DNA from: Blastocatellia bacterium AA13
GTDB taxonomy: Bacteria; Acidobacteriota; Blastocatellia; UBA7656
Assembly (NCBI GenBank): GCA_003222245.1
Contig: QHVH01000031.1
Location: 24,650-88,649, forward strand
Length of the DNA stretch: 64,000 nt
Direction: 5' to 3'
Shown here: positions 1-64,000 of the stretch, piece after piece
Layout of the letters: the number at the start of each line of letters is the position of its first letter
Numbering within the stretch: position 1 is the first letter of the stretch
Notes under the pieces: model-generated
Database searches by the model: none
Told to the model about the DNA's origin: nothing
The model's input: the letters and a program-made list of their open reading frames with translations, nothing else
Made by a program: the position numbers and the translations under genes

Positions 1-1
1 G

Positions 2-352
2 GTTGACGACCGGTTCACCGGAAGCGGACGGCATCTATTCGAGTTCTATTTCAATTTCGACCACGGTGTCAAAGTCGCAATAGAGCAAGAGAATCGCGTC
101 ATTCTGCATGGCCCAAATGCATCGCTGGCGATTACTCCAGTATCCGAAGCGGCTTTTGACTTGGAAGAGACCGAACGATGGATATCGCCGTCGTACGGGA
201 CGCGGCTCGCCGCTTCTGGTATAGTATTTCGTCTTACGGCAGACACGCCCTGGTCAAACACGATGCTGTTGATTCCATACAGCTACACCGATAGCGGCAA
301 GTTAATTCGAATACTCAACGCGCGAGGCCTCGACAAAGCCGGCGCTGAATAA
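2..352 (+). CDS. 3' end of a gene that begins upstream of the window; hypothetical protein (C-terminal about 117 aa)
   Basis: The frame of ORF 161..352 is open from base 2 to the TAA at 350-352 with no stop codon (translated by hand). No product could be assigned. Confidence 0.4.
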   Translation, partial: VDDRFTGSGRHLFEFYFNFDHGVKVAIEQENRVILHGPNASLAITPVSEAAFDLEETERWISPSYGTRLAASGIVFRLTADTPWSNTMLLIPYSYTDSGKLIRILNARGLDKAGAE

Positions 353-388
353 TTCTCAAAACGAAGTAGTGCGCGGGGTGCGATGTAG

Positions 389-2428
389 ATGTGCGGGATA
401 TGCGGTGTATTTGAATATAGCGCGAACCAGCCGCAAATAAGCGAGCCGCTTGTTGCTTCGATGCGCGACGTAATGACCCACCGCGGACCCGATGACTCAG
501 GACTCTACATCAACCCGAATCGCCGCGTCGGGCTTGGCCACAGGCGGCTCTCAATCGTCGATCTCTCTCCCGCGGGCCGAAACCCGATGTCAAATGAAGA
601 TGGTTCGGTCTGGATAACCTTCAACGGCGAGATCTATAACCATCAGAAGATCAGGCCCTGGCTTGTGGAACGCGGTCATGTCTATCGATCCCGGACCGAC
701 ACCGAATCGATCATCCACCTTTATGAAGAGAAAGGCCTCGATTTTGTTCAAGACATCGAAGGCGACTTTGCGATCGGTCTCTGGGATGAGAAGCTCGGGC
801 GGCTCGTTCTTGCGCGCGACCGAATCGGAGTAAAGCCGCTCTATTACGCGCTATGCGGCGGCCGGCTGATCTTTGGGTCGGAGATCAAAGCCATTCTCGC
901 GCACCCGGCGATGAGCCGCGAAATGGACGAGCAGGCTCTCTATCATTACCTCACCTTCTTGACTACTCCGGCTCCTCAAACTCTTTTCGCGAACATCAAG
1001 AAACTTCCCGCTGGCTGCATGCTGACTTGCGACCTGCGCGGCGACCTGAAGGTGACCAGATACTGGGACGCCGTCACGCAGCCGCGTGAAATGTCAGGAG
1101 ACCGCCAACGTGACGAGCGCGAATGCGCCGACGAGCTCCTTCGCCTGCTTACGGAATCCATAGACAAGCGAATGATGAGCGATGTGCCGTTCGGCGTGTT
1201 TCTCTCCGGCGGAGTCGACTCGAGCGCCAATGTCGCATTGATGGCGCGGCTGATGACCCAGCCGGTTAGAACATTCACGGTCGGATTCCGAGACCACGCT
1301 TCTTACAACGAGCTTGAAGAAGCGAGGTTCGTCGCGCGCGAGTATAGAACCGATCATCACGAAGTCATCATCGACCAGGATGATCTCATCAACTTTCTCC
1401 CTGACCTTGTGTTTCATCAGGACGAGCCGATAGCCGATCCGGTATGCGTGCCGCTTTACTATGTGTCCAGGCTCGCGAAAGAATCGGGCACGACGGTCGT
1501 TCAGGTAGGCGAAGGCTCGGACGAGCTCTTCTGCGGATATCGCCATTACGCGAACTACCTGGACCTCCACCGTTACCTCTGGCGGTTTTTGTCGAGCCTT
1601 CCTTCGGCCGCACGCCGAACGGTCGCCGCGGCAGGCGGGCTCGCGATCAGCGCGCTGACTTCTGGACGCCCTTCAAAACTCGGGAGGTTCGGTCCGGATC
1701 TTATGCGAAGGCTCGGTGCGGGTGAAGAGCTATTCCTCACCGGCGCTCTGGTCTTTTCGGAAACGGACAAGCGAAGTCTGCTGTCGGGTTCCGCGCGACA
1801 GAGAATCGCCGAGATGGCAGGACTCGACTCAAACGAGCTGTCTTCGCATTCGGTAGTAATGGAGGACCTGGATCGCTTGCTTGCCGCGAAGCCCAAGGCG
1901 GACGAGCTTGAGCGCATGATTTACAAAGAGCTAAAGCTGCGGCTGCCCGAGCTGCTCCTAATGCGAGTCGACAAGATCACGATGGCAACGTCGGTAGAAG
2001 CACGGGTGCCGTTTCTCGATCACGCGCTTGTCGAGTTCGCGATGTCGCTTCCTTCCTGGATGAAGTATCAAAACGGCGAGACGAAACATATCCTCAAACG
2101 AGCGCTCCGCAATGTAGTACCCGACCGCGTGCTCAATCGTAGAAAACAGGGTTTCGCCGCGCCGATCAACGAGTGGATGCTCGATCGTCTCGGCGCTTTC
2201 GTCGAACACACTGTTTTGAACTCTCCGCTGCGCAGGCGCGACCTGTTCGACTATGACTACATTGCCGGCCTTGTGAACGAGCATCGCTCGGGCCGAGCGA
2301 ATCACTCATTCCTGTTGTGGAGCTTGCTCAATCTGAGCCTGTGGTACGAGCATTGGATCGATCCCCGAGTTCCCTCCCCTGCCGGTCGCCGGGAATGCTC
2401 GCCGCAATTGGCATTCACCTCGAAGTAA
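389..2428 (+). CDS. asnB: asparagine synthetase (glutamine-hydrolysing), AsnB family amidotransferase
   Basis: The N-terminus MCGICGV carries the Cys2 nucleophile of class-II glutamine amidotransferases. An SGGVDSS PP-loop ATP pyrophosphatase motif is present. The length (679 aa) fits AsnB, and the gene lies in a polysaccharide locus, as exosortase-associated AsnB paralogs do. Confidence 0.9.
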   Translation: MCGICGVFEYSANQPQISEPLVASMRDVMTHRGPDDSGLYINPNRRVGLGHRRLSIVDLSPAGRNPMSNEDGSVWITFNGEIYNHQKIRPWLVERGHVYRSRTDTESIIHLYEEKGLDFVQDIEGDFAIGLWDEKLGRLVLARDRIGVKPLYYALCGGRLIFGSEIKAILAHPAMSREMDEQALYHYLTFLTTPAPQTLFANIKKLPAGCMLTCDLRGDLKVTRYWDAVTQPREMSGDRQRDERECADELLRLLTESIDKRMMSDVPFGVFLSGGVDSSANVALMARLMTQPVRTFTVGFRDHASYNELEEARFVAREYRTDHHEVIIDQDDLINFLPDLVFHQDEPIADPVCVPLYYVSRLAKESGTTVVQVGEGSDELFCGYRHYANYLDLHRYLWRFLSSLPSAARRTVAAAGGLAISALTSGRPSKLGRFGPDLMRRLGAGEELFLTGALVFSETDKRSLLSGSARQRIAEMAGLDSNELSSHSVVMEDLDRLLAAKPKADELERMIYKELKLRLPELLLMRVDKITMATSVEARVPFLDHALVEFAMSLPSWMKYQNGETKHILKRALRNVVPDRVLNRRKQGFAAPINEWMLDRLGAFVEHTVLNSPLRRRDLFDYDYIAGLVNEHRSGRANHSFLLWSLLNLSLWYEHWIDPRVPSPAGRRECSPQLAFTSK

Positions 2429-2443
2429 ACGGGGCCGTTTATT

Positions 2444-3778
2444 TTGAAACCGGACACTCGACGCGCTGCATCCATCTCCCCGGCCGTTTCAACCGACTTC
2501 GGGCGCGCGTTATTGCGCGAAACCCCTAAACAGGCAGGCATACTTTTTTCCGCCCAGATGCTGTCGCTGGTCATAGGCGTGCTCGCTAACCTGATTCTGG
2601 GAAACGCCATGATCCAGACGGAACTCGGGCGGTTTGTCTTTTGTCAATCAGTGGTGTTGATGGCGGGACTCTTCTTTGAGGTTGGTATCTTTTCGGCTGG
2701 AGCCAGGGTTCTCGCTCTTGTCAAAGAGCCGGAGGAGCAGAAGCGCGCCGTTGGAGCCCTGGTAGCGGCGGCGCTCGTGATTGGAATTCTCTTCGCTGTG
2801 TTCATAGCCGCTGCCTCTTATCCACTCGATCTGATCTTCCATAGAAACGATCGAGCGCTGTTGATGGGAGCGGCGGCCCTTGCTTTTTTTCAGCCGTTTC
2901 AACTGATGATCGAGCAGAGTTGTACCGGCCTCAATCAAATTCAAAGGCTGTCCGCGTTTCAGCTCCTCGCAGCCGCCGCCAATCTGTTGATCCTTGCGGT
3001 GCTGGCGCTGACGGATCGGCTTACAGCCAGCGCCGCGCTGCTCAGTTATCTTGGAGGCCTCGGTATCGCCTCACTGTGGATACTTTCGCGGCTGCGTCCG
3101 CGCTTTCGCGGGCTCGGTCCGTTCGTGCGGCTCACGATGGCTGAGACGAAGAGTTATGGATTCAACATCTATCTCGCCAGACTCACCGGAGCGGCCTCAT
3201 CGCGACTCGATAATCTCATCATCGGCTACTTTCTCGGACGAGCATCGCTGAGCGACGCGCTGCTGGCTTTGTACTCAATACCTCAGCGCCTGGCCGCTCC
3301 CATCGCAACGTTGTCGCGCGCGGTTGGAGTCACCAGATTTCGGGCTTTCGCGGGCTTGCCTCGGATTCCCGCGCGAATACTAAAATGGAACGCGGGATTA
3401 TTGCTCATCGGATCTATCGGCATGGCTTCCGCTGGGCCCGTCGTGCTCTATTACCTGTTTCCAAAGTATCGAGAGGCCGCACCGCTTCTAATCCCATTCA
3501 GCGTTCTGAACTTCTTCGCCGGACTCTTTCAGCCCTACAACAGCTTTCTTGCATCGCATGGCCAGGGAGCGGCGTTGAGGAACGTCGCGGTAGCCGTGAC
3601 CATTACGAGTGTGGTTGGATTGGCAATTACGGTCCCGCGCTTTGGAATAACCGGAGCCGCGTGGACCGGCGCGGTTGCGATGGCTCTAGACTACCTTCTT
3701 CATCTTCACTACTATCGGAAATTCGAAAAGAAAGCGGAACTCGATCTTCATCGCGCCGAACATGCAATCGATGGCTGA
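2444..3778 (+). CDS. polysaccharide biosynthesis protein / oligosaccharide flippase (Wzx-like, MOP superfamily)
   Basis: A 444-aa polytopic membrane protein with 10-12 predicted hydrophobic helices. It sits between asnB and a methyltransferase/glycosyltransferase block, which is the usual position for a Wzx flippase. The true start could be an internal Met. Confidence 0.7.
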   Translation: MKPDTRRAASISPAVSTDFGRALLRETPKQAGILFSAQMLSLVIGVLANLILGNAMIQTELGRFVFCQSVVLMAGLFFEVGIFSAGARVLALVKEPEEQKRAVGALVAAALVIGILFAVFIAAASYPLDLIFHRNDRALLMGAAALAFFQPFQLMIEQSCTGLNQIQRLSAFQLLAAAANLLILAVLALTDRLTASAALLSYLGGLGIASLWILSRLRPRFRGLGPFVRLTMAETKSYGFNIYLARLTGAASSRLDNLIIGYFLGRASLSDALLALYSIPQRLAAPIATLSRAVGVTRFRAFAGLPRIPARILKWNAGLLLIGSIGMASAGPVVLYYLFPKYREAAPLLIPFSVLNFFAGLFQPYNSFLASHGQGAALRNVAVAVTITSVVGLAITVPRFGITGAAWTGAVAMALDYLLHLHYYRKFEKKAELDLHRAEHAIDG

Positions 3779-4613
3779 AAGCACTACATCATCAATAGCT
3801 CCGCCGGATTTGAGAAACGAGTTCAAGCAGAGGGCTCGCGATCAGTGGAGCGCCAATCCATGCGGCGCGAACGCCGCTGATGGATTTGAATACGGCTCAC
3901 GTGATTACTTTGAGGCGATCGAGAAGTATCGCTACGAAGTGTACGCGCCGTGGATGAAACGCGTGATTGGCTTCGACGAATTCGCGGGCAAGAGCCTGCT
4001 GGAGATCGGCTGTGGAACCGGAACGGATTTGTTGCAGTTCGCTCGAGGCGGCGCGAGCGTGACCGGGCTTGATCTCACGCCTCGCAGCATTGAAATCGCG
4101 CGGCGGCGATTCGAGGTGTATGGCCTGCAGGGCAGTTTTGGAATAGGCGACGCGGAAAATCTGGCATTTCCCGACGCGTCCTTCGACGCTGTGTACTCGT
4201 TCGGAGTTCTTCACCACACTCCGCGAACCGCCCGAGCCGTTGAAGAGGTATATCGAGTTCTCCGCCCCGGCGGCCGCGCAATCGTGATGCTTTACCACAA
4301 AAGCTCGCTGCACTATTGGGCGGGACTCGTTTTCAAACACGGGCTGCTTCACCGCGAGCTGTTTCACTCGAGCATTGCCGATATCATGAGCCGCCGCGTT
4401 GAACACGGCTCCGATCACGCGCGGCCGTTGGTCAAAGCCTATACACGCGCCGAGGCTCGCGGAATGTTCAGCGCATTCAGTGGGTGCGAAATAATAGTCG
4501 ATCAGTTGACCCGGCGGGAGCTGCGGCCGTTTGGCGGATTGTTGCCCGATAATCTGTTTCGACGGCTCGCCCGCGCATTCGGCTGGAATCTTATTATTAA
4601 GGCTACGAAGTGA
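3762..4613 (+). CDS. class I SAM-dependent methyltransferase
   Basis: Motif I reads LEIGCGTGTDLL, followed by the post-I acidic residue LDLT and by FDAVYS (motif II). These are typical of the Methyltransf_11/25 fold. Confidence 0.8.
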   Translation: MQSMAESTTSSIAPPDLRNEFKQRARDQWSANPCGANAADGFEYGSRDYFEAIEKYRYEVYAPWMKRVIGFDEFAGKSLLEIGCGTGTDLLQFARGGASVTGLDLTPRSIEIARRRFEVYGLQGSFGIGDAENLAFPDASFDAVYSFGVLHHTPRTARAVEEVYRVLRPGGRAIVMLYHKSSLHYWAGLVFKHGLLHRELFHSSIADIMSRRVEHGSDHARPLVKAYTRAEARGMFSAFSGCEIIVDQLTRRELRPFGGLLPDNLFRRLARAFGWNLIIKATK

Positions 4614-4632
4614 TCCCTGCCCGTTCGCCTCA

Positions 4633-6417
4633 ATGACTCGCCTCGATCCTATTCATAACGACACGCGAACCGGTTCTGCCGTTCGCGCGAACAAGTCGAA
4701 TTCGGATGACAAGAATTCTCCGAAGCAGGTCGTAGCCCTCCTCGACCTGTCCGGAAACAAAGAGCGCGCAGCGGCGTGGGCCGAGTCGGAATTCAATCCG
4801 CGGGCGATTCAATACATCAACAAGGCCGATCTCAAGGGCGGAGCCGCTCGCGAGATGCTGGCCTGTGTGAGAGCGCTGAACCCTCACACATTTGTGGTGT
4901 TCACTTCCGATCTCGACATGCAGAGCGCTCGCGGATCGTTGATGCTCCTGGCACTCTTGTCAGGCGCTCGCGAGATCGTTTTGGCGGACAGCTCCGGGCG
5001 CGTGGTTCGCAGATCGCGGATCGGCGCGGCCCTGGTTGAAGCGCCTCGCCTCGCGATTGAGATGCTGTGCGGATATGCACTGGTCCTTCCATTTTCGTGG
5101 CTGCTGGCAGCCGTGCTCGGGCTAGCCATGAGATTTCGCGAAATTATTCGAACAGACCACGCAATTCAAAGAAGGACCGTCGATCAATCAGGCTCATGCA
5201 ACATCCTCTACATTCGTGCGACTCTTTCAGTCTTGCAAGAAGGCGGCATGTCGACACACGTCGAGGGCTTTCAGGGCGGTATGCTCGCGCTGGGCCATAC
5301 GTTGACACACGTGGAAGTAGGACGCCCAAACGGAACGCCCGAAGTTTCCGGCGCGGCGGTCGGCAACATCTCGGATAGAGTGCGCATTGCTCCCTCGGCA
5401 TTGGTCGGGGCAACCAAGGCACTGTTCGAGCTTTGGAATAATCTGGTGTTCAGCGTTGCAGCGTTTCGATTATTTGACTCGCCGCGCGACTTCGATTTCA
5501 TATATCAGCGCTACAGCAGGTTCAACTTGACCGGCGTATTGCTGAGTCTAACGACGGGGCTTCCGCTTGCGCTCGAATTCAACGGCTCCGAAGTTTGGGT
5601 GAGCAAGCACTGGGATTCAATTGGGCAGATGCCGCTGTTACGGCAATTCGAAAGGCTGAATTTGAAAGCCGCTGACGCCGTCTTTGTTGTATCAGAGGCC
5701 ATGAAGAACTCTTTGACGGCGGAAGGCGTCGACGACGCTCGAATCATCGTCAATCCGAACGGTGTCAACACGGAGATATTCCGGCCTGATTGCGGAGGGC
5801 GGATGATTCGTGAAGAGCTCGCAATCGATGATCAGGTGGTAGCCGGTTTCGTCGGAACTTTCGGACCCTGGCATGGCGCTCCGGTATTCGCCGAGGCAGC
5901 GCGACTCGTAGCCCGGCAAGCGCGCTGCCATTTTCTTTTCGTCGGTGATGGAGACGAGCGCCCTGCTGCCGAACGAATATTGTCACAGCTCCGAATCGGC
6001 GCGTTTACTTTCACCGGGCGCATTCCACATGACAGGGTTCCGTCATATCTTGACGCGTGTGACATTCTGGTCTCGCCGCATGTGCCGTTGGCCGATGGAA
6101 GCGAGTTCTTCGGATCGCCGACAAAGTTATTCGAATATATGGCTATGGCTCGCGCTATCGTCGCCAGCCGTCTAGGCCAGATCGCCGACATTATCGAAGA
6201 CGGCAAGAGCGGTTTACTTGTAGAGCCGGGAGACGTCGCCGCGCTGGCGGGCGCAATCGAGCGACTCTCGAATGACAAGGAGTTTCGAATGGCTCTAGGA
6301 GCCAATGCCAGAGACGTAGTCGAGACCCAATACACGTGGAAAGCGAACGCGTCGCGCGTGGTTGAAACGATGCAGGTTATTGTTCCTGAAGGGGAACGAG
6401 TCAATAGCCGGGGGTGA
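4633..6417 (+). CDS. glycosyltransferase family 4 (GT-B fold) with an N-terminal extension
   Basis: The C-terminal half has GT1/GT4 features: GFVGTFGPWHG, an E-x7-E-like region and FLFVGDGDERP. I placed the start at ATG 4633 (MTRLDP) to avoid overlap with the upstream methyltransferase. The ORF track gives 4531. Confidence 0.7.
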   Translation: MTRLDPIHNDTRTGSAVRANKSNSDDKNSPKQVVALLDLSGNKERAAAWAESEFNPRAIQYINKADLKGGAAREMLACVRALNPHTFVVFTSDLDMQSARGSLMLLALLSGAREIVLADSSGRVVRRSRIGAALVEAPRLAIEMLCGYALVLPFSWLLAAVLGLAMRFREIIRTDHAIQRRTVDQSGSCNILYIRATLSVLQEGGMSTHVEGFQGGMLALGHTLTHVEVGRPNGTPEVSGAAVGNISDRVRIAPSALVGATKALFELWNNLVFSVAAFRLFDSPRDFDFIYQRYSRFNLTGVLLSLTTGLPLALEFNGSEVWVSKHWDSIGQMPLLRQFERLNLKAADAVFVVSEAMKNSLTAEGVDDARIIVNPNGVNTEIFRPDCGGRMIREELAIDDQVVAGFVGTFGPWHGAPVFAEAARLVARQARCHFLFVGDGDERPAAERILSQLRIGAFTFTGRIPHDRVPSYLDACDILVSPHVPLADGSEFFGSPTKLFEYMAMARAIVASRLGQIADIIEDGKSGLLVEPGDVAALAGAIERLSNDKEFRMALGANARDVVETQYTWKANASRVVETMQVIVPEGERVNSRG

Positions 6418-6502
6418 AGCGCAGCGCAGCCCCCGGTATGGTCGAAACTTCCCAATTCGGTGTTCCCTGAACGTAGCGCCAAAGGGCGCGAGCTATGACC
6501 CT

Positions 6503-7711
6503 ATGTTGAAAGGCGAATCGATAATCTGTTTTGCCGGTGAAGACTGGTGGTATCACCATCAGCATTCCAAGAACCACATCATGCGCAGGCTTGCGCGAGC
6601 CGGCAACAGAGTCATCTTCGTCAATTCAATTTCGATGGGGCTGCCGTCGTTGGGCAGCAGCGACCTCTGGGCCAAGCTCAAACGAAAACTGAAGAGCTAC
6701 GCCAAATTCGTCAGGAAGACAGAGGACGGCGTGATCGTAGTCTCGCCATTGACGATTCCCTTTTACTCCAATGCACTCGCGAGAGCGATAAATCGGATGT
6801 TGCTCACGGTCCAACTCAAATTGCTGATGATCGCGTTTGGACTCGACAGGCCGATACTATGGATCGCAATTCCGACCGCGTTTCAAGTAGTTGGAAAGCT
6901 TGGAGAGCGGGCGCTGATCTATCACATCTCCGACAAGTACGACCTGAACCAGATGGATCACGCGACCTCAGCAACCGTGATATCGGAGATGCATCAGGCG
7001 CTCCTGGCCCAAGCCGATCTCATCTATTTCTCCGGAAGAAAGCTTTTCAACGAAGAGACCTCCACAAGCAGCGAGATCGCTCTTAAGTCCAGGCTGCTGG
7101 AACACGGCGTAGACTTCGATCATTTCGCGCGGGCCACGTCTCGCGAGTGGGAGGAGCCCGCCGAACTCGGTAATGTTCCGCATCCGCGCCTCGGCTACTT
7201 CGGAGCTGTTGAATCCTGGCTGATCGATCAATCCCTTATTCGATATGTGAGCGAACGGCGGCCGCAATGGCAATGGGTCTTTGTGGGTCTGAGGGCCGCG
7301 CCGCTCGAGATCGAACGGCTGCCCAATGTTTACTATCTCGGATCGAAACCTTACTCGGATATGCCGCGATACGCTTCGCAATTCGACGTGTGTGTATTGC
7401 CCTGGACGGCTGACAATAAGTGGGTTCAGTACGGGAGCGCGATCAAGGTCCGCGAGTACCTGGCAACGGGAAAGCCGGTTGTAATCACCCCTCTTTACGA
7501 GTACGAGCATCTCGATGGTATACTGCGCATCTCTCGCGGCTACGATGACTTCATCGCCAAGGTGGAAGACGCGCTCGAACGGGACACGAAAGCAGCTCGA
7601 ACAGCCCGACAGGAGACGGTGCGTGAGTTGACCTGGGACTCGCGCGCTTCGATGGTATCGGAGGACATTGAGGAGCTATTGAAGAAGTCATCGGCGCACA
7701 CCAAGGATTGA
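6503..7711 (+). CDS. glycosyltransferase-like protein (GT1/GT4-like, possibly exosortase-associated sugar transferase)
   Basis: ATG verified at 6503 (MLKGESIICFAGEDWWYHHQH). The C-terminal part resembles the GT-B fold (YYLGSKPYSDMPRYASQFDVCVLPW). Its stop overlaps the next gene's start at 7708-7711. Confidence 0.55.
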   Translation: MLKGESIICFAGEDWWYHHQHSKNHIMRRLARAGNRVIFVNSISMGLPSLGSSDLWAKLKRKLKSYAKFVRKTEDGVIVVSPLTIPFYSNALARAINRMLLTVQLKLLMIAFGLDRPILWIAIPTAFQVVGKLGERALIYHISDKYDLNQMDHATSATVISEMHQALLAQADLIYFSGRKLFNEETSTSSEIALKSRLLEHGVDFDHFARATSREWEEPAELGNVPHPRLGYFGAVESWLIDQSLIRYVSERRPQWQWVFVGLRAAPLEIERLPNVYYLGSKPYSDMPRYASQFDVCVLPWTADNKWVQYGSAIKVREYLATGKPVVITPLYEYEHLDGILRISRGYDDFIAKVEDALERDTKAARTARQETVRELTWDSRASMVSEDIEELLKKSSAHTKD

Positions 7712-10104
7712 AAATGAATCGAAAACTCGCCTTCTTCGGGATCTCTCTCGTCAGCCTATCGGTGCTGGTGCTGGAACTCGGCCTCACGCGTCTTTTTTCG
7801 GCTACGATGTACTATCACTTCGCCTTCATGGCCATCTCGCTTGCGCTATTCGGGTCGGGAGCCAGCGGAGTGTTTGTTTATATATTTCAGAAGAAGCTGT
7901 CCGCGGTTAGCACGCCCGCGGCCCTTGCTACGGCCTCGAGTTTCTTCGGTGTGTCGACGGTCGTAGCGTTGATCGTAATTCTCTCCAACCCGCTCACGTT
8001 CGAGCCCGGAATGGCGAATCAGTATCGTCTGATCGCTATTTATATCGCCTGCGGTCTGCCGTTCTTTTTCGCAGGCGCCGCGGTCACCGTAGCCATCAGC
8101 AGATTCGCCCGGGAAATCAGCAGGCTTTATCTATTCGATCTCGCGGGAGCGGCCGCGGGCTGCCTGTTGCTCATCCCCATCCTGAATTGGATTGGAGCCA
8201 TCAACACAGTTTTGCTTGTGGCCGCTCTGGCATCAGGCGCCGCGGTGCTCTTTTCGTTCGACCCTGCCGTCAGGCTCTTTCAGAGAGTCGCGTGCGGAGT
8301 TGTCGCCGCGGGTTTATTAGGCCTGCTTGGATTTAACCTGATCACCGGGCGCATCGAAATACGAATGGCGAAAGGATTCGCCGAACGGAACGTGGTCTTT
8401 TCAAAATGGAACTCGTTCTCGCGAATTACCGTGGAAGGAGACGAGCGCACCGGCTATGAAATCAAGATCGACTCGGATGCGGCTACGAGGATCGTTCCAA
8501 GATCAAACAACATCAGGGCTCATTCTTATCAGTTTGGCAGGATCGAAGCGCTGGCCTATCACGTCAGACCGGCCTCGACCGCATTGATCATCGGGCCGGG
8601 AGGCGGGATGGATGTGATGGGCGCTCGGGTCTTTCACGTCAATTCGATTACCGCCGTCGAAGTGAACCCGATAATCGCGCGCGACGTTATGTCGAGCGAG
8701 CGTTTTCTCAACTTCTCCGAAGGTCTTTATCACCAGCCTGACGTGCGGGTGGTAGTCGATGAAGGAAGAAGCTTCATCCGAAGCTCCGCGAAGAAATACG
8801 ATCTGATCCAGGCGACGATGGTCGATACGTGGGCAGCCACGGCGGCCGGAGCTTTCGCATTAACCGAGAACAACCTCTACACCGTCGAGGCGTTCGACGA
8901 TTATGTCAATCACCTCACTGACGACGGCGTCCTGACAATGACGCGATGGTATTTCGAGCCTCCGGACCAGCTTCTGAGGCTCGTTTCGCTCACGCGGGCG
9001 ATGATGAAGGATCTCGGCATAAGCAATCCCGAACGGCACATAATGCTGATCCGCGATCCTCGCAGCAAAGACGAGCGGACTCCGGCTACTTTCATCTTCA
9101 AGAAGAGCGAGCTGAGCGACGACGAAGTGAAAGCCATTGAGAAGGTCGCCGAGGCGATCGGATTCGAGCTGCTCTACACCCCGCTGACCAGGCCCGATAA
9201 TCTGTTTACGACGATGATTACCGCCTCTAACGCCGCGGACGTCTGGGGGCCGTTCGAGACCAACATCGAACCGGTTCGCGATAACAACCCATTCTTCTTT
9301 AATTCGCTTCGGCTTTCGAATCTCGGCCGCGCGCTTGGCGGCACGGGCGAATGGCAGAAGACAAATCTAGGAACTCTCGTCTTGTTTTCGCTATTCGGAG
9401 TGACTTCCGTCCTCGTGATTGTCTTTATCCTGGGGCCGCTCGTGTTCAGGAGAAGAGCTCTGGCGACTCGCACCAAGACCAAGCTCGGATATCTGCTCTA
9501 CTTCGCATGCCTGGGCGCTGGATTCATCATCGTCGAGATGGCAATGGTGCAGAAGTTCATATTGTTTCTTGGTCACCCGGTGTACGCTCTGGCGGTAGTC
9601 CTCTTCTCTATTCTCACTTTCAGCGCGATTGGGAGTCAGTTAACGGGCCGGTTCAACGAACGGGAACTTGGCGGAACGCTGACCAAGGTGCTGCTGCTGC
9701 TGGTTGCACTCGTAATCGTATACATCCTCGTGTTGCCGCCGATTTTCTACGGACTGGTCCATCTGGCCCTCTGGCTCAGAATCGTCATAGCGGTTTTTCT
9801 GATCGCTCCGCTTGCAGTGCTAATGGGCATGCCTATGCCGACAGGAATCAAAATTCTCTCGGAGCATGCGGCCGAGATAATACCGTGGGCCTGGGGAGTA
9901 AATGGAGCGGCGTCGGTGATGGGCACGGTCGCGGCGCTCGTGATCGCGATCTTGAGCGGGTTCAATCAAGCGCTTGCGGCAGGCTCGGCGCTCTATCTGA
10001 TTGCGATGGTTTGCGTGCGGGCATCGGTCAAAGGCGTCGCCGTAGTCGAGGAATTGAGCGAAGACCGGCAAGCCGAACCAAACGAGGCAATCGCTGCGAC
10101 CTGA
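7708..10104 (+). CDS. polytopic membrane protein with a central spermidine-synthase-like (PABS) methyltransferase-fold domain
   Basis: The 798-aa protein has 7 or more N-terminal and 4 or more C-terminal hydrophobic helices. The central soluble domain shows LIIGPGGGMDV (Gly-rich nucleotide loop), VEVNPII and YDLIQATMVDTW, as in spermidine/spermine synthase-like proteins. Confidence 0.7.
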   Translation: MKMNRKLAFFGISLVSLSVLVLELGLTRLFSATMYYHFAFMAISLALFGSGASGVFVYIFQKKLSAVSTPAALATASSFFGVSTVVALIVILSNPLTFEPGMANQYRLIAIYIACGLPFFFAGAAVTVAISRFAREISRLYLFDLAGAAAGCLLLIPILNWIGAINTVLLVAALASGAAVLFSFDPAVRLFQRVACGVVAAGLLGLLGFNLITGRIEIRMAKGFAERNVVFSKWNSFSRITVEGDERTGYEIKIDSDAATRIVPRSNNIRAHSYQFGRIEALAYHVRPASTALIIGPGGGMDVMGARVFHVNSITAVEVNPIIARDVMSSERFLNFSEGLYHQPDVRVVVDEGRSFIRSSAKKYDLIQATMVDTWAATAAGAFALTENNLYTVEAFDDYVNHLTDDGVLTMTRWYFEPPDQLLRLVSLTRAMMKDLGISNPERHIMLIRDPRSKDERTPATFIFKKSELSDDEVKAIEKVAEAIGFELLYTPLTRPDNLFTTMITASNAADVWGPFETNIEPVRDNNPFFFNSLRLSNLGRALGGTGEWQKTNLGTLVLFSLFGVTSVLVIVFILGPLVFRRRALATRTKTKLGYLLYFACLGAGFIIVEMAMVQKFILFLGHPVYALAVVLFSILTFSAIGSQLTGRFNERELGGTLTKVLLLLVALVIVYILVLPPIFYGLVHLALWLRIVIAVFLIAPLAVLMGMPMPTGIKILSEHAAEIIPWAWGVNGAASVMGTVAALVIAILSGFNQALAAGSALYLIAMVCVRASVKGVAVVEELSEDRQAEPNEAIAAT

Positions 10105-10255
10105 ATCGTTCCGCGCATCGCGATCGCTGCACAACGCAGCGGAGAATTCATCGCGAGCGGGACGGAATAGAAGAGCCGAGCAGACATCGACATTTGCTCC
10201 CGGAAGTTGTTCAATCTTCATGCAAGGCTCTCGAATTACTAACGGAGGGTTAAGG

Positions 10256-11305
10256 ATGAAACGGGTAGTATTTCTCATCGCGCTTCTCGCGATCGCTCCG
10301 TCCTTTATCGCACATTCGGCGACTCGCACTCAGGAATCGACGGTCTATGTATGTTCGATGCATCCGGAGGTTCAATCATCCTCGCCGGGAAGTTGTCCCA
10401 AATGCAAGATGAAGCTTATCGTTCAGGCGCCGCCGAAAAAAGAGCCGCAGTCAGCGGAAGCGTACACCTGCGCTATGCATCCCGAAATCAGAAACCCCGC
10501 TCCTGGGAAATGTTCCAAGTGCGGCATGACTCTCGTCGCCGCGAATCCGGGAGTGCCGGGCGAATTCGACTTGCAGATGCAAGCCACGCCGGCGGCCGTC
10601 AAACCGGATGAGAAGGTGAAGCTCAGATTCGTCATATCGGATCCAAACACCGGCAAACAGGTAAAGCAATTCGCGATCATGCACGACAAGCTCTTTCACC
10701 TGTTCATCGTCAGTCAGGATCTTTCGCAGTTTCAGCATATTCATCCGATGCTCGAATCCGACGGGAGTTTCACCATCGAAACCGTTCTGCCCAAGCCCGG
10801 CCACTACAAGGTGTACTCGGACATTTATCCAATCGAAGGAACGCCTCAGGTCCTTCAGCGAGACATTTCGACTGTAGGCTATAAGAGCGACCTCCACGCC
10901 AGTGTTCCTCACCTTAGCGCTGACACTGTGCTTACAAAGACACTCGATGGGATAAAGATCGAGCTCAAGCTTGATCCCGCCGAGCCCATCGCCGGCAAGC
11001 CGATGACGCTCAAATATCACCTCACGGATGAGAAAACCGGCGCGCCGCTGCGTATGCTTAAACCGTACCTGGGCGCGTGGGGCCACACGCTGGTCCTCAG
11101 CGAAGATCAGACCGAGTACGTCCATTCGCACCCGGCGGAAGCGATTCCGGAGGATGTCGACCGCACAAAGCTCAGGGGAGGACCGGATGTGACGTTCGAA
11201 GGGCTATTACCCCGCCCCGATGTATACAAGATATGGACTCAGTTTCTGCACGGCGACACGCTGACTACCGTTTCCTTCACAATAAAAGCGGTGCAGTTAC
11301 ATTGA
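10256..11305 (+). CDS. secreted heavy-metal-binding protein: two CusB-N-like HMBD motifs plus tandem beta-sandwich (FixH/YtkA-like) domains with His motifs
   Basis: ATG at 10256 is preceded by GGAGGG, and the protein opens with a signal peptide (MKRVVFLIALLAIAPSFIAHS). There are two copies of the Y-x-C-x-MHPE...PG-x-C-x-K-C-x-M motif (YVCSMHPEV...CPKCKM and YTCAMHPEI...CSKCGM). Two repeated domains follow, carrying HIHP and HSHP motifs. Confidence 0.7.
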   Translation: MKRVVFLIALLAIAPSFIAHSATRTQESTVYVCSMHPEVQSSSPGSCPKCKMKLIVQAPPKKEPQSAEAYTCAMHPEIRNPAPGKCSKCGMTLVAANPGVPGEFDLQMQATPAAVKPDEKVKLRFVISDPNTGKQVKQFAIMHDKLFHLFIVSQDLSQFQHIHPMLESDGSFTIETVLPKPGHYKVYSDIYPIEGTPQVLQRDISTVGYKSDLHASVPHLSADTVLTKTLDGIKIELKLDPAEPIAGKPMTLKYHLTDEKTGAPLRMLKPYLGAWGHTLVLSEDQTEYVHSHPAEAIPEDVDRTKLRGGPDVTFEGLLPRPDVYKIWTQFLHGDTLTTVSFTIKAVQLH

Positions 11306-11638
11306 GATGAGCGTCAGCAATCGGCCTTGAGTTGTCGCGCTCATTTCACGCGTCGATCAAGGCTTCACTCCTCGATTGCACGCGATCACAGAAAGAGAAA
11401 AAGAAACCTAACGGTGTATCTACGGCTCGAATAATGGAGGACCCTTCCTGTTACCGCGCATCACGGCGCAGGTCCGACCTCTGATCTCTCTTCATTCAAT
11501 CTCCCTTTAACCGCGGTTACTTTCTCTCTGAACTCACCGCCATAAGCGGAAGCAAAGGCGAGTCTTTGCAGCAGACATCAAACTCTTGCCTTCAATAAGG
11601 GCTCCGGGCCAGCCTCAACATTCACGGGAAGAGCCCAT

Positions 11639-12373
11639 CTATTTTATGGCGATTGCCAGCGTGTCGTGATGCGCGCTGATTAGAGTCCGTAGGTAAGGGC
11701 CGATCTTATTCGCGGCTCCAAAGCCCGATGCTTTGGCGGCGGCCTCCTGATCCTTCTCAGTAAAGTCGGCGCTCTCCGCGTAGTGCTTGATGTCCCGATA
11801 CATTCCGATAGTGAATATGTCCCACCCAGCGCCCTGATCGCGAACAAAGATGAGGTTTTCGGGCCGCTTGAGCAGTTTCTGATAGGCGTTCTCCATCTCG
11901 CGTTCCTTCAGCAACTCGGAATGTTTGCCAGGCAATGCCTGAAATATTTCGAGGTGAAAAAAGCCCGCCCGTCCAAACGCCCGTCTCGTTTCATCCAGAG
12001 GCGGCCCGTGCACAAATATGTCTTCCTGCCACGCGATGTATTCCTTGAGCTTCTCAAGAAACTGAGCGCTTTCGGCGGCGCGTCTGCGAGAGATCCTGGC
12101 CGATTGATAATAGTCGACGTAATCGCCCATCGGGAAAAGCATCAATAGATCCCACTTATCTCCCTGGCTGTGCCGGCACCACATCGGAGCTTCATCTCCG
12201 ATCGTTTTGTATGCAGCCTGCCTCGACTTGTACAGCTCAATCAGATCGAGAATCTTTCCTGGAGCGGCTTGAATAAAGCTCGCCTTGTAGAGATAGCTCG
12301 TATCCGCCGCTTCCGTACTGCCGGCGAAGCCCGCGAATGTAAGAACCAAAATCACTGGAATTAGAAGTCGCAT
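11639..12373 (-). CDS. secreted hypothetical protein
   Basis: 244 aa with an N-terminal signal peptide (MRLLIPVILVLTFAGFAGSTEA) and strong codon bias. No recognisable domain. Confidence 0.55.
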   Translation of the reverse strand: MRLLIPVILVLTFAGFAGSTEAADTSYLYKASFIQAAPGKILDLIELYKSRQAAYKTIGDEAPMWCRHSQGDKWDLLMLFPMGDYVDYYQSARISRRRAAESAQFLEKLKEYIAWQEDIFVHGPPLDETRRAFGRAGFFHLEIFQALPGKHSELLKEREMENAYQKLLKRPENLIFVRDQGAGWDIFTIGMYRDIKHYAESADFTEKDQEAAAKASGFGAANKIGPYLRTLISAHHDTLAIAIK

Positions 12374-12505
12374 TGTTTCCTCGAGTGTAAATTTGATTAA
12401 TTTATCCAGCTCCTGCGTAAGGGCGCCCGTCCGTTTCAGAAGGCCGGCGCTTTCAAGCTACGCAGCCGCTGGCCGACGCAGCGGCCAGGTGAATCGGCGA
12501 ATCCA

Positions 12506-14131
12506 TCATCCCAGGCTCCTAGCGACCGATGGCTTTGCTCCCGGAACTTCAGCCTCCCGCTCGCGTTCAAAGGTGACCTCGACTCGAAAGATTTCGCGAA
12601 ACCAGTCAGCCTTTCGGTCGCCCGACCAGAGCTCGACGTCGCATTCCGAGGTCGCCGCGACGATGAACCTTACCGACGAGCCTTCGACTTCGCAGCGAAC
12701 ATCGCTAATAGACTGGCGGTGCGTTCGATCGAGCCCGTCGGCTATTTGAAGAATCGCCGCCAGCCTCAGCACGGTCGAACGGTGGGCGCGATCCAGGGCT
12801 CGAAAGTCTTCGTGCTCGCGCCGACTTCGGTTATCGCGAGCCTTTCCCGGCATCGAGCCGCGATGATATCTCACTACCGCGGCCAGGACCGCAATCTCGT
12901 TTCCGGTAAAGCCAGGCATCTCCGAATTCTTGATCAAATAAACGGAGTGTCGATGATGGTTGTTAGGAGCGATGTGATAACCGATATCGTGAAGCAGCGC
13001 GGCATACTCGAGAAGCTTTCGATCCTGCGAAGTCATGCCGTGCAGATCGAGCGTATCGTCGAAGATTCTCTGCGCCAGGCGCGCAACCAGATGCGAATGC
13101 TTCTCGTCGTATTCATATCGACGCGCGACCGACAGCACCGACCGGGTGCGCACGTCGAGCAATTGCACAGGCGCGGCGTCCTCCCGTACCGGCGCGATCT
13201 GGCGAAGAAAATCCAGCACGACGCCCTCTCTCAGCGACCAGTCACAAGTCGTTATCGACTCCGCGCCCACTTCGGTCAGTATGGTTTCTAAAAGAACGCC
13301 TCCGGCCACGATGATGTCGGCCCGCTGTTTTTCGAGCCCCGGAACCTTCGCCCTTTCACGGAGGTTCATCTTTGCAAGCCGTCTGTTGAGGCGCTTCAAT
13401 TGGTCGAGCGTCACCGACTGATTGAATGACTCGAAGCCCGAAGTATCTTCTTCGCCGAATGAATGGGCTTGGATGGCTGCTCGAACGAGATTTAGGACCG
13501 TGCCCGAGGTTCCGATGGCGAAATCGAACCCGACCTGATGCACTTCTGAAACAACGCGGCTGAGATCCGCGCGTATGCTCGTGCTGAGACGTTGGAGCTC
13601 GTCCCTTGAAGCAGGATCCGTAGTGATGAATTTTTCGGTCAGCCGAACGGCGCCGAGTCGCATCGATTGGAGGAGTTCCGGTTCCGAGCCCCGTGTGATG
13701 ATAAATTCGGTCGAGCCGCCTCCGATGTCGATGATGAGCGCGCGCTTACCGTGAAAATCAGTAACCTCCGAAACCGCGAGCGCAATCAGTCGCGCTTCTT
13801 CGACGCCGGGAAGCACCTCGACTTCGAGGCCGACCTCTTTGCGAACGCGTTCTATGAATGTATCGGCATTGTAGGCTTCGCGGACGGCCGCGGTGGCGGT
13901 AGTAATGATTCGTTCGACGCCGTTGGCTTCCGCCATCTTACGGTAGCGAGAGAGCGCGACCATGGCGCGATCCATTGTTTCCTTCGGCAGGACGTGCAGC
14001 CGGAGCGTTCCGGCGCCCAGCCTCACCATCTCTTTCTCGCGGTCTATTATTTCGAGGTTCTGGCCTTCAGCGGCCCGAACGATGACAAGATGAATGGAAT
14101 TGGAGCCTATATCAATCGCTGCTAGTTTCAT
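12506..14131 (-). CDS. ppx: exopolyphosphatase / guanosine pentaphosphate phosphohydrolase (Ppx/GppA) with C-terminal HD domain
   Basis: N-terminus AAIDIGSNSIHLVIV and DIGGGSTEF belong to the Ppx/GppA actin-like ATPase fold. The C-terminal region has an HD motif (LLHDIGYHIA). Confidence 0.85.
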   Translation of the reverse strand: MKLAAIDIGSNSIHLVIVRAAEGQNLEIIDREKEMVRLGAGTLRLHVLPKETMDRAMVALSRYRKMAEANGVERIITTATAAVREAYNADTFIERVRKEVGLEVEVLPGVEEARLIALAVSEVTDFHGKRALIIDIGGGSTEFIITRGSEPELLQSMRLGAVRLTEKFITTDPASRDELQRLSTSIRADLSRVVSEVHQVGFDFAIGTSGTVLNLVRAAIQAHSFGEEDTSGFESFNQSVTLDQLKRLNRRLAKMNLRERAKVPGLEKQRADIIVAGGVLLETILTEVGAESITTCDWSLREGVVLDFLRQIAPVREDAAPVQLLDVRTRSVLSVARRYEYDEKHSHLVARLAQRIFDDTLDLHGMTSQDRKLLEYAALLHDIGYHIAPNNHHRHSVYLIKNSEMPGFTGNEIAVLAAVVRYHRGSMPGKARDNRSRREHEDFRALDRAHRSTVLRLAAILQIADGLDRTHRQSISDVRCEVEGSSVRFIVAATSECDVELWSGDRKADWFREIFRVEVTFEREREAEVPGAKPSVARSLG

Positions 14132-14254
14132 ACCCTGGGTTCAAAACCATAAGGCTAGAGTCGCTGGTCAAGGTCAAAGTATAACGAACCGTCACTCGCG
14201 GGCAAGAACAATAGGCGCGGGCCCTCATGCCGGATTAAGGAGCGCTCTCCATCA

Positions 14255-15462
14255 TCACTCGTCCAGATGAAACAGATCGTGGATGACTTTAACCGCTCGC
14301 TCCGCATCCTTCTCGCTCACGATGGCACTGATGCGAATCTCGGATGTAGAGATCATCTTGATGTTGATACCAGCCCTGCCGAGCGCGGTGAACATCTTCG
14401 ACGCTACGTCAGGCCGATCCATCAGCCCGGCGCCGACTATGCTGACTTTGGCGACATCTTCATCCACGCTGACGCCCTCCGCGCTCAGCTCCTTCGCGGC
14501 GGCCTCGAGCGCTTCAAAAGCGGATTGCGCATCATCACGTCGGACGGTAAACGTGATGTCGTTGACCGATCTATCTTCGTGGAAAGCCTGAATTATCATA
14601 TCGACGCCTATGCGCCGCTCCGCGAGCGCCCCAAAAATCAGGCCAGCCACTCCGGGCTGATCCGGTGCCTTGAAGATGGCAAGACGGGCCTGGTCGCGGT
14701 CTAAAACGACTCCGCTCACGGGTCGATAAATCTCCATTTCGCCGGCTCCTGTCAGAAGAGTTCCAGTGTTGTTGCGATCGAACGTATTCCTTACTCTAAC
14801 GCGCAGCCGATTCTTTCTTGCGAGCTCCACCGCGCGCGGATGAAGGACCTGGGCGCCTACACGCGCCATCTCGAGCATCTCTTCGTACGATATACGATCG
14901 AGCAAACGAGCGGTCGCGACCATATTAGGATCGGCCGAATAAACGCCGTTAACATCCGTATAGATGTCGCACGTCTCCGCTCCAAGCGCCGCCGCCAGAG
15001 CTACAGCGGTAGTGTCGGAGCCGCCGCGTCCAAGAGTCGTGACATGTCCTTCGGAGCTGACCCCCTGGAATCCCGCGGCCACGACGACAAGACCTTCGTC
15101 CAGATACCTGGTTATTCTATCGGTGTTGATATCGACTATTCGGGCCGCGGAGTGGACGCTCTCCGTCAATATGCCCAACTGAGATCCGGTGAGCGAGATG
15201 GCCCGGGCGCCCATCTGATTCAAGGCCATTGCGACCAGCGCTATGGAAATCTGTTCGCCGGTTGCGAGCAGCGCGTCGAGCTCGCGCGCGGGAGGTTTTG
15301 GACTGATCTGCTTCGAGAGCTTGAGCAGATAGTCGGTGGTATCGCCCATTGCGGAGACGACGGCGACTACGGGTCCGGCCCGCGCCGCGTCTGAGATTAT
15401 GCCGGCGACGTTGTTGATTCGAGCAGCCGACTTGACCGACGTGCCGCCGAATTTCTGAACTA

Positions 15463-15466
<4 letters not shown>
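14255..15466 (-). CDS. lysC: aspartate kinase
   Basis: MIVQKFGGTSV is the kinase N-terminus, and C-terminal ACT domains are present. The start overlaps the upstream hom gene's stop (ATGA). Confidence 0.9.
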
Positions 15467-16737
<1,271 letters not shown>

Positions 16738-16743
16738 AATCCG

Positions 16744-17541
16744 TTAACTCCCGTCGCCATACCGAGACTGCAAATTATGCTGACGATGGATCTCTTCCAG
16801 GAGAGTTTCAGGTTGGAGCTCGGGCCTGGTTATTCCGAGCTTTTCTGAGATCGAGGCCGCGATTCTGACGGCGAGTATGGAACGATTCGGTTCCTGCAGC
16901 TCGAAACGCCGCATCAGAAAAGTCTCCAGTGCACGCAGTTCTTTGACCGAGAGCCGTCTTATATCGGCTTTCAGTGTTACGGCGACGGCCTGTTCGTCCT
17001 TCAGCCTTTCTATTTCGGCTATTCGCACAATGTCGTCGAGCGAAGGGGCCTCGGTCGCTCGCTCTTTGACCACTACGGTTCCGGCCACGAAATCGCCGAT
17101 CCGTTTGGACCGGGCGCTGAAGATTATCGATGCGACGCCGATCGCATAAGACGGGAGCGGCATGAAATCAATCGCCAGGCGGAGGATGTTTCTTACAAAG
17201 ACTTCGAAGAAGCGGACAGGCCTTCCGTCCTCGCGCACGACTCTCAACTTCATTATTCGCTTTCCGGGTGTCTGTCCGCTCCAAAAGGTCTCGAACACGA
17301 CGAAATATCCCCAATATAAAGCAAATACTCCGAGTACCGACCCCGCTGCTATCCAGCTATTCATCCTGCTGAAGAACCCCCACCTCGTCAGCCAGGCCGC
17401 CCCAAGAAGCAGGGCGGTCAGTACGACGATCTGAATAATATGATCTATGGCGGCGGCCAGAAATCGATTGCCGACGTTAGCCAGAACGTAATGAAGCTCT
17501 ACTCGCTCGGGCGTCTCTATTATGAGCTCATCGTCCAACAT
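16744..17541 (-). CDS. RDD family membrane protein
   Basis: The N-terminal part is soluble. RDD-like helices follow (RFLAAAIDHIIQIVVL ... GKRIMKLRVVREDG). Confidence 0.65.
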   Translation of the reverse strand: MLDDELIIETPERVELHYVLANVGNRFLAAAIDHIIQIVVLTALLLGAAWLTRWGFFSRMNSWIAAGSVLGVFALYWGYFVVFETFWSGQTPGKRIMKLRVVREDGRPVRFFEVFVRNILRLAIDFMPLPSYAIGVASIIFSARSKRIGDFVAGTVVVKERATEAPSLDDIVRIAEIERLKDEQAVAVTLKADIRRLSVKELRALETFLMRRFELQEPNRSILAVRIAASISEKLGITRPELQPETLLEEIHRQHNLQSRYGDGS

Positions 17542-17566
17542 AGACCGTCTTCACGAGCTTCCAAAG

Positions 17567-18217
17567 TCATATTTCCAGAATTCTAGCGTCGAGTATGGGG
17601 TTCAGGATCGCAAGCAATTTCGATTGGGTCTCCTCGACTGAGCCCGAGGCGTCGATGACGCGGATGCGATCCGGATTCTCCTTTGCGATTCGAGAATATC
17701 CGTCGCAAACGCTCCGGTGGAATTCGCGCGCCTCATCTTCAAAGCGGGTCATTCGGTCCTTCTGCTCACCGGTCCGCGTTTGGAATCGGCTCTGTGCTAT
17801 TTCCGGAGTAATTTCGAAGAGTATTGTGAGCTCCGGTTGAATGCCGCCGGTTGCAAGGCCATTCAGCTCGTCGATGAGCCCGAGATCGAGTCCGCGGCCG
17901 TAGCCCTGAAATGCCCTGGTTGAATCCGTGTGGCGGTCTGAGATTACTATGCGTCCGGCATCCAGAGCCGGTTTGATCACTTCGATCACGTGTTGAGCGC
18001 GATCGGCCGCATATAGCATGAGTTCGGCGAGGGAGGACAGGCCGGCGCTCTTGTTTGAAAGCACCACTTCGCGGATTCGACCGCCGATGGCGGTGCCGCC
18101 CGGCTCGAGGGTGCATACGGGGTCGAGGCCTCGTTGCCTGAGACTCTCAGCCAACAATCGCAAGTGGGTGCTCTTGCCGCAGCCGTCGATACCCTCGAAT
18201 GTTATGAACAGTCCTCG
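17567..18217 (-). CDS. tmk: thymidylate kinase (dTMP kinase)
   Basis: The P-loop reads FITFEGIDGCGKSTH, with a DRH motif (SDRHTDSTRAFQG) and a lid region. The likely start is MRGLFITFEG at 18217. The ORF track extends to a TTG at 18232. Confidence 0.9.
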   Translation of the reverse strand, partial: RGLFITFEGIDGCGKSTHLRLLAESLRQRGLDPVCTLEPGGTAIGGRIREVVLSNKSAGLSSLAELMLYAADRAQHVIEVIKPALDAGRIVISDRHTDSTRAFQGYGRGLDLGLIDELNGLATGGIQPELTILFEITPEIAQSRFQTRTGEQKDRMTRFEDEAREFHRSVCDGYSRIAKENPDRIRVIDASGSVEETQSKLLAILNPILDARILEI

Positions 18218-18235
18218 CATTTGGTTCATCAAGCA

Positions 18236-18272
18236 ATCGGGCCGCCGATAAACGGCAGCCCGATTTTTTCTC
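18236..18272 (+). terminator. plus-strand rho-independent terminator-like hairpin (ATCGGGC..GCCCGAT + TTTTTT) with no plus-strand gene upstream
   Basis: A 7-bp perfect stem ATCGGGC/GCCCGAT encloses a GCCG/CGGC sub-stem and is followed by six T on the plus strand. It lies between the tmk start (minus) and the hfq stop (minus). Confidence 0.4.
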
Positions 18273-18304
18273 GATCGATTTGCGCGCAGGCGCTGATGGT
18301 TTTG

Positions 18305-18631
18305 CTATTGATTATCGGGCGCAGCGTGTGACACTGCATGCTCTGACGAATGATCCTGCTGCCGTTCGGAGTCTACCGATGTATTGCTCCGCGAGTAATG
18401 AAAGTCCCGTCCCCCGCCGCGGGGAAGAGAGACGGTCGAGATTGCGTGTTTGAAGATCAATTGTTCCTGCGAACCTGCTTCAAGAACGACCGAGAACTTG
18501 TCGAAGCTCTTAATCCTTCCGGTTAGTTTGACTCCGCTCATCAAGTAGATCGTGACGTTGCTGCGATCCCTGCGGGCACTATTTAGGAAACCGTCCTGAA
18601 TTGTGTTTTGTTGTTGTGCATTTTTGTCCAT
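18305..18631 (-). CDS. hfq: RNA chaperone Hfq
   Basis: Sm1/Sm2 motifs align along their length with E. coli Hfq: [56 protein letters not shown]. Confidence 0.85.
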
Positions 18632-19598
18632 GTTTATTCGTTCCCCATCGAAAGAGTTTCAAAGAGCACCTGAAAGCTAACACAGCGCAACAAATAACGG
18701 CAAGGCATCGCTCATGAACAGGCATCGCTCATGAATGAACGATGCGCGTCAAGCTTTCGCGGCACATAATAGTCTATCCATCGAGTTCCCAGTTCTCGAA
18801 GGTTGATGTCAAAGAGAAGTCGCATGCATTGAATGCTTAACTCGGGCTATAGATTGCCGCGCTACTGCGAAACTCGAAGTCACGTTACGCGAGGAGTATC
18901 GGTCTTCAAGCGACTAGCTCGGTCGAACATCTTGTCTCTCGAGCCAGGTCTGCAGGTTCAAACGTCCCAAGCCAAACAGACTGTCTCCTCCACCAATCCT
19001 TCTGCACTACGGTATCAGCCTGCTCCCTCGGGAACCCAGTCCACCCGCTGTATTTATTTTCGTCAGTAAGCCGAACTTAACTAAGGCCACTTCCCAGATA
19101 CATCACCGCGAGCAAGAGCAGCACTCTATTCAGTCCTCAACAGGCCAGCGGTACTGGGAGCAAACGAGGGCTACATTTTTCGTATCCAGAGGGTACATTT
19201 TTCGACCCGGGGGTCTATTTCTGTTACCCCGGCTCCATGTTCTCCGTCCAAAGACCGAGAGAGTTCGCCGCCAGCACCGCACCTCGCGCTCGTCAAAATG
19301 CCATCGTCGCGAACGCGCTCGGCTGGACTCGCATCTCGCTTACTCACGTCGTTCCGCATCGCTGACGAACTCTTCTTCGTAGTCTCGCGCAATAGCTCTT
19401 CGGACTTCGTGCTGGTATCTCGTCGAGCAGCTCGACTAACTGATGGACTGGGTAGTCTGGGCCACTTTGTCACCTTGATTAGGTGTACTAACAGCGGTAC
19501 GATTCTCCGCCGCTTTTATTGCGATCATTTGAAATTAAGCGCCCGCCCGCAACGATATGGAGTCGGAAACGAAGATAGGCATCGGCTAAGGAGGAGAC

Positions 19599-22439
19599 AT
19601 GTCGACCCAACCAAATCAAGGGGCTTTCCCGGGTGTTGAACTGGAGGGTGAATGGATAAAGGCTGATCAGTTCGACCCTAAGACCTGGGCCATAGCGGTC
19701 GCACAACGCCGATCGGTGGGGACTCACGTACCCGGTTACGGCGCTCCCGGGGCGCCAACAAAGAAGCTTGAAGGGCCTTGGTTCATTGGCGCGGACGAGC
19801 AGCGCGTTGCGGTCTACGAGGCTCCAAATCCTGACTTCGCGGCCAGCGTCGGGTTTGCGGGGTCGGCCGTTGTTGTGGAAAGCCAGAGCACACTTGTCGA
19901 AGGGCATCTGTTCATTCCAACCGACGGTGCGGAGGAAAAGGGGATCGCCGCTGATACCATCCGTGTCTTCCGTTGGGTGCCGGAGATGAAGGCGTTCCAA
20001 ATCGTCCTGCGCTCCGGTTCGCGCGACGATGTCTGGGCCTGGGCCGAGATCTCCACTCCCGGGATCTACGTTCCTATCGGGCTGCCACGCGATCCAATCG
20101 CCTCCCGGCTCCTGAAGATAGGTTGGATTCTTAGTGATCTTGCAAGCACCCGGCAGGAAATGCTTCCTGGTGATCTGTTGAAGGAGATTGGGTCAGCGCT
20201 GTTCAAAGGTCTAGAACCTGTCTTGCAAGATCTCGATCAGATCCCCAAACTCCGCGGGCCGGGTGCGCCAAACCCTGACCTGCCGACTTACTCGCACACA
20301 GACAAACGCGTGAATCCGGGGACTGTCATCGATGCGCTTGGCCACAGTCCGCGACCGCCGGAGTACCAGATCCTTGCCAATCCGTCCACGATTACCCGCC
20401 TTCAAGACCGATGGGAATTTGTAGGTCCACAGAATATCGGAGGCATGTCTCTTTCGGTAGTCCTCGACCCGAACGAGCCAGACCAGATCTACACGGCCAC
20501 ATCCAGTGGCGGCGTCCGGCGTCTTAGCAGTGTCTCCGACCATCCAAGCTCGTTCTGGGAGCTTGTTACCGATGGGCTTCCGTCTCAGCGCACTCAGGCT
20601 TTTGCAGTAGCCACGTCCGACGTCGGAGTGTGGTACGTGCAGATGAATAACGGTTGGCTATACCGCCACGACAGTCTCAGCGCCACGTGGTCTATAGTCA
20701 ATCGAGATGCTATCGGCAATGCCTGGCGAATCCTTGTCGATCCTAATACCGCCGACCGCGTCTACGTAGCGACGACAACCGGGTTGTGGCGCTCGGATAA
20801 CGGAGGCAGGACATGGGCGACGGGTGGCCCGCTCACACCCGGCGACGCAACTGATGTCGCCCTCGACCCGGTTAATCCGGACGTGATCTATGTTGCAGTC
20901 CGTGGCGTCGGACTGCGTAGGTCGTTTGTGCGCGGGCGGCCGGACAGTTGGTCCACCGTTATCGCTTGGGACTCAGGGCATGCGTACTGGACCGATCCCG
21001 CACGTATGACTACCGCGATGCGCATCGCGCTCGGCGTATCAGGCCCGCCGTCGGCCCGACGGATTGTTGCAAAGTTTGGTCAAGAAGTTTTCTACAATTC
21101 GTCAGGCGGTAACGGCGCGTGGGTGTCGCTAGGTATGGTGGGGGGACCGCAGCCCCTGCACGGAGCAGGGTACGACTTCGGGCAGGGTGACTGGGCTCAC
21201 GGCATCGCCATAGATCCGTTTGATGAGAACTTGATCCTTGCCGCGCAGGACATGTTGTATCGTCGGCGAGCGGATTCCAATGCAGGTTGGGAAATTGCGA
21301 TCCACTATTTCACGCCGCTTGAACAAGGCCATGCAGATTACCACGGGATCACCTTTGACCCGGCCCAGGAAGGTGTTGTCTACGTTGCCAACGACGGTGG
21401 CGTATACCGCTCCGACGATCACGGAGGCACGTGGAGGTCCCTTGCAGACGGCTTGAACACGCTCCAGTTCTGGTTTCATACCGGAATATCCGGCGGTGCG
21501 CTTCTGGGCGGCGCTTATCATCACGGGTTGATTGGGGCCGCGCGTCCCGAGAATCCGAACTGGCAAGTGCTCAGCGGCGGAGCTTGGGAGTTCTCTTCTG
21601 CGGTTTCCGACGCGCAACGCCCCGGCACGTTTTACGTCTTCAATACCCAGGAGCCGAGGAGCGGGATGCCGCGCGCGACGTTAAGGCGGATGCCGCACAG
21701 CACATCCGTAACACTGGAACTAGATCTGGAATGGGCAACTCTTCCAGGTGCTACGGCCACAGATCCTCGAGTAACCTTTAACACAGCCGCGGCTGCGATG
21801 GATCCCCGACCGGGTGTCTACACCATGCTTGCGGGGGGCCGTACAGGTTTGTATCGGACCGTCAATCGCATCGAGTACACCGGACAAGCTCCAATATGGA
21901 CGCTCGAAAGCCTTACCCTCGATTCCGGCGATAGCATCGTCTCCATCGCCTACTCGACGCCCCAGTCTGGTGGCCCGCCCATTGCTTATGTCCTGTCAGC
22001 ACGCGCTGTTGTATATCGCAACATGAACGTGGATGGCGGCGGAACTTGGGAACGCCGCGGGCAATGGCCAGGCGCAGATGCGCGTGAGATCGCTGTGAAC
22101 GTGTACGACCCGCAGCGGATTTATATCGTTGCTTGGAATGCTGGCGTGGCGCGGTCTACAGAGGGCGGCGGAGGAACTTTCGAGGTGATTGCGCCGCCCG
22201 ACAGCGGGCCCTTCCCGGCGGGCTCGAACTACAACTCCATCCTGCCACACCCAAACGCAGCGCGTACGCTGATTCTCGCGACCACTTTCGGCATTTACAT
22301 CTCTACGGACGAGGGTGGCAGGTGGCGGCAGTTTGGTGTGGGACTGCCAGATGTACACGTGGTGTCTGTCTTCATTTATGGCCAGTACTTGTATGCCGCC
22401 ACGCACGGATGCGGGTTATGGCGGCATTCTCTGACGTGA
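19599..22439 (+). CDS. BNR/Asp-box repeat protein (beta-propeller, sialidase/GH74/Ycf48-like fold) with a roughly 330-aa N-terminal domain of unknown function; no signal peptide
   Basis: At least 6 Asp-boxes: WRSDNGGRTW, YRSDDHGGTW, ARSTEGGGGTF, YISTDEGGRW and others. GGAGG sits 6 nt before the ATG at 19599. The N-terminus (MSTQPNQGAFPGVELEGEW) is hydrophilic. Confidence 0.8.
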   Translation: MSTQPNQGAFPGVELEGEWIKADQFDPKTWAIAVAQRRSVGTHVPGYGAPGAPTKKLEGPWFIGADEQRVAVYEAPNPDFAASVGFAGSAVVVESQSTLVEGHLFIPTDGAEEKGIAADTIRVFRWVPEMKAFQIVLRSGSRDDVWAWAEISTPGIYVPIGLPRDPIASRLLKIGWILSDLASTRQEMLPGDLLKEIGSALFKGLEPVLQDLDQIPKLRGPGAPNPDLPTYSHTDKRVNPGTVIDALGHSPRPPEYQILANPSTITRLQDRWEFVGPQNIGGMSLSVVLDPNEPDQIYTATSSGGVRRLSSVSDHPSSFWELVTDGLPSQRTQAFAVATSDVGVWYVQMNNGWLYRHDSLSATWSIVNRDAIGNAWRILVDPNTADRVYVATTTGLWRSDNGGRTWATGGPLTPGDATDVALDPVNPDVIYVAVRGVGLRRSFVRGRPDSWSTVIAWDSGHAYWTDPARMTTAMRIALGVSGPPSARRIVAKFGQEVFYNSSGGNGAWVSLGMVGGPQPLHGAGYDFGQGDWAHGIAIDPFDENLILAAQDMLYRRRADSNAGWEIAIHYFTPLEQGHADYHGITFDPAQEGVVYVANDGGVYRSDDHGGTWRSLADGLNTLQFWFHTGISGGALLGGAYHHGLIGAARPENPNWQVLSGGAWEFSSAVSDAQRPGTFYVFNTQEPRSGMPRATLRRMPHSTSVTLELDLEWATLPGATATDPRVTFNTAAAAMDPRPGVYTMLAGGRTGLYRTVNRIEYTGQAPIWTLESLTLDSGDSIVSIAYSTPQSGGPPIAYVLSARAVVYRNMNVDGGGTWERRGQWPGADAREIAVNVYDPQRIYIVAWNAGVARSTEGGGGTFEVIAPPDSGPFPAGSNYNSILPHPNAARTLILATTFGIYISTDEGGRWRQFGVGLPDVHVVSVFIYGQYLYAATHGCGLWRHSLT

Positions 22440-22927
22440 GATTGGTCAACCGCTATCCGCCTTGTCCGCCTCACGCGCTTAACTTTGGCTTCCAGCTGAC
22501 CTCGTACCTCGGCCGCTGAAAAGGCTGTCGTCGAGCATCATCGCTAGTAAAGTGACTTGCCCTAATCCGTCTCGAGACCTCTGGTCATCCAAAAAGTCGT
22601 ATTGATCATTCCTAGTCACGCACGCCCCGAGACGACAACAGAAAGGACGTCTCCGTTCATGCTCAGTATGTCTCGATTGTGATTGGAACGTAGCTTGCCC
22701 TCTCACCTGGCCAATGAGCGGCTTTCGCTTTAGCAACAATCTCAGCCTTCTCTCGCTGGGACCCGGCCGAGATAGTCATCGTACCAGCAAACAATACTTT
22801 GCTGTCGCCGACGACTTCTTACGCAAGCTCTTTCCCGAACTCACTCCGCACCGGTTGCCTTGTCCAGGATATCTCACCGTATTCATCACTGATGATGTAG
22901 TCCACTGACTCACAAGGAGAACTCGCT

Positions 22928-23480
22928 GTGTTGAACAGATCTCAAATCGAGAACGACAACCCGCTATCGCGACCGCTTCTAATTCCAGCACCAAGCGTGA
23001 TGCGCTGCGACTCGCTTCCATTTACCGGGACCCTCAAGATGTTCGCACTGTTATTCACCTCGCGCGCAACGGCATCGTTCTCACTCTCCTGCTGCTCATA
23101 AGCAGTGTCGGCAATTTCTATCAGTACTATCGCAGGCCGGACCGCATAGTAGTCGATAGATCGAGTGGCCGCGTTGTTGAAATCAATGACCGTTACTACG
23201 GCGAAACCGAAGCTGTCCAACTCGGCCCCGAGCACCTGACGGACGCCGACAAGAAGTACATCGCTTCCGAGTTCGTTCGCTCCCTCTACCAGATCGATCC
23301 AGCCACCAGATCTAAAGACATCGAGCGTGCCCTCAGGATGATGCTCCCCGACTCTGCTTTGAAATTCGCACGCTATTGAAGCAGGACAACATCCTCGACA
23401 AGCAGCTCCAAGAAAGCTGGCAAGGGACTTGGACCGCCCAAGACATCACCGTCGATTCCAAAGACCGCTACACCCTAGCT
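22928..23480 (+). pseudogene. VirB8/TrbF-like type IV secretion component remnant (frameshifted, internal stop)
   Basis: GTG at 22928 is preceded by AAGGAG. The VirB8-like body (TVIHLARNGIVLTLLLLISSVGNFYQYYRRPDRIVVDRSSGRVVEINDRYYGETEAV...) is in a different frame, and there is a second frame break near 23378 and an in-frame TAG near 23480. Confidence 0.35.
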
Positions 23481-23674
23481 TAGCTAAGGGTTCTCGGTCG
23501 ACAAGACATCCACCGATTGGATAACGGCGGCACGCTTGATGAGCCTCGCCAGCTCAGCCTTTCACTCAAGCTCATTGCAGACCCCAAAGGCAGGGCGGAC
23601 CGCAATCTCCGCTCTGGCTTTCTCATTTCCAGTTTTGAGTACAAGGAAATCCAGTAGAACCGAAAAGGAGACTT

Positions 23675-24400
23675 ATGCATTCCGCCAAGGACGCAACGAC
23701 TTTGATTCTTCTTGCGCTCATTGCGTGTCCGACCCTCGCGCTCACGCAGAACAAAAGCAGATCGCAGAGGTTGAAACACTCGCCGGCGCGAACGAGCAGC
23801 ACCGATGAGCTTTCAATCCCTTCGGTTTCCCTCGTCTCTGGAACGCCGGAGTATCTTTCGGGGGAGGCCAATGTCACTGTCAAAGGAAACGAGAATCCCA
23901 TCATCCGTCTCGGCCTGGCAACGTCCGGCGTGACTCTTGTGGAGTTTCCCGCCGCTGACAGATTCTTCGCTCTCCATCCGGGCAACTCTGAGATGGTGGT
24001 TACGATCGACGAGTCCCCCACAAAACAAAACGATCACTTCTTCGTCTTCAGAGCAGGAAGTAACTGTGTTTCACCTCCCGCAGCGAGTTCTTCTACGGGT
24101 CCCGCTGCCTCCATCATCGCGCAAATGGGCTCGGGCATGGTCGTCACTTTTCTTATTTATCCCGTTCGCGAACTCTCACAAATGGCGCACCGCGTAGTCG
24201 TTCTCTATGACCGCGTAGCGGTGGTAGCCGCCCGACGCGCGGCTGGGCTCGCCGTCAATCTCGAAGAGAAAGAGCAAGAACGACAGGAGGGGTCAATAAG
24301 GATTGCCCCCGCGACCGAGCGCTCAAGCACGTCCACGCAGTCCGGCAGCACCAAACGACCAGTCTCGAGATGTAGGCCTGACGGGCCGACTATAAAATAG
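23675..24400 (+). CDS. secreted hypothetical protein (possible VirB9/TrbG-like remnant)
   Basis: Signal peptide MHSAKDATTLILLALIACPTLALTQ. It lies directly downstream of the VirB8-like remnant. The assignment rests on position and length alone. Confidence 0.4.
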   Translation: MHSAKDATTLILLALIACPTLALTQNKSRSQRLKHSPARTSSTDELSIPSVSLVSGTPEYLSGEANVTVKGNENPIIRLGLATSGVTLVEFPAADRFFALHPGNSEMVVTIDESPTKQNDHFFVFRAGSNCVSPPAASSSTGPAASIIAQMGSGMVVTFLIYPVRELSQMAHRVVVLYDRVAVVAARRAAGLAVNLEEKEQERQEGSIRIAPATERSSTSTQSGSTKRPVSRCRPDGPTIK

Positions 24401-24648
24401 CCATCAGGGGCAAGCGCGTAGCGCGCCGCCCCTGGTCACGGCCCCCACACCCCTCTAGCGCTGAAGGCGCGACATAAGCGCTTCATTGCCGCGCTGCGCA
24501 AAAATTAACCATTTCTTGCGAAACGTTCACTTCGCACCTTTCAGTGCTCCGAGCCCTCATCTATTTCCGAGGATAATTACTGGGCCTTCATTCGCTCGCG
24601 CGCCTATAAAACCTGCGCCTTGGTATCCGAAAATATTTAAACTCCCGG

Positions 24649-24739
24649 GTTCCCTCGGAAACACCTTCTCTCTTCGTACCGGGGGCTGCGCTTCGCTGGC
24701 CCGCGGCTACTGACGCGTTCCCTTTCAGGGAACAATCCC
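24649..24739. repeat. solo copy of a roughly 114-bp two-hairpin repeat (same family as the tandem array at 28590-28900)
   Basis: TCTTCGTACCGGGGGCTGCGCTTCGCTGGCCCGCGGCTACTGACGCGTTCCCTTTCAGGGAACAATCCC is about 90% identical to the array units. It contains the CCGGGGG..CCCCCGG and GTTCCCT-TTC-AGGGAAC hairpins. Confidence 0.7.
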
Positions 24740-24778
24740 AAAATTCATTCAAGCTATGTTGTCACAACGACACCTGGT

Positions 24779-25852
24779 TTACTTGATCGAACTACACTTG
24801 AAAGATGCCGGATACGAAGCCACATAGAATCTAGCCATCGGGGGAGTATCCTTTAAGAAACTGGTCCCATTGAATGAACGCTCGATTAGATCACGGTTTG
24901 CTTTGAGTGTGTAGTCGATAAACTTCGCGGTCACATCGCCGCTTTCTTTGGCGTTCATGTCAAACATTTTCACCGGAGTACCGCAGGAGTAATCAAACGC
25001 TTTGATGTCGACCGACTTGATTTGCGGACTCTGCAACGTGCGAAAGTAAATGCGGCTGCGCTTCTGATCGTAGACAATGCTCCATTGCGTCCACGTGTCG
25101 CTCCGATTCGTCTGCGCGACATCACTCAAGACTTCGAAAGCATAGGCGACCGCTTGCTCGTCGGTTAATGGCCGCTTCTCGAACTCTTTCGTTTTCTTGA
25201 CAGCCCGCGTGAAGCGATCAAGCGACTCGTTTGAGTTGGCTTTCGCAACATCGGTGTGCTTCGCGTAATTCAGGGAATTATCGTAGGTGTCGTTGGTCAA
25301 AGTCGGCGTGGCAAGGCTTGCCCCCGTATGCACAATCATCATGCCTTTGAGAAATTCGATCGAGGCCGTGTTCCCGGCCTTGTCATTGATCAGGTAATGG
25401 ACTTTGACGTCGGACTCGATGCGCAGACCTTCGGCATTCTTGATGGCCTCGGCGGTTGTGGCGGAGTTGTCGAGCAAATACTGAATCCATTCCTGTGTGC
25501 CCACGGCGGATCGCGCGTCGACTTTCGGATACGCTGTATCGCTGAGCCACATTTGTTCGACAACCAGGCCCGCCTCATTCATGCCGCCGGTTGGATTCTC
25601 GCGTCCGTATTGATTAAAAGTTACGCTGCCGTATTTTGAGAGCCATTTCGCGCCGTTGTCAGAGTCAATGATCGTTGCGGTCTTAGCGACCCCGCGTTTG
25701 TTGACTAGTACCAGCGCGTCACCAATCGTCCAATCATAATTTCGTCCGAACAGAACCTCGCCCTTACCGTGCAGGCAGAACGTCGTGCAGGCAAACGCCT
25801 GATTAAGAAGGAGCGATAGGAGAGTGAATGTTAGACACGTAAGTTCTTTCAT
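24779..25852 (-). CDS. secreted Ntn-hydrolase, choloylglycine hydrolase / linear amide C-N hydrolase (penicillin V acylase-like) family
   Basis: Signal peptide MKELTCLTFTLLSLLLNQAFA is followed immediately by Cys (CTTFCLHGKG), the N-terminal nucleophile expected in this family. RNYDW and NEAG motifs are present. The start is set at MKEL (25852). The ORF track extends to 25966. Confidence 0.7.
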   Translation of the reverse strand: MKELTCLTFTLLSLLLNQAFACTTFCLHGKGEVLFGRNYDWTIGDALVLVNKRGVAKTATIIDSDNGAKWLSKYGSVTFNQYGRENPTGGMNEAGLVVEQMWLSDTAYPKVDARSAVGTQEWIQYLLDNSATTAEAIKNAEGLRIESDVKVHYLINDKAGNTASIEFLKGMMIVHTGASLATPTLTNDTYDNSLNYAKHTDVAKANSNESLDRFTRAVKKTKEFEKRPLTDEQAVAYAFEVLSDVAQTNRSDTWTQWSIVYDQKRSRIYFRTLQSPQIKSVDIKAFDYSCGTPVKMFDMNAKESGDVTAKFIDYTLKANRDLIERSFNGTSFLKDTPPMARFYVASYPASFKCSSIK

Positions 25853-26285
25853 AATTGATTCTTCCGATGCCGGGATAAAGCCGGCTGGTTGCATTGAATC
25901 AAAGTCCTCACACGTCGAGGTTTCCATCTTGGAGCACGGCTGCGGGGCCTGAGAAGGATTCGGCAATCAAGACATCGGGAGCACGATCCAACTTCGTGGC
26001 GAGTACGTCGGACAGCTCGCGGTAAGTGCGAGATGGCGCCCAAGGGACCGCGACGACGTGCGAACTTGCCCATTCGGGCTGGCGAGCGACGAAGCCGCTG
26101 ATGGTTGTCCCGAAGGGACAATCGGCAATAGCCCACCAGTTCACTGGTGGGTTCGTCGGGTAATTTGATCGAGAAGTGCCGAAGGCACGGCTGACTTGTT
26201 GTTTCAGAGCGCCGCAAGAGGACCACGCACATATTGCAGATTTCCGATGTGGTTCAAAGCCTCCACATACGAACTACATCAGCCG

Positions 26286-26522
26286 TCCCTTCGGGACTAG
26301 ATCGCCGCAGCGCTCTGGGACCCACCGATGAATCGGTGGGCTACTTTCAGACGATCCCTACGGGATTGACGTCTCTGCGCCAAAAATCTCTAATGGCCAA
26401 ACTCCAGCCACCGATGAATCGGCGGGCTCGAGCTTGGACAATGGCGGACCTGGGAGCGCAGGCATCTTGCCTGCTTCCCCCACCGATGAATCGGTGGGCT
26501 ATTAATCGAGCATCCCTTTGGG
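26286..26522. repeat. cluster of six short perfect hairpins, including three copies of CCCACCGAT-GAA-ATCGGTGGG
   Basis: The six hairpins are:
- GTCCC-TTC-GGGAC at 26286-26298.
- CCCACCGATGAATCGGTGGG at 26321-26340.
- ATCCC-TAC-GGGAT near 26355-26367.
- CCACCGATGAATCGGCGG at 26408-26425 (one mismatch).
- CCCACCGATGAATCGGTGGG at 26479-26498.
- CATCCC-TTT-GGGATG at 26508-26522. Confidence 0.6.
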
Positions 26523-26587
26523 ATGCCAATCGATCTGGTATATCCACTGATCTGGGACGCTGATCTCGGGTGTCAACTGACGGAGAG

Positions 26588-26848
26588 TTATGCCGCCGAC
26601 TGCTGATCGATTTCCCAGCCAGGAAATACAAGCACCGCCGGATGGCACTTGAGCGCGCGAGCCAGAATCTTGGCCCGCTCCAACCCTAGTCTTACGCGAT
26701 CATTCTCGATTGCCGAGATAGTCGACTGTGGTATGCCGGTTAGCTCGGCGAGTTGATTCTGACTCAGATACTGAAGCTCTCTAATGATCCGCACAGATTC
26801 GCCCACTGACACCTTCATACGACGCTTTGCAGAACGAAACTGACTCAT
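26588..26848 (-). CDS. XRE-family helix-turn-helix transcriptional regulator
   Basis: HTH_3 signature: IRELQYLSQNQLAELTGIPQSTISAIENDRVRLGLERAKILARAL. Confidence 0.7.
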   Translation of the reverse strand: MSQFRSAKRRMKVSVGESVRIIRELQYLSQNQLAELTGIPQSTISAIENDRVRLGLERAKILARALKCHPAVLVFPGWEIDQQSAA

Positions 26849-26900
26849 CTAAGGCCTCCGATCGTGTCGGATGTCAGTGTCTATGAGGGTGGAGATCAAG

Positions 26901-27164
26901 TTACTTTACCCCCTCGGATTCACGCAGGTTCCGGACCCATGCGGTGCTGTCCCGCATGTCGTCGCGATCTTGCCACATCCCTATGAACCGTTCATCGTGT
27001 AATTCAGAGCCCGCCGGTTGCGTGGCGGGCCGGCGTCCACCATACCGCTGATGCAAGTATGCAACAAATCCTTCCACCTCCCGTAGGGCTTCTTGTGGCA
27101 AAGAACGTATCTCGCGCAATATCTCATCAGGTGTCATGGTTCCTCCACCGACATTTTCTCTCAT
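26901..27164 (-). CDS. DUF2281-like small protein (putative orphan antitoxin-type addiction module component)
   Basis: MTPDEILREIRSLPQEALREVEGFVAYLHQRY, then a C-terminal ...MWQDRDDMRD tail, as in small antitoxin-like proteins. No cognate toxin gene is adjacent. The start could be the internal Met at about 27137. Confidence 0.45.
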   Translation of the reverse strand: MRENVGGGTMTPDEILREIRSLPQEALREVEGFVAYLHQRYGGRRPATQPAGSELHDERFIGMWQDRDDMRDSTAWVRNLRESEGVK

Positions 27165-27287
27165 TCGAAAGAGATGTCAACCTGAGCGGCCAACCGACTT
27201 GCGTCACCGGGCCGCGCATGCCAAGACAACCAGGGGAACGAATCGGCGTAATGGGAAAACTACCTGCGCGGCTCGTTCCTAAATCTC

Positions 27288-27508
27288 TCAGTTGTGTGAG
27301 AGGTCACTATTCTCTTCTATAAGTTTCGTTTTGCCTTGTTTGAATTCGGCCAAGGCTTCCTTCGCAAGGAATGCTAGCTTGTCCTGTGAATTAGCGAATG
27401 CGTCCGCCCAACGCCCCTCTGAGGCAAGATCACTCAGCAGCATTTCGGCAAACGCATCCTGATCCTCGCCCTGGGAGTCGGGACGCTTCTTCGAATGCCT
27501 TCTCCAGA
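27288..27508 (-). pseudogene. ParD/RelB-like antitoxin gene with a frameshift (orphan)
   Basis: Hand translation of the minus strand gives MTKLLEKAFEEASRLP in one frame. The rest, (Q)GEDQDAFAEMLLSDLASEGRWADAFANSQDKLAFLAKEALAEFKQGKTKLIEENSDL, is in the +1 frame. It was not called by the ORF track. Confidence 0.35.
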
Positions 27509-27701
27509 AGTTTGGTCATTTGTCTTATCACCTCGCCGGCAACTTGAATCAGAAACTTATCGAACTTTTGGCGTCGAGCACCATCGATTCAGAGATTGCA
27601 CAACGTTGGAATGAGCCGCAGCGGGCGGTATGCGGAACACGGAAAGAAAAGGGCCGCATCATGAACAGGACTACTGCCCGCGCTCCAGTTCCAACCGTGA
27701 G

Positions 27702-28016
27702 TTATGCGACGTTCAGTGGCTTGATTCGGTCAATCTTCCTCTTGGCGGATCGAGTCGCTTCCCAAAGGTCCAGCGCGCGCTGGGCATTGAGCCAGAATTC
27801 AGGCGAATTACCGAACAACCGCGAGAGGCGGAGGGCCATTTCCGGGCTGACAGCCCGCCGCTCGCGAAGCAACTCGTTGATTGTTTGGCGAGAGACCCCC
27901 AGTGCTTCAGCAAGGGCCGAGACCGTCAGGCCGAAGTCCGGCATGAAGTCCTCACGAAGCATCTCGCCCGGATGCGTCGGACGAACCTGCCTCTCTCCAA
28001 CGTTCACAATGCTCAT
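27702..28016 (-). CDS. higA: HigA-type antitoxin (XRE-HTH addiction module antidote protein)
   Basis: MLREDFMPDFGLTVSALAEALGVSRQTINELLRERRAVSPEMALRLSRLFGNSPEFWLNAQ is the canonical HigA/VapI signature. The gene lies 14 nt downstream of the toxin gene. Confidence 0.8.
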   Translation of the reverse strand: MSIVNVGERQVRPTHPGEMLREDFMPDFGLTVSALAEALGVSRQTINELLRERRAVSPEMALRLSRLFGNSPEFWLNAQRALDLWEATRSAKRKIDRIKPLNVA

Positions 28017-28029
28017 GCAACACCTCGTC

Positions 28030-28311
28030 TCAATGGTAGTCGGTCAGTTCCACATCGTAAGCATCACCGTCGACGAACCGAAAGCAGATGCGCCACTGAT
28101 CGTTGACAGCAATGGAATGTTGTCCCTTCCGCTCCTGCTTGAGTTCATGAAGGCGGTTGCTAGGAGGAACCTTCAAGTCGCCCAAGTGGGTCGCGAGGTC
28201 AAGGTATTCGAGCTTGCGCGTCGCACGCCTCGCGATATCCGGAGGAAACCGTCGCGACTCGCCAGTTGCATACAGCTCTTGCGTTTGGCGGTTCGCGAAC
28301 GTCTTGATCAC
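28030..28311 (-). CDS. higB: HigB-type toxin (RelE/ParE superfamily plasmid-maintenance killer protein)
   Basis: 93 aa beginning MIKTFANRQTQELYATG..., with ...HELKQERKGQHSIAVNDQWRICFRF. The toxin-first, antitoxin-second order is typical of higBA. Confidence 0.8.
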   Translation of the reverse strand: MIKTFANRQTQELYATGESRRFPPDIARRATRKLEYLDLATHLGDLKVPPSNRLHELKQERKGQHSIAVNDQWRICFRFVDGDAYDVELTDYH

Positions 28312-28589
28312 TGGTCAACTCTGATCTGTCACGTGATGCGTGTCAAGCCAGGAGACATCAAAGTAGCATAACGCCAGCGTCACCGGGCCGCGCATACCAA
28401 GATAATCAGGGAAACGAATCGGCGTAATGGGAAAACTACCTGCGCGCGGCTCCGGTGCACGCGGAGTTGGGCATCTGTCCACAATTGCGACAGTATCCGG
28501 TCGTATTCCGCATGGGTGTCTATCCAGAACCACACTATCGTATCGTCGGACTTTGCTCCGAGTGCTCGCCACCCTATGCCTGAGAACGG

Positions 28590-28900
28590 CTTGGGCGGGG
28601 AATCAAATCCTCCCTCGCACCGGGGGCTGCGCTTCGCTGACCCCCGGCTACTGGCGCGTTCCCTTTCAGGGAACAATCCCAAGAAAAAGATTCAAATCCC
28701 TGCGTTCGTTCTGGAACCAAATGCTCCCTCGCACCGGGGGCTGCGCTTCGCTCGCCCCCGGCTACTGACGCGTTCCCGTTCAGGGAACAATCTGAAATTA
28801 TCCAACCTTCGATGTTTCTCGTTCTGGAAATAAATTCTCCTTCGTACCGGGGGCTGCGCTTCGCTGGCCCGCTGCTATCCCGCTAGTCCCGGTAGCGTGT
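28590..28900. repeat. tandem array (about 2.7 copies, 114-bp period) of a novel two-hairpin repeat
   Basis: Unit starts fall at about 28611, 28725 and 28839. The core is TCCCTCGCACCGGGGGCTGCGCTTCGCTGACCCCCGGCTACTGGCGCGTTCCCTTTCAGGGAACAATC. The third copy diverges after CGCTTCGCTGGCCC. The inter-core segments share CGTTCTGGAA. Confidence 0.75.
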
Positions 28901-28963
28901 TGATTGACGGTATTCGAGTCAGAGAATAGAATCTTCCCGGCTCTGAGTGGATACGGAGGCCGA

Positions 28964-30256
28964 ATGCTACAGCCGCAGTTGATTACTGAATCTGAGTTGA
29001 ATAAAGCAAGGGAGCTCCTCACCGCTCTCAAACGGTTCGCCATGTCCGGGGAACTGAGAAAAGAGTTTGAACTATCGCTTAGCGATTCACTGGATATCGA
29101 TCAGCCTCCTGACATGCACGAGACGGAAGCCTTGCGGGATTGGTTCACCTTCGAATGGTTGGACGACGACGACAACGGCGTGATTGATCGCTTTATAAGC
29201 GAAGGCAACCTGTCCACGGACGAGAATGACTTGCTTCTGGATTGGGTTGACTCGTTCTCCGGAGTCTTTGAAGTACAGGTCGCCACTCGCAGCTCGATTC
29301 GCGTGCGGGATCTCGAGACCGGAGATCTCTACGAGATTATTCCCGATGCGACGACCGATACATCGTCGCTCAGACATGGACAGTTTGTTAACGCACGGTT
29401 GCTGCTACTGGGTGATCGCTTCATTTTCTCGTATCCGCCAATGCTCATGCCCAATCGAAGCGCGGCTATCGAAGCCGTTCAGAGAAATCGCATTTACAAC
29501 TCCCTGAACTCGCCCGAGGTTCACGAAGAGATGATCGGGGAGATTCGCGAAGCGTTCTGCGAGTATTTCGGATCGGACGAGACAACGGTCACTCCAGAGG
29601 CGCTCTCCGAGACGATCCAAGGGTTTATCAAATACATGTTCTTCGTCCGCCTCGACCCGGAAACCGACACGACGATGGCGGAATCCTTCAAATCCCAGTT
29701 CAATGAAGACCTGTGGATTCCCGCGCTGGGCCCAATGCCGCCCGAGATCTCGAATGCCAGCGAAGTTACAATCCTCTGTGACGAGTTTGACGGGATAATG
29801 TTCCTTCCGGAGTACTCGCTCTTTAAAAGAGTTTTTGAGACACCGAATCCCAACTCGCTCGTACCCGCGTGGCGTGAGCTCGTTTGGGCTTACATAAAAG
29901 ATCCAGCCATTCCGACGGCAGCCTTCGAGCGGGTCGCAGAAAAGCACCCGAAACGAATGGAAAAGATAATGAGCGAGCTCCTCGAAGAAGAGGACTTTTC
30001 CATTAACCATCTCTATTGCGCCCTCCTTCACTTTAAAGAGCCCGCCGAAGGTTTTGACGACCTCAAAGACGATGAGAAGCTCTGGGATCTCTTCGACGGT
30101 CAGAAAAAAATGGCCAAGGCCGTCAAAGCGCCCTCGACGGCAGCGAAGTCGAAATCAACCCGCGCTCGCGGCGCGAAACCGGCTTCAGGCCGCGCGCGAG
30201 TGACAGCTTCCCCGGCCGCCGGAGGAACGAGAAAGAAAACCAGAGCCCGATCGTAG
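28964..30256 (+). CDS. hypothetical acidic protein with a Lys/Ala/Arg-rich histone-H1-like C-terminal tail
   Basis: ATG at 28964 has GGAGG 4 nt upstream. The ORF track's TTG at 28904 would read through the repeat array. The body is acidic (WLDDDDNG, EEEDF) and the tail reads KKMAKAVKAPSTAAKSKSTRARGAKPASGRARV...RKKTRARS. Confidence 0.6.
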   Translation: MLQPQLITESELNKARELLTALKRFAMSGELRKEFELSLSDSLDIDQPPDMHETEALRDWFTFEWLDDDDNGVIDRFISEGNLSTDENDLLLDWVDSFSGVFEVQVATRSSIRVRDLETGDLYEIIPDATTDTSSLRHGQFVNARLLLLGDRFIFSYPPMLMPNRSAAIEAVQRNRIYNSLNSPEVHEEMIGEIREAFCEYFGSDETTVTPEALSETIQGFIKYMFFVRLDPETDTTMAESFKSQFNEDLWIPALGPMPPEISNASEVTILCDEFDGIMFLPEYSLFKRVFETPNPNSLVPAWRELVWAYIKDPAIPTAAFERVAEKHPKRMEKIMSELLEEEDFSINHLYCALLHFKEPAEGFDDLKDDEKLWDLFDGQKKMAKAVKAPSTAAKSKSTRARGAKPASGRARVTASPAAGGTRKKTRARS

Positions 30257-30283
30257 CCGCCCGTTTCTCCGGATTGGAGAGTC

Positions 30284-30967
30284 ATGACCGCCCTTCTAGT
30301 AGCGAGCATCCTCTTGATCAGCTTCGGGGGCATCGCCTTTTTCCGGCGGAACCGTCATCTCGATTCGGAACAGCCGCTGCTCGACGCAGCCCCGCCTTAC
30401 TCGGGCTTATTCGGAGATCAAGAGCCGCCAGCCGCCGAAATAGAGGACGCGAAATCAGCACGCTTAAAGTTAAAAGAGGCGCTTGTCGAAAGGCTGCGGG
30501 CTGGGGATGTGACGGCGCTCGAAGAAGCTAACCGTCTGGCGGATCGTTCCATTTACGAGAATGCAGCCGATGCGGCCATCGAAATATTTCAACAGCGTCA
30601 GGGCGGGCTGAAACCTCTCGTCTGCTGCATCGTACAGAGTAAGGAATTGCGGGCGACACCAAGGCTCGCACAGGCTGTATTGAAACAATGGCAAGACTCT
30701 CCCGAAGCTATATCGGCGCCCGACGTACTCCACATCTCCGCTCTTTCGGACGACGCATCTACATTTCAAGACGCGATGAAGGAATTGCTTTCGTATCATC
30801 GCGTCCGGCCGTTTCTTCCCTACGACAAATTGCGTGCTCTGATCGAGAGCGAGTACTGGGTACTGTCGTCGGACGCCCGCCGATCTCCCGCCGGCTTTTT
30901 GCTGAAGGAGGAAATCGCCGCGATTCGGCGCGAGGCCGAAAAGAATGCTTCGCATGTCGAAGGCTGA
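30284..30967 (+). CDS. hypothetical membrane-anchored protein
   Basis: One N-terminal transmembrane helix (ALLVASILLISFGGIAFF), then a soluble domain of about 200 aa. It lies 28 nt after the preceding gene. Confidence 0.55.
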   Translation: MTALLVASILLISFGGIAFFRRNRHLDSEQPLLDAAPPYSGLFGDQEPPAAEIEDAKSARLKLKEALVERLRAGDVTALEEANRLADRSIYENAADAAIEIFQQRQGGLKPLVCCIVQSKELRATPRLAQAVLKQWQDSPEAISAPDVLHISALSDDASTFQDAMKELLSYHRVRPFLPYDKLRALIESEYWVLSSDARRSPAGFLLKEEIAAIRREAEKNASHVEG

Positions 30968-30997
30968 GATCTTGATGATCTCTACAAGAAAGGATCT

Positions 30998-33004
30998 ATG
31001 AACAGAGACGCTTCAAATTTTCTCCCCGTAATCATGCTGGGATTCATCGCATTCGTAATCCTGGTCTACATACTGCGCAAAATTCTAGTCAACGTAGGCG
31101 CGAGAGAGATCGCTATTAAAGAGCGGCGCTACTTTGGCAGGCGGATGCCGCCCGGCCGAGTCGTCGCCACTGAAGGCGAGGTGGGTATTCAGGCAGACGT
31201 GCTGAAACCCGGTCTTCACGTCATCAAATATCCTTTCGAGCGCGTCGTGCGCAAAGTGCCGCTCATCGAAATCAGAACCGATGAAATAGGCGTGGTCGAA
31301 GCGGTTGACGGCGATCCCCTTCCCCCGGGCCGGGTGTTCGCCCCCGATCGAGCGCAAAACGCTCACAATAACTTCCAGGACCCCATTGCTTTTATCAAAA
31401 GGGGCGGCGTAAAAGGCATTCAGTTGAGAACGCTCCCGCCGGGCTTATGGCCGATTCACCCTTATCTGTTCAGGCTTTCGATATCCAAAGTGACTATGAT
31501 CCCTCCCGGAAAAATCGGAGTAGTCACCACCGCCGACGGCGCTCCGCTGGATGCCGGGCGGCTGCTGGGCAAGGCTGCGCCGGGACATCTCAATTTTCAG
31601 GACGCGGAACAATTCATTTCGGGCGGCGGACAGAAAGGGTCTCAGGTCGAGATATTGACCCCCGGCACATATCGAATCCTGACGGACTCGATTCCCATCG
31701 ACGCCAGTCAGGGCGAGCGCAAGCCGGGGCTCTTCACGGTGCGCCTGTACGAGGCAACGGTCATCGGCGAGAATCAGGTGGCGCTTGTCGAAGCTGTCGA
31801 TGGCTCGCCGCTCAACCCGCGCGACTACGTTGCGGCGACGCTCGACGGCCATGACAATTTTCAGGACGGGCACGAGTTCATCGCTCGCGGAGGGCAGCGC
31901 GGTCCCGCGGCTGAAGCCGCCAAACGCCTGGATAAGCTCGGCGAAGACGATCGCACAATGAAGGAGATCGAAGAAGAGATTATGTCGACCGATCCGGCCG
32001 ATCGGCGGCTTGATGAAGGCGCGCACGAGGCCTATGTCGTTCCCGACGGCTACAGAGGCATACAGGAAACCGTAGTCGGGCCGGGCCGGTACTACGTCAA
32101 CACTCTCGCGATCACGCCGATAATCATTCCGACTACCAATCAGACCGTTGAATGGACCTCCGGAGAGGTCGCCAACACCTTCAATCCGTTTGAAGTCATC
32201 TCCAAGGACGGCTTCTCGATGCAGCTCGAGGTACGCGTCGTATTCCGGGTGAAGCCCGAAGACGCTCCGTTCATGGTGGCGAAGATCGGCTCGATCGACC
32301 GCCTTATTCAAAACGTGATGCATCCGCTGATCGATTCGATTTTCCGCAACCAGGCTTCTGAATCGTCCGCGATGGCCTATCTGCAAAATCGACACGAAGA
32401 GCAGGAGCGGGCTGAGGCTCGGGTTCGCGCTCATCTGCTCAAGTACCACGTCGACGTGGTAAACGTCTTAATCTGTCACATACATCTTCCGGAAGAGTTG
32501 ATGAAGACTCAGACCGAGAAGATTCTCGCCGAGCAGCGACAGAACATGTTCAACGCTCAACGCGAAGCGGAACAGAAGCGCATCGAGCTCGAAAAGACTC
32601 GCGCTCACGCCGACAACCAGCGTGACTTAATGGCGGCAACCGTGGGCGTCGAGATCGCAGGCAAACGCGCGGAGCAGCGCAAGGCCGAGGGTGATGGCGA
32701 GGCCCACTACATTCTTGCTACCGGCAAGGCGGAAGCCGAAAAGGTAAGGCTGATGGGAGAGGCGCAGGGTGTCGCATATCGCGAACAGGTCGCGGCTCTC
32801 GGCGCGCAAGGTGTTTCGGTGATCGAAACGCTTCGAGTCATCGGCGAGAAAAACGTTCGCATAACTCCTGACGTATTGGCGTCGGGAGGCGGCTCGGGAG
32901 ACGGAACAGGCGGGCTCGGGACGCTGCTGCTGTTGAATCTCTTCCGCGAAAAGATCACGGGATCGCCAACATCGGACAACGGCAGCATGCTTGCTGGAAA
33001 GTAA
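30998..33004 (+). CDS. SPFH/band-7 (flotillin-like) membrane protein with three N-terminal NFQD-containing repeats and a C-terminal coiled-coil
   Basis: N-terminal transmembrane helix (FLPVIMLGFIAFVILVYIL). Three repeats of about 95 aa each carry NFQD...F(I/A).GG..G.Q...L.PG.Y. An SPFH-like block follows (EVRVVFRVKPEDAPFMVAKIGSIDRLIQNVMHPLIDSIFRN), then an EA-rich coiled-coil. Confidence 0.7.
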   Translation: MNRDASNFLPVIMLGFIAFVILVYILRKILVNVGAREIAIKERRYFGRRMPPGRVVATEGEVGIQADVLKPGLHVIKYPFERVVRKVPLIEIRTDEIGVVEAVDGDPLPPGRVFAPDRAQNAHNNFQDPIAFIKRGGVKGIQLRTLPPGLWPIHPYLFRLSISKVTMIPPGKIGVVTTADGAPLDAGRLLGKAAPGHLNFQDAEQFISGGGQKGSQVEILTPGTYRILTDSIPIDASQGERKPGLFTVRLYEATVIGENQVALVEAVDGSPLNPRDYVAATLDGHDNFQDGHEFIARGGQRGPAAEAAKRLDKLGEDDRTMKEIEEEIMSTDPADRRLDEGAHEAYVVPDGYRGIQETVVGPGRYYVNTLAITPIIIPTTNQTVEWTSGEVANTFNPFEVISKDGFSMQLEVRVVFRVKPEDAPFMVAKIGSIDRLIQNVMHPLIDSIFRNQASESSAMAYLQNRHEEQERAEARVRAHLLKYHVDVVNVLICHIHLPEELMKTQTEKILAEQRQNMFNAQREAEQKRIELEKTRAHADNQRDLMAATVGVEIAGKRAEQRKAEGDGEAHYILATGKAEAEKVRLMGEAQGVAYREQVAALGAQGVSVIETLRVIGEKNVRITPDVLASGGGSGDGTGGLGTLLLLNLFREKITGSPTSDNGSMLAGK

Positions 33005-33067
33005 CTCGAAAAATGTATCAGCCTTATGAGATGAAGAGGCTCAGAGGCGGAATCGGCACTCCGGGCG

Positions 33068-33118
33068 GCAGGTTCGCTGACGAATCGCCGCCCGGAGTTC
33101 TGTCTACAGATTGAGATT
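33068..33118. terminator. candidate bidirectional terminator hairpin between convergent genes
   Basis: A 12-bp perfect stem ACTCCGGGCGGC/GCCGCCCGGAGT with a 17-nt loop lies between the flotillin stop (33004, plus) and the nitrilase stop (33206, minus). The flanks are only weakly T-rich. Confidence 0.35.
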
Positions 33119-33205
33119 CATATATTCCGGTGCGACATAGGCATAGATAGTTACGCCTGAATTGATAAACCCAAGTTCGGCAAACGCCGCCCGAAACTGC
33201 TTGTT

Positions 33206-34120
33206 CTATCTTCCAGCCTCGAACAAGTCCGGACGCGAATAGTGTCCCGTAACATCGAGAGTAAGGCTCTCCTCCGCGATAAGCGAAAGGTCCAGATCCG
33301 CCGTCAATATTGTTTCTTCTTCATAGACCGGCCCGGCCAAAAGAGTCCCGTTTGGACCGATGATGGCGCTCCCTCCGTTCAGTACAAGGGCGTTCGGATC
33401 CTGAGCCAATTTATCGATCAGCTCGAGCTCGCCTGGAAGATCACGAGCGCGCAGAATCGCGCCGGTCGCAATAACGAAGCAGCGTCCTTCGAAAGCATAA
33501 TGCCGGCTCGCGATCAGATTCATCTCCTTGACCCGCGGCCACGCGGCTATGTGAATATCTTCGCCCGAGCAGTGAAGCACCTGTCGCGCGAGGGGCATCC
33601 AGTGCTCCCAACATATCAAGCCTCCGACGCGTCCAGCTTTGGTTGTAACGGCATGAAGGCTCTTGCCGTCTCCCTTACCCCAGATCATTCGCTCGGTGTA
33701 AGTAGGCATGATTTTTCTATGACTGTTCAGCAGCGATCCATCGCTCCCAAACGTCAGCATAGTGTTATAGAGGGTGCCCCTCCCGGGACCATCCACTACA
33801 CGCTCGTGAACGCTGATATTGAGTACGACTCCGTGTTCGCGCGCGGCCGCGCCAAGCGCCTCGGTGACCGGACTCGGCACGATCACGCTGTTTTCCATCA
33901 ATCGCGCGTAGATCTTCTTTACCGGTGCATGATCCCACAGAGCTACGTCTCTGCAGCAATCCAGCCACGCTGGATAACCCGGCAGCCATGTTTCGGGAAA
34001 CGCGATCAACTCCGCGCCCATAGAGGCAGCTTGGGCAATCAGCGATATAGCCTTTTCAAGGGAAGCTTCGAGATTGAGATATACAGGCTCGGCTTGCACC
34101 GCCGCGGCTTTGATATTCAT
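33206..34120 (-). CDS. carbon-nitrogen hydrolase (nitrilase/cyanide hydratase family)
   Basis: The [11 protein letters not shown] (Glu) and [11 protein letters not shown] (catalytic Cys) signatures of the nitrilase superfamily are present. Confidence 0.85.
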
Positions 34121-34191
34121 TCAGCACCCTCGATATGCGGCTTTAACTGGAGCGGGCAGGCGTTTGAAAAGCAAAGAGAGTCGAGCGAGAG

Positions 34192-34494
34192 TTAACCGCC
34201 TATGATCTTCGGAACTTTGAAGAATCCGGCTTCGGGATCGGGAGCATTAGCGGTCGCCGCCTGTTGACCTATTCCTGGCCTAACTACATCGTCGCGAAGA
34301 GCGTCATTAGAATCCTCGCCGGAAATCCGGCAATAAGACATCGGCAGCACGCCGGTTGTATCGACCTCATTCAGCTTCTCGACATATGAAAGAATCGACC
34401 CGAGTTGTTTCGTGAATGACTCCGTCTCATCCGCGGTCAATTCCAGCCTCGCTAGCTCCGCGATCTTCTCGACGTCGCTTTGTGTGATCGGCAT
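34192..34494 (-). CDS. gatC: Asp-tRNA(Asn)/Glu-tRNA(Gln) amidotransferase subunit C
   Basis: Conserved GatC block: SDVEKIAELARLELTADETESFTKQLGSILSYVEKLNEVDTTGV. Confidence 0.85.
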   Translation of the reverse strand: MPITQSDVEKIAELARLELTADETESFTKQLGSILSYVEKLNEVDTTGVLPMSYCRISGEDSNDALRDDVVRPGIGQQAATANAPDPEAGFFKVPKIIGG

Positions 34495-34619
34495 GAAGTT
34501 TCCTCGCTCTCAACGGCCCCGATTATAGGTAGAGCCAGATACGCTATCAAGATATGGTTGATGCATCGGGCTGCTCTTTCCTTACGTGCGCGTGCGCAGT
34601 CAGCCCGCTCTTCTCAAAA

Positions 34620-37331
34620 TCATTTCGATCTTGGATCCATCCTCACCAGCAGCGGCTGAGTAAAGCCGCGGCCGCCCACCGTGAGCTTCACCGTATACTG
34701 CCCTGGAATCGCAAGCTGAATTAGTCCGCGCCCTCCGAGGCCGCCTCCTCCACCCGCTCCCCGCGCTCCGCGATCCGCGGGAGTCGGACGAAGATCCCAC
34801 ACCCACCGATGCATTCCTGCCGCGGCCGGCAGGCTGCGAGGCGTCGGTCTCCACGAGATTGGGATGTTCAACGTATCCGGATTTACGGGAGGTATGCGGT
34901 CTTCACTGGAGTAGCGGCGAATAACCGAGCCCGCCGAATCCAGCACTTCGATCACCACGGGACCAGAAGCGTCGTCCTTCAAATAGTAGTCGATCATCGC
35001 TCCTGACGGAGGATTCTCCGCTAACGGCTCATCGCGGGGCTGTGGTGTTCCGTCTTCGGACCCGGGCGGGATGTTGAACGCATCGGCGGGCCGGAAGAGA
35101 TATGCTCCGGCTCTTGCGATCTCGTCATTGATCTGGCGCAGCGGAGTAATATTGTCGAGGACCCAGAATCCGCGGCCGTGAGTGGCTACGATCAGGTCGT
35201 CCTCGTGAATGGCCAAATCACGCATCGAGCAGGGAGGCAGGTTGAGTTGCAGAGATTGCCAGTGCTCTCCATCGTCAAATGAGACGAACACGCCGAGCTC
35301 GGTTCCCGCGAAGAGCAAACCCGGTCTCTTCAGGTCGGATTTAACCGTTTGCATGTATACGCCGGCTGGAAGCCCGTTCGTAATCTTCCGCCAGGTCTTC
35401 CCGCTGTCTTTTGTTCGGTAGATATAGGGCTCGTTGTCTTCGAGCCGGTGACGATCAACGGCGGCATAAGCTTCATTGGCGTCAAAGCGCGACGCATCCA
35501 TCATCACTATCTTGCTCCAGGCCGTGAGCTCCGGCGGAGTCACATTCTGCCAGGTTTTCCCATCGTCCTTCGTGAGATGAATCAGGCCGTCGTCGCTGCC
35601 GACCCAGATCGTAGCCGGGTGGAGCGGCGAGGGCGCAATTGTGTAGATGACGCCCCGTCTTTTTTCTTTGGGCGCATCCGCGGCCGTTGCTTCGTCGAGA
35701 TTAGGAGGAACACCGGGATCCTCCCGCGTCAGATCCTGGCTTATCTGAGTCCAGCTCTCGCCGCCATTAGTAGTCTTGAACAAGAACTGATTGCTGAAAT
35801 AAAGCGAGCGTGGATCGGCTTGAGAGAAGACAAGAGGAAGAGTCCAGGTGTGTCTTGCTGGAACCGTCATCGTTCGTTCGGGCGAGACATTCCTGGTTTC
35901 GCCGGTCACGGAATTCCATCGATCAACCCGGCCTCCGAATAGAATATCGGGATGCAACGGATCGGGAGCGGTGTAATCAGATTCGCCTCCGGCGCCTACA
36001 GGAATCCAATCGTGCGTTGAAATTTCAGCCCGGATGCTGCGAGTCGGCACGCCGACCGAGCCGCTGTCCTGCTGCGAGCCGGTAACCCAGTACGGAAATC
36101 GATTATCGGCCGCGACGTGATAGATCTCGGCTGTCGGCTGGTTGTACCAGGAGCTCCACGTCTGCGCTCCGTCTTCAGTGACGATTGCGCCCTGATCGCT
36201 CCCGAGTACCATTCGATTGGGATCATCCGGATAAATCCAGAGTTGATGATAATCGTCTCCGCCCGGAGCGCCTTTAATCGCAGTCCAGCTCTTGCCCGCA
36301 TCGCTCGATCGATAGAGCGAGGTGTTGGATACATAAATTACATCGGGGTTCTTGGGATCTACGGTGACTTTGCAGAAATACCAGCCTCTTCCAAAAATCC
36401 TGGCATCTCCCGAGATCTTCGTCCAGTTTGCGCCGCCGTCGCTCGAGCTATACAGACCGCCCTCTTTGGCGTCTACGATCGCATAAACACGATTGTGATT
36501 CGTCGGGGCTGTTGCAATTCCGATATGACCAAGCCCTTCGGTTGGCATTCCATCAGTCAACTGCTGCCACGTTGCGCCGCCGTCGGTGGACTTAAATAGG
36601 CCGCTGCCGGGTCCGTATGAGGGAGGATAGATACTCCACGGCGGCCTGCGAGTATTCCATAGCGACGCATAAATAATCTGAGAGTTTTGAGAATCAAATG
36701 CGAGATCGATTGCGCCTGTATTGTCATTCTTGAAGAGCACCTTTTGCCAGGTCACGCCGCCGTCGCGTGAACGATAGATGCCTCGATCCGGATTCGCACC
36801 GTAGACATGTCCGAGCGCCGCGACGAATACAATGTTCGGATTCCGAGGGTCGATCGCGATCTTTCCGATTTGTCGCGTGTTGTCGAGCCCTATATGAGAC
36901 CAGGTCCTGCCCGAGTCCGTGGATTTGTACATTCCGTTGCCGTAGGAAATCTGCGATCGCATATCGGCTTCGCCGGTTCCCACGTAGACGATGTTTGTCG
37001 CCGAAGGCGCCACCGCTATCGCGCCGATCGACGCGACTGGCTGTGAGTCGAAGATCGGGGCCCAGGTCCTTCCTGAGTTCGTCGACTTCCATACGCCTCC
37101 GCCGACCGATCCGAAATAAAAGTGCGTGGGCTGACCAGGCACTCCGCTTACGGCGTTCACGCGGCCGGCGCGGAACGGGCCGATCATTCTCCAGTGCAAT
37201 TCGGAATAAGTGCTCGCGGGATACTGCTGAGCATTTGCCGGCGCGTGCAACGAGAAGAGGTATGCAGCAAGTACGAAAAACAATCCTAAGAACCGCGAGC
37301 TACGCAAATGAATTCGGTGCAATTCAAGCAT
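34620..37331 (-). CDS. secreted BNR/Asp-box repeat protein (two beta-propellers; sortilin/VPS10- or GH74-like)
   Basis: Signal peptide plus 11 Asp-boxes: STNSGRTW, STDSGRTW, SRDGGVTW, STDGGATW, SSDGGANW, SSDAGKSW, TEDGAQTW, TTNGGESW, TKDDGKTW, TKDSGKTW and SFDDGEHW. Confidence 0.8.
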   Translation of the reverse strand: MLELHRIHLRSSRFLGLFFVLAAYLFSLHAPANAQQYPASTYSELHWRMIGPFRAGRVNAVSGVPGQPTHFYFGSVGGGVWKSTNSGRTWAPIFDSQPVASIGAIAVAPSATNIVYVGTGEADMRSQISYGNGMYKSTDSGRTWSHIGLDNTRQIGKIAIDPRNPNIVFVAALGHVYGANPDRGIYRSRDGGVTWQKVLFKNDNTGAIDLAFDSQNSQIIYASLWNTRRPPWSIYPPSYGPGSGLFKSTDGGATWQQLTDGMPTEGLGHIGIATAPTNHNRVYAIVDAKEGGLYSSSDGGANWTKISGDARIFGRGWYFCKVTVDPKNPDVIYVSNTSLYRSSDAGKSWTAIKGAPGGDDYHQLWIYPDDPNRMVLGSDQGAIVTEDGAQTWSSWYNQPTAEIYHVAADNRFPYWVTGSQQDSGSVGVPTRSIRAEISTHDWIPVGAGGESDYTAPDPLHPDILFGGRVDRWNSVTGETRNVSPERTMTVPARHTWTLPLVFSQADPRSLYFSNQFLFKTTNGGESWTQISQDLTREDPGVPPNLDEATAADAPKEKRRGVIYTIAPSPLHPATIWVGSDDGLIHLTKDDGKTWQNVTPPELTAWSKIVMMDASRFDANEAYAAVDRHRLEDNEPYIYRTKDSGKTWRKITNGLPAGVYMQTVKSDLKRPGLLFAGTELGVFVSFDDGEHWQSLQLNLPPCSMRDLAIHEDDLIVATHGRGFWVLDNITPLRQINDEIARAGAYLFRPADAFNIPPGSEDGTPQPRDEPLAENPPSGAMIDYYLKDDASGPVVIEVLDSAGSVIRRYSSEDRIPPVNPDTLNIPISWRPTPRSLPAAAGMHRWVWDLRPTPADRGARGAGGGGGLGGRGLIQLAIPGQYTVKLTVGGRGFTQPLLVRMDPRSK

Positions 37332-37465
37332 CGGGGCCGCTCCTTTTTTCGCTGATTTGTCGAAGCATACAAAAGCGTGCGCAAAGCTACAACCGCCGCT
37401 GAAGGCTCTCTATTATGCCGGCATAGAAAATGTGATGCTGAGCACGTTTTTAGGAACGAATGTTA

Positions 37466-37494
37466 TTGACATTCCCCACGAGTGCTGCTAGTCT
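37466..37494 (+). promoter_or_regulatory. sigma70-like promoter (TTGACA-17-TAGTCT) about 295 nt upstream of the PHI-1-like gene
   Basis: TTGACA at 37466-37471 and TAGTCT at 37489-37494 are separated by a 17-nt spacer. Confidence 0.35.
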
Positions 37495-37789
37495 CGCTCC
37501 ACCTGAATAGGGGAGTTGCATTGTGTTTCGCACTCGTGCAGCTTCTCAGAGAAGAAAAGGGGAGTCCAAAACAAGATTCAGGCGTAGGCACAGAAACCCG
37601 GTAAACCGTAATGCCGCTCGGCTGCACGGTCGTTTTCGTCACAATCGTTAGTTTGTTTTTCGATAACTGCTTTTGGTGGAATCAGGATAGGTCTGTCCGC
37701 GCAGATAGGCGGCAGTATCTGTCGATTTCTAAAAAGGCCGTTACGAATAGCTTCCAGTAACAGAAAAAATCAATTTTGGAGGATTAGCG

Positions 37790-38815
37790 ATGAGAAGATA
37801 TTTGCAGCTATTACTCGCCGCCGTAGTTCTGCTTACAGTGGCGGGTTTCGCCAGTTCCGCATACGCACAGGAGCGCGAAATTGATCCGAACATGGATCGA
37901 GGAGATCGCACGCTTCCTCAGGATAGTGAGATCCTTCCGAAGGTCATTCATCGCATCAACCTGCGCGGTGCCGACAGCTTTGACAAAGTCGGCTCCGAGG
38001 TTTCGGCGACTGGATTCGCGGCTCCGACCGGAGGCACGGGAACGGTTGGCCCGCTTCGATATCACAACGGTCCGCTGATGAACACGCCGGTTGTTTACAT
38101 CGTGTTTTACGGAAATTGGAATCAGACAAATGGCTCGGACACCGCGGCCGGCCAACAACTCATTCGAGATTATCTTCACAACGTAGGCGGTTCCCCCTAC
38201 TTCCGCTTGAATTCGACGCTGGCAGCCAGCGGCCAGCCGATCAGCGGGAACGTAACTTATGGCGGTGATACGACCGACACAGGTTCGCTGGGCCTATCGT
38301 TAAGCGATACCTCTGTCCTCACAGCTATCACCAATTCTATCAGCGCGGGTAAACTTCCGAACGACCCGAATGGCGTTTACTTTCTGATCAGCGCGACGAA
38401 TGTCGCCGAGACTTCCGGGTTCTGCTCACAGTACTGCGGATTCCACACGGCTTCAAATACGGGCGTAGGTCACATTCGCTGGTCATTTGTTGGAAACGCG
38501 AACCGCTGTTTGAACGGCTGCGCCGTTCAAACGACGAGCCCCAACGGTAATGCCGGTATCGACGCAACTATATCGGTAATCTCCCACGAGCTGGCGGAAA
38601 CCGTAACCGATCCGGATGCCGGCAACGGCTGGTTCTCGCGCAGCGGCGCTGAAAATGGCGATCTGTGCAACTTCACTTTTGGCCATGCTCAGTTCCAGAC
38701 TTCCAACGGATCATTCGCCAATTTGACAGTCGGCGGCAAGAATTACCTGGTTCAGCGTCTGATCTTGCACACGTCGACCAATGATCATTGCATGATGAGC
38801 TCGACTCAGAATTGA
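37790..38815 (+). CDS. secreted PHI-1 / EXORDIUM-family protein (Phi_1 domain)
   Basis: Signal peptide MRRYLQLLLAAVVLLTVAGFASSAYA. Blocks YHNGPLMNTPVVYIVFYGNW, YFLISATNVAETSGFCSQYCGFHTAS, IRWSFVGNANRCLNGCA and NGNAGIDATISVISHELAETVTDPDAGNGWF align with the conserved regions of plant EXORDIUM as I recall them. Confidence 0.65.
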   Translation: MRRYLQLLLAAVVLLTVAGFASSAYAQEREIDPNMDRGDRTLPQDSEILPKVIHRINLRGADSFDKVGSEVSATGFAAPTGGTGTVGPLRYHNGPLMNTPVVYIVFYGNWNQTNGSDTAAGQQLIRDYLHNVGGSPYFRLNSTLAASGQPISGNVTYGGDTTDTGSLGLSLSDTSVLTAITNSISAGKLPNDPNGVYFLISATNVAETSGFCSQYCGFHTASNTGVGHIRWSFVGNANRCLNGCAVQTTSPNGNAGIDATISVISHELAETVTDPDAGNGWFSRSGAENGDLCNFTFGHAQFQTSNGSFANLTVGGKNYLVQRLILHTSTNDHCMMSSTQN

Positions 38816-38881
38816 GAATTTCCAATTAAAAAAGAGCGCCGCACAAAGTTTTGCGAGCGCCTGACAAGACGCACTATACAG

Positions 38882-38915
38882 AAACCACCGGATTTCCGGT
38901 GGTTTTCTTGTCTCT
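38882..38915 (+). terminator. rho-independent terminator (AAACCACCGG-ATTT-CCGGTGGTTT + T-rich)
   Basis: A perfect 10-bp stem with a 4-nt loop is followed by TCTTGTCTCTG. It lies 67 nt after the PHI-1-like stop. Confidence 0.5.
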
Positions 38916-38978
38916 GCTTGTCGAAGATCGGCTTCGACGCCGTTTAGTGAATGAACTTGGAAGTCTGAATACCAGGGC

Positions 38979-39815
38979 CTACTTCTTTTGCTGGGAGAGA
39001 AGCTCATCGATAATCGCCTTGAACTCCTCGTAAGAGCCGCCGCCTACAAAGGCGCTCGTCGCTCTGACGACCTCACCATCCGTGGTCACGGTTCCGATGG
39101 CGAAGGCGGGTGTTCCGTTTATCCCAAGTCGCTGCGCGCTCGAGATACTCCTCCTGATTTCGTCGGTATGTCTGTCGCCGCTGAGACACTCGCTGAATTT
39201 GGCTTCGTCCAGGCCCAGCTTCTTCGCGCGTTCCACAAAGTCTTTTGGCGAAAGGGCCGCCTGATTCGCGAAGAGGCTGTCGTGCATCTCCCAGAATTTT
39301 CCCTGTTCAGCGGCGCAGCGAGCAGCGCGAGCGGCCGGCAGCGCGTTCGGGTGTCCCGACAGGGGCAAATCGCGGAAGTAATATTTCACCTTTCCGGTCT
39401 TCACGTAGCTCTCGACTAATTTTGAATAAGTCTCTCTCGAGTACTGGCCGCAATAAGGGCACTCGAAATCGGAGTACTCAATTATCGCAACGCGAGCGGC
39501 CGCATCTCCGTTGAATGGCTCGCCGTGCACATTAAACGTGACGAACTGCGGCGGCTGTTCGGCGGGGCGGGCTGCCTGCATTTCCATAAGCAGCCGCTTC
39601 AGTTCTTTCAGCTCGGTCAAAATTTGCTGCTGAGCTTCTTGAAGATCGTGTACCTGCTTCTTAAGGGTCGAGATGTCTTCCTGCGGCTTTCCTTTATCTT
39701 CTTTTTGGCGTGCCTGGCTGGACATGACCGGGCTCATCAAAAACAAGCTCAGAAGGACCAATACAACCACCGCTCGCCCGCTGGAATTCAAAAATCGACT
39801 CGGCATCACTTTCAT
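38979..39815 (-). CDS. DsbA-family thiol:disulfide oxidoreductase with N-terminal coiled-coil
   Basis: Signal/anchor sequence, then a coiled-coil (LKKQVHDLQEAQQQILTELKELKRL), then a thioredoxin fold with CPYC (EYSDFECPYCGQY). Confidence 0.75.
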   Translation of the reverse strand: MKVMPSRFLNSSGRAVVVLVLLSLFLMSPVMSSQARQKEDKGKPQEDISTLKKQVHDLQEAQQQILTELKELKRLLMEMQAARPAEQPPQFVTFNVHGEPFNGDAAARVAIIEYSDFECPYCGQYSRETYSKLVESYVKTGKVKYYFRDLPLSGHPNALPAARAARCAAEQGKFWEMHDSLFANQAALSPKDFVERAKKLGLDEAKFSECLSGDRHTDEIRRSISSAQRLGINGTPAFAIGTVTTDGEVVRATSAFVGGGSYEEFKAIIDELLSQQKK

Positions 39816-39896
39816 TACTTTGCTCCATGAGCCGCAAGGTGCGGCAATCTATTTTTCCAATTTTGCTAAATCAAACGACAATGACCAGAAGGCGAA

Positions 39897-41261
39897 TCAC
39901 CTCGTCCACCTTCCGCTTGGCGTCTTTACCGGCCCCGGATGAAAGAAGCTCTCCGGAGTCATCACGCCGTCTTTCTTGAAAACCATGCCATTCTTCATCA
40001 CGAACTGAACATTGCGCAAAGCATCGATGTTGCTGAGAGGATCGCCCGAGACAGCGATCAGATCCGCATACATTCCCGCTTTGATCGGGCCTCTTTCGTT
40101 TATTACATCGGCGGCTTTATAACCGTTGATCGTCATCGCTCGCAAGATGTCGGCGGCCGGAATGCCGGCGGCTTTCCACGTCTCAATGAACGCGATCGAC
40201 AAGTCGCCTCGCGTGAGCCACTCACCAGTCTTTTGATCTTTCATCCGTTCGTTCCAATAATCGAAGTCGGTTGAGAACGTCAGCGGGACTTTCTTCTCCC
40301 AGGCATCCTTCAACTTCGCAACCGTCTGTTTGAAAGCGGCGTCTGCGCCTCGATAGTTGGTGAACGGAGTATCGGTGCCGGCCAGGAAGATTCCCTTCTC
40401 CGCCATCTGCCGATGATGTTCGGGTGTCAGAGCGTTTCCGTGAGCGATTATATAAATTCCGGCGTCGATGGCGCGTTGAGCGCCTTCGGGTGTCTGCACG
40501 TGACCTTCGACTTTACAGCCGCCTTTTGCTGCCTCCCTGATGGCCAGCTTGATGTCGTCCACCGAATATCCCCAGGGCTTGCAGTCAACGCAGAGCTTGA
40601 TGGTTCGGGCGCCGAACAACATGTTCTCGCGTATCGCTCGAACGATCTCGTCGGGGCTGTTAGCGTCGATGTATTCGGGGAACATCATATTGTGATACTT
40701 GTACATCTCCGGCGTGGGCCAGAACTGGCCGCCCGTCGCGCCGATTATCGGTCCCGACGGAATCACTGTAGGGCCGGGGAGCCAGCCTTGCTCGATGGCT
40801 TGTCGCAACGCGGTATCCGCATACAGCGCGTTGTTCCCGACGTCACGCACTACGGTGAACCCGGAGCTAAGCATTTGAATTCCATTCGACGCGGCCTGAA
40901 TCGCTCGCAAAGGGGTCGACTCCATCACAAATGTCAGATAGTAGTAGTTGTTTTCAGGCTGTTCCTTATAAGTGATCGCCATATGAGTGTGCGCGTCGAC
41001 CAGCCCCGGCATCACGGTGAGCCTGGATAGATCAATCACGGATGCTCCGGCCGGAATCGCGAGATTAGAACCCACACCGGTGATCTTCTCGCCTTCGACG
41101 AGGATGATCTGGTTCGCGGCCGCCGTCCCTGTTTCGGGATCAATAAGGCGGCCCGCTCTTATTGCGGTAATCCTGGCCGGCTGTGATTGACCGCTTACAG
41201 GAATCACGGCGGCAGCCGCAATCAATAAAAGGAACAGCCCGATCTGCGCACGTTTTGTCAT
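39897..41261 (-). CDS. amidohydrolase-family metal-dependent hydrolase (secreted)
   Basis: GLVDAHTHM metal-binding motif. Start set at MTKRAQIGLFLLLIAAAAV (signal peptide) with a GAGGAG ribosome-binding site. The ORF track's 41306 start would overlap the upstream permease gene. Confidence 0.8.
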   Translation of the reverse strand: MTKRAQIGLFLLLIAAAAVIPVSGQSQPARITAIRAGRLIDPETGTAAANQIILVEGEKITGVGSNLAIPAGASVIDLSRLTVMPGLVDAHTHMAITYKEQPENNYYYLTFVMESTPLRAIQAASNGIQMLSSGFTVVRDVGNNALYADTALRQAIEQGWLPGPTVIPSGPIIGATGGQFWPTPEMYKYHNMMFPEYIDANSPDEIVRAIRENMLFGARTIKLCVDCKPWGYSVDDIKLAIREAAKGGCKVEGHVQTPEGAQRAIDAGIYIIAHGNALTPEHHRQMAEKGIFLAGTDTPFTNYRGADAAFKQTVAKLKDAWEKKVPLTFSTDFDYWNERMKDQKTGEWLTRGDLSIAFIETWKAAGIPAADILRAMTINGYKAADVINERGPIKAGMYADLIAVSGDPLSNIDALRNVQFVMKNGMVFKKDGVMTPESFFHPGPVKTPSGRWTR

Positions 41262-41298
41262 TGTCGGCTCCTCGGTTGTTTTCTTACTGCACTGATCT

Positions 41299-43761
41299 TT
41301 ATTCATATCGCAACGCTATCATCGGATCGACTCGCGCGGCACGGCGAGCCGGCAGATAGCTCGCCAGTATCGCTACGAGAACAAGCCACGTCGATACAGC
41401 CGCGAAGGTAAACGGGTCAGCCGCGCCGGTGTTGAAGAGCAAGCTCGACATGAGCCGCGTCAGAGCGAAGGCGCCGGCCAATCCTAAACTGACCCCAACT
41501 GAAATAAGCATCAAGGCGTTCCGAATTACCAATCTCAAGATGTTTGACTGCCGCGCTCCAAGCGCCATCCGAATGCCGAACTCGTGTGTTCGCTGGTTGA
41601 CCGAGTAGCTGATTACTCCATAAACGCCGATCGCCGCGAGTATCAAAGCGAAAGCCGCGAACGCGCCGAGCAACAACATTGAAAATCGCCGCCTCGCGAG
41701 AGAATCGAAGAGGCGTTGATCCATTGTTCGCACGTCGTAAACCGGAAGCTCGGCATCCATCGTCCTCAGCTCGCCGGTAATCGCTTCGGTCATTCGAGCG
41801 GGGTCCGAAGTCGTTCGCACTACCAGGTACAGAGTCCCGATAGGAAACTGCCCGGATGACAGATAGATTGTTATCGAAGGCTCATTGTCGACGCTGAAGT
41901 GCTTTGTATCCCGAATCACTCCGACTACGGTTCGCCACGGCCCCGAGCTCCCCGGCCTCACATGCTTTCCGAGCGGGCTCTCGCCGGGCCAGAAGCGCTC
42001 GGCCATCTCTTCATTCACAATCACCGTCTCCATCGCGCCTTTCACATCGCGTTCGTCGAAATATCTTCCGCTTACGAGCGGCACTCTCATGACGTTGAAG
42101 TATTCCGGACTAACAAATCTCTCGTTGGCGATAATCGAGTCCTGGGCCGTTTGGGACACGTAGCCTTCGACCGTAATCGGGCCCCAGGCAAGGGCAACAG
42201 AGCTCATCGGAAGAGAATAATTCGTGCCCACCGATTCGACTCCAGGGAGCGCCTTGACCCGCTCGCAGAGCTGCTTATAGAAGGCCGACACCGCCTCTGG
42301 TTTCGAATACCGCACCGCCGGCAACGACAGGCGCAACGACAGGACGTTGTGCGGATTGAATCCGGGATTCGCATCCTGAATCCGCTGGTAGCTTCTAATG
42401 AGCAGTCCGGCGCCGATCAAAAGGATCAGGGAAAGGGCTACTTCCGCAATCACCAGCAGATTGCGAACCCGGTGATGTCCGCCGGCGAAGACGCCGGCCC
42501 CGACGGACCCGCGTCCTCCATCTTTAAGCACTTCGTTGAGGTCGACTCGTGAAGCGCGCAAGGCTGGAACGAGTCCAAAAATCACGCCCGTGATAAGAGA
42601 AACAAGAAACGTAAATGCCGCCACCCGCAAATCGATTCCAATCTCATTTAATCTGGGAACGCTCTGAGGGCCGAAAATCCGGAGAGCTTTCACCGCGACA
42701 AACGCGACCGCAAGCCCGGCAATTCCTCCGAATAGCGAGAGCAACACGCTCTCGGTCAACAACTGACCCAGAATCCGGCGTCTGCTCGCGCCGACCGCGG
42801 TGCGAATCGCAATTTCCTTCTCGCGAATCGAGGCGCGGGACAAGAGTAGGTTGGCGACATTCGCGCAGGCGATCAGGAGAACAAAGGTGACTGCTCCCAG
42901 AAGCACGACGAGCGCTCGTCGAATGTCTCCGACGACCTGTTGGAGCAGCGGGACGGCGCTGATGGTGAATCCGCTGTTAGGAGGATAGCTCTCGGGGTAG
43001 CGCTCTTTCATACGTTCGACGATTGCATCGAGATCGGCCTGGGCTTGCGCTACTGTAACGCTCGGCTTCAGCTTGCCGAAAATATTGTAGTCCTCATGAG
43101 TTCTCGTAGCGCGAAGCGCCTGACTCATGGGCAGCGGCAGCAATATCTCCGCGTTCTTAATGCCATTCACCGTCGGCATTACTTCTTTGCTCAACGAAAA
43201 CTCGCGGGGCATGATTCCAACAATAGTGAAGTTGTTACCGTTCAGGTTCAGAGCCCTGCCTATCACATCGCGATCCGAACCAAACCGGCGCTCCCAAAAC
43301 CCATGGCTCAAGATAACCGTCTGGGGCTTTCCGGGCTCGTCCTCTTCCGTCAAGAACACTCTTCCCTCGGCGGCATTGGCGCCGAGAAGCGGAAAGAGCG
43401 AAGAAGAGACGCGGGCTCCGTCGACGTGCTCCGGAAGGCCGTCGCCCGTTAGATTGAAACTGCCGTCTATGGTGCAGGCGACTTCTTCAAATACCTGATT
43501 CTCGTTTTTGATGTCTACATACTCGCCCGGTGAAAGCCAGTCCTGAGCAATGTTCAGCCCGGGCGAACGATTCCACAGAATCACCAGCCGGTCCGCGTCG
43601 GAAAAAGGCAACGGTCTAAATAGGAGAGAATTTATTACGCTGAAAATAGCGCTGTTCGCGCCGATGCCAATGGCGAGCGAAAGAATTGCCACAACGGTGA
43701 AACCGGGTTTTCGAGCCAACGTGCGAAGGCCATAACAAAGGTCACGCCAAATCGTCTCCAT
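41299..43761 (-). CDS. ABC transporter permease, FtsX/MacB-like duplicated permease (ADOP family)
   Basis: [52 protein letters not shown] is the hallmark N-terminus of Acidobacterial duplicated orphan permeases. 820 aa, two FtsX modules. Confidence 0.85.
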
Positions 43762-44117
43762 CTAGTCACCTCGACAGCCGCAACAACAAAGATATTGTCT
43801 GGCCGGATCAGCGGCATGATGTTCCATCCGCCTTCCAAACGCCAGTCGATTTGATAAATATCCGGGTGTAACGATGGCGAATGAGAATGGACGCTCAGTA
43901 GAAGACAAAGATCCGAGAGATGTTCAACCTGATTCAAAAGCAATCAAAAATAATTTCCTGGGTTGTATTTTTCGCCGCCTATAGCGGTCATTGGAAGCTC
44001 GAACTATGCTGAGGCTCCGCGCCATGATGGAAGATCATGCCCTGACTCAATTACCGGAACGGTTCAAATATAGTAAACCGCGCGCCGCATGTTTTAGTTT
44101 GTATCTAACGTTTCAGT

Positions 44118-44162
44118 TTGCGACGTAACGCCAATCGTCAGGTTGCGACGTAACGCCAATCG
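44118..44162. promoter_or_regulatory. two 20-bp direct repeats (TTGCGACGTAACGCCAATCG, 25-bp period) upstream of the copper operon promoter
   Basis: Exact copies at 44118-44137 and 44143-44162, about 150 bp upstream of the -35 element. Confidence 0.45.
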
Positions 44163-44310
44163 ATGGGTTCGACAACGAGTTCGAGAATGACTCGGCGCGC
44201 CCAAACATGTAATTTTTTTTTCTAAGGCGCGATTTGGAATATGCGGCGATATACCACGGTTTTGTAGAAAAAGTCCCCCAATGGGTGATTGCGTCCTTTT
44301 GAAAATGTGC

Positions 44311-44338
44311 TTGCCATCACTTCTAAAGAGTATATAAT
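44311..44338 (+). promoter_or_regulatory. sigma70-like promoter (TTGCCA-16-TATAAT) for the MCO-cusBA operon
   Basis: TTGCCA at 44311-44316 and a perfect TATAAT at 44333-44338. The ATG follows about 220 nt downstream. Confidence 0.45.
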
Positions 44339-44559
44339 GGGGCCGCCTCGGGTTCATTTCAAAACGTCATATGCCGGAATGCCGAGGAACTCCACTCGCA
44401 CTGTTGGAGTCTTACTGTCGCTAGAGAACAAGGGCTGGAATTAAGCGGGCGATCTAATAGAAAGGATCCGTCGAATGAGGAGACGTGCCTACATTAGGCG
44501 AACCTCTATTGGACGAGCCGCTTCATTCCACAGTCTTTTCCCAAGGAGGAAAAACTCAC

Positions 44560-46695
44560 ATGACTAGAAGTGTGAAGATTCTCGGATTGCTGCTATTAGC
44601 CGCGACGCTCAGTTCACCACTATGGATTTCGCGGTTGATGAGAACTGTTTCTGCTCAGCGCGCTACGGTGGCCATGGCCGCAAAGAGCCAGCAAGTAAAA
44701 CCACACCAAGACCGCAAGCACATGCATATGAAGAATTGGGCAGCGGAGCCGACAGGAGCCGCCGGTGTATTCCCGCTGGATCCCAATACCATTCCGAAGT
44801 GGAAGAACCAACTGATCAGGTTGCCGACCTTCGTTCCCGTGGGAACTCAACGGGAGCCGTCGACCGGCAAAAACCTTCCCCTCTATGAGGTCACTGAACA
44901 GGATGTTCAGATTCCTCTGTTGCCGCCGGGATTTCCTACGACCAAGTCCTATGCTTACGGCGGTAAAGTGAATCTGGCCGATCCGGGCGAGCCCGCGAAC
45001 ATTCAAACGGCGTTCTCCGTGCCGGGTCCGACGTTCGAGGCCGTTCGTAATCAGCGCATTTTTGTTCACTACATAAACAACATCAGTGGTCCTCACATGT
45101 TCCCAGTCGATCCAACAATCATGGCGGCGAATGTCAACAACTCGCCGATACCCACGCCTCCTTTTCAGCCGTTCCCTCCGGGCTACGCACAGTTTCAGAG
45201 CCCGGTTGCGACCGTGCCGCATTTGCACGGAGGCGTCACCCCGTCCGATTCAGACGGTTTTCCCGAGTCCTGGTTTACGAAGGGCCTGACGAGGAAGGGC
45301 CCAACGTTCAACGGCACTACTTTTGAGTACTTCAACGGACAGTTGCCGACAACGCTGTGGTATCACGATCATGCTCTGGGTATGACGCGCCTGAATGTGG
45401 CCGCGGGGCTCGAAGGCACGTACATCATCCGCGACCCTAACGACACCGTTGCGCCGCTGCTTCCCTCGGGCAAGTTCGAGGTTCCGCTTATGATAACGGA
45501 TAAGGCCTTCAACACCGACGGCTCGATCCATTTCACGCAAGTAGGCGACAACCCCGACATCCACCCTTATTGGGATCCCGAGTACTTCGGCGATACGATC
45601 CTGGTGAACGGAAAAGTATGGCCTAATTTCAAGGTCGAACGCCGCCAGTACCGTTTTCGCATCGTGAATGGCTCCAATGCTCGCTTTTACAACCTGAAGC
45701 TTTCAAACGGCCAGTCCTTTATTCAGGTCGGAGCGGATGGCAGCTACTTGCCGAAGCCCGTAACCGAGACGGAAGCGCTTTTGGCGCCTTGTGAGAGAGC
45801 CGACATCCTGATCGACTTCTCGAACGTGCCGGCCGGCACGAAGATCATCCTCCTTAACACCGCCAATCAGCCCTTCCCAGGCGGCGATCCTAACGATCCC
45901 AACACAACAGGTCAGGTCATGCGCTTTGAAGTGCTGAATACAACGGCCGTTCATCCGCGTGCCTTGCCTGCCACCTTGATCACCATTCCGACGCTCATTG
46001 AAACCGAAGGCATCGGAAATCCGAAACTCTTCACGCTCAACGAGCAGGAAAGCGACGTTGGCGAGCCGGTAGCAGTTCTCATCGACGGACAGCACTTCGA
46101 TGCGGACATCACCGAGGTCCCCAGGGTCGGCACGACCGAGGCGTGGTATTTCCAGAACCTCACGGAGGACGCGCATCCCATTCACATTCATCTGGTCGAG
46201 TTTCAATTGGAGGATCGGCAGGATATAGACGTGGCGCGGTTCACGGCTTATTGGCAAAGCCTGAACGGCGATACACTCCCGCTCAACCATCCCACCGTCA
46301 GAGCCAACGTTGAAACACCGGTATTCGATCCTGCTACGGGAACGACACATGACTTCCTGACCGGACCTTCGGAGCCGCCCTCGCCGCAAGAGAGCGGGTG
46401 GAAGGACGTATTCATCGCTCCGCCCGGAAAGGTCACTCGAGTGCTGCTACGCATCGCGCCGCAGACCTCGAAGGAATCGGATCTGTTCCCAGGAAAGAAT
46501 GCTTTCCCGTTTGACCCGACCATTGGGCCGGGCTACGTATGGCACTGCCATATTCTCGATCACGAAGACAACGACATGATGCGGCCGATGAAGTTCACCA
46601 CGGCTCCACCGACTGTAGCCAGCACCAAGGCGGTGTTACCAAACCGCAAACGTACTGCGCGACAACATGGCGTTGGCGCTGGTGGACAGAGATAG
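44560..46695 (+). CDS. multicopper oxidase (CueO/CotA/bilirubin-oxidase-like, three cupredoxin domains)
   Basis: All four copper-ligand motifs are present: HLHGG, WYHDHA, HPIHIHL and HCHILDHEDNDMM. Start at 44560 (MTRSVKILGLLLL) with AGGAGG 9 nt upstream. No RR Tat motif is evident. Confidence 0.85.
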   Translation: MTRSVKILGLLLLAATLSSPLWISRLMRTVSAQRATVAMAAKSQQVKPHQDRKHMHMKNWAAEPTGAAGVFPLDPNTIPKWKNQLIRLPTFVPVGTQREPSTGKNLPLYEVTEQDVQIPLLPPGFPTTKSYAYGGKVNLADPGEPANIQTAFSVPGPTFEAVRNQRIFVHYINNISGPHMFPVDPTIMAANVNNSPIPTPPFQPFPPGYAQFQSPVATVPHLHGGVTPSDSDGFPESWFTKGLTRKGPTFNGTTFEYFNGQLPTTLWYHDHALGMTRLNVAAGLEGTYIIRDPNDTVAPLLPSGKFEVPLMITDKAFNTDGSIHFTQVGDNPDIHPYWDPEYFGDTILVNGKVWPNFKVERRQYRFRIVNGSNARFYNLKLSNGQSFIQVGADGSYLPKPVTETEALLAPCERADILIDFSNVPAGTKIILLNTANQPFPGGDPNDPNTTGQVMRFEVLNTTAVHPRALPATLITIPTLIETEGIGNPKLFTLNEQESDVGEPVAVLIDGQHFDADITEVPRVGTTEAWYFQNLTEDAHPIHIHLVEFQLEDRQDIDVARFTAYWQSLNGDTLPLNHPTVRANVETPVFDPATGTTHDFLTGPSEPPSPQESGWKDVFIAPPGKVTRVLLRIAPQTSKESDLFPGKNAFPFDPTIGPGYVWHCHILDHEDNDMMRPMKFTTAPPTVASTKAVLPNRKRTARQHGVGAGGQR

Positions 46696-46936
46696 AGAAA
46701 TACGATGTCCTGCCGGCAGCGCTTGCCGCCGAGTCAGGGCTCGCTTCCTCTAACACTCTAGTGTCTGTTCTAACTAGAGTGATTGGGTACAAGGTGTAAG
46801 GGGTGGGGCTGCCAGGTGCATGCCTCGCGGCTCCATCCTCTATTCCATTCAGGGGAACACCCCACCCTTCCGCTGCCCCAGTTGACGCCGGCTTCGTCCT
46901 GGGATAATCATATCCGGCCGGTCCTATCGAAAAGAG

Positions 46937-48481
46937 GTGCTCGTTATGGGCAAGAGGCTTCTGATCCTGTCGGTCACCGGGCTCGCTTTCGCGGCGGGCA
47001 TCGCGTTCTCCCACTTTTATAAGGGCGACACTCAGGCCGTAGCTGACAAGAAAAACGGCCGCAAAATCCTGTACTACTACGATCCCATGCATCCGTCCTA
47101 CACATCGGACAAACCCGGAATTGCGCCTGATTGCGAAATGGATCTGGTTCCAAAGTACGCCGAGGAAGCTGAGGCCAAACCGGCGGCGGCACGGAAGAAA
47201 GAACGCAAAATTCTCTACTACGTCGATCCGATGCATCCTTCCTATCGCTCCGATAAACCGGGGATAGCGCCCGATTGCAACATGAAGCTCGAGCCGGTTT
47301 ACGCTCAAGAAGAGCGCGATATGGATGGGGCGGCTGACGACAATGCACCGGTGGATGCCGTTCACATAAGCCCGGAAAAACAACAACTGATCGGGGTTGA
47401 GTACGGCAGCGTCGAGTACGGCCCGGCCTTTCAAACGGTAAGAGCCGCCGCCAAGGTCGGGTGGGACGAGAACAAGGTCGCCAGGGTGCAAGTGAAGTAC
47501 GACGGTTGGATCGACGAGATATTTGTCAACCTGGTAGGCGCTCGAGTGCGGAAGCGCCAACCGTTAGCTACGGTCTATAACCCGATGTCTACTGAGGCCC
47601 AGATGGACTTCATCAGGCATGCCAATAGACGGCTTATGCCGGCGGCGCCTCAGATGCGCGGGCAGTCGAACATGGCGACGCCGCAGCCGGCCCAGGTCAA
47701 AGCAAGTGATTCTCAACCCGATTCACAGACCGCCCAGGGAGTCAAACAAGGCGCCGCGCCGGCCGCCGCATCAACTACAGATCCCAACGCCGGTCTTGAC
47801 TATGAGGCCCTGCTTGCCGGCGATCGCTACCGGCTTCAGCAGATGGGATTCGACGACGAGGTGCTTGCGACAATAGCAAAGACACGGACTCCGGTAAGGA
47901 GTCTGACCGTTTACTCGCCGATCAACGGCGTCGTAGTAGAACGCAACGCGTTTCCGAAGCAAAGGGTAACGCCGGACACCATGTACACGATCGTGGATCT
48001 ATCGACGGTTTGGGTCACCGCTGATCTCTTCGAGTATGAAGCAGGAGCGATCCAGGCAGGCCAGAGCGCTGTCCTTTCCATGCCGTTTATGCCCGGTAAG
48101 CGCTTTAAGGGAAAAGTCGATTCGATTCTGCCCGCTATCGACCCGACGACGAGGACGCTGAAAGTTCGACTCGTCTTCGACAATTTGAACAATGCACTCA
48201 TGCCTGAAATGTACGGCGACGTTGAGTTGCGAGTCGGCGGTATGAAACGGCTTATGGTTGCGCAAAGCGCGGTTCTAGACTCCGGTCTCCGGCAAGTCGT
48301 ATTCGTAGATCGCGGCAACGGCTACTTCGAGCCAAGGGACGTCAAGACCGGCCGCCGCTTCGGAGATAGAATCGAGGTGCTCAGCGGCCTAAAGGCCGGC
48401 GAGCGAATCGTCACCTCGGGCAATTTTCTCATCGACTCCGAAAGTCAGTTGAAGGCGAGCCGCGCCGGTCATGATCGATAG
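46937..48481 (+). CDS. cusB: efflux RND periplasmic adaptor subunit, CusB-like, with a duplicated N-terminal metal-binding motif
   Basis: Two copies of KILYY.DPMHPSY.SDKPGIAPDC.M.L.P (a variant of the CusB-N metal-binding domain with Cys replaced by Asp/Ala), followed by a membrane-fusion-protein body. GAGG ribosome-binding site. Confidence 0.85.
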   Translation: MLVMGKRLLILSVTGLAFAAGIAFSHFYKGDTQAVADKKNGRKILYYYDPMHPSYTSDKPGIAPDCEMDLVPKYAEEAEAKPAAARKKERKILYYVDPMHPSYRSDKPGIAPDCNMKLEPVYAQEERDMDGAADDNAPVDAVHISPEKQQLIGVEYGSVEYGPAFQTVRAAAKVGWDENKVARVQVKYDGWIDEIFVNLVGARVRKRQPLATVYNPMSTEAQMDFIRHANRRLMPAAPQMRGQSNMATPQPAQVKASDSQPDSQTAQGVKQGAAPAAASTTDPNAGLDYEALLAGDRYRLQQMGFDDEVLATIAKTRTPVRSLTVYSPINGVVVERNAFPKQRVTPDTMYTIVDLSTVWVTADLFEYEAGAIQAGQSAVLSMPFMPGKRFKGKVDSILPAIDPTTRTLKVRLVFDNLNNALMPEMYGDVELRVGGMKRLMVAQSAVLDSGLRQVVFVDRGNGYFEPRDVKTGRRFGDRIEVLSGLKAGERIVTSGNFLIDSESQLKASRAGHDR

Positions 48482-51400
48482 AATTATTGAGTTCTCGGCC
48501 CGAAACCGGTTCATCATCCTGATGTTCACCGGAGCCGCGGTAATCGCCGGCATATGGTCGGTAAGAAACACGCCGCTCGATGCGATACCGGATCTGAGCG
48601 ACACCCAGGTAATCGTCTATTCACGCTGGGATCGCAGTCCCGACATCATCGAAGCCCAGGTCACCTATCCCATCGTTACGTCGCTGTTGGGCGCGCCAAA
48701 GGTCAAGGACGTCAGAGGAATCTCCGACTTCGGCTACTCATACGTCTATGTGATCTTTGAAGAAGGCGTCGATATTTACTGGGCGCGCTCGCGAACTCTC
48801 GAATATCTGTCGAAATCACTCGCCTCTCTGCCGAAAGAAGTTAAGACCGAGCTCGGTCCCGACGCAACCGGAGTCGGGTGGGTGTTCCAGTACGCGCTCG
48901 TCGATCGAACCGGCAAGCACAATCTGGCCGAGCTGCGCTCGCTCGAGGACTACTATCTCAGATATCACCTTCAAACCGTTCCGGGCGTCGCCGAGGTCGC
49001 GCCGCTCGGCGGATTCGTCAGACAGTATCAGGTCAACGTCGATCCGAACCGGCTTCAGACCTACAACATCACCATCGACAAACTTGTTTCCGCTGTAAGA
49101 GGAGGCAACAGCGAAGTCGGAGGACGCGTAGTCGAATTCACGGGCCGCGAATACATGGTACGCGGCCACGGATATATCAAATCGGCTTCGGACATCGAGA
49201 AGATAGTGCTTGCCACGAATCAGGCAGGCACTCCGGTCACCGTGCGAGACGTCGGCAGCGTCGTCTTAGGACCCGATATTCGGCGAGGGGTCTCGGATCT
49301 TGACGGAACCGGCGAAGCCGTCTCCGGTATTATCGTCATGCGGCAGGGCGATAACGCTCTTGCGGTCATCGACCGCGTTAAGGCCAAGTTGAAGGAGATA
49401 GAGCCGGGCCTTCCAAAGGGTGTTGAAGTAGTAACCGCTTATGACCGCTCCGAACTGATACTGGCGTCGGTTCAGAATCTCAAGTCGACTCTAATCGAAG
49501 AGCTGATCGTCGTTTCGATAATCATACTCATATTCCTGTGGCATCCTCCGAGCGCGGTCATACCGATCCTAACAATCCCAATAGCCGTCATCATTTCGTT
49601 CATACCGCTTCGGATGATGGGGGTCAGCTCGAACGTGATGTCGCTCGGAGGGATCGCCATAGCCGTAGGCGCGATGGTGGACGCCGCCATCGTCGTAGTC
49701 GAGCAAACACATAAGAAACTCGAAGAGTGGCAGCGAGGCGACCGCCTACAGTCTTACAGCAGCGTCGTCGTTCAGGCGGTAAAAGAAGTCGGCGGCCCAA
49801 GCTTCTTCGCGCTGCTCGTGATCGCGGTCTCTTTCCTTCCAGTGCTCACGCTCGAAGCGCAAGAAGGCAGGCTCTTCAAGCCGCTTGCGTACACGAAGAA
49901 CCTCGCGATGATTGCCGCCGCCGTCCTGGCCATTACCCTGGACCCGGCTCTGCGACTGCTCTTCACTCGCATGAAGGGTTTCGAGTTTCGGCCGCGATGG
50001 CTTGCTCGCGTCTCCAACGCTCTGCTGGTCGGCAAGATTCGACCGGAGGAAAAGCACCCGATCAGCCGGTTGTTGATTCGACTCTATCAGCCCGTAGTCA
50101 ACTGGAGCCTCAGATGGAAATGGACCGTCATCTTAGGCGCGCTCGTGCTGGTCGCAATCACGATTCCCGTTTACATGAAGCTCGGCTCCGAGTTCATGCC
50201 GCCGTTTGACGAAGGCGCGCTGTTTTTTATGCCGACGACAGTGCCCGGAATCTCAGTAGGCGAAGCGCAGAAGCTGCTCCGGGTTCAGGATCGGATTTTG
50301 ATGGAGGTTCCGGAAGTAGCCGGCGTTATGGGCAAAGCCGGACGCGCCGAAACCGCAACCGATCCCGCGCCGCTTTCGATGATGGAAACGGTTGTCCTGT
50401 TAAAGCCGAAGAGCGACTGGCGCAAAGTCGACACCTGGTACGATCGCTGGCCCGGTTGGATAAAACCCATCTTCCGTCGAATAAAATCGGATCATATTTC
50501 GACCGAAGAGATGGTCGGCGAGTTGAATGAAAAGCTCGATCTGCCGGGAGTCTCCAATGCCTGGACGATGCCGATCAAAGCGCGGATCGACATGCAGACG
50601 ACGGGCATTCGAACGCCTGTAGGCGTCAAGGTCTCCGGCGCCGATCCAAAAGAGATCGAAGATATCGGAAAGAAAATCGAAGCAATCCTGCCGCGGATGA
50701 GCGAAACGAGATCCGTGTTCGCGGAGCGGACGGGCGGAGGATACTTCCTCGATTTCGATCTCAAGCGCGATCAACTCGCCCGGTACGGCCTCACCGTGGA
50801 CGAAGCCCAGATGATCGTCTTGAACGCAATCGGCGGCGAGAACGTCACTACGACTGTGGAAGGGCGCGAGCGGTATCCGGTCAACGTCCGTTATATGCGC
50901 GATTTTCGGAGCAATCTGGACCAGCTTCAACGGGTTCTCGTGCCCACGATGGGAGGGCAGCAGCAGATTCCGATGGCGCAAATAGCCGACATAAAGATTG
51001 TCAGCGGGCCATCCATGCTGCGCGATGAAAACGGTATGCTGACAGGCTACGTGTTCATTGACGTTGCCGGCAGTGATATAGGGGGCTATGTCGACAAGGC
51101 GAAGCATCTCATTCACGAAGAGCTGAATCTTCCGGCCGGATATGCTCTGACCTGGAGCGGCCAGTACGAATCCATCCTGCGAGTGAAGGAACGGCTGAAG
51201 GTCGTTCTTCCCATAACGCTCTTCCTCATCTTGTTTCTTCTCTATCTAAACACCAGGTCGGCTGCAAAAACGATCCTGATTCTCCTGGCGGTGCCATTCT
51301 CGGCCGTGGGAGCGATATGGTTCCTCTATGCGCTCGGCTACAACATGAGCATTGGAACATGGGTCGGCCTGATAGCTCTGATGGGCGTAGACGCCGAGAC

Positions 51401-51746
51401 CGGCGTATTCATGCTCCTGTATCTCGATCTTGCATTCGAGGAGCGTAAGAAGCAGGGATTGATGCGAAACGTCTCCGATCTGCGCGAGGCGATTGCTCAC
51501 GGAGCCGTTAAGAGGATTCGGCCGAAGTTCATGACCGTCACAACGATGTTCGTTGGCTTGATTCCGATTATGTGGTCGGTCGGAGCAGGCGCCGACGTTA
51601 TGAAGCGAATCGCGGCTCCAATGATAGGCGGTATCTTCACATCCTTCATTCTCGAGCTTGCGGTGTATCCCGCCCTGTACGAAATCTGGAAATCGAATAC
51701 CGAGTTGAAGCGAGTCGCGGAAGCAGAACTAACATTGAACACTTAG
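48471..51746 (+). CDS. cusA: CusA/CzcA-family heavy-metal efflux RND transporter
   Basis: 1091 aa with a 12-helix RND topology. The N-terminus MIDRIIEFSARNRFIILMF...AIPDLSDTQVIVYSRW is typical of CusA. The start overlaps the cusB stop. Confidence 0.9.
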   Translation: MIDRIIEFSARNRFIILMFTGAAVIAGIWSVRNTPLDAIPDLSDTQVIVYSRWDRSPDIIEAQVTYPIVTSLLGAPKVKDVRGISDFGYSYVYVIFEEGVDIYWARSRTLEYLSKSLASLPKEVKTELGPDATGVGWVFQYALVDRTGKHNLAELRSLEDYYLRYHLQTVPGVAEVAPLGGFVRQYQVNVDPNRLQTYNITIDKLVSAVRGGNSEVGGRVVEFTGREYMVRGHGYIKSASDIEKIVLATNQAGTPVTVRDVGSVVLGPDIRRGVSDLDGTGEAVSGIIVMRQGDNALAVIDRVKAKLKEIEPGLPKGVEVVTAYDRSELILASVQNLKSTLIEELIVVSIIILIFLWHPPSAVIPILTIPIAVIISFIPLRMMGVSSNVMSLGGIAIAVGAMVDAAIVVVEQTHKKLEEWQRGDRLQSYSSVVVQAVKEVGGPSFFALLVIAVSFLPVLTLEAQEGRLFKPLAYTKNLAMIAAAVLAITLDPALRLLFTRMKGFEFRPRWLARVSNALLVGKIRPEEKHPISRLLIRLYQPVVNWSLRWKWTVILGALVLVAITIPVYMKLGSEFMPPFDEGALFFMPTTVPGISVGEAQKLLRVQDRILMEVPEVAGVMGKAGRAETATDPAPLSMMETVVLLKPKSDWRKVDTWYDRWPGWIKPIFRRIKSDHISTEEMVGELNEKLDLPGVSNAWTMPIKARIDMQTTGIRTPVGVKVSGADPKEIEDIGKKIEAILPRMSETRSVFAERTGGGYFLDFDLKRDQLARYGLTVDEAQMIVLNAIGGENVTTTVEGRERYPVNVRYMRDFRSNLDQLQRVLVPTMGGQQQIPMAQIADIKIVSGPSMLRDENGMLTGYVFIDVAGSDIGGYVDKAKHLIHEELNLPAGYALTWSGQYESILRVKERLKVVLPITLFLILFLLYLNTRSAAKTILILLAVPFSAVGAIWFLYALGYNMSIGTWVGLIALMGVDAETGVFMLLYLDLAFEERKKQGLMRNVSDLREAIAHGAVKRIRPKFMTVTTMFVGLIPIMWSVGAGADVMKRIAAPMIGGIFTSFILELAVYPALYEIWKSNTELKRVAEAELTLNT

Positions 51747-51761
51747 GGACGCGACGCGGGT

Positions 51762-53630
51762 TTATTGCTTGGTTTTGAGATCGCGTGCTCTCTGATACTC
51801 CCTGGTCGCTTCGTCGCGGAGACCCTGGCTGTAAAGAGAGTGCCCGAGTTTTGTGTGGAGCGAATCATCGTTAGGCGCGATGGCGAGCGCCTTTCGGTAG
51901 GAGTCGGCCGCTTTGGACCACTGCTCCAGCTCAAAGTACTCGTCGCCGAGGGCCATAAAAAGAACCGCGTTTTTCGGATCAAGTTCGGCGGCCCGCTGGA
52001 ATTCCGCGAGCGCGAGAGCTTTCTTTGAGCCTTTATATAGGATCGCGAGATTGTAATGAGGTGAAGCCCATTTCGTATCCAGATCCGCGGCCCGCTTGTA
52101 TGCACGTTCGGCCTGATACTCGTTCAAGAGGCCCTGCTGAATAATGCCGGCGGCGTTTTCCACGACGGCATCCCGCGCAGCGCCCTGCAAGGTCGCCAGG
52201 GACTTATCAGCCTCGTCATAAAATTGCAGCGCGATGAGCGCGTGAACAGCGCTCATCTTTTCGAGCGGTGCAATACGGCCGTCTTCGGGTCGCAATGCGC
52301 GCGAGCGAGCGAGCATTTGGCCCGCTCGCCTGAACTCATCGAGCGGCGAAGGAGCGCCGGTCGCTCCGGAAACCGGCAGCGGGGCCGAAGCCGGCCTGTT
52401 CTTCGAATCAATGGCTTCGGTGCTTACGGCAGGTTGATCCGGCGGTCTGATTGCAGGCTTGGGCGCCGCCGGAGTATTCGCAGCAACCTCGCTTCCGCTT
52501 GCCTTGAAGGCAGCCCCAACCGGGCCTGAGTCAACCGGAGATACGACGGATGGCCGCGGCCGTTCGACGTTCGACTTTGCGATTTGAGTCGGCTGCGAGG
52601 CTCCAGAGTTAGTCCGGCCTGAAGGAGCAGCAGGGTTAGCCCTGGCGGTGCTTTGAGCTTGGACCGCGGAGGTGTTCGGGCTTTGCGTGGCTGAGGCTGG
52701 GTTGGCCCTGGTATCCGCAGCCGGTGCGGGTCGCTTGTCATTGCTTCCGATCGATGCTTGTTCGACCGGCTTCTGAGTCGTAGAGCGGGCAAGCTGGCCC
52801 GTGGAGAATACTCCGACTTTAGCCAGGGAAGCTCCCGAACGCCACGGCAATTGTTTATTAGAGGTCTCCTGAGCCAGCTTTTCGCGCACGAAGTCGAAGA
52901 TCTCGTCACCGCTCACGATTCCGTCGTTGTCGCGGTCGGCCGAAGAAATCGCCTCGGCCAGAAGCTTCGTAAACGCGCCCTGACCGCCCCAGCGCTGCCC
53001 TTCCCAAGAGAATTGGCCGGGGCTGCTCGCCATCAACACGGTTACCGACGGTTTCGCGAACGCAAGATCTTCGAGTGAATGAAAGAAGGCGGTAGAGTCC
53101 GAGGCCGGTCTCGAGTCAGGATCGAAGAAGTCCTTTCGTATCGCATCGGCTATGAACACGATGTTCTTCGCTTTGACGCGGCGGCCGAGCGCGAGCTTTA
53201 GATCGCTGATCGACAGCGCCGAGCCGTACAGAGATTGCGGATCGGTATCGTAAGCAAGGAAGTAGCCTTCTGAAAACTCGCGCTCGAAAAACCCGTGGCC
53301 GGAGAAGTACAGATAGACCGTGTCGTTTGCTCCGGCTGAGCGAGGCAGCCAATCTCCGATCGCGCTTTTAATACCCGCGATCGTCGCTTGAGGTCCAACC
53401 AGGAGCTTGAGGTTCGATTCATTGAAACCGGACTGGCGAAGCAGATTCGCGAACACGACCGCATCTCTCTCGGCGAACTGAAGCTGCTGGCCGCCGGGAA
53501 GCCGCGCATACTTCGCAACACCGACGATCACTGCCCATTTTTTCGGCGCGGCATCGTTCTGAGCGCGGACGGGCGCGAGAAACACCCATCCAAAGAGCAC
53601 AAGTGCAAAATAGAGCTTTATAAAGCGCAT
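51762..53630 (-). CDS. secreted caspase-domain (peptidase C14, orthocaspase-like) protein with catalytic Cys replaced by Ile, a Pro/Ala/Ser-rich linker and C-terminal TPR repeats
   Basis: Signal peptide MRFIKLYFALVLFGWVFLAPVRA. KKWAVIVGVAKYA and YLYFSGHGF (the His dyad) are intact, but the Cys box reads NIVFIADAIRKD where D-A-C would be expected. The C-terminus has TPR repeats. The start may be off by 1 nt. Confidence 0.7.
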   Translation of the reverse strand: MRFIKLYFALVLFGWVFLAPVRAQNDAAPKKWAVIVGVAKYARLPGGQQLQFAERDAVVFANLLRQSGFNESNLKLLVGPQATIAGIKSAIGDWLPRSAGANDTVYLYFSGHGFFEREFSEGYFLAYDTDPQSLYGSALSISDLKLALGRRVKAKNIVFIADAIRKDFFDPDSRPASDSTAFFHSLEDLAFAKPSVTVLMASSPGQFSWEGQRWGGQGAFTKLLAEAISSADRDNDGIVSGDEIFDFVREKLAQETSNKQLPWRSGASLAKVGVFSTGQLARSTTQKPVEQASIGSNDKRPAPAADTRANPASATQSPNTSAVQAQSTARANPAAPSGRTNSGASQPTQIAKSNVERPRPSVVSPVDSGPVGAAFKASGSEVAANTPAAPKPAIRPPDQPAVSTEAIDSKNRPASAPLPVSGATGAPSPLDEFRRAGQMLARSRALRPEDGRIAPLEKMSAVHALIALQFYDEADKSLATLQGAARDAVVENAAGIIQQGLLNEYQAERAYKRAADLDTKWASPHYNLAILYKGSKKALALAEFQRAAELDPKNAVLFMALGDEYFELEQWSKAADSYRKALAIAPNDDSLHTKLGHSLYSQGLRDEATREYQRARDLKTKQ

Positions 53631-53742
53631 GGTAAAAAGTGAAAAGGGCGCGGCCGCACTCTGTGGCGGCTTGCGCCCCTCCGAGAATATCAAATCGCCG
53701 GCGGCTCGCGCGAGACCGCGCGCATCAACCGAGGTTAATAAA

Positions 53743-54090
53743 TTATTGGAAGCTCGCGATAGCGGCGTCTTCCTTATCGAACGTCTCGAACACGGTGAGC
53801 AGCTTTGTGATCATGAGCAGATCCTGAATTTTCTTGGTCAGGTTAAGGAGCTTCAGATGGCCTCCTTGATTGCTCGTGGTGGTATAAGAACTGACGAGCT
53901 CACCGATCCCTGAGCTGTCGACATATGAGACATCGCCGAGATTGAGCAGAATACTCTTCTTTTCGGCCAAGAGCAGTTTTCTGACCTCATCGCGGAGCTG
54001 AACGCTTCCTTCGCCTATCGTAATCTTTCCGGAAAGGTCCAAAATCGTAACATTGCCTGACTCGCGTTCCTTGATGCTTAACTGGGCCAT
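53743..54090 (-). CDS. anti-sigma factor antagonist (STAS domain, RsbV/SpoIIAA-like)
   Basis: [21 protein letters not shown]...[16 protein letters not shown], with the conserved phosphorylatable Ser (DSSGIG). Confidence 0.8.
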
Positions 54091-54114
54091 CTTGTCACTT
54101 CTCCTTTGTGCTGT

Positions 54115-54534
54115 TTAGGAAGCATGTTTTCCTTTGTACATGCGCACGACGCTTCCGCCTTCTGGATGGGATAAGTACTCGACTTCATCCATGAATGTTC
54201 GCATGAAAAAAATGCCGCGGCCGGTAGGATTGAGCAAGTTGCCGGGATCGAGCGGGTCGGGCAGCAGAGCGTGATCAAAGCCTTCTCCGCGATCGCGTAC
54301 ATAGACGCTCAATGCCTCCTTCTCGATGACGAATCTCACGTCGACCGGTTTTCCCTCGTCGCCCTTGTTGCCGTGCTTAATGGCATTGATCAGCGCCTCC
54401 CGCACCGCGAGCTCGATCCAACCGGACGTATCTTCGTCGAAGCCTATGCGTCCCGCTGCATCTCTGGAAATCGAGGCGACCATATCTACGAATTCATACT
54501 TGCTTTCTATGCTAAGCTCAATCGTCTCGCTCAT
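54115..54534 (-). CDS. anti-sigma regulatory factor, serine kinase (HATPase_c, RsbW/SpoIIAB-like)
   Basis: N-box ELAVREALINAIKHGN and G-box VRDRGEGFD. Start set at MSETIEL (54534). The ORF track extends to 54654. Confidence 0.75.
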   Translation of the reverse strand: MSETIELSIESKYEFVDMVASISRDAAGRIGFDEDTSGWIELAVREALINAIKHGNKGDEGKPVDVRFVIEKEALSVYVRDRGEGFDHALLPDPLDPGNLLNPTGRGIFFMRTFMDEVEYLSHPEGGSVVRMYKGKHAS

Positions 54535-54647
54535 GGGCGCCGGGGATGCCTTTCGTTTTAATGTTGGCTTATGCCTCGATCGAGCAAGCGTTATTTGCCG
54601 CAAGGTGGTCACGTTGCGCGCAATTGTGTAACATAGCGAAAGTTGAC

Positions 54648-56000
54648 ATGTCAAGCACCGTAAGATTCCACGGACCCGGCATTATAAAGGGAAAGATTGC
54701 CATGCCGGGTGATAAGTCGATCTCACACCGCGTCGCAATGCTCGCCTCCCTTGCGGAAGGCAATTCAGTGATCGACGGCTTCGCATCGAGCGTCGATTGC
54801 GCAGCCACGCTCGACTGTGTAACGAGGCTCGGGATCGAAGTTGAACGGGAAAATTCCAGGGTCGTGATTCACGGCCGGGGATCGCGCGGTTACCGGTATC
54901 GAGAAGATCCGATCGTCCTCGATGCGGGAAATTCGGGTTCCACGATGAGGATGCTGACGGGACTGCTGGCCTCACGAAAGCTTGAAACGGTCTTTGACGG
55001 CGACAACAGTCTCCGGAGACGTCCGATGCGCCGGATCATAGAGCCTCTCACCAGGATGGGAGCGCGCATCGATGCGGTCCAGGACAATTTCCCTCCATTG
55101 AAGATCAGCGGAACCACGCTTCAGGGAATCGACTACCAGAGCCCTATAGCAAGCGCTCAAGTAAAGACCGCCGTGTTATTTGCCGGACTGAGCGCCGAGG
55201 GCGCTGCCGCTTTCGGCGAACCGATCCTTTCGCGAAATCATACCGAGTTGATGCTGCCCGAATTCGGCGCACGGTTCTCTGAGAGCCTTGACGGCCCGGG
55301 ACATCAGTTGCGAATTCAGGGAGGACAGGAGCTAAAGCCGGTCCGATATACCGTACCCGGCGATCCCTCCTCGGCGGCGTTCTTCTGCGCCGCCGCGGCA
55401 GCGACACCTGGATCGAGACTCGTCGTCCAGAACGTAAATTTGAACCCAACTCGAATTGCTTTTGTCGAAGCTCTTCAAATGCTCGGCGCGGATATTGTCG
55501 TCGACAATGCAGCGCTCGCTCACGGCGAGAAGATTGGCGATCTCATCGTCACCGGACGATCTCTGATGTCCGCGCCTGGCGGCTGCCGTTTTCCGCGCGA
55601 GATGATTCCGGCTCTCATAGATGAAATACCGGTGCTGGCGGTGATCGCTACACAGGTTGAAGGCCGGGTGGAGATCAGGCACGCCGAAGAGTTGCGAGTC
55701 AAAGAGAGCGATCGAATCAAGTCAGTCGCTGCTGGACTGAGGGCTCTCGGCGCCGAGGTCGAGGAATTTGAAGATGGTCTCGCCGTGAGCGGGCCGCAAC
55801 GGTTGATTGGAGGGGTCGTGGAGTCTGCCGGCGATCATCGCATCGCAATGGCTTTTAGCATCGCGGGACTTCTCGCGCGCGGCGTGACCGAGATACGCGG
55901 CGCCGAATGCGCGGCTGTTTCGTTCCCACAGTTCTTCGAGACGTTGGCGTCGGTCAGCAACGAAGGAGTGATCGAGAAGATCAGTGGTGAGATACGGTGA
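54648..56000 (+). CDS. aroA: 3-phosphoshikimate 1-carboxyvinyltransferase (EPSP synthase)
   Basis: GKIAMPGDKSISHRVAMLASLAEGNSVIDG, DAGNSGSTMRMLTGLLA and RPM(R)RI motifs. The start is probably MSSTVRF. Confidence 0.9.
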   Translation: MSSTVRFHGPGIIKGKIAMPGDKSISHRVAMLASLAEGNSVIDGFASSVDCAATLDCVTRLGIEVERENSRVVIHGRGSRGYRYREDPIVLDAGNSGSTMRMLTGLLASRKLETVFDGDNSLRRRPMRRIIEPLTRMGARIDAVQDNFPPLKISGTTLQGIDYQSPIASAQVKTAVLFAGLSAEGAAAFGEPILSRNHTELMLPEFGARFSESLDGPGHQLRIQGGQELKPVRYTVPGDPSSAAFFCAAAAATPGSRLVVQNVNLNPTRIAFVEALQMLGADIVVDNAALAHGEKIGDLIVTGRSLMSAPGGCRFPREMIPALIDEIPVLAVIATQVEGRVEIRHAEELRVKESDRIKSVAAGLRALGAEVEEFEDGLAVSGPQRLIGGVVESAGDHRIAMAFSIAGLLARGVTEIRGAECAAVSFPQFFETLASVSNEGVIEKISGEIR

Positions 56001-56139
56001 CTCATGAATCCTCGCCGCATATGCGGCTCAACATTCGATTGTTGAGAACACCCGGTTGTTGAGAACGCCCGATTAGAAATACCTGTAAGGGGGAGGCCCG
56101 CACTTACATTATTCTTCACGCGATTGTTCGAGAGACGAG

Positions 56140-56682
56140 ATGGATGGTCACAAGAACACACCGTCGATCAGTCTAATCTTTCTCGTCGGCTTCATGGGTT
56201 CCGGAAAGAGCACTACGGGAAAGCTGCTGGCGAAAAGGATCGGCTATTCATTCTTAGATCTCGATAACCTGATTGAGAAACGAACCGGCAGAAAGATCCG
56301 CAATATCTTCGCGGCTGAAGGCGAAGAGTACTTCAGAGATATTGAGAGCGAAACACTGCAATCATGCCGGGGACTCGCGCACACAGTAGTGGCGCTTGGC
56401 GGCGGCGCATTCATTAAATCAGCAAACCGAGATTTTTGCCGCGAGGTTGGCAAGACGATCTGGCTGCGATGCCCGATCGAAATTTGTCTGGCGAGAGCTG
56501 CTCGCGACCGCTCCCGGCCGCTGCTAGGCGCGCGCGAAGAGATGGAGCGATTGCTAACGAGTCGGATCTCATCCTATGAGGCCGCCGATTTCACCGTCGA
56601 TTCCAGCCCGAGTGAACAGAATACAATTGTAAATGAGATATTGAGAGTATTAGCTGACGGGAATAGCTCGCGGGACGATTAG
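56140..56682 (+). CDS. aroK: shikimate kinase
   Basis: P-loop IFLVGFMGSGKSTTGK, a DLD motif and a GGGA lid (VVALGGGAF). Confidence 0.85.
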   Translation: MDGHKNTPSISLIFLVGFMGSGKSTTGKLLAKRIGYSFLDLDNLIEKRTGRKIRNIFAAEGEEYFRDIESETLQSCRGLAHTVVALGGGAFIKSANRDFCREVGKTIWLRCPIEICLARAARDRSRPLLGAREEMERLLTSRISSYEAADFTVDSSPSEQNTIVNEILRVLADGNSSRDD

Positions 56683-57488
56683 CGATGAGAATGGATAACC
56701 ACTCGGCGAAGCGGCTCGGTGCCTTTGCTCTGGGATCTCAATCCGCTCCGTTCGGCATAGAGATGTTGAAGCCTCCTGATGTGTCTCGGTTGAGGCGTCA
56801 ATTCAATCGGGCGATCGCTCTCCAACGCTTCGACGGCGGCATCTTCAACTTCCTGCAACGCCGCCGCCTCGCTGCCGAACTGGGATGAAACGCCGAAGAG
56901 CGCTTCCAGGAAATGTTCCATCTGCTTCAAGGTGTTGCTTCGAATGATCTGCACTTCAACCTGCTCGCCTCTTGCCTCGCGCAGCTTCTGAGACTGCCGC
57001 TTCGCGTGGGACTTCAGCGTCAGGAGCATGTCCGCTTCTTCGAGATCGTTGGTTATGGCCGCCGGTACGCCAAGCTCGTGAATAGCGCGTTCCAAACGTT
57101 CTCGGCTGATGCCATAAGGAAAGATGCGCGTCAGCGCCGCCGACCCACTGGAGCCATGGTGCTCTCGCTTGCGCTTTCTAGGCGGGGCCTCGGGTTCTTC
57201 GATATCTTCGCTCGGTTTTGAGCCGGCTTTGATGGTTTCGCGCGGCGGCCTTTGCTCCACCTCTGATTGATGGATCGTAACTCTGCCTTCCTCGTGCCTT
57301 TCGCGAATCTCGGTCTTCGGAATATAGCCTCGCAGCATCAAGTCGACGGCCTCGGCGACATCCTGGTGAATCTGAAATCGGTCCTTGTTTTGAATCTCGA
57401 TCAACGCGTCGAATGTAGGAGGCGCTTTTCGCTCGAGGACGGTCTTCTGAGTTCGTCTACGCCGAGCTTCTTCGTCCGACAGCGGCAT
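56679..57488 (-). CDS. C-terminal fragment of the same ycf45-like protein (R3H-like nucleic-acid-binding region)
   Basis: It begins (M)PLSDEEARRRRTQKTVLERKAPPTFDALIEIQ..., which in intact homologs follows the GGIQSVT block. The roughly 60-aa segment normally lying between ...QVP.P..QH and ...LGDEEARRR is absent here. Confidence 0.5.
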   Translation of the reverse strand: MPLSDEEARRRRTQKTVLERKAPPTFDALIEIQNKDRFQIHQDVAEAVDLMLRGYIPKTEIRERHEEGRVTIHQSEVEQRPPRETIKAGSKPSEDIEEPEAPPRKRKREHHGSSGSAALTRIFPYGISRERLERAIHELGVPAAITNDLEEADMLLTLKSHAKRQSQKLREARGEQVEVQIIRSNTLKQMEHFLEALFGVSSQFGSEAAALQEVEDAAVEALESDRPIELTPQPRHIRRLQHLYAERSGLRSQSKGTEPLRRVVIHSHR

Positions 57489-58104
57489 GCTGGTGATCGG
57501 GCTCGGGAACTTGCATTCGGCGGGCGCGGCCGATTCCGGGATGCGGAACGTCTCCGTCGCCGGCTATTTCGTTCGAGGTGTCTACTACGACTACGCGTTT
57601 TTCAAGATCGTCTGCGAGCACGCGAGCGGCTTCGCGGAGCAGCGTCGTCTTCCCTACCCCAGGCCGGCCCATTAAGAGCAAGCTCCGGCCGCTTTCAACA
57701 TAGTCGCGAACGATGTCCACCGTTCCGAAGATGGCGCGGCCCACTCGGCAGGTCAGCCCGACGATTTCTCCGAGGCGATTTCGAATTGCGGATATGCGAT
57801 GGAGGGTGCGCTCGATCCCGGCTCGATTATCCCGGGTGAAGCGGCCGACTCGGCTGGCGACATATTGGATTTCTTCGCGGCTGACTAACGATTCCGTCAG
57901 ATAGTGAGCGCGATTTGGATAGCGGGCTTCGGGTCTGCGACCCAGGTCGAGCACAATCTCGATCAGGGTCTCAAGCTCACCCGCGGCATGCAGGGCATTT
58001 CTGACGTCGGGAGGCAAAACATTGAGTAAGAGATCAAGATTATCGGTCGAGACAAATTCAGTCTGAAGGTTTGGAGTGGCCATGCTACCCCACTCAATCA
58101 ACAA
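57457..58104 (-). CDS. N-terminal fragment of a ycf45-like AAA-type ATPase (P-loop NTPase; the intact family has a C-terminal R3H domain)
   Basis: Walker A LLMGRPGVGKTTLLRE and Walker B VVVVDTSNEIAGDGDVPHPGIGRARRMQV. It ends after ...PEPDHQHAAV, 32 nt inside the next ORF in another frame. Confidence 0.6.
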   Translation of the reverse strand: MLIEWGSMATPNLQTEFVSTDNLDLLLNVLPPDVRNALHAAGELETLIEIVLDLGRRPEARYPNRAHYLTESLVSREEIQYVASRVGRFTRDNRAGIERTLHRISAIRNRLGEIVGLTCRVGRAIFGTVDIVRDYVESGRSLLLMGRPGVGKTTLLREAARVLADDLEKRVVVVDTSNEIAGDGDVPHPGIGRARRMQVPEPDHQHAAVGRRSSA

Positions 58105-58334
58105 GATTTATAGAGAACTTCGATTTCGTAGTGTACTAGAAATCCATTGAGGTTACTAGCAGCATGCCGAGTCCCCCCCGAGTCCACACTGGAGGATGGC
58201 GCTGTATTATTTGGGTTGTAGCCCCCCAGCCGGACTATTATTGTTCTTTGGGCGGGTTTCGCCATTATGTCGTCGTTGAGATTGCCGCCGGCCCGAGTTG
58301 ACCTGAGTTTTGAAGCGCCGTTATCTTCTACGCC

Positions 58335-60155
58335 ATGCATAAATCAGTGATTGTTCTCTTACTCCTCTTATCGCTATGTCTGGGCGCCTTTGCGCGACAG
58401 TCCAAATCTGAGCAGAAGCCCGCTCCGAAGCAAGCGGCGCCCCAACGATCTTCGCGCGGCTTTATTTCTCCGTCCGAAGTCAATGTCCATATCGAAAGCG
58501 ATGTCAGGACTTTTGTCGCGATGGCGGCGGTCAACATGGCGGGATTCGATTATGAGAGCGCAGGTCAGCCGCTCTCTCCGGCTCGCGCCGAATTGCGAAA
58601 GGACCTGAGCTCGCTCGATCCAAAGCTCAGGGAGGAATTGAGGACCTTCTACAACTCCCATCGGCGCGCCGGTATTGATGAAGCCTCGGATGCTCTCCGT
58701 TATGCGGCGTTGAGTCTGCTGATGACCCCGCCGCCTCTCTTTTCGATAAACGTGAAGGATGATTCGATTCCTGAGGACCTCAAACCGCTTTTGCCTTTTA
58801 CGCGCGGAGGCGGCTCGGAATCGCCTGCGCTCATAGGTCAGCTCTATTCGAAGGCGGGACTGCGGCAGCTCGCGCAAAAATACCTGGGCGTCGCCGATGT
58901 GTATGCGGCCGCGTATCGCCAGCCGGTCGGCGAGGCGATTTTCGAAACCCTCGATTATTTTCATACCAACGCCGAGACGATCATTAACATGAGGCCGCTG
59001 GTCATCAGCACCGGCGAGCCGGGCCACAAAGCGGCCGGACCGAAACAACGAATAGTAGAGCGGAACAGGACGCGCCAGGTATTCATCATCATGGATCCGC
59101 TGGCCCCGATTGGGACCGCTACGGTTCGCGACGACATTCTCAATCAAAAGGACGATCTTCTTTCGCGGCGCATAGGCGACGACTACATCGTGCTGGTCGG
59201 TCCCTCGAATACGCCGAACACTGAAGCGATTAGAAGGGCCTTGATCAGATTCGTCATCGACCCGCTTCTCGAGCGCCATCTAAAGACTTCGCTTGCATAC
59301 AAAGATCAGATCACGAAATTGACCGGATCAATCGCCAGCGCGCAGGGGCCGTTTGGGGCCAGCGTCTATCTGGTGATGCGTGAATCGCTGGCGCAGGCTG
59401 CCGAAGCTCGAATGAAGCGCATCGAGGCGAACCACGGAGGAGGTTCGTATTCGGAGGACGACGCAACCTACGATCTCGCCCAGGCATACCTGCGCGGGGC
59501 CTCGCTTGTGTTTCACTTCTATGAGTCTCTCATTGGGCTGGAAAAAGTGGGTATAAGCATCGAGGACTTCTTCGATCAGATGCTTGCCACGTCCAACTTC
59601 GAACGCGAGTCCAAGCGCGCCGCCGACTTCGAGTCGACGGTCGCGAAGGTCTCGGCAATAAGAAGCGCGGCCGCCAAAACCGGCTCGGAAAGGGCTCCGA
59701 ATGCCGAGGCCGCGATCACTCGCAAGATTATTCAGTCCGACGATCTGATTCGCCAGCGCAAATTCTCGGATGCCAGGCCGATACTCGACGATATTCTTCG
59801 AGCCGACCCACGCAACGCACGAGCCTTGTACGGAATGGCTCAAGTCATTAATCAGATTCCCAGCGCGGCTGAGAGCGATCCGAAAGCCGAGGAGAACGAC
59901 AAGATCGAGGCGCAACACGATCGACTCGAGAGAGCGATAAAGCTGTACCGACGCGCTATTGAATCCGCATCATCCGAATCGGAGCGATGGATGATTCAAT
60001 GGAGTCACGTCTTCATTGGAAGGATCCTCGATTTCCAAGAGTTCAGGATAGACGCCATCGCGGAATATGAAAAAGCAATAGCCCTCGGAGAAGTACAGGG
60101 CGGCGCTTACAAGGAAGCTATCGAGGGAAAACAGAAACCATTCGGTCAGAAATAG
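58335..60155 (+). CDS. secreted hypothetical protein with C-terminal TPR-like repeats
   Basis: Signal peptide MHKSVIVLLLLLSLCLGAFA. The C-terminal helices are TPR-like (ALYGMAQVINQ..., AIKLYRRAIES..., AIAEYEKAIALG). Confidence 0.6.
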   Translation: MHKSVIVLLLLLSLCLGAFARQSKSEQKPAPKQAAPQRSSRGFISPSEVNVHIESDVRTFVAMAAVNMAGFDYESAGQPLSPARAELRKDLSSLDPKLREELRTFYNSHRRAGIDEASDALRYAALSLLMTPPPLFSINVKDDSIPEDLKPLLPFTRGGGSESPALIGQLYSKAGLRQLAQKYLGVADVYAAAYRQPVGEAIFETLDYFHTNAETIINMRPLVISTGEPGHKAAGPKQRIVERNRTRQVFIIMDPLAPIGTATVRDDILNQKDDLLSRRIGDDYIVLVGPSNTPNTEAIRRALIRFVIDPLLERHLKTSLAYKDQITKLTGSIASAQGPFGASVYLVMRESLAQAAEARMKRIEANHGGGSYSEDDATYDLAQAYLRGASLVFHFYESLIGLEKVGISIEDFFDQMLATSNFERESKRAADFESTVAKVSAIRSAAAKTGSERAPNAEAAITRKIIQSDDLIRQRKFSDARPILDDILRADPRNARALYGMAQVINQIPSAAESDPKAEENDKIEAQHDRLERAIKLYRRAIESASSESERWMIQWSHVFIGRILDFQEFRIDAIAEYEKAIALGEVQGGAYKEAIEGKQKPFGQK

Positions 60156-60257
60156 ACTGACGAATGCCCATGCTTGACACCTCCGCTGACCGGCGCCTAG
60201 AATCAAAATCTTTGTTAGATCGCTGCTCTTGCTGAGTTTCTTGTCACCGGGAGAAGA

Positions 60258-60719
60258 ATGGCGGACAACCTCGCGGCCGATTACTCCGATCGAGCCATTC
60301 ATTCAGAATCAATACAACCATTCCCGATCGCGCGGCGCGTTTTCGCCGTTATTGTAGCCTGGCTGGCGCCCGGGGCGGGCCATCTCGTACTGGGCCGTTA
60401 CTGGCGAGGGCTGATTTTTCTGGCGGTAATCGCGGGCTCTTTTTGCTTCGGACTTTATCTCCACGGGAAACTCTTCTGGCCCGAAGCAGCGGATCCCCCA
60501 TCGATGTTCCATTACGATTTGATAACCGTCTTGTGGTCTTTCGCCCAGGTGGGATCCGGATTGTGCTACGGTCTGGCGTACGCGCTCGGCATAGGTGTTA
60601 CTCCTCATCCGGAAGCGACTACATTTGATTATGGCAACACGTTCATGTTTCTTGCCGGCCTGTTGAATTATCTGGTCGTTCACGATGCCTTCGATATCGC
60701 CCAGGGGAGAAAGCGCTGA
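60258..60719 (+). CDS. small integral membrane protein (3-4 transmembrane helices)
   Basis: Hydrophobic segments VFAVIVAWLAPGAGHLVLG, LIFLAVIAGSFCFGLYL, ITVLWSFAQVGSGLCYGLAYALGIG and FMFLAGLLNYLVV. Confidence 0.55.
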   Translation: MADNLAADYSDRAIHSESIQPFPIARRVFAVIVAWLAPGAGHLVLGRYWRGLIFLAVIAGSFCFGLYLHGKLFWPEAADPPSMFHYDLITVLWSFAQVGSGLCYGLAYALGIGVTPHPEATTFDYGNTFMFLAGLLNYLVVHDAFDIAQGRKR

Positions 60720-60892
60720 TGCATCTATTGATGATGTTTCTTTACGCGGCGGCGACCGCCATCGTGTTCGGCGCGATCGATTCCAAGCCTGAAACACTGC
60801 GCGAGCGATTCATTCACGGACTCAAAGTATTCGCCTGGTTTATCGGAGTCGGCTTGTTGATCTCTCTCGTTTTGTTCCCAGTGCCATGGTAG
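60719..60892 (+). CDS. possible 57-aa membrane peptide, translationally coupled (ATGA overlap)
   Basis: The ATG overlaps the TGA of the previous gene. MHLLMMFLYAAATAIVFGAIDSKPETLRERFIHGLKVFAWFIGVGLLISLVLFPVPW has two hydrophobic helices. It is below the ORF-track length cutoff. Confidence 0.3.
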   Translation: MHLLMMFLYAAATAIVFGAIDSKPETLRERFIHGLKVFAWFIGVGLLISLVLFPVPW

Positions 60893-60923
60893 GCGACAGG
60901 TTATGGGGAGATGAGCATGGCGG

Positions 60924-61469
60924 TCAGTCTTTGCCGAAGCGTGTGACTGTGAAGCGTTGGATCAACACCTTCTCGCCAATCGAAATGCCCGCCTTCGAGT
61001 GAACCGCCTGCCATTGCTGCTCAACTGTTTGAATGCCCGATATTCCCGGCAGTAGTACGCCCCGCCGAAATCCATCCACGCTGCTGATGATTATGCCGAA
61101 TCGCAAGGGGTCCAGCTCCTCAGGTCCGCTGACCGGCTCAGGAGCCGAGAGCACATCCACGCCATAGACTATGTCGACAAGCTCTTCAGGAAGGACTCTT
61201 GAAAACCGATGATCGCGGCATGCTGCTCCTATAGCATTTTCAATAATCTCGGCGGCGACCGTTGGTTTTAGGGGAAGAATAGTTCCAATACAGCCTCGCA
61301 GATCTCCATCGCGCATTCGCAATGTGACAAACGCTCCCGCCCGCCCGGCAAGTATTCCTTGAGGATTACGCGGCGGCTCTATAACGACATGATCTCTGAC
61401 GAATGATTCAACCGAAATCCTGGCAAGGTCGGTCGGGGAAATGTTGTCGGGAGGAAAATCTACGCTCAT
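60924..61469 (-). CDS. AMMECR1 domain protein
   Basis: GAFVTLRMRDGDLRGCIGT matches the conserved AMMECR1 core, including the invariant Cys. Confidence 0.8.
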   Translation of the reverse strand: MSVDFPPDNISPTDLARISVESFVRDHVVIEPPRNPQGILAGRAGAFVTLRMRDGDLRGCIGTILPLKPTVAAEIIENAIGAACRDHRFSRVLPEELVDIVYGVDVLSAPEPVSGPEELDPLRFGIIISSVDGFRRGVLLPGISGIQTVEQQWQAVHSKAGISIGEKVLIQRFTVTRFGKD

Positions 61470-61475
61470 CTATCT

Positions 61476-62363
61476 TCAGCCAATAGTTTCAGCCGCTCTC
61501 GAACGGGTATTTTCGTCGACAAGAATCGCGACCATATATCCTACGCCGAACGGGCCCTCGTAGCTCAAGACTTGTTGATCGTGAAGCGACTCGCCCGCGG
61601 CTCCGAGCGCTACGATTATCGATCTATAGCCGCACTCTCCCGCGCGTTCGCGCAGAGCCGGATCGATTTCGACAATTGCCCTCGCATTTCCGCTCGCAAT
61701 GCCGCTGACAATCTGCTCGTCAAACAGATGGGCCGTAGGCTCGTACTTGTAAGGTCCGTCAACCTTAAGGCGATGACTCAAATCGCCGCTCGCGACGACC
61801 GCGACTCGCTTGCCGCTGGCTGCCGCCGCTCCTCGAATCGCGCGGCCGAATGCGAGGTGGTGATCAATCGACTGCATCGTAAAGCCGATAACGGCAACCG
61901 GGCCTTTCCAGCCCGCCTCGTGAAGGTAGTAGAGCGGCACAAGAGCGCCGTGATCGAGATGGTATTCCTGAGAAAGATCGTTCAGTCTCACGCTCTCGAT
62001 TCGAGCGGAGGCCACAATAGCATCGACGATCTCGTAGTCGTTTTGGAATCTGAGCTCGGTTTCGGGCGCGCCAAATTGCCGAAAGTCTCCATAGAGGTCG
62101 GGCGTGGATCGCGTAGTGAATGCCGCCGCATCGATCGGAGAATGAGGTGATATCAACACAATCGTGTCCGGCTTGGCCGCAATAAGCCTGTGCGAGAACT
62201 CGCGAAGAGCTAGCTGCGAATTCGCGACGTCGGCGAGCCGCGAGCCCCCGATTTCAGGTATCAACAAGGGAGGGTGCGGCGCTATTCCTGCGAATACTAT
62301 CGAACCTGCCAAAATCAGTGCCTCCCATCGGCGAGGAGAAGCGTTCCACAAAGCGTCAATCAA
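61476..62363 (-). CDS. class III extradiol dioxygenase-like protein (LigB/Memo1 family; AmmeMemoRadiSam protein B-like)
   Basis: The His-rich LigB-type fold shows FAGIAPHPP, VLISPHSP and HLDHGALVPLYYL. It lies 6 nt upstream of, and co-oriented with, the AMMECR1 gene. Confidence 0.65.
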   Translation of the reverse strand: MIDALWNASPRRWEALILAGSIVFAGIAPHPPLLIPEIGGSRLADVANSQLALREFSHRLIAAKPDTIVLISPHSPIDAAAFTTRSTPDLYGDFRQFGAPETELRFQNDYEIVDAIVASARIESVRLNDLSQEYHLDHGALVPLYYLHEAGWKGPVAVIGFTMQSIDHHLAFGRAIRGAAAASGKRVAVVASGDLSHRLKVDGPYKYEPTAHLFDEQIVSGIASGNARAIVEIDPALRERAGECGYRSIIVALGAAGESLHDQQVLSYEGPFGVGYMVAILVDENTRSRAAETIG

Positions 62364-62610
62364 AGTAATTTCTCAATGATAGGACTGCTCCCGTTGGAAT
62401 ACAACGGTCTTTCCTGGTTCCTTCTCACTCGCTTATCGGCACTGCGTTTGCGTAGAGCCTTCCGACACGATGCGTTTGGTCCGGCGCCTCCGGGGAATTT
62501 TCTGTCGAGTAGTGAACCCGATCGCGAGGCGAAACGACATAGAACAGTGGAGCGAGATTGTCTATGAGTCCGGCTGCGATGATCCACTCGCAGTTGAGCG
62601 CATTTCAGCA

Positions 62611-63873
62611 ATGAATTCAGAAGAAATTGTCGAATCCTCAGATTCAAATCCATCGCTGCCCGTTCGGCGAAGGACCTATCAACCGGTATGGCTACTCGGA
62701 ATCGGCATCCTTGGAGCCGTAGGCTTTTTCTTTTTTCAGCGCCCCAGCAACACAGACTCTGGAGGCGGATCGCGAAGACAGGCGGCGCCGCAGGCGATGC
62801 CGATTACCGTTGCCACCGCGCAAAAGGGCGACATTGGCGATTATGTGAGCGCCCTCGGCTATGTGACTCCGCTTAATACAGTGACGATACGGACTCGCGT
62901 GGATGGAGAGCTGCTGAAACTCAATTATCGAGAAGGCGAGATTGTTCAAAAAGACCAGATACTTGCCCAAATCGATCCGGCATTGTTTCAAGCGCAGTTA
63001 ACCCAGGCTCAGGGACAATACGACCGCGACAAGGCCCTCCTCGATCAGGCCCGAGTCGACCTGAATCGCTACAAGGAAGCGTACGCAAAGAATGCAATCC
63101 CGGGTCAGCAAGTCGACGTTCAGCAAGCCACCGTGCGGCAGGAGGAGGGCACGGTCAAGATCGACGAGGGTCAGATCGCCAGCGCCAGAACCAATCTCCT
63201 TTACACGACCATTCGAGCGCCGATCACCGGCCGCGTGGGATTGCGGCAGGTTGATGCCGGTAACATCGTTCATGCCGGAGACTCGAACGGTCTCGTGGTG
63301 ATCACGCAGCTTCAACCTATCACGGTTGTTTTCTCGGTTGCCGAAGACTATCTTCCGCAGATTCAGCAGCAGTTGCGCCGCAAGCAGATTCTAAACGTCG
63401 ACGCACTCGACCGCACTCAACAAAAGAAGCTTGCTAGCGGATCGGTCACTGCCCTGGACAATCAGGTGGACGCGACCACCGGAACAGTGCGCCTGCGAGC
63501 GCTCTTTCAAAACAAGGACAACATTCTGTTCGCCAATCAGTTTGTCAACGCAAAGCTGCTTATAAGAATCGAGCACGGCGTGACTCTGATTCCGACCGCG
63601 GCGATACAGCGTAACGGAGACAGATCTTTTGTCTATCTCGTCAAACCGAATCAGACCGTCGAGATGCACGACGTCACTACCGGGACGACCGAAGGCGAGG
63701 TAACCGTCGTCGAGGGATTGCAGCCCGGTGACGTTGTCGCAACCGATGGATTCGACAAGCTGCAAGACGGCGTCAAGGTGGCGATTCGCAACGGAAACGA
63801 AAGCGAGAACCGATCAGATCAAGGAGGCAAAGCACAGGAAAAACGCGGTGACGAGCAGGGGAGCGCGAAGTGA
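62611..63873 (+). CDS. efflux RND transporter periplasmic adaptor subunit (HlyD/AcrA/MdtA family)
   Basis: Transmembrane anchor [16 protein letters not shown], lipoyl/barrel motifs [20 protein letters not shown] and a C-terminal MPD. The start is uncertain: the ORF track begins at 62470, and the internal Met at 62611 gives a more typical length. Confidence 0.8.
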
Positions 63874-64000
63874 ATCCCTCTCGCACATTTATTGTGAGGC
63901 CGGTCGCGACTTCGCTCTTGATGGCTGCCATACTCCTGGCCGGTATAGTCGGTTTCAGACAACTGCCTGTCTCCGCCCTCCCCGAAGTCGATTATCCTAC
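63870..64000 (+). CDS. RND multidrug efflux permease (AcrB/MdtB family), 5' end only; truncated by the window edge
   Basis: GTG overlaps the adaptor stop. Hand translation gives [43 protein letters not shown], the canonical AcrB/MdtB N-terminus. Confidence 0.8.

Follow-up and report, generated by a model that had tools for sequence, protein, structure and literature searches.

A composite genomic scar in a soil Blastocatellia genome: probable conjugative-element remains beside a strain-variable toxin–antitoxin and repeat patch

Within a 64,000-nt stretch of the Blastocatellia bacterium AA13 genome (hereafter, the window), positions 18837-28900 constitute a composite genomic scar: a decayed island rather than a working system. 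The explanation that best accounts for the region, and in which we place considerable confidence, is a remnant of an integrative conjugative element (ICE) on the left joined to a strain-variable patch of toxin–antitoxin (TA) genes and repeats on the right. The host is a soil member of the Blastocatellia (Acidobacteriota), and the island is of the ordinary decayed kind. An initial annotation had proposed mobile-element decay across 22440-28900. Conjugative remnants, TA modules, and an XRE gene bear out that idea, but neither the borders it drew nor two of the gene names it gave can be upheld. The low coding density it described is real, as intact coding sequences make up 35% of 22440-28900, and a greedy estimate from ORFs of at least 100 aa gives a density of 0.53 inside this interval versus 0.91 outside. 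The supposedly lower GC content is not, given a value of 0.5485 against 0.559 for the whole window, which is not meaningfully lower and is undercut by other stretches; the GC and tetranucleotide profile of 22.4-28.9 kb, a suggested check, is likewise unremarkable. The reported lack of an integrase, relaxase, or tRNA attachment site was upheld, with no tRNA found in the window and no recombinase, relaxase, or transposase domain detected in a Pfam scan of 36 window ORFs that covered most of the long ones. A search for the att-like terminal direct repeats proposed for the island ends also found none.

The conjugative backbone and its cargo slot

The left part of the scar is recognizable by its relatives. 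Two window segments, 18837-19540 and 22530-24350, share 81-88% DNA identity with an element backbone (86-88% for the second segment, in conjugative clusters of other Blastocatellia), and the homology ends sharply at 18837 and 24350. The backbone thus begins upstream of the BNR gene, not at the left border of 22440 originally assigned. Relatives with intact versions of both remnant genes carry a full conjugative cluster, comprising an SLT gene (E = 1e-23), a VirB4-family ATPase, a VirB8-like gene, a TrbI/TraM-like gene, and a coupling protein that matches T4SS-DNA_transf, TrwB_AAD_bind, and TraG-D_C. The ATPase matches TIGR00929 (E = 4e-14) and TIGR02746 (E = 9e-15), but at only ~52-54 bits against cutoffs above 560 bits. 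A relaxase (Relaxase/MobL, PF03432) is present in the cluster of L005, and Pfam matches are lacking for most other cluster proteins. A cargo slot, located between the SLT gene and the 66-aa/VirB8-like genes, holds unrelated genes in L003, L022, L023, and L005, with defence-type genes among the contents of such slots. The genes flanking the cluster differ from genome to genome; neither an integrase nor an attachment site of the intact elements was seen within the flanks examined. Decay recurs in this element family, as another genome (L031/L032) harbors a copy whose genes are split and whose VirB4 arm is missing.

At the left end, ~200 nt from hfq (18305-18631, minus strand), the window ORF 18833-19069 matches the C-terminus of an intact 225-aa protein of L003 (Pfam SLT, E = 1.2e-23). 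This 3′ fragment of an SLT/VirB1-like lytic-transglycosylase gene (18837..19069, plus strand) retains the last ~78 codons and is 81-82% identical by blastn to L003 2876-3264 and L023 1043-1748; the 5′ part of the gene and the entire divergent VirB4 arm are absent from the window. Non-coding backbone continues 3′ of the SLT gene (19070..19540), with 18837-19540 being 82% identical to L023 1043-1748, and homology stops 59 nt before the start codon of an intact, 946-aa BNR/sortilin-like beta-propeller gene (19599..22439, plus strand). Because backbone flanks this gene on both sides (18837-19540 and 22530-24350) and the slot holds different genes in relatives, the sequence comparison places the BNR gene in the variable cargo slot of the element, inside the scar rather than outside its border. 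It is the strongest tetranucleotide outlier of the window (z ~3). Its protein matches Pfam Sortilin-Vps10 weakly and NCBIfam F510_1955 with E = 5e-23. Two scans seeded with sequence patterns covered genome and metagenome contigs and, by their design, could detect close relatives only; outside the same organism, no match longer than 35 residues exceeded 27% identity. The intactness of the gene suggests that selection has kept it. The gene could also have arrived in the slot later, after the element had decayed.

Beyond the cargo slot, the surviving backbone genes are damaged. The orthologue of a conserved ~66-aa backbone gene (22714..22908, plus strand), just upstream of the VirB8-like gene, is open yet damaged: ~12 codons are scrambled between a +1 insertion at 22746 and a −1 deletion at 22783, and the gene has lost 6 nt near its end (aligned to L022 3685-3885, L023, and L003). 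The VirB8-like gene (22928..23657, plus strand; GTG start with AAGGAG upstream) is a pseudogene, in agreement with the initial reading of a frameshift-broken gene: measured against the intact 240-aa orthologue of L003, single nucleotides are missing at 22965 and 23376, and an insertion of 9 nt (23474-23482) introduces an in-frame TAG at 23481-23483. The frame-corrected protein is 90% identical to that of L003. A proposed HMM check did match Pfam VirB8 in three orthologues, albeit sub-threshold in each (E = 3.4e-3, 2.6e-4, and 0.014), and the top PDB matches from Foldseek were VirB8/TrwG/TraE chains, with weak E-values from a low-confidence model. VirB8 membership is therefore indicated by several weak, agreeing signals, all below curated thresholds. 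The lesions in the backbone genes are real and not assembly errors, because the independent metagenome contigs covering the VirB8-like gene all agree with the window over it at 99.96% identity or more (100% across the whole gene in L017 and L018, 99.96% in L016, and 100% from 23295 in L020). Six independent contigs (L016-L021) run across the truncation point at 24350.

That truncation falls in a 241-aa ORF with a signal peptide (23675..24400, plus strand), which corresponds to the N-terminal ~225 residues of a ~400-420-aa family located between the VirB8-like and TrbI/TraM-like genes in relatives. The ORF has 616 homologues, mostly 390-420 aa and without a Pfam domain. In three relatives, the match at the DNA level ends at 24347-24352; past 24350, the ORF reads through ~16 final codons of unrelated sequence. 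The VirB9-like label given previously has neither sequence nor fold support: Pfam, NCBIfam, and PDB profile searches gave no VirB9/CagX signal, and a fold search found no VirB9 match for the C-terminal domain of the ~420-aa family, the only one confidently modelled. The N-terminal part, which is all that the window keeps, is modelled too poorly for fold comparison. Alignment to these relatives shows the ORF to be what is left, the N-terminal half, of a cluster protein that is itself uncharacterised.

The Ntn hydrolase, toxin–antitoxin genes, and repeats

To the right of 24350, the first gene encodes a predicted exported Ntn hydrolase of the choloylglycine hydrolase/penicillin V acylase family (24779..25927, minus strand), with a Pfam CBAH match above the gathering score (E = 1.1e-16). 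In the 395-aa ORF starting at 25966, a predicted signal peptide precedes the nucleophile Cys60, which aligns to residue 1 of the mature PDB chain 5J9R (E = 9.5e-28). The enzyme family and N-terminal cysteine of the initial annotation were thus correct, but the role of this enzyme as cargo is unsupported. Its family numbers 3991 homologues, whose identities grade smoothly across Blastocatellia and Pyrinomonadaceae, and in the two relatives examined (L024 and L026) it sits among non-conjugation genes, with homology stopping at the ends of the coding sequence.

The adjoining hairpin-dense segment, correctly noted before, proved to contain three full copies of the Acido-Lenti-1 motif (Rfam RF01687) at 26106-26151 (minus strand), 26321-26367 (plus), and 26479-26525 (plus), along with a partial copy comprising the first hairpin only (26408-26428, plus; pattern search). 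The RF01687 scores in this cluster are 41.8, 37.4, and 33.7 bits, and two copies pass the gathering score of 37. This cluster coincides with repeat families D3, D4, and I1-I3.

The TA genes that follow are in varied states. What had been called an XRE regulator is indeed an HTH_3 gene (26588-26848, minus strand; E = 1.6e-15), but it is of antitoxin type: in the strain variant L015, a 93-aa protein that passes TIGR02385 RelE_StbE (30.1 versus a cutoff of 27.9 bits) abuts the XRE start codon, and the window retains the last 4 codons of that toxin gene (26849-26863, minus strand), with homology to L015 breaking at ~26863. By this alignment, the XRE gene is the antitoxin member of a RelE/StbE-XRE pair, and its toxin partner has been lost in this strain. 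The supposed orphan DUF2281-like gene is present as a lone DUF2281/VapB-like small gene without an adjacent PIN toxin (26901..27164, minus strand), but the DUF2281 match is weak (E = 4.2e-5) and, at 24.5 bits, misses the gathering score of 26.5; the match to NF050009 TA_VapB is weak as well. In L015, 26864-27200 is replaced by the RelE-like toxin gene and a 117-139-aa ORF. Next, an antitoxin-like 76-aa gene (27288..27519, minus strand) carries a 1-nt insertion at 27472 relative to L015, and the product called for it is 76 aa long in the strain variants L015 and L010 versus 51 aa in window-type assemblies. The frameshift first annotated here is genuine, but the ParD-like designation lacks HMM support, with no Pfam or NCBIfam family matching. 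The higBA call stands without change: higB (28030-28311, minus strand) matches HigB-like_toxin PF05015 over the full model (E = 3.6e-18) and higA (27702-28016, minus strand) matches TIGR02607 (E = 2.1e-33), both intact, and the pair is presumably self-maintaining. The patch at 24351-28900 is strain-variable, as L015 has the RelE/StbE toxin and an intact 76-aa gene.

Two repeat types punctuate this part. A ~114-nt, two-hairpin interspersed repeat occurs as a solitary copy (24658..24737, plus strand), as three tandem units (28599..28905, plus), for which the number of pattern matches varies by assembly (1 in L012, 3 in most), and as a further copy far to the left (6379-6438, minus). As previously stated, the repeat sites at 24658 and 28599 enclose intact genes of the minus strand only. 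A 70-nt direct repeat is found at 27201..27270, at the edge of the strain-variable segment, and at 28377-28446 (94% identical); its folding is not clearly better than that of shuffled sequence (z from −0.1 to −2.3). The other edge of the variable segment falls inside the toxin gene, not at a repeat. Directly after the tandem units, a conserved DUF7986 gene (28904/28964-30256) begins, which remains paired with its 227-aa neighbour in distant relatives. The nearest genomes with this flanking gene have 43-61% protein identity, and the surrounding gene order is not conserved.

Proposed history and alternative explanations

The comparison with relatives shows 18837-24350 to be the remainder of an ICE of a lineage common in Blastocatellia. 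On one side, deletion took the 5′ part of the lytic-transglycosylase gene along with the divergent arm, which holds the VirB4 and VirB2/3-position genes; on the other, it took all past codon ~225 of the ~420-aa gene, and with it the relaxase, the coupling protein, an AAA ATPase, and the TrbI/TraM-like gene. The surviving backbone genes then accrued frameshifts and a stop codon, with the 946-aa BNR gene, sole occupant of the cargo slot, staying intact. Because every transfer function is missing, the remnant should be unable to transfer or excise. The right part, 24351-28900, is a low-density variable patch of the Ntn hydrolase, hairpin repeats, and TA genes in varied decay, in which the RelE/StbE toxin has been lost from the XRE pair in this strain and the 76-aa gene is frameshifted.

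The initial annotation had treated the right part as belonging to the same element. It is conceivable, though we lean against it, that ~18.8-28.9 kb is one decayed element, in which the Ntn hydrolase, XRE, and TA genes once served as accessory or maintenance modules and 24350 marks an internal deletion rather than the element's edge. The parts are adjacent, coding density is low throughout, and the strain-level variability is typical of accessory DNA; moreover, L003 has TA-type genes (a faint PIN match and a 76-aa gene) just beyond its transfer genes, and the conserved DUF7986 gene and its 227-aa neighbour begin right past 28900. Against this, 24351-28900 has no homology to four element loci by blastn or tblastx, the Ntn hydrolase family shows a smooth identity gradient and non-conjugative contexts (L024 and L026), the composition of 22.4-28.9 kb is ordinary, and no terminal repeats were found. 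We regard former membership of the right part in the element's accessory DNA as somewhat less likely than not.

It is far less credible that 24.7-28.9 kb is an integrase-less integron cassette array (CALIN), in which a recombination site would follow each co-oriented small gene, with the 70-nt and 114-nt repeats as attC sites. TA cassettes are typical of chromosomal integrons, the genes are co-oriented on the minus strand, and the 70-nt repeat lies 3′ of two gene remnants and coincides with an edge of the variable segment. However, the window ORFs scanned include no IntI or other recombinase, and the 70-nt repeat forms no clear imperfect hairpin (for one copy, z = −0.1 for the gene strand and −0.9 for the opposite strand; for the second copy, z = −2.3), with no R″/R′ core sites seen by eye. 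The 114-nt units are tandem and, as a generic interspersed repeat, recur at other sites in the window, and the second edge of the variable segment lies inside the toxin gene. Equally improbable is a degenerate copy of a chromosomal, non-mobile secretion or uptake apparatus found clade-wide in Blastocatellia, which would fit the commonness of the family (616 homologues) and the lack of a Pfam match for most of its components but not the relaxase (PF03432/MobL) and VirD4/TraG-type coupling protein in relatives' clusters, their variable slots with defence-type genes, flanking genes that differ in every genome, or the independently decayed copies (L031/L032).

Comparison with known systems

Several components of the scar have characterized counterparts. 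Like members of the VirB8/TrbF/TraE family (PF04335), the VirB8-like gene would encode ~240 aa with a hydrophobic segment near the N-terminus, is modelled as helices followed by a beta-sheet, and in the cluster lies just before outer-membrane-complex genes; unlike them, the window copy is a pseudogene, and its family scores all fall under the curated cut-off. The Ntn hydrolase shares its fold family with the periplasmic penicillin V acylase/choloylglycine hydrolase enzymes of Gram-negatives (5J9R and 4WL2), which also expose an N-terminal Cys nucleophile after a signal peptide. The match to 5J9R (~280 residues, E ~1e-27) denotes a family-level relation, not a close orthologue, and the window enzyme falls below NCBIfam equivalog cutoffs, with bile salts, penicillin V, and acyl-homoserine lactones as candidate substrates. 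The Acido-Lenti-1 copies conform to the two-hairpin consensus of the known RNA motif (RF01687; Weinberg et al. 2010, PMC2864571). With three full copies and one partial copy in 420 nt, in both orientations, the cluster seems closer in character to a REP-type interspersed repeat than to one sRNA gene. The higBA pair resembles the HigBA type II system (PF05015 and TIGR02607) in having adjacent genes with the toxin gene first; both match their HMMs full-length above thresholds, and by sequence nothing notable appears to set the pair apart.

The scar as a whole compares with MOB-less or incomplete T4SS loci in the conjugation and T4SS framework of Guglielmini et al. 2012 (PMC3548315). The closest parallel is with degenerate ICEs and ICE scars, which, as here, keep leftover mating-pair-formation genes with frameshifts and truncations, have lost the integrase, relaxase, coupling protein, and VirB4, and retain a cargo gene, with TA modules adjoining the remnant. 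Guglielmini et al. 2011 is reportedly a further source of the conjugation and T4SS framework. What distinguishes the present case is the parent element: it is of a Blastocatellia lineage, and the curated models tested are only very remotely related to its components.

Conjugation-gene remnants beside hfq

The region at 22440-28900 had been read as a decayed mobile-element island, an observation that our analysis partly confirms and an interpretation that it partly supports. Decayed conjugation genes are indeed present. The stretch at 22530-24350 shares 86-88% DNA identity with the backbone of a gene cluster found in other Blastocatellia (L003, L022, and L023), and this homology ends sharply at 24347-24352. 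Backbone sequence also lies upstream of the BNR gene (19599-22439, +), where 18837-19540 corresponds to the 3′ end of an SLT gene plus downstream backbone (81-82% identity to L003 and L023); the ORF at 18833-19069 matches the C-terminal 78 residues of the 225-aa SLT protein of L003. The scar therefore begins at 18837, not at the border of 22440 drawn in the initial annotation. The left flank consists of housekeeping genes encoding aspartokinase, homoserine dehydrogenase, an RDD protein, thymidylate kinase, and Hfq (hfq, 18305-18631). A 17-nt sequence (AGGCATCGCTCATGAAC) is perfectly duplicated in tandem (1.9 copies) at 18703-18735, in the interval that separates the start of hfq from the element's left deletion endpoint.

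We located the lesions by comparison with the intact orthologue in L003. The 66-aa gene (22714-22908) carries a +1/-1 indel pair that scrambles about 12 codons, together with a 6-nt deletion. In the VirB8-like gene (GTG at 22928, stop at 23655-23657), single nucleotides are deleted at 22965 and 23376, and a 9-nt insertion at 23474-23482 brings in a TAG; after frame correction, the gene product is 90% identical to the intact L003 counterpart. The window copy of a gene that encodes ~420 aa in relatives is cut after about 225 codons, and the resulting 241-aa ORF (23675-24400) has an identical counterpart among the proteins of the metagenome-assembled genome "Blastocatellia bacterium AA13." At the lesion positions, every independent metagenome contig providing coverage is 99.96-100% identical to the window, so the lesions are not assembly errors. 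For the window itself, the result is mostly an annotation correction, since public assemblies of this organism call two ORFs that are not genes. The 241-aa ORF is what remains of a truncated gene, and a 97-aa ORF (22942-23235, -; called in L016-L018), antisense to the VirB8-like pseudogene and lacking a family match, is almost certainly a spurious call.

A VirB8 identity is plausible for the broken gene. Matches to PF04335 are mutually consistent but all fall below the gathering score of 23.2 bits (frame-corrected window protein, 17.7 bits, E = 3.4e-3; L003, 21.4 bits, E = 2.6e-4; L005, 15.7 bits, E = 0.014), and a profile search of PDB sequences returned nothing. A hydrophobic stretch (GIVLTLLLLISSVGNF) is visible, and a single-sequence AF2 model (mean pLDDT 49.5) places helices before beta-strands. 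Foldseek ranks 1-13 in the PDB for this low-confidence model are all VirB8-family chains, albeit weak matches (E from 3e-3 to 1, low TM-scores); they include the R388 T4SS (8rtd and 8rta), pKM101 TraE, Brucella and Agrobacterium VirB8, and Bartonella TrwG. A T4SS cluster with VirB4 and a coupling protein surrounds the gene in L003, L005, L022, and L023 and is deleted in the window.

A VirB9-like identity (PF03524), previously proposed for the neighboring ORF, is unsupported at the sequence level. The window ORF matches no Pfam or NCBIfam model at E up to 10, the full-length relatives likewise match none with E limits of 0.1 for Pfam and 1 for NCBIfam, and a 36-sequence profile of the family retrieved no T4SS match among PDB sequences. 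Only the C-terminal domain, missing from the window copy, could be modeled confidently, as a generic Ig-like sandwich whose top matches include no VirB9 or CagX. The N-terminus of the 241-aa ORF appears signal-like by inspection. The gene sits between the VirB8-like gene and one for a TrbI/TraM-like 545-aa protein, a position insufficient on its own for VirB9 membership.

The low coding density of the region was borne out: intact CDSs occupy 35% of 22440-28900, and a greedy ORF estimate gave 0.53 inside the region versus 0.91 outside. A lower GC content was not, since 0.5485 versus 0.559 for the window is undistinctive and several other stretches are lower still. The sole strong tetranucleotide outlier nearby, at 19-23 kb, is the BNR gene (z about 3). 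In keeping with the initial reading, the window contains no tRNA, and a Pfam scan of 36 window ORFs, most long ones included, detected no recombinase, relaxase, or transposase domain. Neither candidate border bears att-like or terminal direct repeats beyond the interspersed repeat families. Of the machinery of a functional integrative conjugative element, the relaxase, coupling protein, and VirB4 ATPase were absent from the window ORFs scanned and seen in relatives only, and the same scan and repeat searches revealed no integrase with att sites. No working mobile element is present in the region, and the phenomenon is an ordinary one.

On the right, the flank opens with a DUF7986 gene (28904/28964-30256) and a 227-aa gene, a pair retained in distant Blastocatellia, beyond which lie genes for an SPFH protein, a CN-hydrolase, GatC, and a second BNR protein. 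Two long contigs with DUF7986 homologues (L008 and L009) share only this gene and its downstream neighbor with the window, and no empty site was found among the DUF7986-homologue contigs or through the BNR protein scans. Within the SPFH/Band_7 gene (30998-33004), every other covering assembly of the organism (L010-L016) has an extra ~198-217 bp at 31905/31906, with called products of 722-740 aa versus the 668-aa window ORF. This length difference is either a genuine deletion in the AA13 genome or a repeat collapsed by assembly.

The BNR gene and its slot

The intact BNR gene is best read as cargo of the element, since it is flanked by backbone on both sides (homology ends 59 nt before its start and resumes 90 nt after its stop) and in relatives the slot is occupied by unrelated genes. 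There, between SLT and the VirB8-like gene, L003 (3507-8761) encodes a Pkinase-helicase fusion and a PLD-like protein (PLDc_2), L022 (1-3549) carries DACNV, MtlR, and AAA_33 genes, L023 (1789-4753) carries three others with DUF4160 among the contents, and L005 contains only a 59-aa ORF. The cargo is defense-like and differs among L003, L022, and L023; the slot is likely a hotspot for anti-phage genes.

The unusual composition of the BNR gene and the lack of close relatives in two scans also fit the cargo reading. A scan of a genome collection retrieved only Bacteroidota loci at 23-25% identity, and a metagenome scan retrieved the same organism and distant matches only; both scans were pattern-seeded and hence find close relatives only. 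Alternatively, the gene could have entered the slot later by a separate insertion. As element cargo, the BNR gene would probably be a horizontally acquired gene that outlived its vehicle. The region would offer a clear natural instance of a backbone that decays while its cargo is kept.

A repeat-rich patch with toxin-antitoxin turnover

The adjoining patch at 24351-28900 showed no homology to any of the four element loci when compared as DNA or by tblastn or tblastx. It may at one time have been accessory DNA belonging to the element whose remnants adjoin it, at somewhat less than even chances. Its Ntn hydrolase gene (24779-25927, -) encodes a member of the choloylglycine-hydrolase/penicillin-V-acylase family (CBAH, PF02275, 61.8 bits versus a threshold of 20.4, E = 1e-16), in which Cys60 is matched with residue 1 of mature 5J9R and follows what is, by inspection, a signal-like sequence. 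The family comprises 3,991 matches that form a smooth identity gradient across Blastocatellia and Pyrinomonadaceae. Homologues at 88% and 71% identity have unrelated, non-conjugative neighbors, and their DNA homology is confined to the CDS; these results leave the earlier proposal that the hydrolase is cargo of the island unsupported.

The hairpin-dense segment recognized initially, at 26106-26525, resolves into three copies of the Acido-Lenti-1 motif (RF01687) in both orientations, plus a half copy, within 420 nt. Two copies score 41.8 and 37.4 bits against a gathering score of 37, and the third, at 33.7, falls below. An Rfam scan of five related loci gave no Acido-Lenti-1 matches. The motif has no known function (PMC2864571); in the window, the cluster looks closer to an interspersed repeat of the REP type than to a lone sRNA gene. 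Four metagenome contigs (L015, L017, L018, and L019) end in or beside the cluster.

The higBA pair (27702-28311) is intact, as annotated (PF05015, 66.3 bits versus 27; TIGR02607, 114 bits versus 47.7), with higB (28030-28311) and higA (27702-28016) adjacent, toxin first, and 13 nt apart. The XRE gene (26588-26848) is present, although its role as a regulator gives way to that of an orphaned antitoxin of a RelE/StbE pair: in the strain variant L015, a 93-aa protein above the RelE_StbE cutoff is encoded directly against it, and the window retains just the final four codons of this toxin gene. In place of the toxin gene and a 117-139-aa ORF, the window has 26864-27200, with a weak DUF2281/VapB-like gene. 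The antitoxin-like gene at 27288-27519 is frameshifted, as proposed, by a single nucleotide that is inserted at 27472 in comparison with L015; its product is called as 76 aa in L015 and L010. A ParD identity was discarded, as HMM searches with the window fragment and with the intact L015 version gave no match. Upstream of higBA, the ORF at 28380-28682 contains a peptide ending in DDTIVWFWIDTHAEYDRIL (28470-28560, -), which may resemble the C-terminus of E. coli-type HigB (PF09907-like) toxins and would then be a putative extra toxin fragment; NCBIfam gave no match. The patch is also a natural example of toxin-antitoxin turnover between co-occurring strains.

A 70-nt direct repeat (27201-27270 and 28377-28446, 94% identical, extending to 84 nt in alignment with L015) lies 3′ of two antitoxin/toxin remnants, one copy exactly at the edge of the strain-variable segment, and occurs in loci of this organism only. 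The co-oriented genes might suggest an integron cassette array or CALIN, a reading we consider very unlikely: in three of four folding comparisons, the 70-nt repeat, unlike attC, showed no significant gain over shuffled sequence (a weak test, by shuffling rather than a dedicated attC model), and no IntI was found among the window ORFs scanned. A 114-nt two-hairpin unit is present as a single copy at 24658, as three copies at 28599-28905, and as a further copy at 6379-6438. Among the assemblies compared (L010, L012, and L013-L016), core matches at 28599-28905 number one in L012 and three in most, and their spacing differs in L010; the copy-number difference reflects either strain variation or assembly collapse.

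Together, these features most likely record a conjugative element, from a Blastocatellia lineage, that became inserted next to hfq and then had both of its arms deleted. The leftover backbone genes decayed and the BNR cargo gene remained intact, next to a recombination-prone, repeat-rich patch in which toxin-antitoxin genes are being gained, orphaned, and inactivated among co-occurring strains.

The parent element family and known conjugation systems

The 241-aa ORF has 616 homologues in Blastocatellia, nearly all 390-420 aa in length and none with a Pfam domain, and their contexts form a conserved gene cluster (L003, L005, L022, and L023). One arm encodes, in order, an SLT lytic transglycosylase (E = 1.2e-23 in L003), the variable slot, a 66-aa protein, a 240-256-aa protein, the ~420-aa protein, a 545-aa protein with weak TrbI/TraM matches, an AAA_5 ATPase, a 236-aa protein, and a VirD4/TraG-type coupling protein, with a Relaxase/MobL protein in L005. 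The divergent arm encodes two small membrane-type proteins and a 944-951-aa ATPase that matches TIGR00929 (VirB4_CagE, E = 4e-14) and TIGR02746 (TraC, E = 9e-15) at about 52-54 bits, far under the cutoffs. The VirB4 and VirB8-like proteins of the relatives found no matches among PDB sequences. The cluster encodes a conjugative apparatus, albeit a very divergent one.

A second element copy, in another genome (L031/L032; ERZ27314210 k119_91092 and ERZ923218 k127_273403), has decayed independently: its ~420-aa gene is split (307 + 103 aa), as is its coupling protein gene (270 + 342 aa), and the gene calls on its left side include neither SLT nor VirB4. Decay therefore recurs in the element family.

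Conjugation in Blastocatellia has, to our knowledge, hardly been studied. The sole acidobacterial T4SS noted in the available part of a 2012 survey is one MPF_T system (PMC3548315). The low VirB4 scores, the sub-threshold VirB8 and VirB10 analogues, and several components of no recognizable family (the ~420-aa family; the 236-aa, 186-aa, and 66-aa backbone proteins; and the proteins at the VirB2/3 positions) raise a bolder reading. Eight MPF classes have been described, and the parent element may belong to a Blastocatellia-wide conjugative lineage whose mating apparatus is distant enough from all eight to constitute a new class, a proposal we regard as rather unlikely at present. If it holds, the window would be one of many decaying copies with a domesticated cargo gene. 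The remnant points to an abundant and uncharacterized conjugative-element family among soil Blastocatellia, one that lies very far from the curated T4SS models.

Follow-up and report, generated by a model that had tools for sequence, protein, structure and literature searches.

Acido-Lenti-1 was described in 2010 as an orphan motif that its authors rated as probably RNA (Weinberg et al. 2010, PMC2864571). Rfam types the family (RF01687) as "Gene; sRNA," with an entry that gives its function as unknown and mentions occasional proximity to group II introns. Several described systems associate hairpins in DNA with Y1 transposases. The REP, BIME, and REPIN sequences that accompany RAYT enzymes in the Escherichia coli and Pseudomonas REPtrons (PMC2817692, PMC3733652, PMC6006769) are multicopy, GC-rich extragenic palindromes arranged as inverted doublets, and the Y1/HUH gene lies between inverted repeats with clusters of units beside it. 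Insertion sequences of the IS200/IS605 type (IS608, ISDra2; PMC5027513) combine a transposase of the Y1 fold class with hairpin-containing ends, lack target-site duplications, and have gene-less derivatives. The TnpAY1 proteins of subclass 1.2, documented chiefly in Cyanobacteria and Bacteroidetes (Quentin et al. 2018, PMC6006769), have no DNA partner on record and lack the end structures typical of IS200. Finally, the TIRtrons of Acidobacteria contain Y1 genes (TIRYTs) between long, partly self-complementary inverted repeats, some of which are repeated in the genome (Di Nocera et al. 2013, PMC3733652). Here, we describe a locus at positions 26106-26525 of the window (i.e., the whole 64-kb stretch of DNA analyzed) that probably consists of a few clustered, non-autonomous copies of a mobile element with hairpin ends.

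Three 46-nt two-hairpin units in the window match RF01687 and correspond to the 46-nt Acido-Lenti-1 unit: 26106-26151 (minus strand), 26321-26367 (plus strand), and 26479-26525 (plus strand). Model alignments and single-stranded DNA (ssDNA) folds revealed the RF01687 layout in these units, which consists of two stems, one of 8 bp (4-nt loop) and one of 5 bp (3-nt loop), with GGCUA and a ∼12-nt linker ending in CG between them. Unit 26106-26151, the outer end-unit at the left terminus of a doublet, is a full 46-nt copy with the order HP1 CCCACCAG-TGAA-CTGGTGGG, GCTAT, 12-nt linker, and HP2 GTCCC-TTC-GGGAC. It scored 41.8 bits with RF01687 and 44 bits (E = 5e-9) with R1, an independent covariance model derived from the 2010 seed sequences alone. 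The outer end-unit at the right terminus, 26321-26367 (HP1 CCCACCGA-TGAA-TCGGTGGG, GCTAC, linker, HP2 ATCCC-TAC-GGGAT at 26354-26366), scored 37.4 and 40.2 bits with the two models, respectively. Both termini passed the RF01687 gathering threshold of 37 bits. The solo end-unit 26479-26525, in tandem with 26321-26367 (HP1 CCCACCGA-TGAA-TCGGTGGG, GCTAT, linker, HP2 CATCCC-TTT-GGGATG), scored 33.7 bits with RF01687, which is below threshold, with a local-search E of 1e-5; its R1 match was 37 bits (E = 3e-7). A fourth, HP1-only copy on the plus strand, GCCACCGATGAATCGGCGGGCT (26407-26428), is degenerate: it contains the 20-mer of the long hairpin with two mismatches that break two pairs, is followed by no recognizable HP2, folds weakly as ssDNA (-6 kcal/mol, z = -1.8), and gave no full match to RF01687 or R1. 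The window holds three full copies only, all of them extragenic, and a whole-window Rfam scan at permissive E-values returned no other credible RNA family; tRNA and tmRNA genes are also absent. Elsewhere, ∼200 unrelated loci carry the two-hairpin unit, in Acidobacteriota, Planctomycetota, Verrucomicrobiota, and other phyla. The Rfam seed genomes contain ∼12 to 60 copies each, and multicopy status was also seen in one Sedimentisphaerales chromosome (OY970194.1). Further carriers of the motif are Koribacter versatilis (NC_008009) and Lentisphaera araneosa. Close relatives of the window units sit in metagenome-assembled genomes (MAGs) of Acidobacteriota, e.g., the Blastocatellia MAG of locus L083, where the right end of a Y1 element is 94.6% identical to unit 26321-26367 over 37 nt. 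This wide occurrence corresponds to the outcome that the sequence-only reading had set as favoring a REP-type element, which is the suggestion nearest to the evidence.

That reading had placed the feature at 26286-26522 on the basis of its hairpins. GTCCC-TTC-GGGAC (26285-26297, part of an inner arm of the doublet), ATCCC-TAC-GGGAT, and CATCCC-TTT-GGGATG (as GCATCCC-TTT-GGGATGC at 26510-26526) can indeed be read from the sequence, and their clustering exceeds chance. The 20-mer CCCACCGATGAATCGGTGGG occurs in exact copies at 26321-26340 and 26479-26498 versus 0.00 expected in 100 shuffles, so the hairpins are far above chance, and the proposed folding check gave z = -7.5 for the 441-nt stretch, with both strands alike. 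The description of three copies of a 9-bp stem with a GAA triloop was right as to two exact 20-mers. However, such a structure is impossible for a 20-mer, because 9 + 3 + 9 equals 21; the ssDNA fold and the Rfam alignment agree on an 8-bp stem, CCCACCGA/TCGGTGGG, with a TGAA tetraloop, and in the third copy (26407-26426, GCCACCGATGAATCGGCGGG) two substitutions abolish two pairs and leave an imperfect hairpin. Likewise, the hairpins do lie within the interval given, but the true extent of the feature, 26106-26525, reaches further left to include the overlooked minus-strand unit 26106-26151 and the hairpin GTGCC-GAA-GGCAC (26176-26188).

The segment 26106-26367 is a MITE/REPIN-like doublet made of both ∼92-nt ends of a larger element, with 84 nt replacing the gene. 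Its left inner arm, AGTGCCGAAGGCACGGCTGA (26175-26194, minus strand), comprises the end of the linker and the HP2-type hairpin 26176-26188, is 90% complementary to 26279-26298, and gave a partial model match. In full elements, the same AGTCCCnnnGGGACGGCTGA arm separates the outer unit from the Y1 start. The central spacer (26195-26278, 84 nt, no strand assigned) takes the slot of the Y1 transposase gene of full-length elements. On its other side, the right inner arm TCAGCCGTCCCTTCGGGACT (26279-26298, plus strand) carries the hairpin 26285-26297, matches the model partially at 26276-26297, and belongs to the sequence class of the arm downstream of the Y1 gene's stop codon in full elements. The stretch 26279-26365 shares ∼80% identity over ∼90 nt with the Y1-element ends of loci L141, L143, and L043. 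The doublet was also tested as one long perfect palindrome and is not one; its symmetry is confined to the hairpin modules, and the spacer is asymmetric. No similarity to Y1 proteins was detected by tblastn across the whole 64 kb. We found 29 such gene-less pairs (28 loci plus the window), with central spacers of 88 to 169 nt, and among the DNA-selected loci these doublets outnumber Y1 copies 29 to 6.

The link between units and transposase was established from two sets of loci. The DNA-selected set consisted of 65 genome loci retrieved with a DNA pattern of the long hairpin and then subjected to ORF clustering, which yielded one recurrent small protein, present at 6 loci and matching PF01797 (Y1_Tnp) with 67 to 100 bits. 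Its gene is flanked by a minus-strand unit and a plus-strand unit at four of the six; at the others, the copy of L094 is truncated by the locus start and the right-side units of L043 are noncanonical. The reciprocal set comprised 80 metagenome loci picked solely by their ∼150-aa Y1/HUH protein (PF01797, Y---Q--HH), which are the closest relatives (53 to 89% identity) of the proteins first found beside units. Across these 80 closest-relative loci the association of Y1 gene and units is obligatory: every one has one or more units no farther than 160 nt from the Y1 gene, and 50 display the canonical inverted layout, with a minus-strand unit upstream (median distance, 55 nt) and a plus-strand unit downstream (median distance, 50 nt). 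Y115, Q119, H122, and H123 are invariant in the Y1 proteins, whose tyrosine motif reads YIxxQxxHH and whose C-terminal region contains a conserved F..E....L......Y. Their best PDB matches are the ssDNA hairpin transposases IS608 TnpA (E = 1e-12) and ISDra2 TnpA, and NF033573 (cut-off, 55 bits) gave 58.6 bits for one Y1 protein and 47.5 for another. Tandem end-units 68 to 74 nt apart also occur beside Y1 genes (e.g., L138 and L181), and arrays of doublets adjoin the gene in L160, L181, and L138.

The full element is ∼630 to 780 bp long and consists of one gene for a ∼150-aa Y1 (HUH) IS200-like transposase between two inverted ∼92-nt ends. From the gene outwards, the order in each end is TCAGCCG, inner 5-bp hairpin, a stretch of ∼22 nt, GC-rich 8-bp hairpin (TNAA loop), GCTA(T/C), 12-nt linker, outer 5-bp hairpin. 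The outermost 46 nt are the Rfam Acido-Lenti-1 motif, whereas the repeated end proper covers ∼92 nt and three hairpins; the window doublet has the same layout, inner arms included. Nucleotide similarity between loci is restricted to the gene with its two units and breaks off at their outer edges, with unrelated flanks beyond, as illustrated by L145 (123-752) versus L177 (2904-3533) and L083 (783-1557) versus L128 (896-122). Gene and ends behave as one discrete block of 600 to 780 nt that is 80 to 90% identical in unrelated contexts. Neither a target-site duplication (at least 4 nt beyond chance) nor a conserved flanking target motif or tetranucleotide was found in 54 elements; the absence of duplications is as HUH Y1 transposition would predict. 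Read outwards, the left long hairpin of an element agrees with its right counterpart at 18.5 of 20 positions, compared with 15.4 of 20 for hairpins from different loci. At the foot of the long hairpin, the opposite strand reads ATAG in most copies and GTAG in unit 26321-26367 and one subfamily.

The stems have been conserved through compensatory changes, with covariation at 12 of the 13 pairs of the seed alignment. In the protein-selected set, 98.9% of the pairs are Watson-Crick and G-U cells (7) are about as rare as A-C cells (9), with no strand bias; this near lack of G-U points to palindrome-like DNA rather than to RNA-like pairing. The seed alignment contains 28 nonstandard cells, concentrated at two pairs, versus 6 G-U cells. 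Judged by eye, these nonstandard cells are mainly A-C in Lentisphaera copies.

Comparison with the described systems revealed both common and differing features. Like REP sequences, the units are GC-rich palindromes that form inverted doublets; they are extragenic in the window and multicopy in the seed genomes and the Sedimentisphaerales chromosome. As in REPtrons, a Y1/HUH gene lies between inverted repeats with unit clusters beside it. The conserved tetranucleotide at the hairpin's 5′ foot reads (A/G)TAG here versus GT[AG]G in REP. However, the enzyme is not a class-2 RAYT, since its NF047646 scores (23.6 and 25.1 bits) fall short of the 80-bit cut-off and the signature is Y---Q--HH instead of YxxxNP; the Y1 protein did not match the E. 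coli RAYT structure at E ≤ 0.01 either. Furthermore, the unit has two or three hairpins and measures 46 to 92 nt, whereas REP is a single palindrome of 20 to 40 nt, and, unlike in REPtrons, gene and ends resemble one mobile block. With IS200/IS605 the element has in common the Y1 fold class, hairpin-containing ends, lack of target-site duplications, and gene-less derivatives. IS200/IS605 ends, in contrast, are not inverted repeats and carry their hairpins on one strand, while the two ∼92-nt ends described here are inverted copies; those insertion sequences also insert 3′ of a specific tetra- or pentanucleotide, and no conserved motif was seen beside the 54 elements. TnpAY1 subclass 1.2, to which membership was judged by signature alone, offers the common Y---Q--HH signature, an extra conserved C-terminal segment, and nearness to IS200 transposases (PMC6006769). 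Unlike subclass 1.2, the relatives identified here come from Acidobacteriota, Planctomycetota, and Verrucomicrobiota loci plus untyped metagenome contigs, and have a clear hairpin partner. TIRtrons are likewise organized as Y1 genes enclosed by extended inverted repeats with partial self-complementarity, some of which recur in the genome, but TIRYTs were rejected as the same system: the RAYT-class VMP[DE]HVH and Y...NP motifs of aba 1552, aba 3477, tsa 392, and others mark a different protein family. Literature searches found no paper tying the Acido-Lenti-1 motif to a transposase, and the supplements of Quentin et al. (2018) and the gene-context file of Weinberg et al. provided nothing further on the seed genomes.

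We lean toward viewing Acido-Lenti-1 not as an sRNA but as the terminal module of a widespread, unrecognized family of ssDNA elements, intermediate between IS200/IS605 and RAYT/REP, in which a Y1 enzyme with the subclass 1.2 signature acts on inverted multi-hairpin ends and spawns REPIN/MITE-like doublets and arrays. The proposed family extends over Acidobacteriota, Planctomycetota, Verrucomicrobiota, Lentisphaerota, and other phyla. Where Rfam lists an sRNA of unknown function, the unit appears here as the terminal inverted repeat of a Y1 element. In the window, 26407-26428 is a decayed and 26479-26525 an intact extra end-unit next to the doublet. The hairpins probably form in ssDNA, for example at the replication fork, and a Y1 transposase encoded elsewhere in the genome may bind and cleave them beside the conserved (A/G)TAG foot of the long hairpin. 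By analogy with the proposals for REP/REPIN-RAYT and IS200/IS605-MITE pairs, this trans-acting enzyme could mobilize or multiply the gene-less copies. Any effect on the neighboring XRE and Ntn-hydrolase genes, such as transcript stabilization or insulation, would be a by-product.

The Rfam typing would instead make the units genes for a small trans-acting or structural RNA, and a structured noncoding RNA was also among the suggestions of the sequence-only reading. The RF01687 match, the strong covariation of both stems, the rating by Weinberg et al. (2010, PMC2864571), and the good folding of the stretch as RNA, in which the hairpins would form if it were transcribed, all agree with such a function. 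Covariation, however, is equally expected of hairpins read in ssDNA, and the suggestion, although it agrees with the Rfam label, has several observations against it: the units are found in either orientation, paired inversely about a transposase gene or arrayed in tandem, their edges are also the limits of a mobile DNA segment, and their 98.9% Watson-Crick pairing shows a G-U excess on neither strand. Furthermore, 25800-27000 contains no sigma-70-like promoter, and none of its four terminator-like sites lies at an intact unit. We therefore regard an RNA gene as improbable. A domesticated REPtron deserves more weight, although we consider it doubtful. An immobile Y1 gene, one per genome, would maintain and multiply gene-less units that had been co-opted by the host for roles such as stabilizing transcripts, termination, or binding of nucleoid proteins, as for E. 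coli REP/BIME. The inverted units around the gene, the adjacent doublet arrays in L160, L181, and L138, and the excess of gene-less copies are compatible with this scenario, and Y---Q--HH proteins were called a low-copy class without insertion-sequence properties (Quentin et al. 2018, PMC6006769). Against it, gene and ends recur as a discrete 600- to 780-nt block with 80 to 90% identity in unrelated contexts, as in a moving insertion sequence.

Two further suggestions of the sequence-only reading fared worse. Operators for the adjacent XRE protein (26588-26848) or HigA-like repressors would account for 20-bp dyad symmetries adjoining HTH genes. Yet the sites lie 3′ of the XRE stop codon, units occur at ∼200 loci in several phyla without XRE neighbors, and the stem sequences covary freely while pairing is kept, which fits a hairpin and not a fixed protein-recognition sequence; we rejected the operator array and give it hardly any credence. 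It is just as hard to credit that a conjugative or rolling-circle element left a remnant of its oriT or single-strand origin here, even though nic sites and single-strand origins typically have GC-rich hairpins and the HUH family is common to relaxases and Rep. The ORFs sampled in the window and L001 include no relaxase, coupling protein, type IV secretion system, Rep, or integrase, and the family is multicopy, chromosomal, and tied to a Y1 transposase instead of a relaxase. The origin suggestion was nevertheless close in one respect, as the partner is an HUH-family ssDNA nuclease. The assumed location inside a decayed conjugative element is unsupported, with no relaxase or conjugation genes in the sampled ORFs; the sampled neighbors encode asparagine synthase, a glycosyltransferase, Ppx/GppA, hfq, tmk, homoserine dehydrogenase, GatC, a CN-hydrolase, MacB, AcrB, and toxin-antitoxin pairs.

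Reassigning Acido-Lenti-1, an Rfam sRNA since 2010, as a mobile-element DNA end would affect annotation in soil and PVC genomes. A Y1/HUH branch lacking a DNA partner would gain a testable substrate with defined hairpins, foot, and boundaries, and the family might be a bridge from transposing IS200/IS605 elements to domesticated RAYT/REP systems. No empty site or presence-absence polymorphism for the window copy was found among eight related contigs, all of which bear the units of the window, and an automated indel screen of 200 loci returned nothing. A 510-nt difference between L199 and L201/L202 was rejected as an empty site, because it corresponds to an unrelated small gene. Five of the eight assemblies of the window locus stop within or just ahead of the repeat region, and such breaks are attributable to the repeat element itself and suggest that it is multicopy in the source genome, too. 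A perfect hairpin, GCAGGCA-TCT-TGCCTGC (26457-26473, no strand assigned), was also noted by direct reading of the letters; it has no kinship to the family consensus, folds as ssDNA with -7.7 kcal/mol (z = -3.3), and ends 5 nt ahead of unit 26479-26525.

The hairpins at 26286-26522 are not a chance occurrence, because the 20-mer CCCACCGATGAATCGGTGGG had 0.00 expected occurrences in shuffled sequences and, in the folding check proposed by the sequence-only reading, both strands of the 441-nt stretch outdid their shuffled counterparts by 7.5 standard deviations. The hairpins GTCCC-TTC-GGGAC (26285-26297), ATCCC-TAC-GGGAT (26354-26366), and GCATCCC-TTT-GGGATGC (26510-26526), read from the sequence, confirm the three that reading had listed. 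Its three copies of the 20-mer held for the two exact ones (26321-26340 and 26479-26498) but not for the middle copy (26407-26426), which has two mismatches and two broken pairs. Its 9-bp stem with a GAA triloop is instead an 8-bp stem with a TGAA tetraloop, because the repeat is 20 bases long. The extent had also been drawn too short: the structure continues leftward with a long hairpin, CCCACCAG-TTCA-CTGGTGGG (26132-26151), and two short ones (26107-26119 and 26176-26188).

An Rfam scan covering the whole window identified Acido-Lenti-1 (RF01687; gathering score, 37 bits), with two matches at gathering level (26106-26151, minus strand, 41.8 bits; 26321-26367, plus strand, 37.4 bits) and one just under it (26479-26525, plus strand, 33.7 bits). 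Each 46-nt unit opens with an 8-bp stem capped by a 4-nt loop, continues through GGCUA and a 12-nt linker that has CG at its end, and finishes in a 5-bp stem capped by a 3-nt loop. The motif is already known (Rfam, 2010); it was described from 89 sequences, chiefly from Lentisphaera araneosa and Koribacter versatilis, and judged to be a probable RNA without a known function that, in Lentisphaerae, sometimes lies close to group II introns (Weinberg et al. 2010, PMC2864571). The coordinates of that study reveal many copies per genome, in tandem arrays at 69-200-nt spacing and in both orientations. A covariance model, R1, built solely from 46 of the 2010 sequences (95% of cells paired; covariation in 12/13 pairs), scored the three window units at 44, 40.2, and 37 bits and detected partial units, made up of the short hairpin and the end of the linker, at 26176-26191 (minus) and 26276-26297 (plus). 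Pairs 4-17 and 37-41 of the seed alignment contain 11 and 9 nonstandard cells of 46, mainly in Lentisphaera copies. By eye, these are apparently A-C (e.g., CCUAGC...GCCAGG), versus 6 G-U cells alignment-wide, and would read G-T on the opposite strand, the TAG-foot strand; this bias is absent from loci selected by protein.

Searching a species-representative genome collection for CCCACC-N8-GGTGGGCTA returned at least 119 stretches, each of which was verified with R1 because a pattern of 15 specified bases has an estimated ~1,000 chance matches in the collection. Among the matches listed, about 130 exceeded 30 bits, in 65 loci labeled mostly as Acidobacteriota, Planctomycetota, and Verrucomicrobiota, with single MAGs of Hydrogenedentes, KSB1, and Calditrichia. 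The sequence-only reading had named many scattered copies of the 20-mer in the genome as favoring a generic REP element, and a REP-type element comes closest to the present evidence. In the commonest arrangement among these matches (29/48 neighboring pairs), a minus-strand unit comes first and a plus-strand unit 88-169 nt after it, the same order as at 26106-26151 and 26321-26367. Side by side, these doublets (two inverted end-units without a gene) display a four-module architecture common to several phyla: outer unit, ~22 nt, inner arm AGTCCCnnnGGGAC plus GGCTGA or GGCACA, variable center, mirror-image inner arm, ~22 nt, and outer unit. The window doublet, whose inner arms occupy 26175-26194 and 26279-26298, matches this layout exactly. 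Since the 2010 seed sequences also have the inner hairpin in their flanks, ~22 nt upstream of the long one, the Rfam motif represents only the outer part of a ~92-nt element end. A ~400-nt repeat with its own terminal inverted repeats (GGGTGCGGTCGG...CCGACCGCACCC), present in four copies on the Sedimentisphaerales chromosome OY970194.1 (L021 3972-4165, L028 1060-1253, L042 7688-7882, and L084 3348-3472), holds two half-elements tail-to-tail, versus the usual head-to-head doublet, in an arrangement reminiscent of a right-end/left-end junction.

Clustering of all ORFs of the 65 loci unveiled one small protein family recurring in six of them. Its gene lies between a minus- and a plus-strand unit in four (L083, L105, L115, and L053; in L083, units 784-831 and 1508-1555 enclose ORF 883-1413). 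The remaining two are incomplete: L094 begins within the gene, so that the downstream unit alone is visible, and the right flank in L043 consists of two minus-strand units followed by a plus-strand one. These proteins matched PF01797 (Y1_Tnp, IS200-like) at 67-100 bits, scored near the cutoff of the NCBIfam IS200 model and far under that of the RAYT model, and carry an HUH motif (DH[LIV]H), WQEGYGAFS, a Y---Q--HH tyrosine motif, and a conserved C-terminal tail. Among solved structures, the IS608 and ISDra2 transposases come nearest to them. The Y---Q--HH motif with such a tail is the published signature of subclass 1.2, low-copy IS200-like proteins with no known end structures or DNA partner (Quentin et al. 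2018, PMC6006769). The acidobacterial TIRYT proteins are RAYT-like and belong to another family (Di Nocera et al. 2013, PMC3733652).

In a reciprocal test by protein alone, 593 relatives were recovered among 600 metagenome stretches, and R1 found 212 unit matches in the best 80 of these 593, taken with 3-kb flanks. In all 80, one or more units lie no farther than 160 nt from the Y1 gene, and 50 show the full arrangement, with a minus-strand unit at a median of 55 nt upstream and a plus-strand unit at a median of 50 nt downstream. Contig ends truncate several of the other loci (4 of them upstream of the gene), and further ones have a reversed unit or none above threshold on one side. The full element reads outer unit, ~22 nt, AGTCCCGnnGGGACGGCTGA(A), ribosome-binding site and gene, stop codon, TCAGCCGTCCCnnCGGGACT, ~22 nt, and outer unit, so that its ends have the same anatomy as the doublets. 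Window positions 26279-26365 are ~80% identical over ~90 nt to the element ends of L141, L143, and L043, and the right end of the L083 element matches 26321-26357 at 94.6% identity. Some Y1 genes are also adjoined by end-units in tandem arrays (68-nt period) or by runs of two to three gene-less doublets (L138 2641-2940 and 3497-3678; L181 539-1273; L160 326-912), a multiplication like that in the BIME/REPIN clusters of E. coli REPtrons.

Pairwise blastn of all loci limited the 80-90% nucleotide similarity to 600-780 nt, i.e., the gene plus both ends; similarity halts at the outer unit edge, and the DNA beyond is unrelated. Thus, L145 123-752 aligns with L177 2904-3533, bounded by units 123-169 and 707-752 and units 2904-2950 and 3488-3533, respectively; L083 783-1557 and L128 896-122 provide a second example. 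Neither a target-site duplication nor a conserved flanking motif was found in 54 elements, and no empty site was found among the loci compared. Beside the left end of one Y1 element, a 510-nt segment with a small ORF (L199 2383-2899) is absent from two related contigs (L201 1190-1214 and L202 214-242); the difference concerns cargo or a neighbor and involves no Acido-Lenti-1 unit. Within one element, the left and right long hairpins are alike at 18.5/20 positions, versus 15.4/20 for other loci. Watson-Crick pairs fill 98.9% of the stem cells in the 136 distinct units of the protein-selected loci, while G-U and A-C account for 7 and 9 cells, respectively. Such near-absent wobble, together with the lack of strand bias, fits hairpins or palindromes maintained as DNA rather than an RNA product whose sense strand is defined.

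We interpret 26106-26367 as a gene-less derivative of the Y1 element, with both ends and 84 nt in the gene's place, 26407-26428 as a decayed extra end-unit, and 26479-26525 as an intact copy in tandem; similar extra units occur beside the Y1 genes of L138, L160, and L181. No Y1 gene lies in the 64-kb window, and the most likely mechanism is hairpin processing by a Y1 transposase in trans. By analogy with IS608/ISDra2 and RAYT/REP, the hairpins would fold in single-stranded DNA, a transposase encoded elsewhere would recognize them and cut beside the conserved (A/G)TAG foot, and this cutting would move or multiply the gene-less copies. Because the ends, unlike those of IS200/IS605, are inverted, the processing of REPINs may be the better model for the strand logic. 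It is possible, though rather unlikely, that the gene-bearing unit is domesticated, as in a REPtron, rather than still transposing. We regard the Acido-Lenti-1/Y1 system as a REPtron/IS200-like single-strand-DNA element, which reinterprets an orphan Rfam family and offers a candidate substrate for an orphan Y1 subclass. Literature searches, of incomplete coverage, turned up no account of the Y1 link, the inverted ends with three hairpins, or the doublet derivatives.

Three other readings had been proposed for these hairpins. An operator array for the XRE or HigA-like repressors is ruled out by the unit distribution and the free covariation of stems. An oriT or single-strand origin remnant is contradicted by the failure to find transfer or replication genes among the sampled ORFs and by a partner enzyme of the wrong kind. 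The structured noncoding RNA fared better, insofar as Rfam types the matched family as sRNA and any transcript across the region would fold, so that some role at the RNA level is conceivable. The sRNA reading does not account for the inverted pairing around the transposase gene, for unit edges that fall on the element boundaries, or for the Watson-Crick-only stems, and we regard it as very improbable.

The hairpin stretch is bordered on the right by an XRE-type HTH gene (26588-26848, minus), at its stop codon, and on the left by a choloylglycine-hydrolase-family gene (24779-25966, minus), at its start. Neighbors within 10 kb and sampled window ORFs are ordinary chromosomal genes (hfq, tmk, homoserine dehydrogenase, gatC, CN-hydrolase, asparagine synthase, glycosyltransferase, Ppx/GppA, MacB, AcrB, and toxin-antitoxin pairs); no conjugative genes were seen among them, and the proposed location inside a decayed conjugative element is not supported. 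The locus recurs on eight soil-metagenome contigs, five of which end within or just before the repeat region; the independent assemblies L005, L006, L007, and L008 halt at the doublet center, and L002 halts ~90 nt past the doublet. Assemblies tend to end at multicopy or inverted repeats, and in practice these contig ends indicate that short-read assembly breaks off at the element. A 78-aa ORF (25908-26144, minus), called as a gene on contig L004, starts within the left end-unit (MNWWAIADCPFGTT... being translated repeat), has no Pfam match, and is probably spurious or a gene fragment. A terminator-like hairpin with a T-rich tail (GGTGGCTGGAGTTTGGCCATT AGAGATTTTT; 26392-26412, minus) lies 176 nt past the XRE stop codon, where it overlaps the degenerate unit, and could be the real XRE transcript terminator.

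Directly right of the cluster lie the XRE gene and a DUF2281-like ORF (together 26588-27164) and a HigB/HigA pair (27702-28311), the latter flanked on both sides by a 70-nt direct repeat (27201-27270 and 28377-28446; 94% identical). A second repeat family, of other sequence but similar layout, has no Rfam match and occurs at 6379-6438, 24630-24741, 28599-28682, 28713-28792, and 28826-28877. Its structure is CCGGGGG-(14-nt loop CTGCGCTTCGCTGA)-CCCCCGG, CTAC, 6 nt, and GTTCCC-TTTCA-GGGAAC, which on the opposite strand reads as a classical GTAG-headed REP. Its copies adjoin toxin-antitoxin genes and stand in tandem at 28.6-28.9 kb, and both repeat families accumulate around the small toxin-antitoxin-type genes of the XRE/DUF2281-like/HigB-HigA group.

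Follow-up and report, generated by a model that had tools for sequence, protein, structure and literature searches.

What is the tandem array of roughly 114-bp units that lies beside the higBA toxin-antitoxin genes in the 64-kb stretch of DNA analyzed here (the window)? A first-pass annotation of the sequence had described the array and one solo copy and had offered three explanations: a structured small-RNA array, the remnants of recombination sites of a cassette system, or a REP/MITE-like element. The results described below indicate that the units are, in all likelihood, non-autonomous REP/MITE-like repeats, and that they are the same element that forms the inverted flanks of a gene for a 148-residue Y1/HUH transposase in other genomes.

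Repeat units within the window

A direct-repeat search of the window yielded four in-register copies, located at 24658-24737 (83% identity), 28599-28678 (the reference), 28713-28792 (93%), and 28826-28905 (65%, partial), whose successive starts are spaced by 3941, 114, and 113 nt. The invariant 20-mer ACCGGGGGCTGCGCTTCGCT was found five times at three or fewer mismatches, compared to 0.01 occurrences expected, and a 23-mer of the second hairpin was found three times with none expected. The three head-to-tail units of the first-pass annotation are real and extend over 28563-28904, but their period is not exactly 114 bp, and the third unit is truncated, having retained the central hairpin and CTA while the 3' small hairpin is gone. 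The array was not called by Tandem Repeats Finder, because conservation from unit to unit in the window covers no more than about 80 of the 114 nt.

The window was then searched, with filters off, using a covariance model (R1) derived from the alignment of the module, from which two chance-like hits (L036 and L045) had been excluded. This search revealed nine units at four sites (Table 1), and the earlier inventory of the array plus one solo copy was thus incomplete, the copy at 6373-6471(-) and the diverged unit at 24365-24477(-) having been missed. The unit described as solo was confirmed as a copy, but it is the (+) half of an inverted doublet in which the 5' hairpins face each other 162 nt apart, the same geometry found around transposase genes elsewhere. 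The sibling units at 26097-26195 and 26278-26376 form a second doublet with this inward-facing geometry and an inner gap of 82 nt. Both -/+ doublets of the window are REPIN-like. The counterpart of 24365-24477(-) in contig L088, which is 95-96% identical, scored only 25.6 bits and lies beside a local indel. The copy at 6373-6471(-) overlaps the final 15 or so codons of the open reading frame at 4531-6417. The three siblings of Acido-Lenti-1 type are found inside the gene block that the array borders; they share the three-hairpin layout but differ in the central hairpin.

Table 1. Repeat units and the promoter-like site identified in the window
Feature	Position	Strand	R1 score	Description
Array unit 1	28563-28682	+	77 bits, E=1e-14	Full module, found by repeat search and fold; weak 5' small hairpin; CCGGGGG..CCCCCGG central hairpin, then CTAC; 3' GTTCCCT-TTC-AGGGAAC
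Array unit 2	28697-28796	+	72.8 bits	Full module; 93% identity to unit 1 over 80 nt
Array unit 3	28804-28904	+	33.7 bits	Truncated, degenerate; 65% identity
Solo unit	24640-24741	+	72.4 bits	(+) half of inverted doublet
Diverged unit	24365-24477	-	41.8 bits, E=3e-7	(-) partner of solo unit
Dispersed copy	6373-6471	-	54.2 bits	Junction of two glycosyltransferase genes
Sibling unit, Acido-Lenti-1 subfamily	26097-26195	-	30.7 bits, full model	RF01687 41.8 bits at 26106-26151
Sibling unit, Acido-Lenti-1 subfamily	26278-26376	+	27.9 bits	RF01687 37.4 bits at 26321-26367
Partial sibling unit	26475-26534	+	16 bits	Central and 3' hairpins only; RF01687 33.7 bits, below gathering score of 37
Sigma-70-like site	28904-28932	+		TTGACG, 17 nt, TAGAAT; 10/12 consensus matches

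Each unit is a module of about 100 nt in which a central hairpin, with CTA(C) after it, stands between two small hairpins; CTAC reads as GTAG on the opposite strand. Two hairpins per unit had been annotated previously, and both were present in the minimum free energy (MFE) folds, except that unit 2 has GTTCCCG in place of GTTCCCT and unit 3 is without the second hairpin. The central hairpin, CCGGGGG-CU-GCG-CUU-CGC-UGA-CCCCCGG, appeared both in the MFE folds and in the consensus structure and has the dimensions of a REP palindrome (roughly 20-40 nt). The tag at its foot was CTAC in three copies of the window and CTAT in two, in keeping with the GT[AG]G tag of REPs.

Dispersal of the module and variation among sister strains

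Copies beyond the window, whose number the first-pass annotation had proposed to establish, were sought by scanning the pattern CCGGGGGCTGCGCT-N6-9-CCC-NNN-GCTA against 185,579 species-representative genomes. The scan returned 64 loci, 62 of them plausible; 24 of the 64 were within a single Armatimonadota MAG, and others were in Acidobacteriota/Terriglobia/Blastocatellia, Planctomycetota/Phycisphaerae, and Verrucomicrobiota. A three-part hairpin layout was common to all pattern loci but two. Matches in L036 (Rickettsiales) and L045 (Burkholderiales) were without flanking hairpins and were set aside as chance-like. Examination of the flanks of the pattern loci revealed a general layout of a small hairpin, typically GCCCC-TCC-GGGGC, about 18 nt, the central hairpin with CTA, about 8 nt, and a second small hairpin. 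The copies in the window conform to this layout; their small hairpins have the form GTTCC(C)...GGGAAC, and in the array the hairpin on the 5' side is degenerate. The CTA tag is forced by the search pattern in the scanned loci, but it was also seen where the pattern played no part, as the GGCUA of the Rfam consensus and in the Acido-Lenti-1-type units of the window.

A pattern specific for the subfamily of the window identified 17 metagenome loci, all of them in soil samples of a similar kind. With R1, these loci were found to carry head-to-tail arrays of two to six units with a period of about 108-115 bp, as well as -/+ doublets. The array in L074/L077 has six units and those in L075 and L081 have three, and a 75-bp period was also seen where neighboring units share one small hairpin. 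A tandem arrangement is therefore typical for the subfamily of the window. Together, the nine window units, the 17 metagenome loci, and the 24 loci of one MAG have the distribution of REPs, that is, many dispersed and mostly extragenic singletons, dimers, and clusters.

A protein 100% identical to the 430-residue product encoded next to the array in the window is encoded by eight contigs (an identical protein is present in JGI sample 3300026325 and ENA ERZ27315208), and in every sister-strain contig spanning the site, the array was kept at the same position. In L069 and L070, the linkers between units are all alike, such that the whole 114 bp repeats, while in the window and L068, the linker between units 2 and 3 is unlike that between units 1 and 2. 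In scaffold L065, an N gap is surrounded by four or more units. The last array unit is where three assemblies start, either at its edge or within it, and such breaks at this site are explained by its being a REP/MITE-type repeat cluster. The content of the toxin-antitoxin block also differs between strains, and no pair of empty and filled sites was found among the sequences compared. Given linkers that are alike and a unit number and linkers that vary among strains, the array is a variable REP cluster rather than a repeat-spacer array.

These comparisons bear directly on whether the units might be cassette recombination sites resembling integron attC, or a CRISPR-like array with unusually long repeats. 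The regular period, the position of the array at the edge of a toxin-antitoxin block that varies between strains, and the differing linkers of the window would all be in keeping with such an origin. However, with the sister-strain linkers all alike, the entire 114 bp is the repeat, and the units are also dispersed singly and in inverted pairs. The conserved part is about 80-114 nt, compared to 24-48 nt for CRISPR repeats, and the first-pass annotation was correct in discounting CRISPR geometry. GTTCCCT and AGGGAAC are adjacent arms of a simple hairpin rather than distal R''/R' sites, and they do not fit RYYYAAC/GTTRRRY. As neither attC-type core sites nor an integrase or cas gene among the annotated neighbors were found, the proposal of cassette-site remnants was rejected, and we regard either origin as highly improbable.

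The placement of the array beside higBA and the downstream cluster, as annotated earlier, was borne out. The array occupies the gap between the divergent higBA operon, in which HigB is a PF05015 protein and its partner an HTH antitoxin, and three genes encoding a 430-residue protein of unknown function, a Band_7/SPFH protein, and, between these, a 227-residue protein. A sigma-70-like site adjoins the end of the array, with 32 nt separating it from the ATG at 28964, and its sequence is identical in the sister-strain contigs; it is a candidate promoter by consensus match only. This site, if used, is downstream of the array, and the array would therefore be outside the downstream mRNA. No terminator-like T tract was found in any unit. 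The Band_7 protein (30998-33004) had no exact-sequence match, and the sister contigs encode a longer product of 722 residues. A 70-bp repeat upstream of both toxin-antitoxin operons is a local duplication outside the 114-bp repeat family.

The host might nonetheless keep the units for a function, such as an insulator or attenuator, a stabilizer of mRNA ends, or a platform for nucleoid proteins, with the array modulating the promoters of higBA and of the gene for the 430-residue protein. Such roles are known for the REP and BIME of E. coli, as summarized in PMC6006769, and both the constant site of the array in all spanning sister-strain contigs and the conservation of the central hairpin across phyla, which is partly forced by the pattern, would be in accord with them. 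Yet unit number and linkers vary among near-identical strains, and the units are found in heterogeneous positions, between divergent genes, between convergent genes, and over a gene end, with no terminator-like tails. A host function, which would be compatible with the units being REP/MITE-like repeats, is accordingly considered unlikely, and the array probably has no dedicated function in the gap between higBA and the gene for the 430-residue protein.

Y1 transposase genes flanked by the module

In the Phycisphaerales MAG fen_1344, two inverted pattern matches about 540 bp apart enclose an open reading frame encoding 148 residues. By tblastn, a Y1_Tnp gene adjoins the pattern match in five of the 64 loci, with products matching Pfam Y1_Tnp (PF01797, E=1e-22 to 1e-24) and NCBIfam IS200/IS605, and inverted-repeat analysis revealed that all five genes are bracketed by inverted copies of the module. 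As an independent test, the contigs of four homologues, selected solely for the similarity of their proteins (61-71% identity), were searched; all four genes were flanked by full-length R1 matches. In total, all nine gene sites examined (eleven loci) have inverted copies of the whole module, and the REP/MITE-like option of the first-pass annotation was thereby supported, the module being both multi-copy and dispersed.

The geometry of the flanks is regular. Some 10-50 nt separate the end of the (-) unit from the start codon, the (+) unit starts about 10 nt past the stop codon, and the 5' small hairpin points toward the transposase gene on both sides. With so little sequence between the gene and the units across distant homologues, the units have to be the ends of the element itself. 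Insertion of the gene into pre-existing REP doublets was considered and found unlikely, since the gaps between gene and units leave no room for separate IS ends. For one homologue, the same gene context was seen in all four contigs among the matches listed, of eight. The transposase paralogues in MAG fen_1344 are 46-78% identical.

When two of the flanked transposases were used as tblastn queries, neither the 64 kb of the window nor the 17 metagenome loci of its subfamily yielded a Y1 homologue. This negative result counts against the REP/MITE-like identification, and a cognate enzyme for the GTTCCC-type units is therefore putative. The tblastn result, together with the lack of integrase, cas, or transposase genes among the annotated neighbors, upheld the earlier statement that no such gene is nearby. 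The REPtron arrangement, a gene flanked by inverted repeats, was thus seen at the nine gene sites in other genomes and not in the window. We infer that the source genome of the window does encode a cognate transposase.

Alignment of ten flanked proteins revealed D52, H53, H55, W92, Q93, Y112, Q116, and H120 as invariant and H119 as present in at least 90%. The proteins are 148 residues long and have a conserved C-terminal tail, F..E...L...G...DE.YLW. The motifs DH[VI]H, WQ, and Y---Q--HH, the length of about 148 residues, and the C-terminal tail make up the signature of TnpA-Y1 subclass 1.2 (about 148 residues, DH[IV]H, WQ, Y---Q--HH, and a C-terminal tail) as given by Quentin et al. 2018 (PMC6006769). 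In a search of PDB sequences, the closest solved structures were the IS608 TnpA (E=5e-7) and ISDra2 TnpA proteins, and E. coli TnpA-REP gave no match at E<=1. The MP[DN]HVH and Y..NP motifs of RAYT proteins were absent from the flanked proteins.

Quentin et al. 2018 (PMC6006769) report subclass 1.2 without REPs and without terminal hairpins, whereas the subclass 1.2 genes described here are flanked by hairpin modules. A literature search of incomplete coverage found no later paper tying this subclass to repeats. A close parallel may be drawn with the REP/REPIN elements and the REPtrons (RAYT, TnpA-REP) of, for example, E. coli and Pseudomonas, as described in PMC3116915, PMC3733652, and PMC6006769. 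Like these, the units described here have a short imperfect palindrome that is rich in GC and bears an unpaired tag of the GTAG type at one foot, and they exist as many mostly intergenic copies in the form of singletons, inverted doublets, and tandem clusters, and like REPtrons, the Y1/HUH transposase gene lies between inverted copies. In PMC3733652, GTAG-tagged REP clusters are described in which units are repeated in tandem with flanking DNA segments, an organization matched by the array of the window. There are differences, in that a REP is a single palindrome of 20-40 nt while the module is a composite of three hairpins and about 100 nt, the RAYT motifs are absent here, as is any sequence match to E. 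coli TnpA-REP, and the hosts of REPs are mainly Proteobacteria rather than Acidobacteriota, Planctomycetota, Verrucomicrobiota, and Armatimonadota.

Two other groups share features with the elements described here. In TIRtrons, as described by Di Nocera et al. 2013 (PMC3733652), a Y1 gene lies between long inverted repeats, some of them double-palindromic. TIRtrons are similar to the elements described here in having long inverted repeats that bear palindromes, in the moderate abundance of solo copies found as dimers or clusters, and in having Acidobacteria among their hosts. The TIRYT proteins aligned in that paper, however, carry RAYT-like MP[DN]HVH and Y..NP motifs that the proteins here do not, and the repeats were compared by their published description only. 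The Pfam Y1_Tnp and NCBIfam IS200/IS605 matches are shared with IS200/IS605 elements such as IS608 and ISDra2. Classical members of that family have asymmetric subterminal hairpins, and the whole insertion sequence is present in multiple near-identical copies, whereas here the flanks are inverted repeats of about 105 nt, solo units far outnumber genes, and the paralogues within one MAG are diverged to the extent given above.

By analogy with IS608 and TnpA-REP, we infer that the transposase acts on the units by a mechanism involving single-stranded DNA. A transposase encoded elsewhere in the genome would recognize the hairpins when exposed in single-stranded DNA, for example, at the replication fork. 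Cleavage and rejoining beside the foot of a hairpin carrying the CTA(C) tag (GTAG on the opposite strand) could then spread units into intergenic DNA. Slippage or unequal recombination involving a unit and its flanking DNA would allow clusters to grow and shrink, and might in this way have produced the head-to-tail array with its 114-bp period.

The Acido-Lenti-1 family and the nature of the module

Comparison with Rfam had been suggested as a check in the first-pass annotation and gave a divided result. The array and solo units had no Rfam match either at the gathering threshold or at E<=10. In contrast to the array units, the siblings at 26106-26151 and 26321-26367 reached the gathering score of 37 bits for Acido-Lenti-1 (RF01687), as did flanks of three transposase genes (48.5 in L092, 41.1 in L004, and 38.5 in L025). 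The L025 and L004 flanks have a central hairpin of the CCGGGGG type, that is, the type of the array, and a single repeat superfamily therefore includes both the array units and Acido-Lenti-1 as subfamilies. Both have a hairpin, GGCUA, a linker of about 12 nt, and a small hairpin with a YUUCGR-like loop, and they differ in that the array units have a longer central loop and a 3' stem of 7 bp. RF01687, which Weinberg et al. 2010 (PMC2864571) classed as an sRNA, models only two of the three hairpins. Judging from these sequence matches, the Acido-Lenti-1 "sRNA" appears to be the portion of a transposase-end repeat that holds its central hairpin and its 3' hairpin.

The Rfam assignment raises the alternative that the units encode small structured RNAs or serve as cis-regulatory RNA elements, being a long variant of Acido-Lenti-1 that is expressed as an array. 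Besides the Rfam scores, this possibility draws on the folding of the units, which were somewhat more stable than shuffled sequence (z-scores of -1.5 to -3.5), and on covariation of the hairpins. In an alignment of 40 sequences, 67 cells of the small hairpins had changed on both sides compared to 23 in shuffles, and 88.6% of the small-hairpin cells were paired compared to 42-59% with the partners slid. The central stem never varies among the pattern-derived loci, but this invariance is imposed by the pattern and is uninformative either way. Compensatory changes, named earlier as a test for a structured RNA, were thus found in the small hairpins, but they are equally expected for hairpins that act in single-stranded DNA, and folding is about as favorable on the minus strand as on the plus strand.

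Several other observations stand against an RNA. The units are found on both strands, in inverted doublets, and, again inverted, on either side of transposase genes. The array units have no Rfam match even at E<=10, the array precedes the promoter-like site from which the downstream gene would be transcribed, and the units are without a T tract resembling a terminator. A structured small-RNA array is for these reasons not favored, and we judge an RNA identity for the units quite improbable. The first-pass annotation would have held the element to be ordinary if it proved to be a known IS or MITE end or a known Rfam family, and this is essentially the case, since related copies are the ends of transposase genes and score at or above the gathering threshold of Acido-Lenti-1.

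Identification of the units as REP/MITE-like repeats makes the array of the window an ordinary cluster of this type despite its striking periodicity. For the family as a whole, we lean toward a broader interpretation, in which the module is an unrecognized REP-like partner of TnpA-Y1 subclass 1.2, forming with it a REPtron-like system that is very widespread among Acidobacteriota, Planctomycetota, Verrucomicrobiota, and Armatimonadota, and in which Acido-Lenti-1 is a fragment of a DNA repeat and not an RNA gene. If so, the annotation of RF01687 matches would change, and the REP-RAYT type of relationship would extend beyond the Proteobacteria into phyla with few complete genomes. The covariance model R1 can be used for masking and annotating these repeats in soil metagenomes.

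Acido-Lenti-1 matches and the variable toxin-antitoxin block

Each of the three window matches to Acido-Lenti-1, an Rfam sRNA family (RF01687), corresponds to the central and 3' hairpins of one three-hairpin unit, and two of the three exceeded the Rfam gathering score. The first two listed in the table form an inverted doublet. All three matches are enclosed by the toxin-antitoxin/Ntn-hydrolase block.

Repeats and genes in the window
Feature	Position	Strand	Detail
Acido-Lenti-1 (RF01687)	26106-26151	(-)	Rfam
Acido-Lenti-1 (RF01687)	26321-26367	(+)	Rfam
Acido-Lenti-1 (RF01687)	26479-26525	(+)	Rfam
70-bp direct repeat, two copies	27201-27270 and 28377-28446		94% identity
Two-copy tandem repeat, period 25 nt	44113-44162		Tandem Repeats Finder
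Two-copy tandem repeat, period 17 nt	18703-18735		Tandem Repeats Finder
Two-copy tandem repeat, period 21 nt	3083-3121		Tandem Repeats Finder
430-aa protein gene	28964-30256		downstream of array

Comparison with contig L088, which shares 95-96% identity with the window, revealed that window positions 24351-24405 comprise 54 nt, versus 116 nt for L088 positions 2694-2810. The difference falls at a diverged (-) unit, 24365-24477, whose L088 counterpart scored just 25.6 bits with the covariance model built from the unit alignment, and represents an indel, associated with the repeat, for which the strains are polymorphic. In the interval from the XRE gene to higA (window 26500-28320), the small-gene content differed among the window and contigs L065-L070, all of which encode the same 430-aa protein; for instance, genes of 93, 117, and 76 aa occur here in L070 but were not observed in the window. 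The repeat units delimit the toxin-antitoxin block, which is a variable region.

The 430-aa protein had no Pfam match in a local scan, and PF25948 is carried by its 66 homologues, most of which come from soil metagenomes of the Blastocatellia type. Its gene leads a conserved three-gene cluster in which the next products are a protein of 227 aa and a Band_7/SPFH protein of 668 aa.

Other repeats in the window

One copy of the 70-bp direct repeat precedes the DUF2281-like antitoxin gene by approximately 37 nt and the other precedes higB by approximately 66 nt; they may represent a promoter or operator region common to both operons. Elsewhere, the repeat was found only in syntenic sister-strain contigs, and therefore arose by local duplication. 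The three short tandem repeats have no relation to the three-hairpin unit family.

Units within larger elements of other genomes

In the Armatimonadota MAG JBKBRF01, many units (at L006, L013, L019, L024, L026, and L046) have short tandem runs of CCGTCTCT-like 7-8-mers just on their 3' side. A second conserved palindromic module, GATCGCCGGCAGTTGACTGCCGGCGG, follows other units of this MAG, such as L002, L030, L050, and L064. The JBKBRF01 units are parts of larger mosaic repeats.

At L090 (1-6447), the unit-flanked Y1 transposase gene lies between genes encoding a RepB-primase and a TrwC/TraI relaxase-helicase. The element that carries it is conjugative or mobilisable and could provide a route of transfer between phyla.
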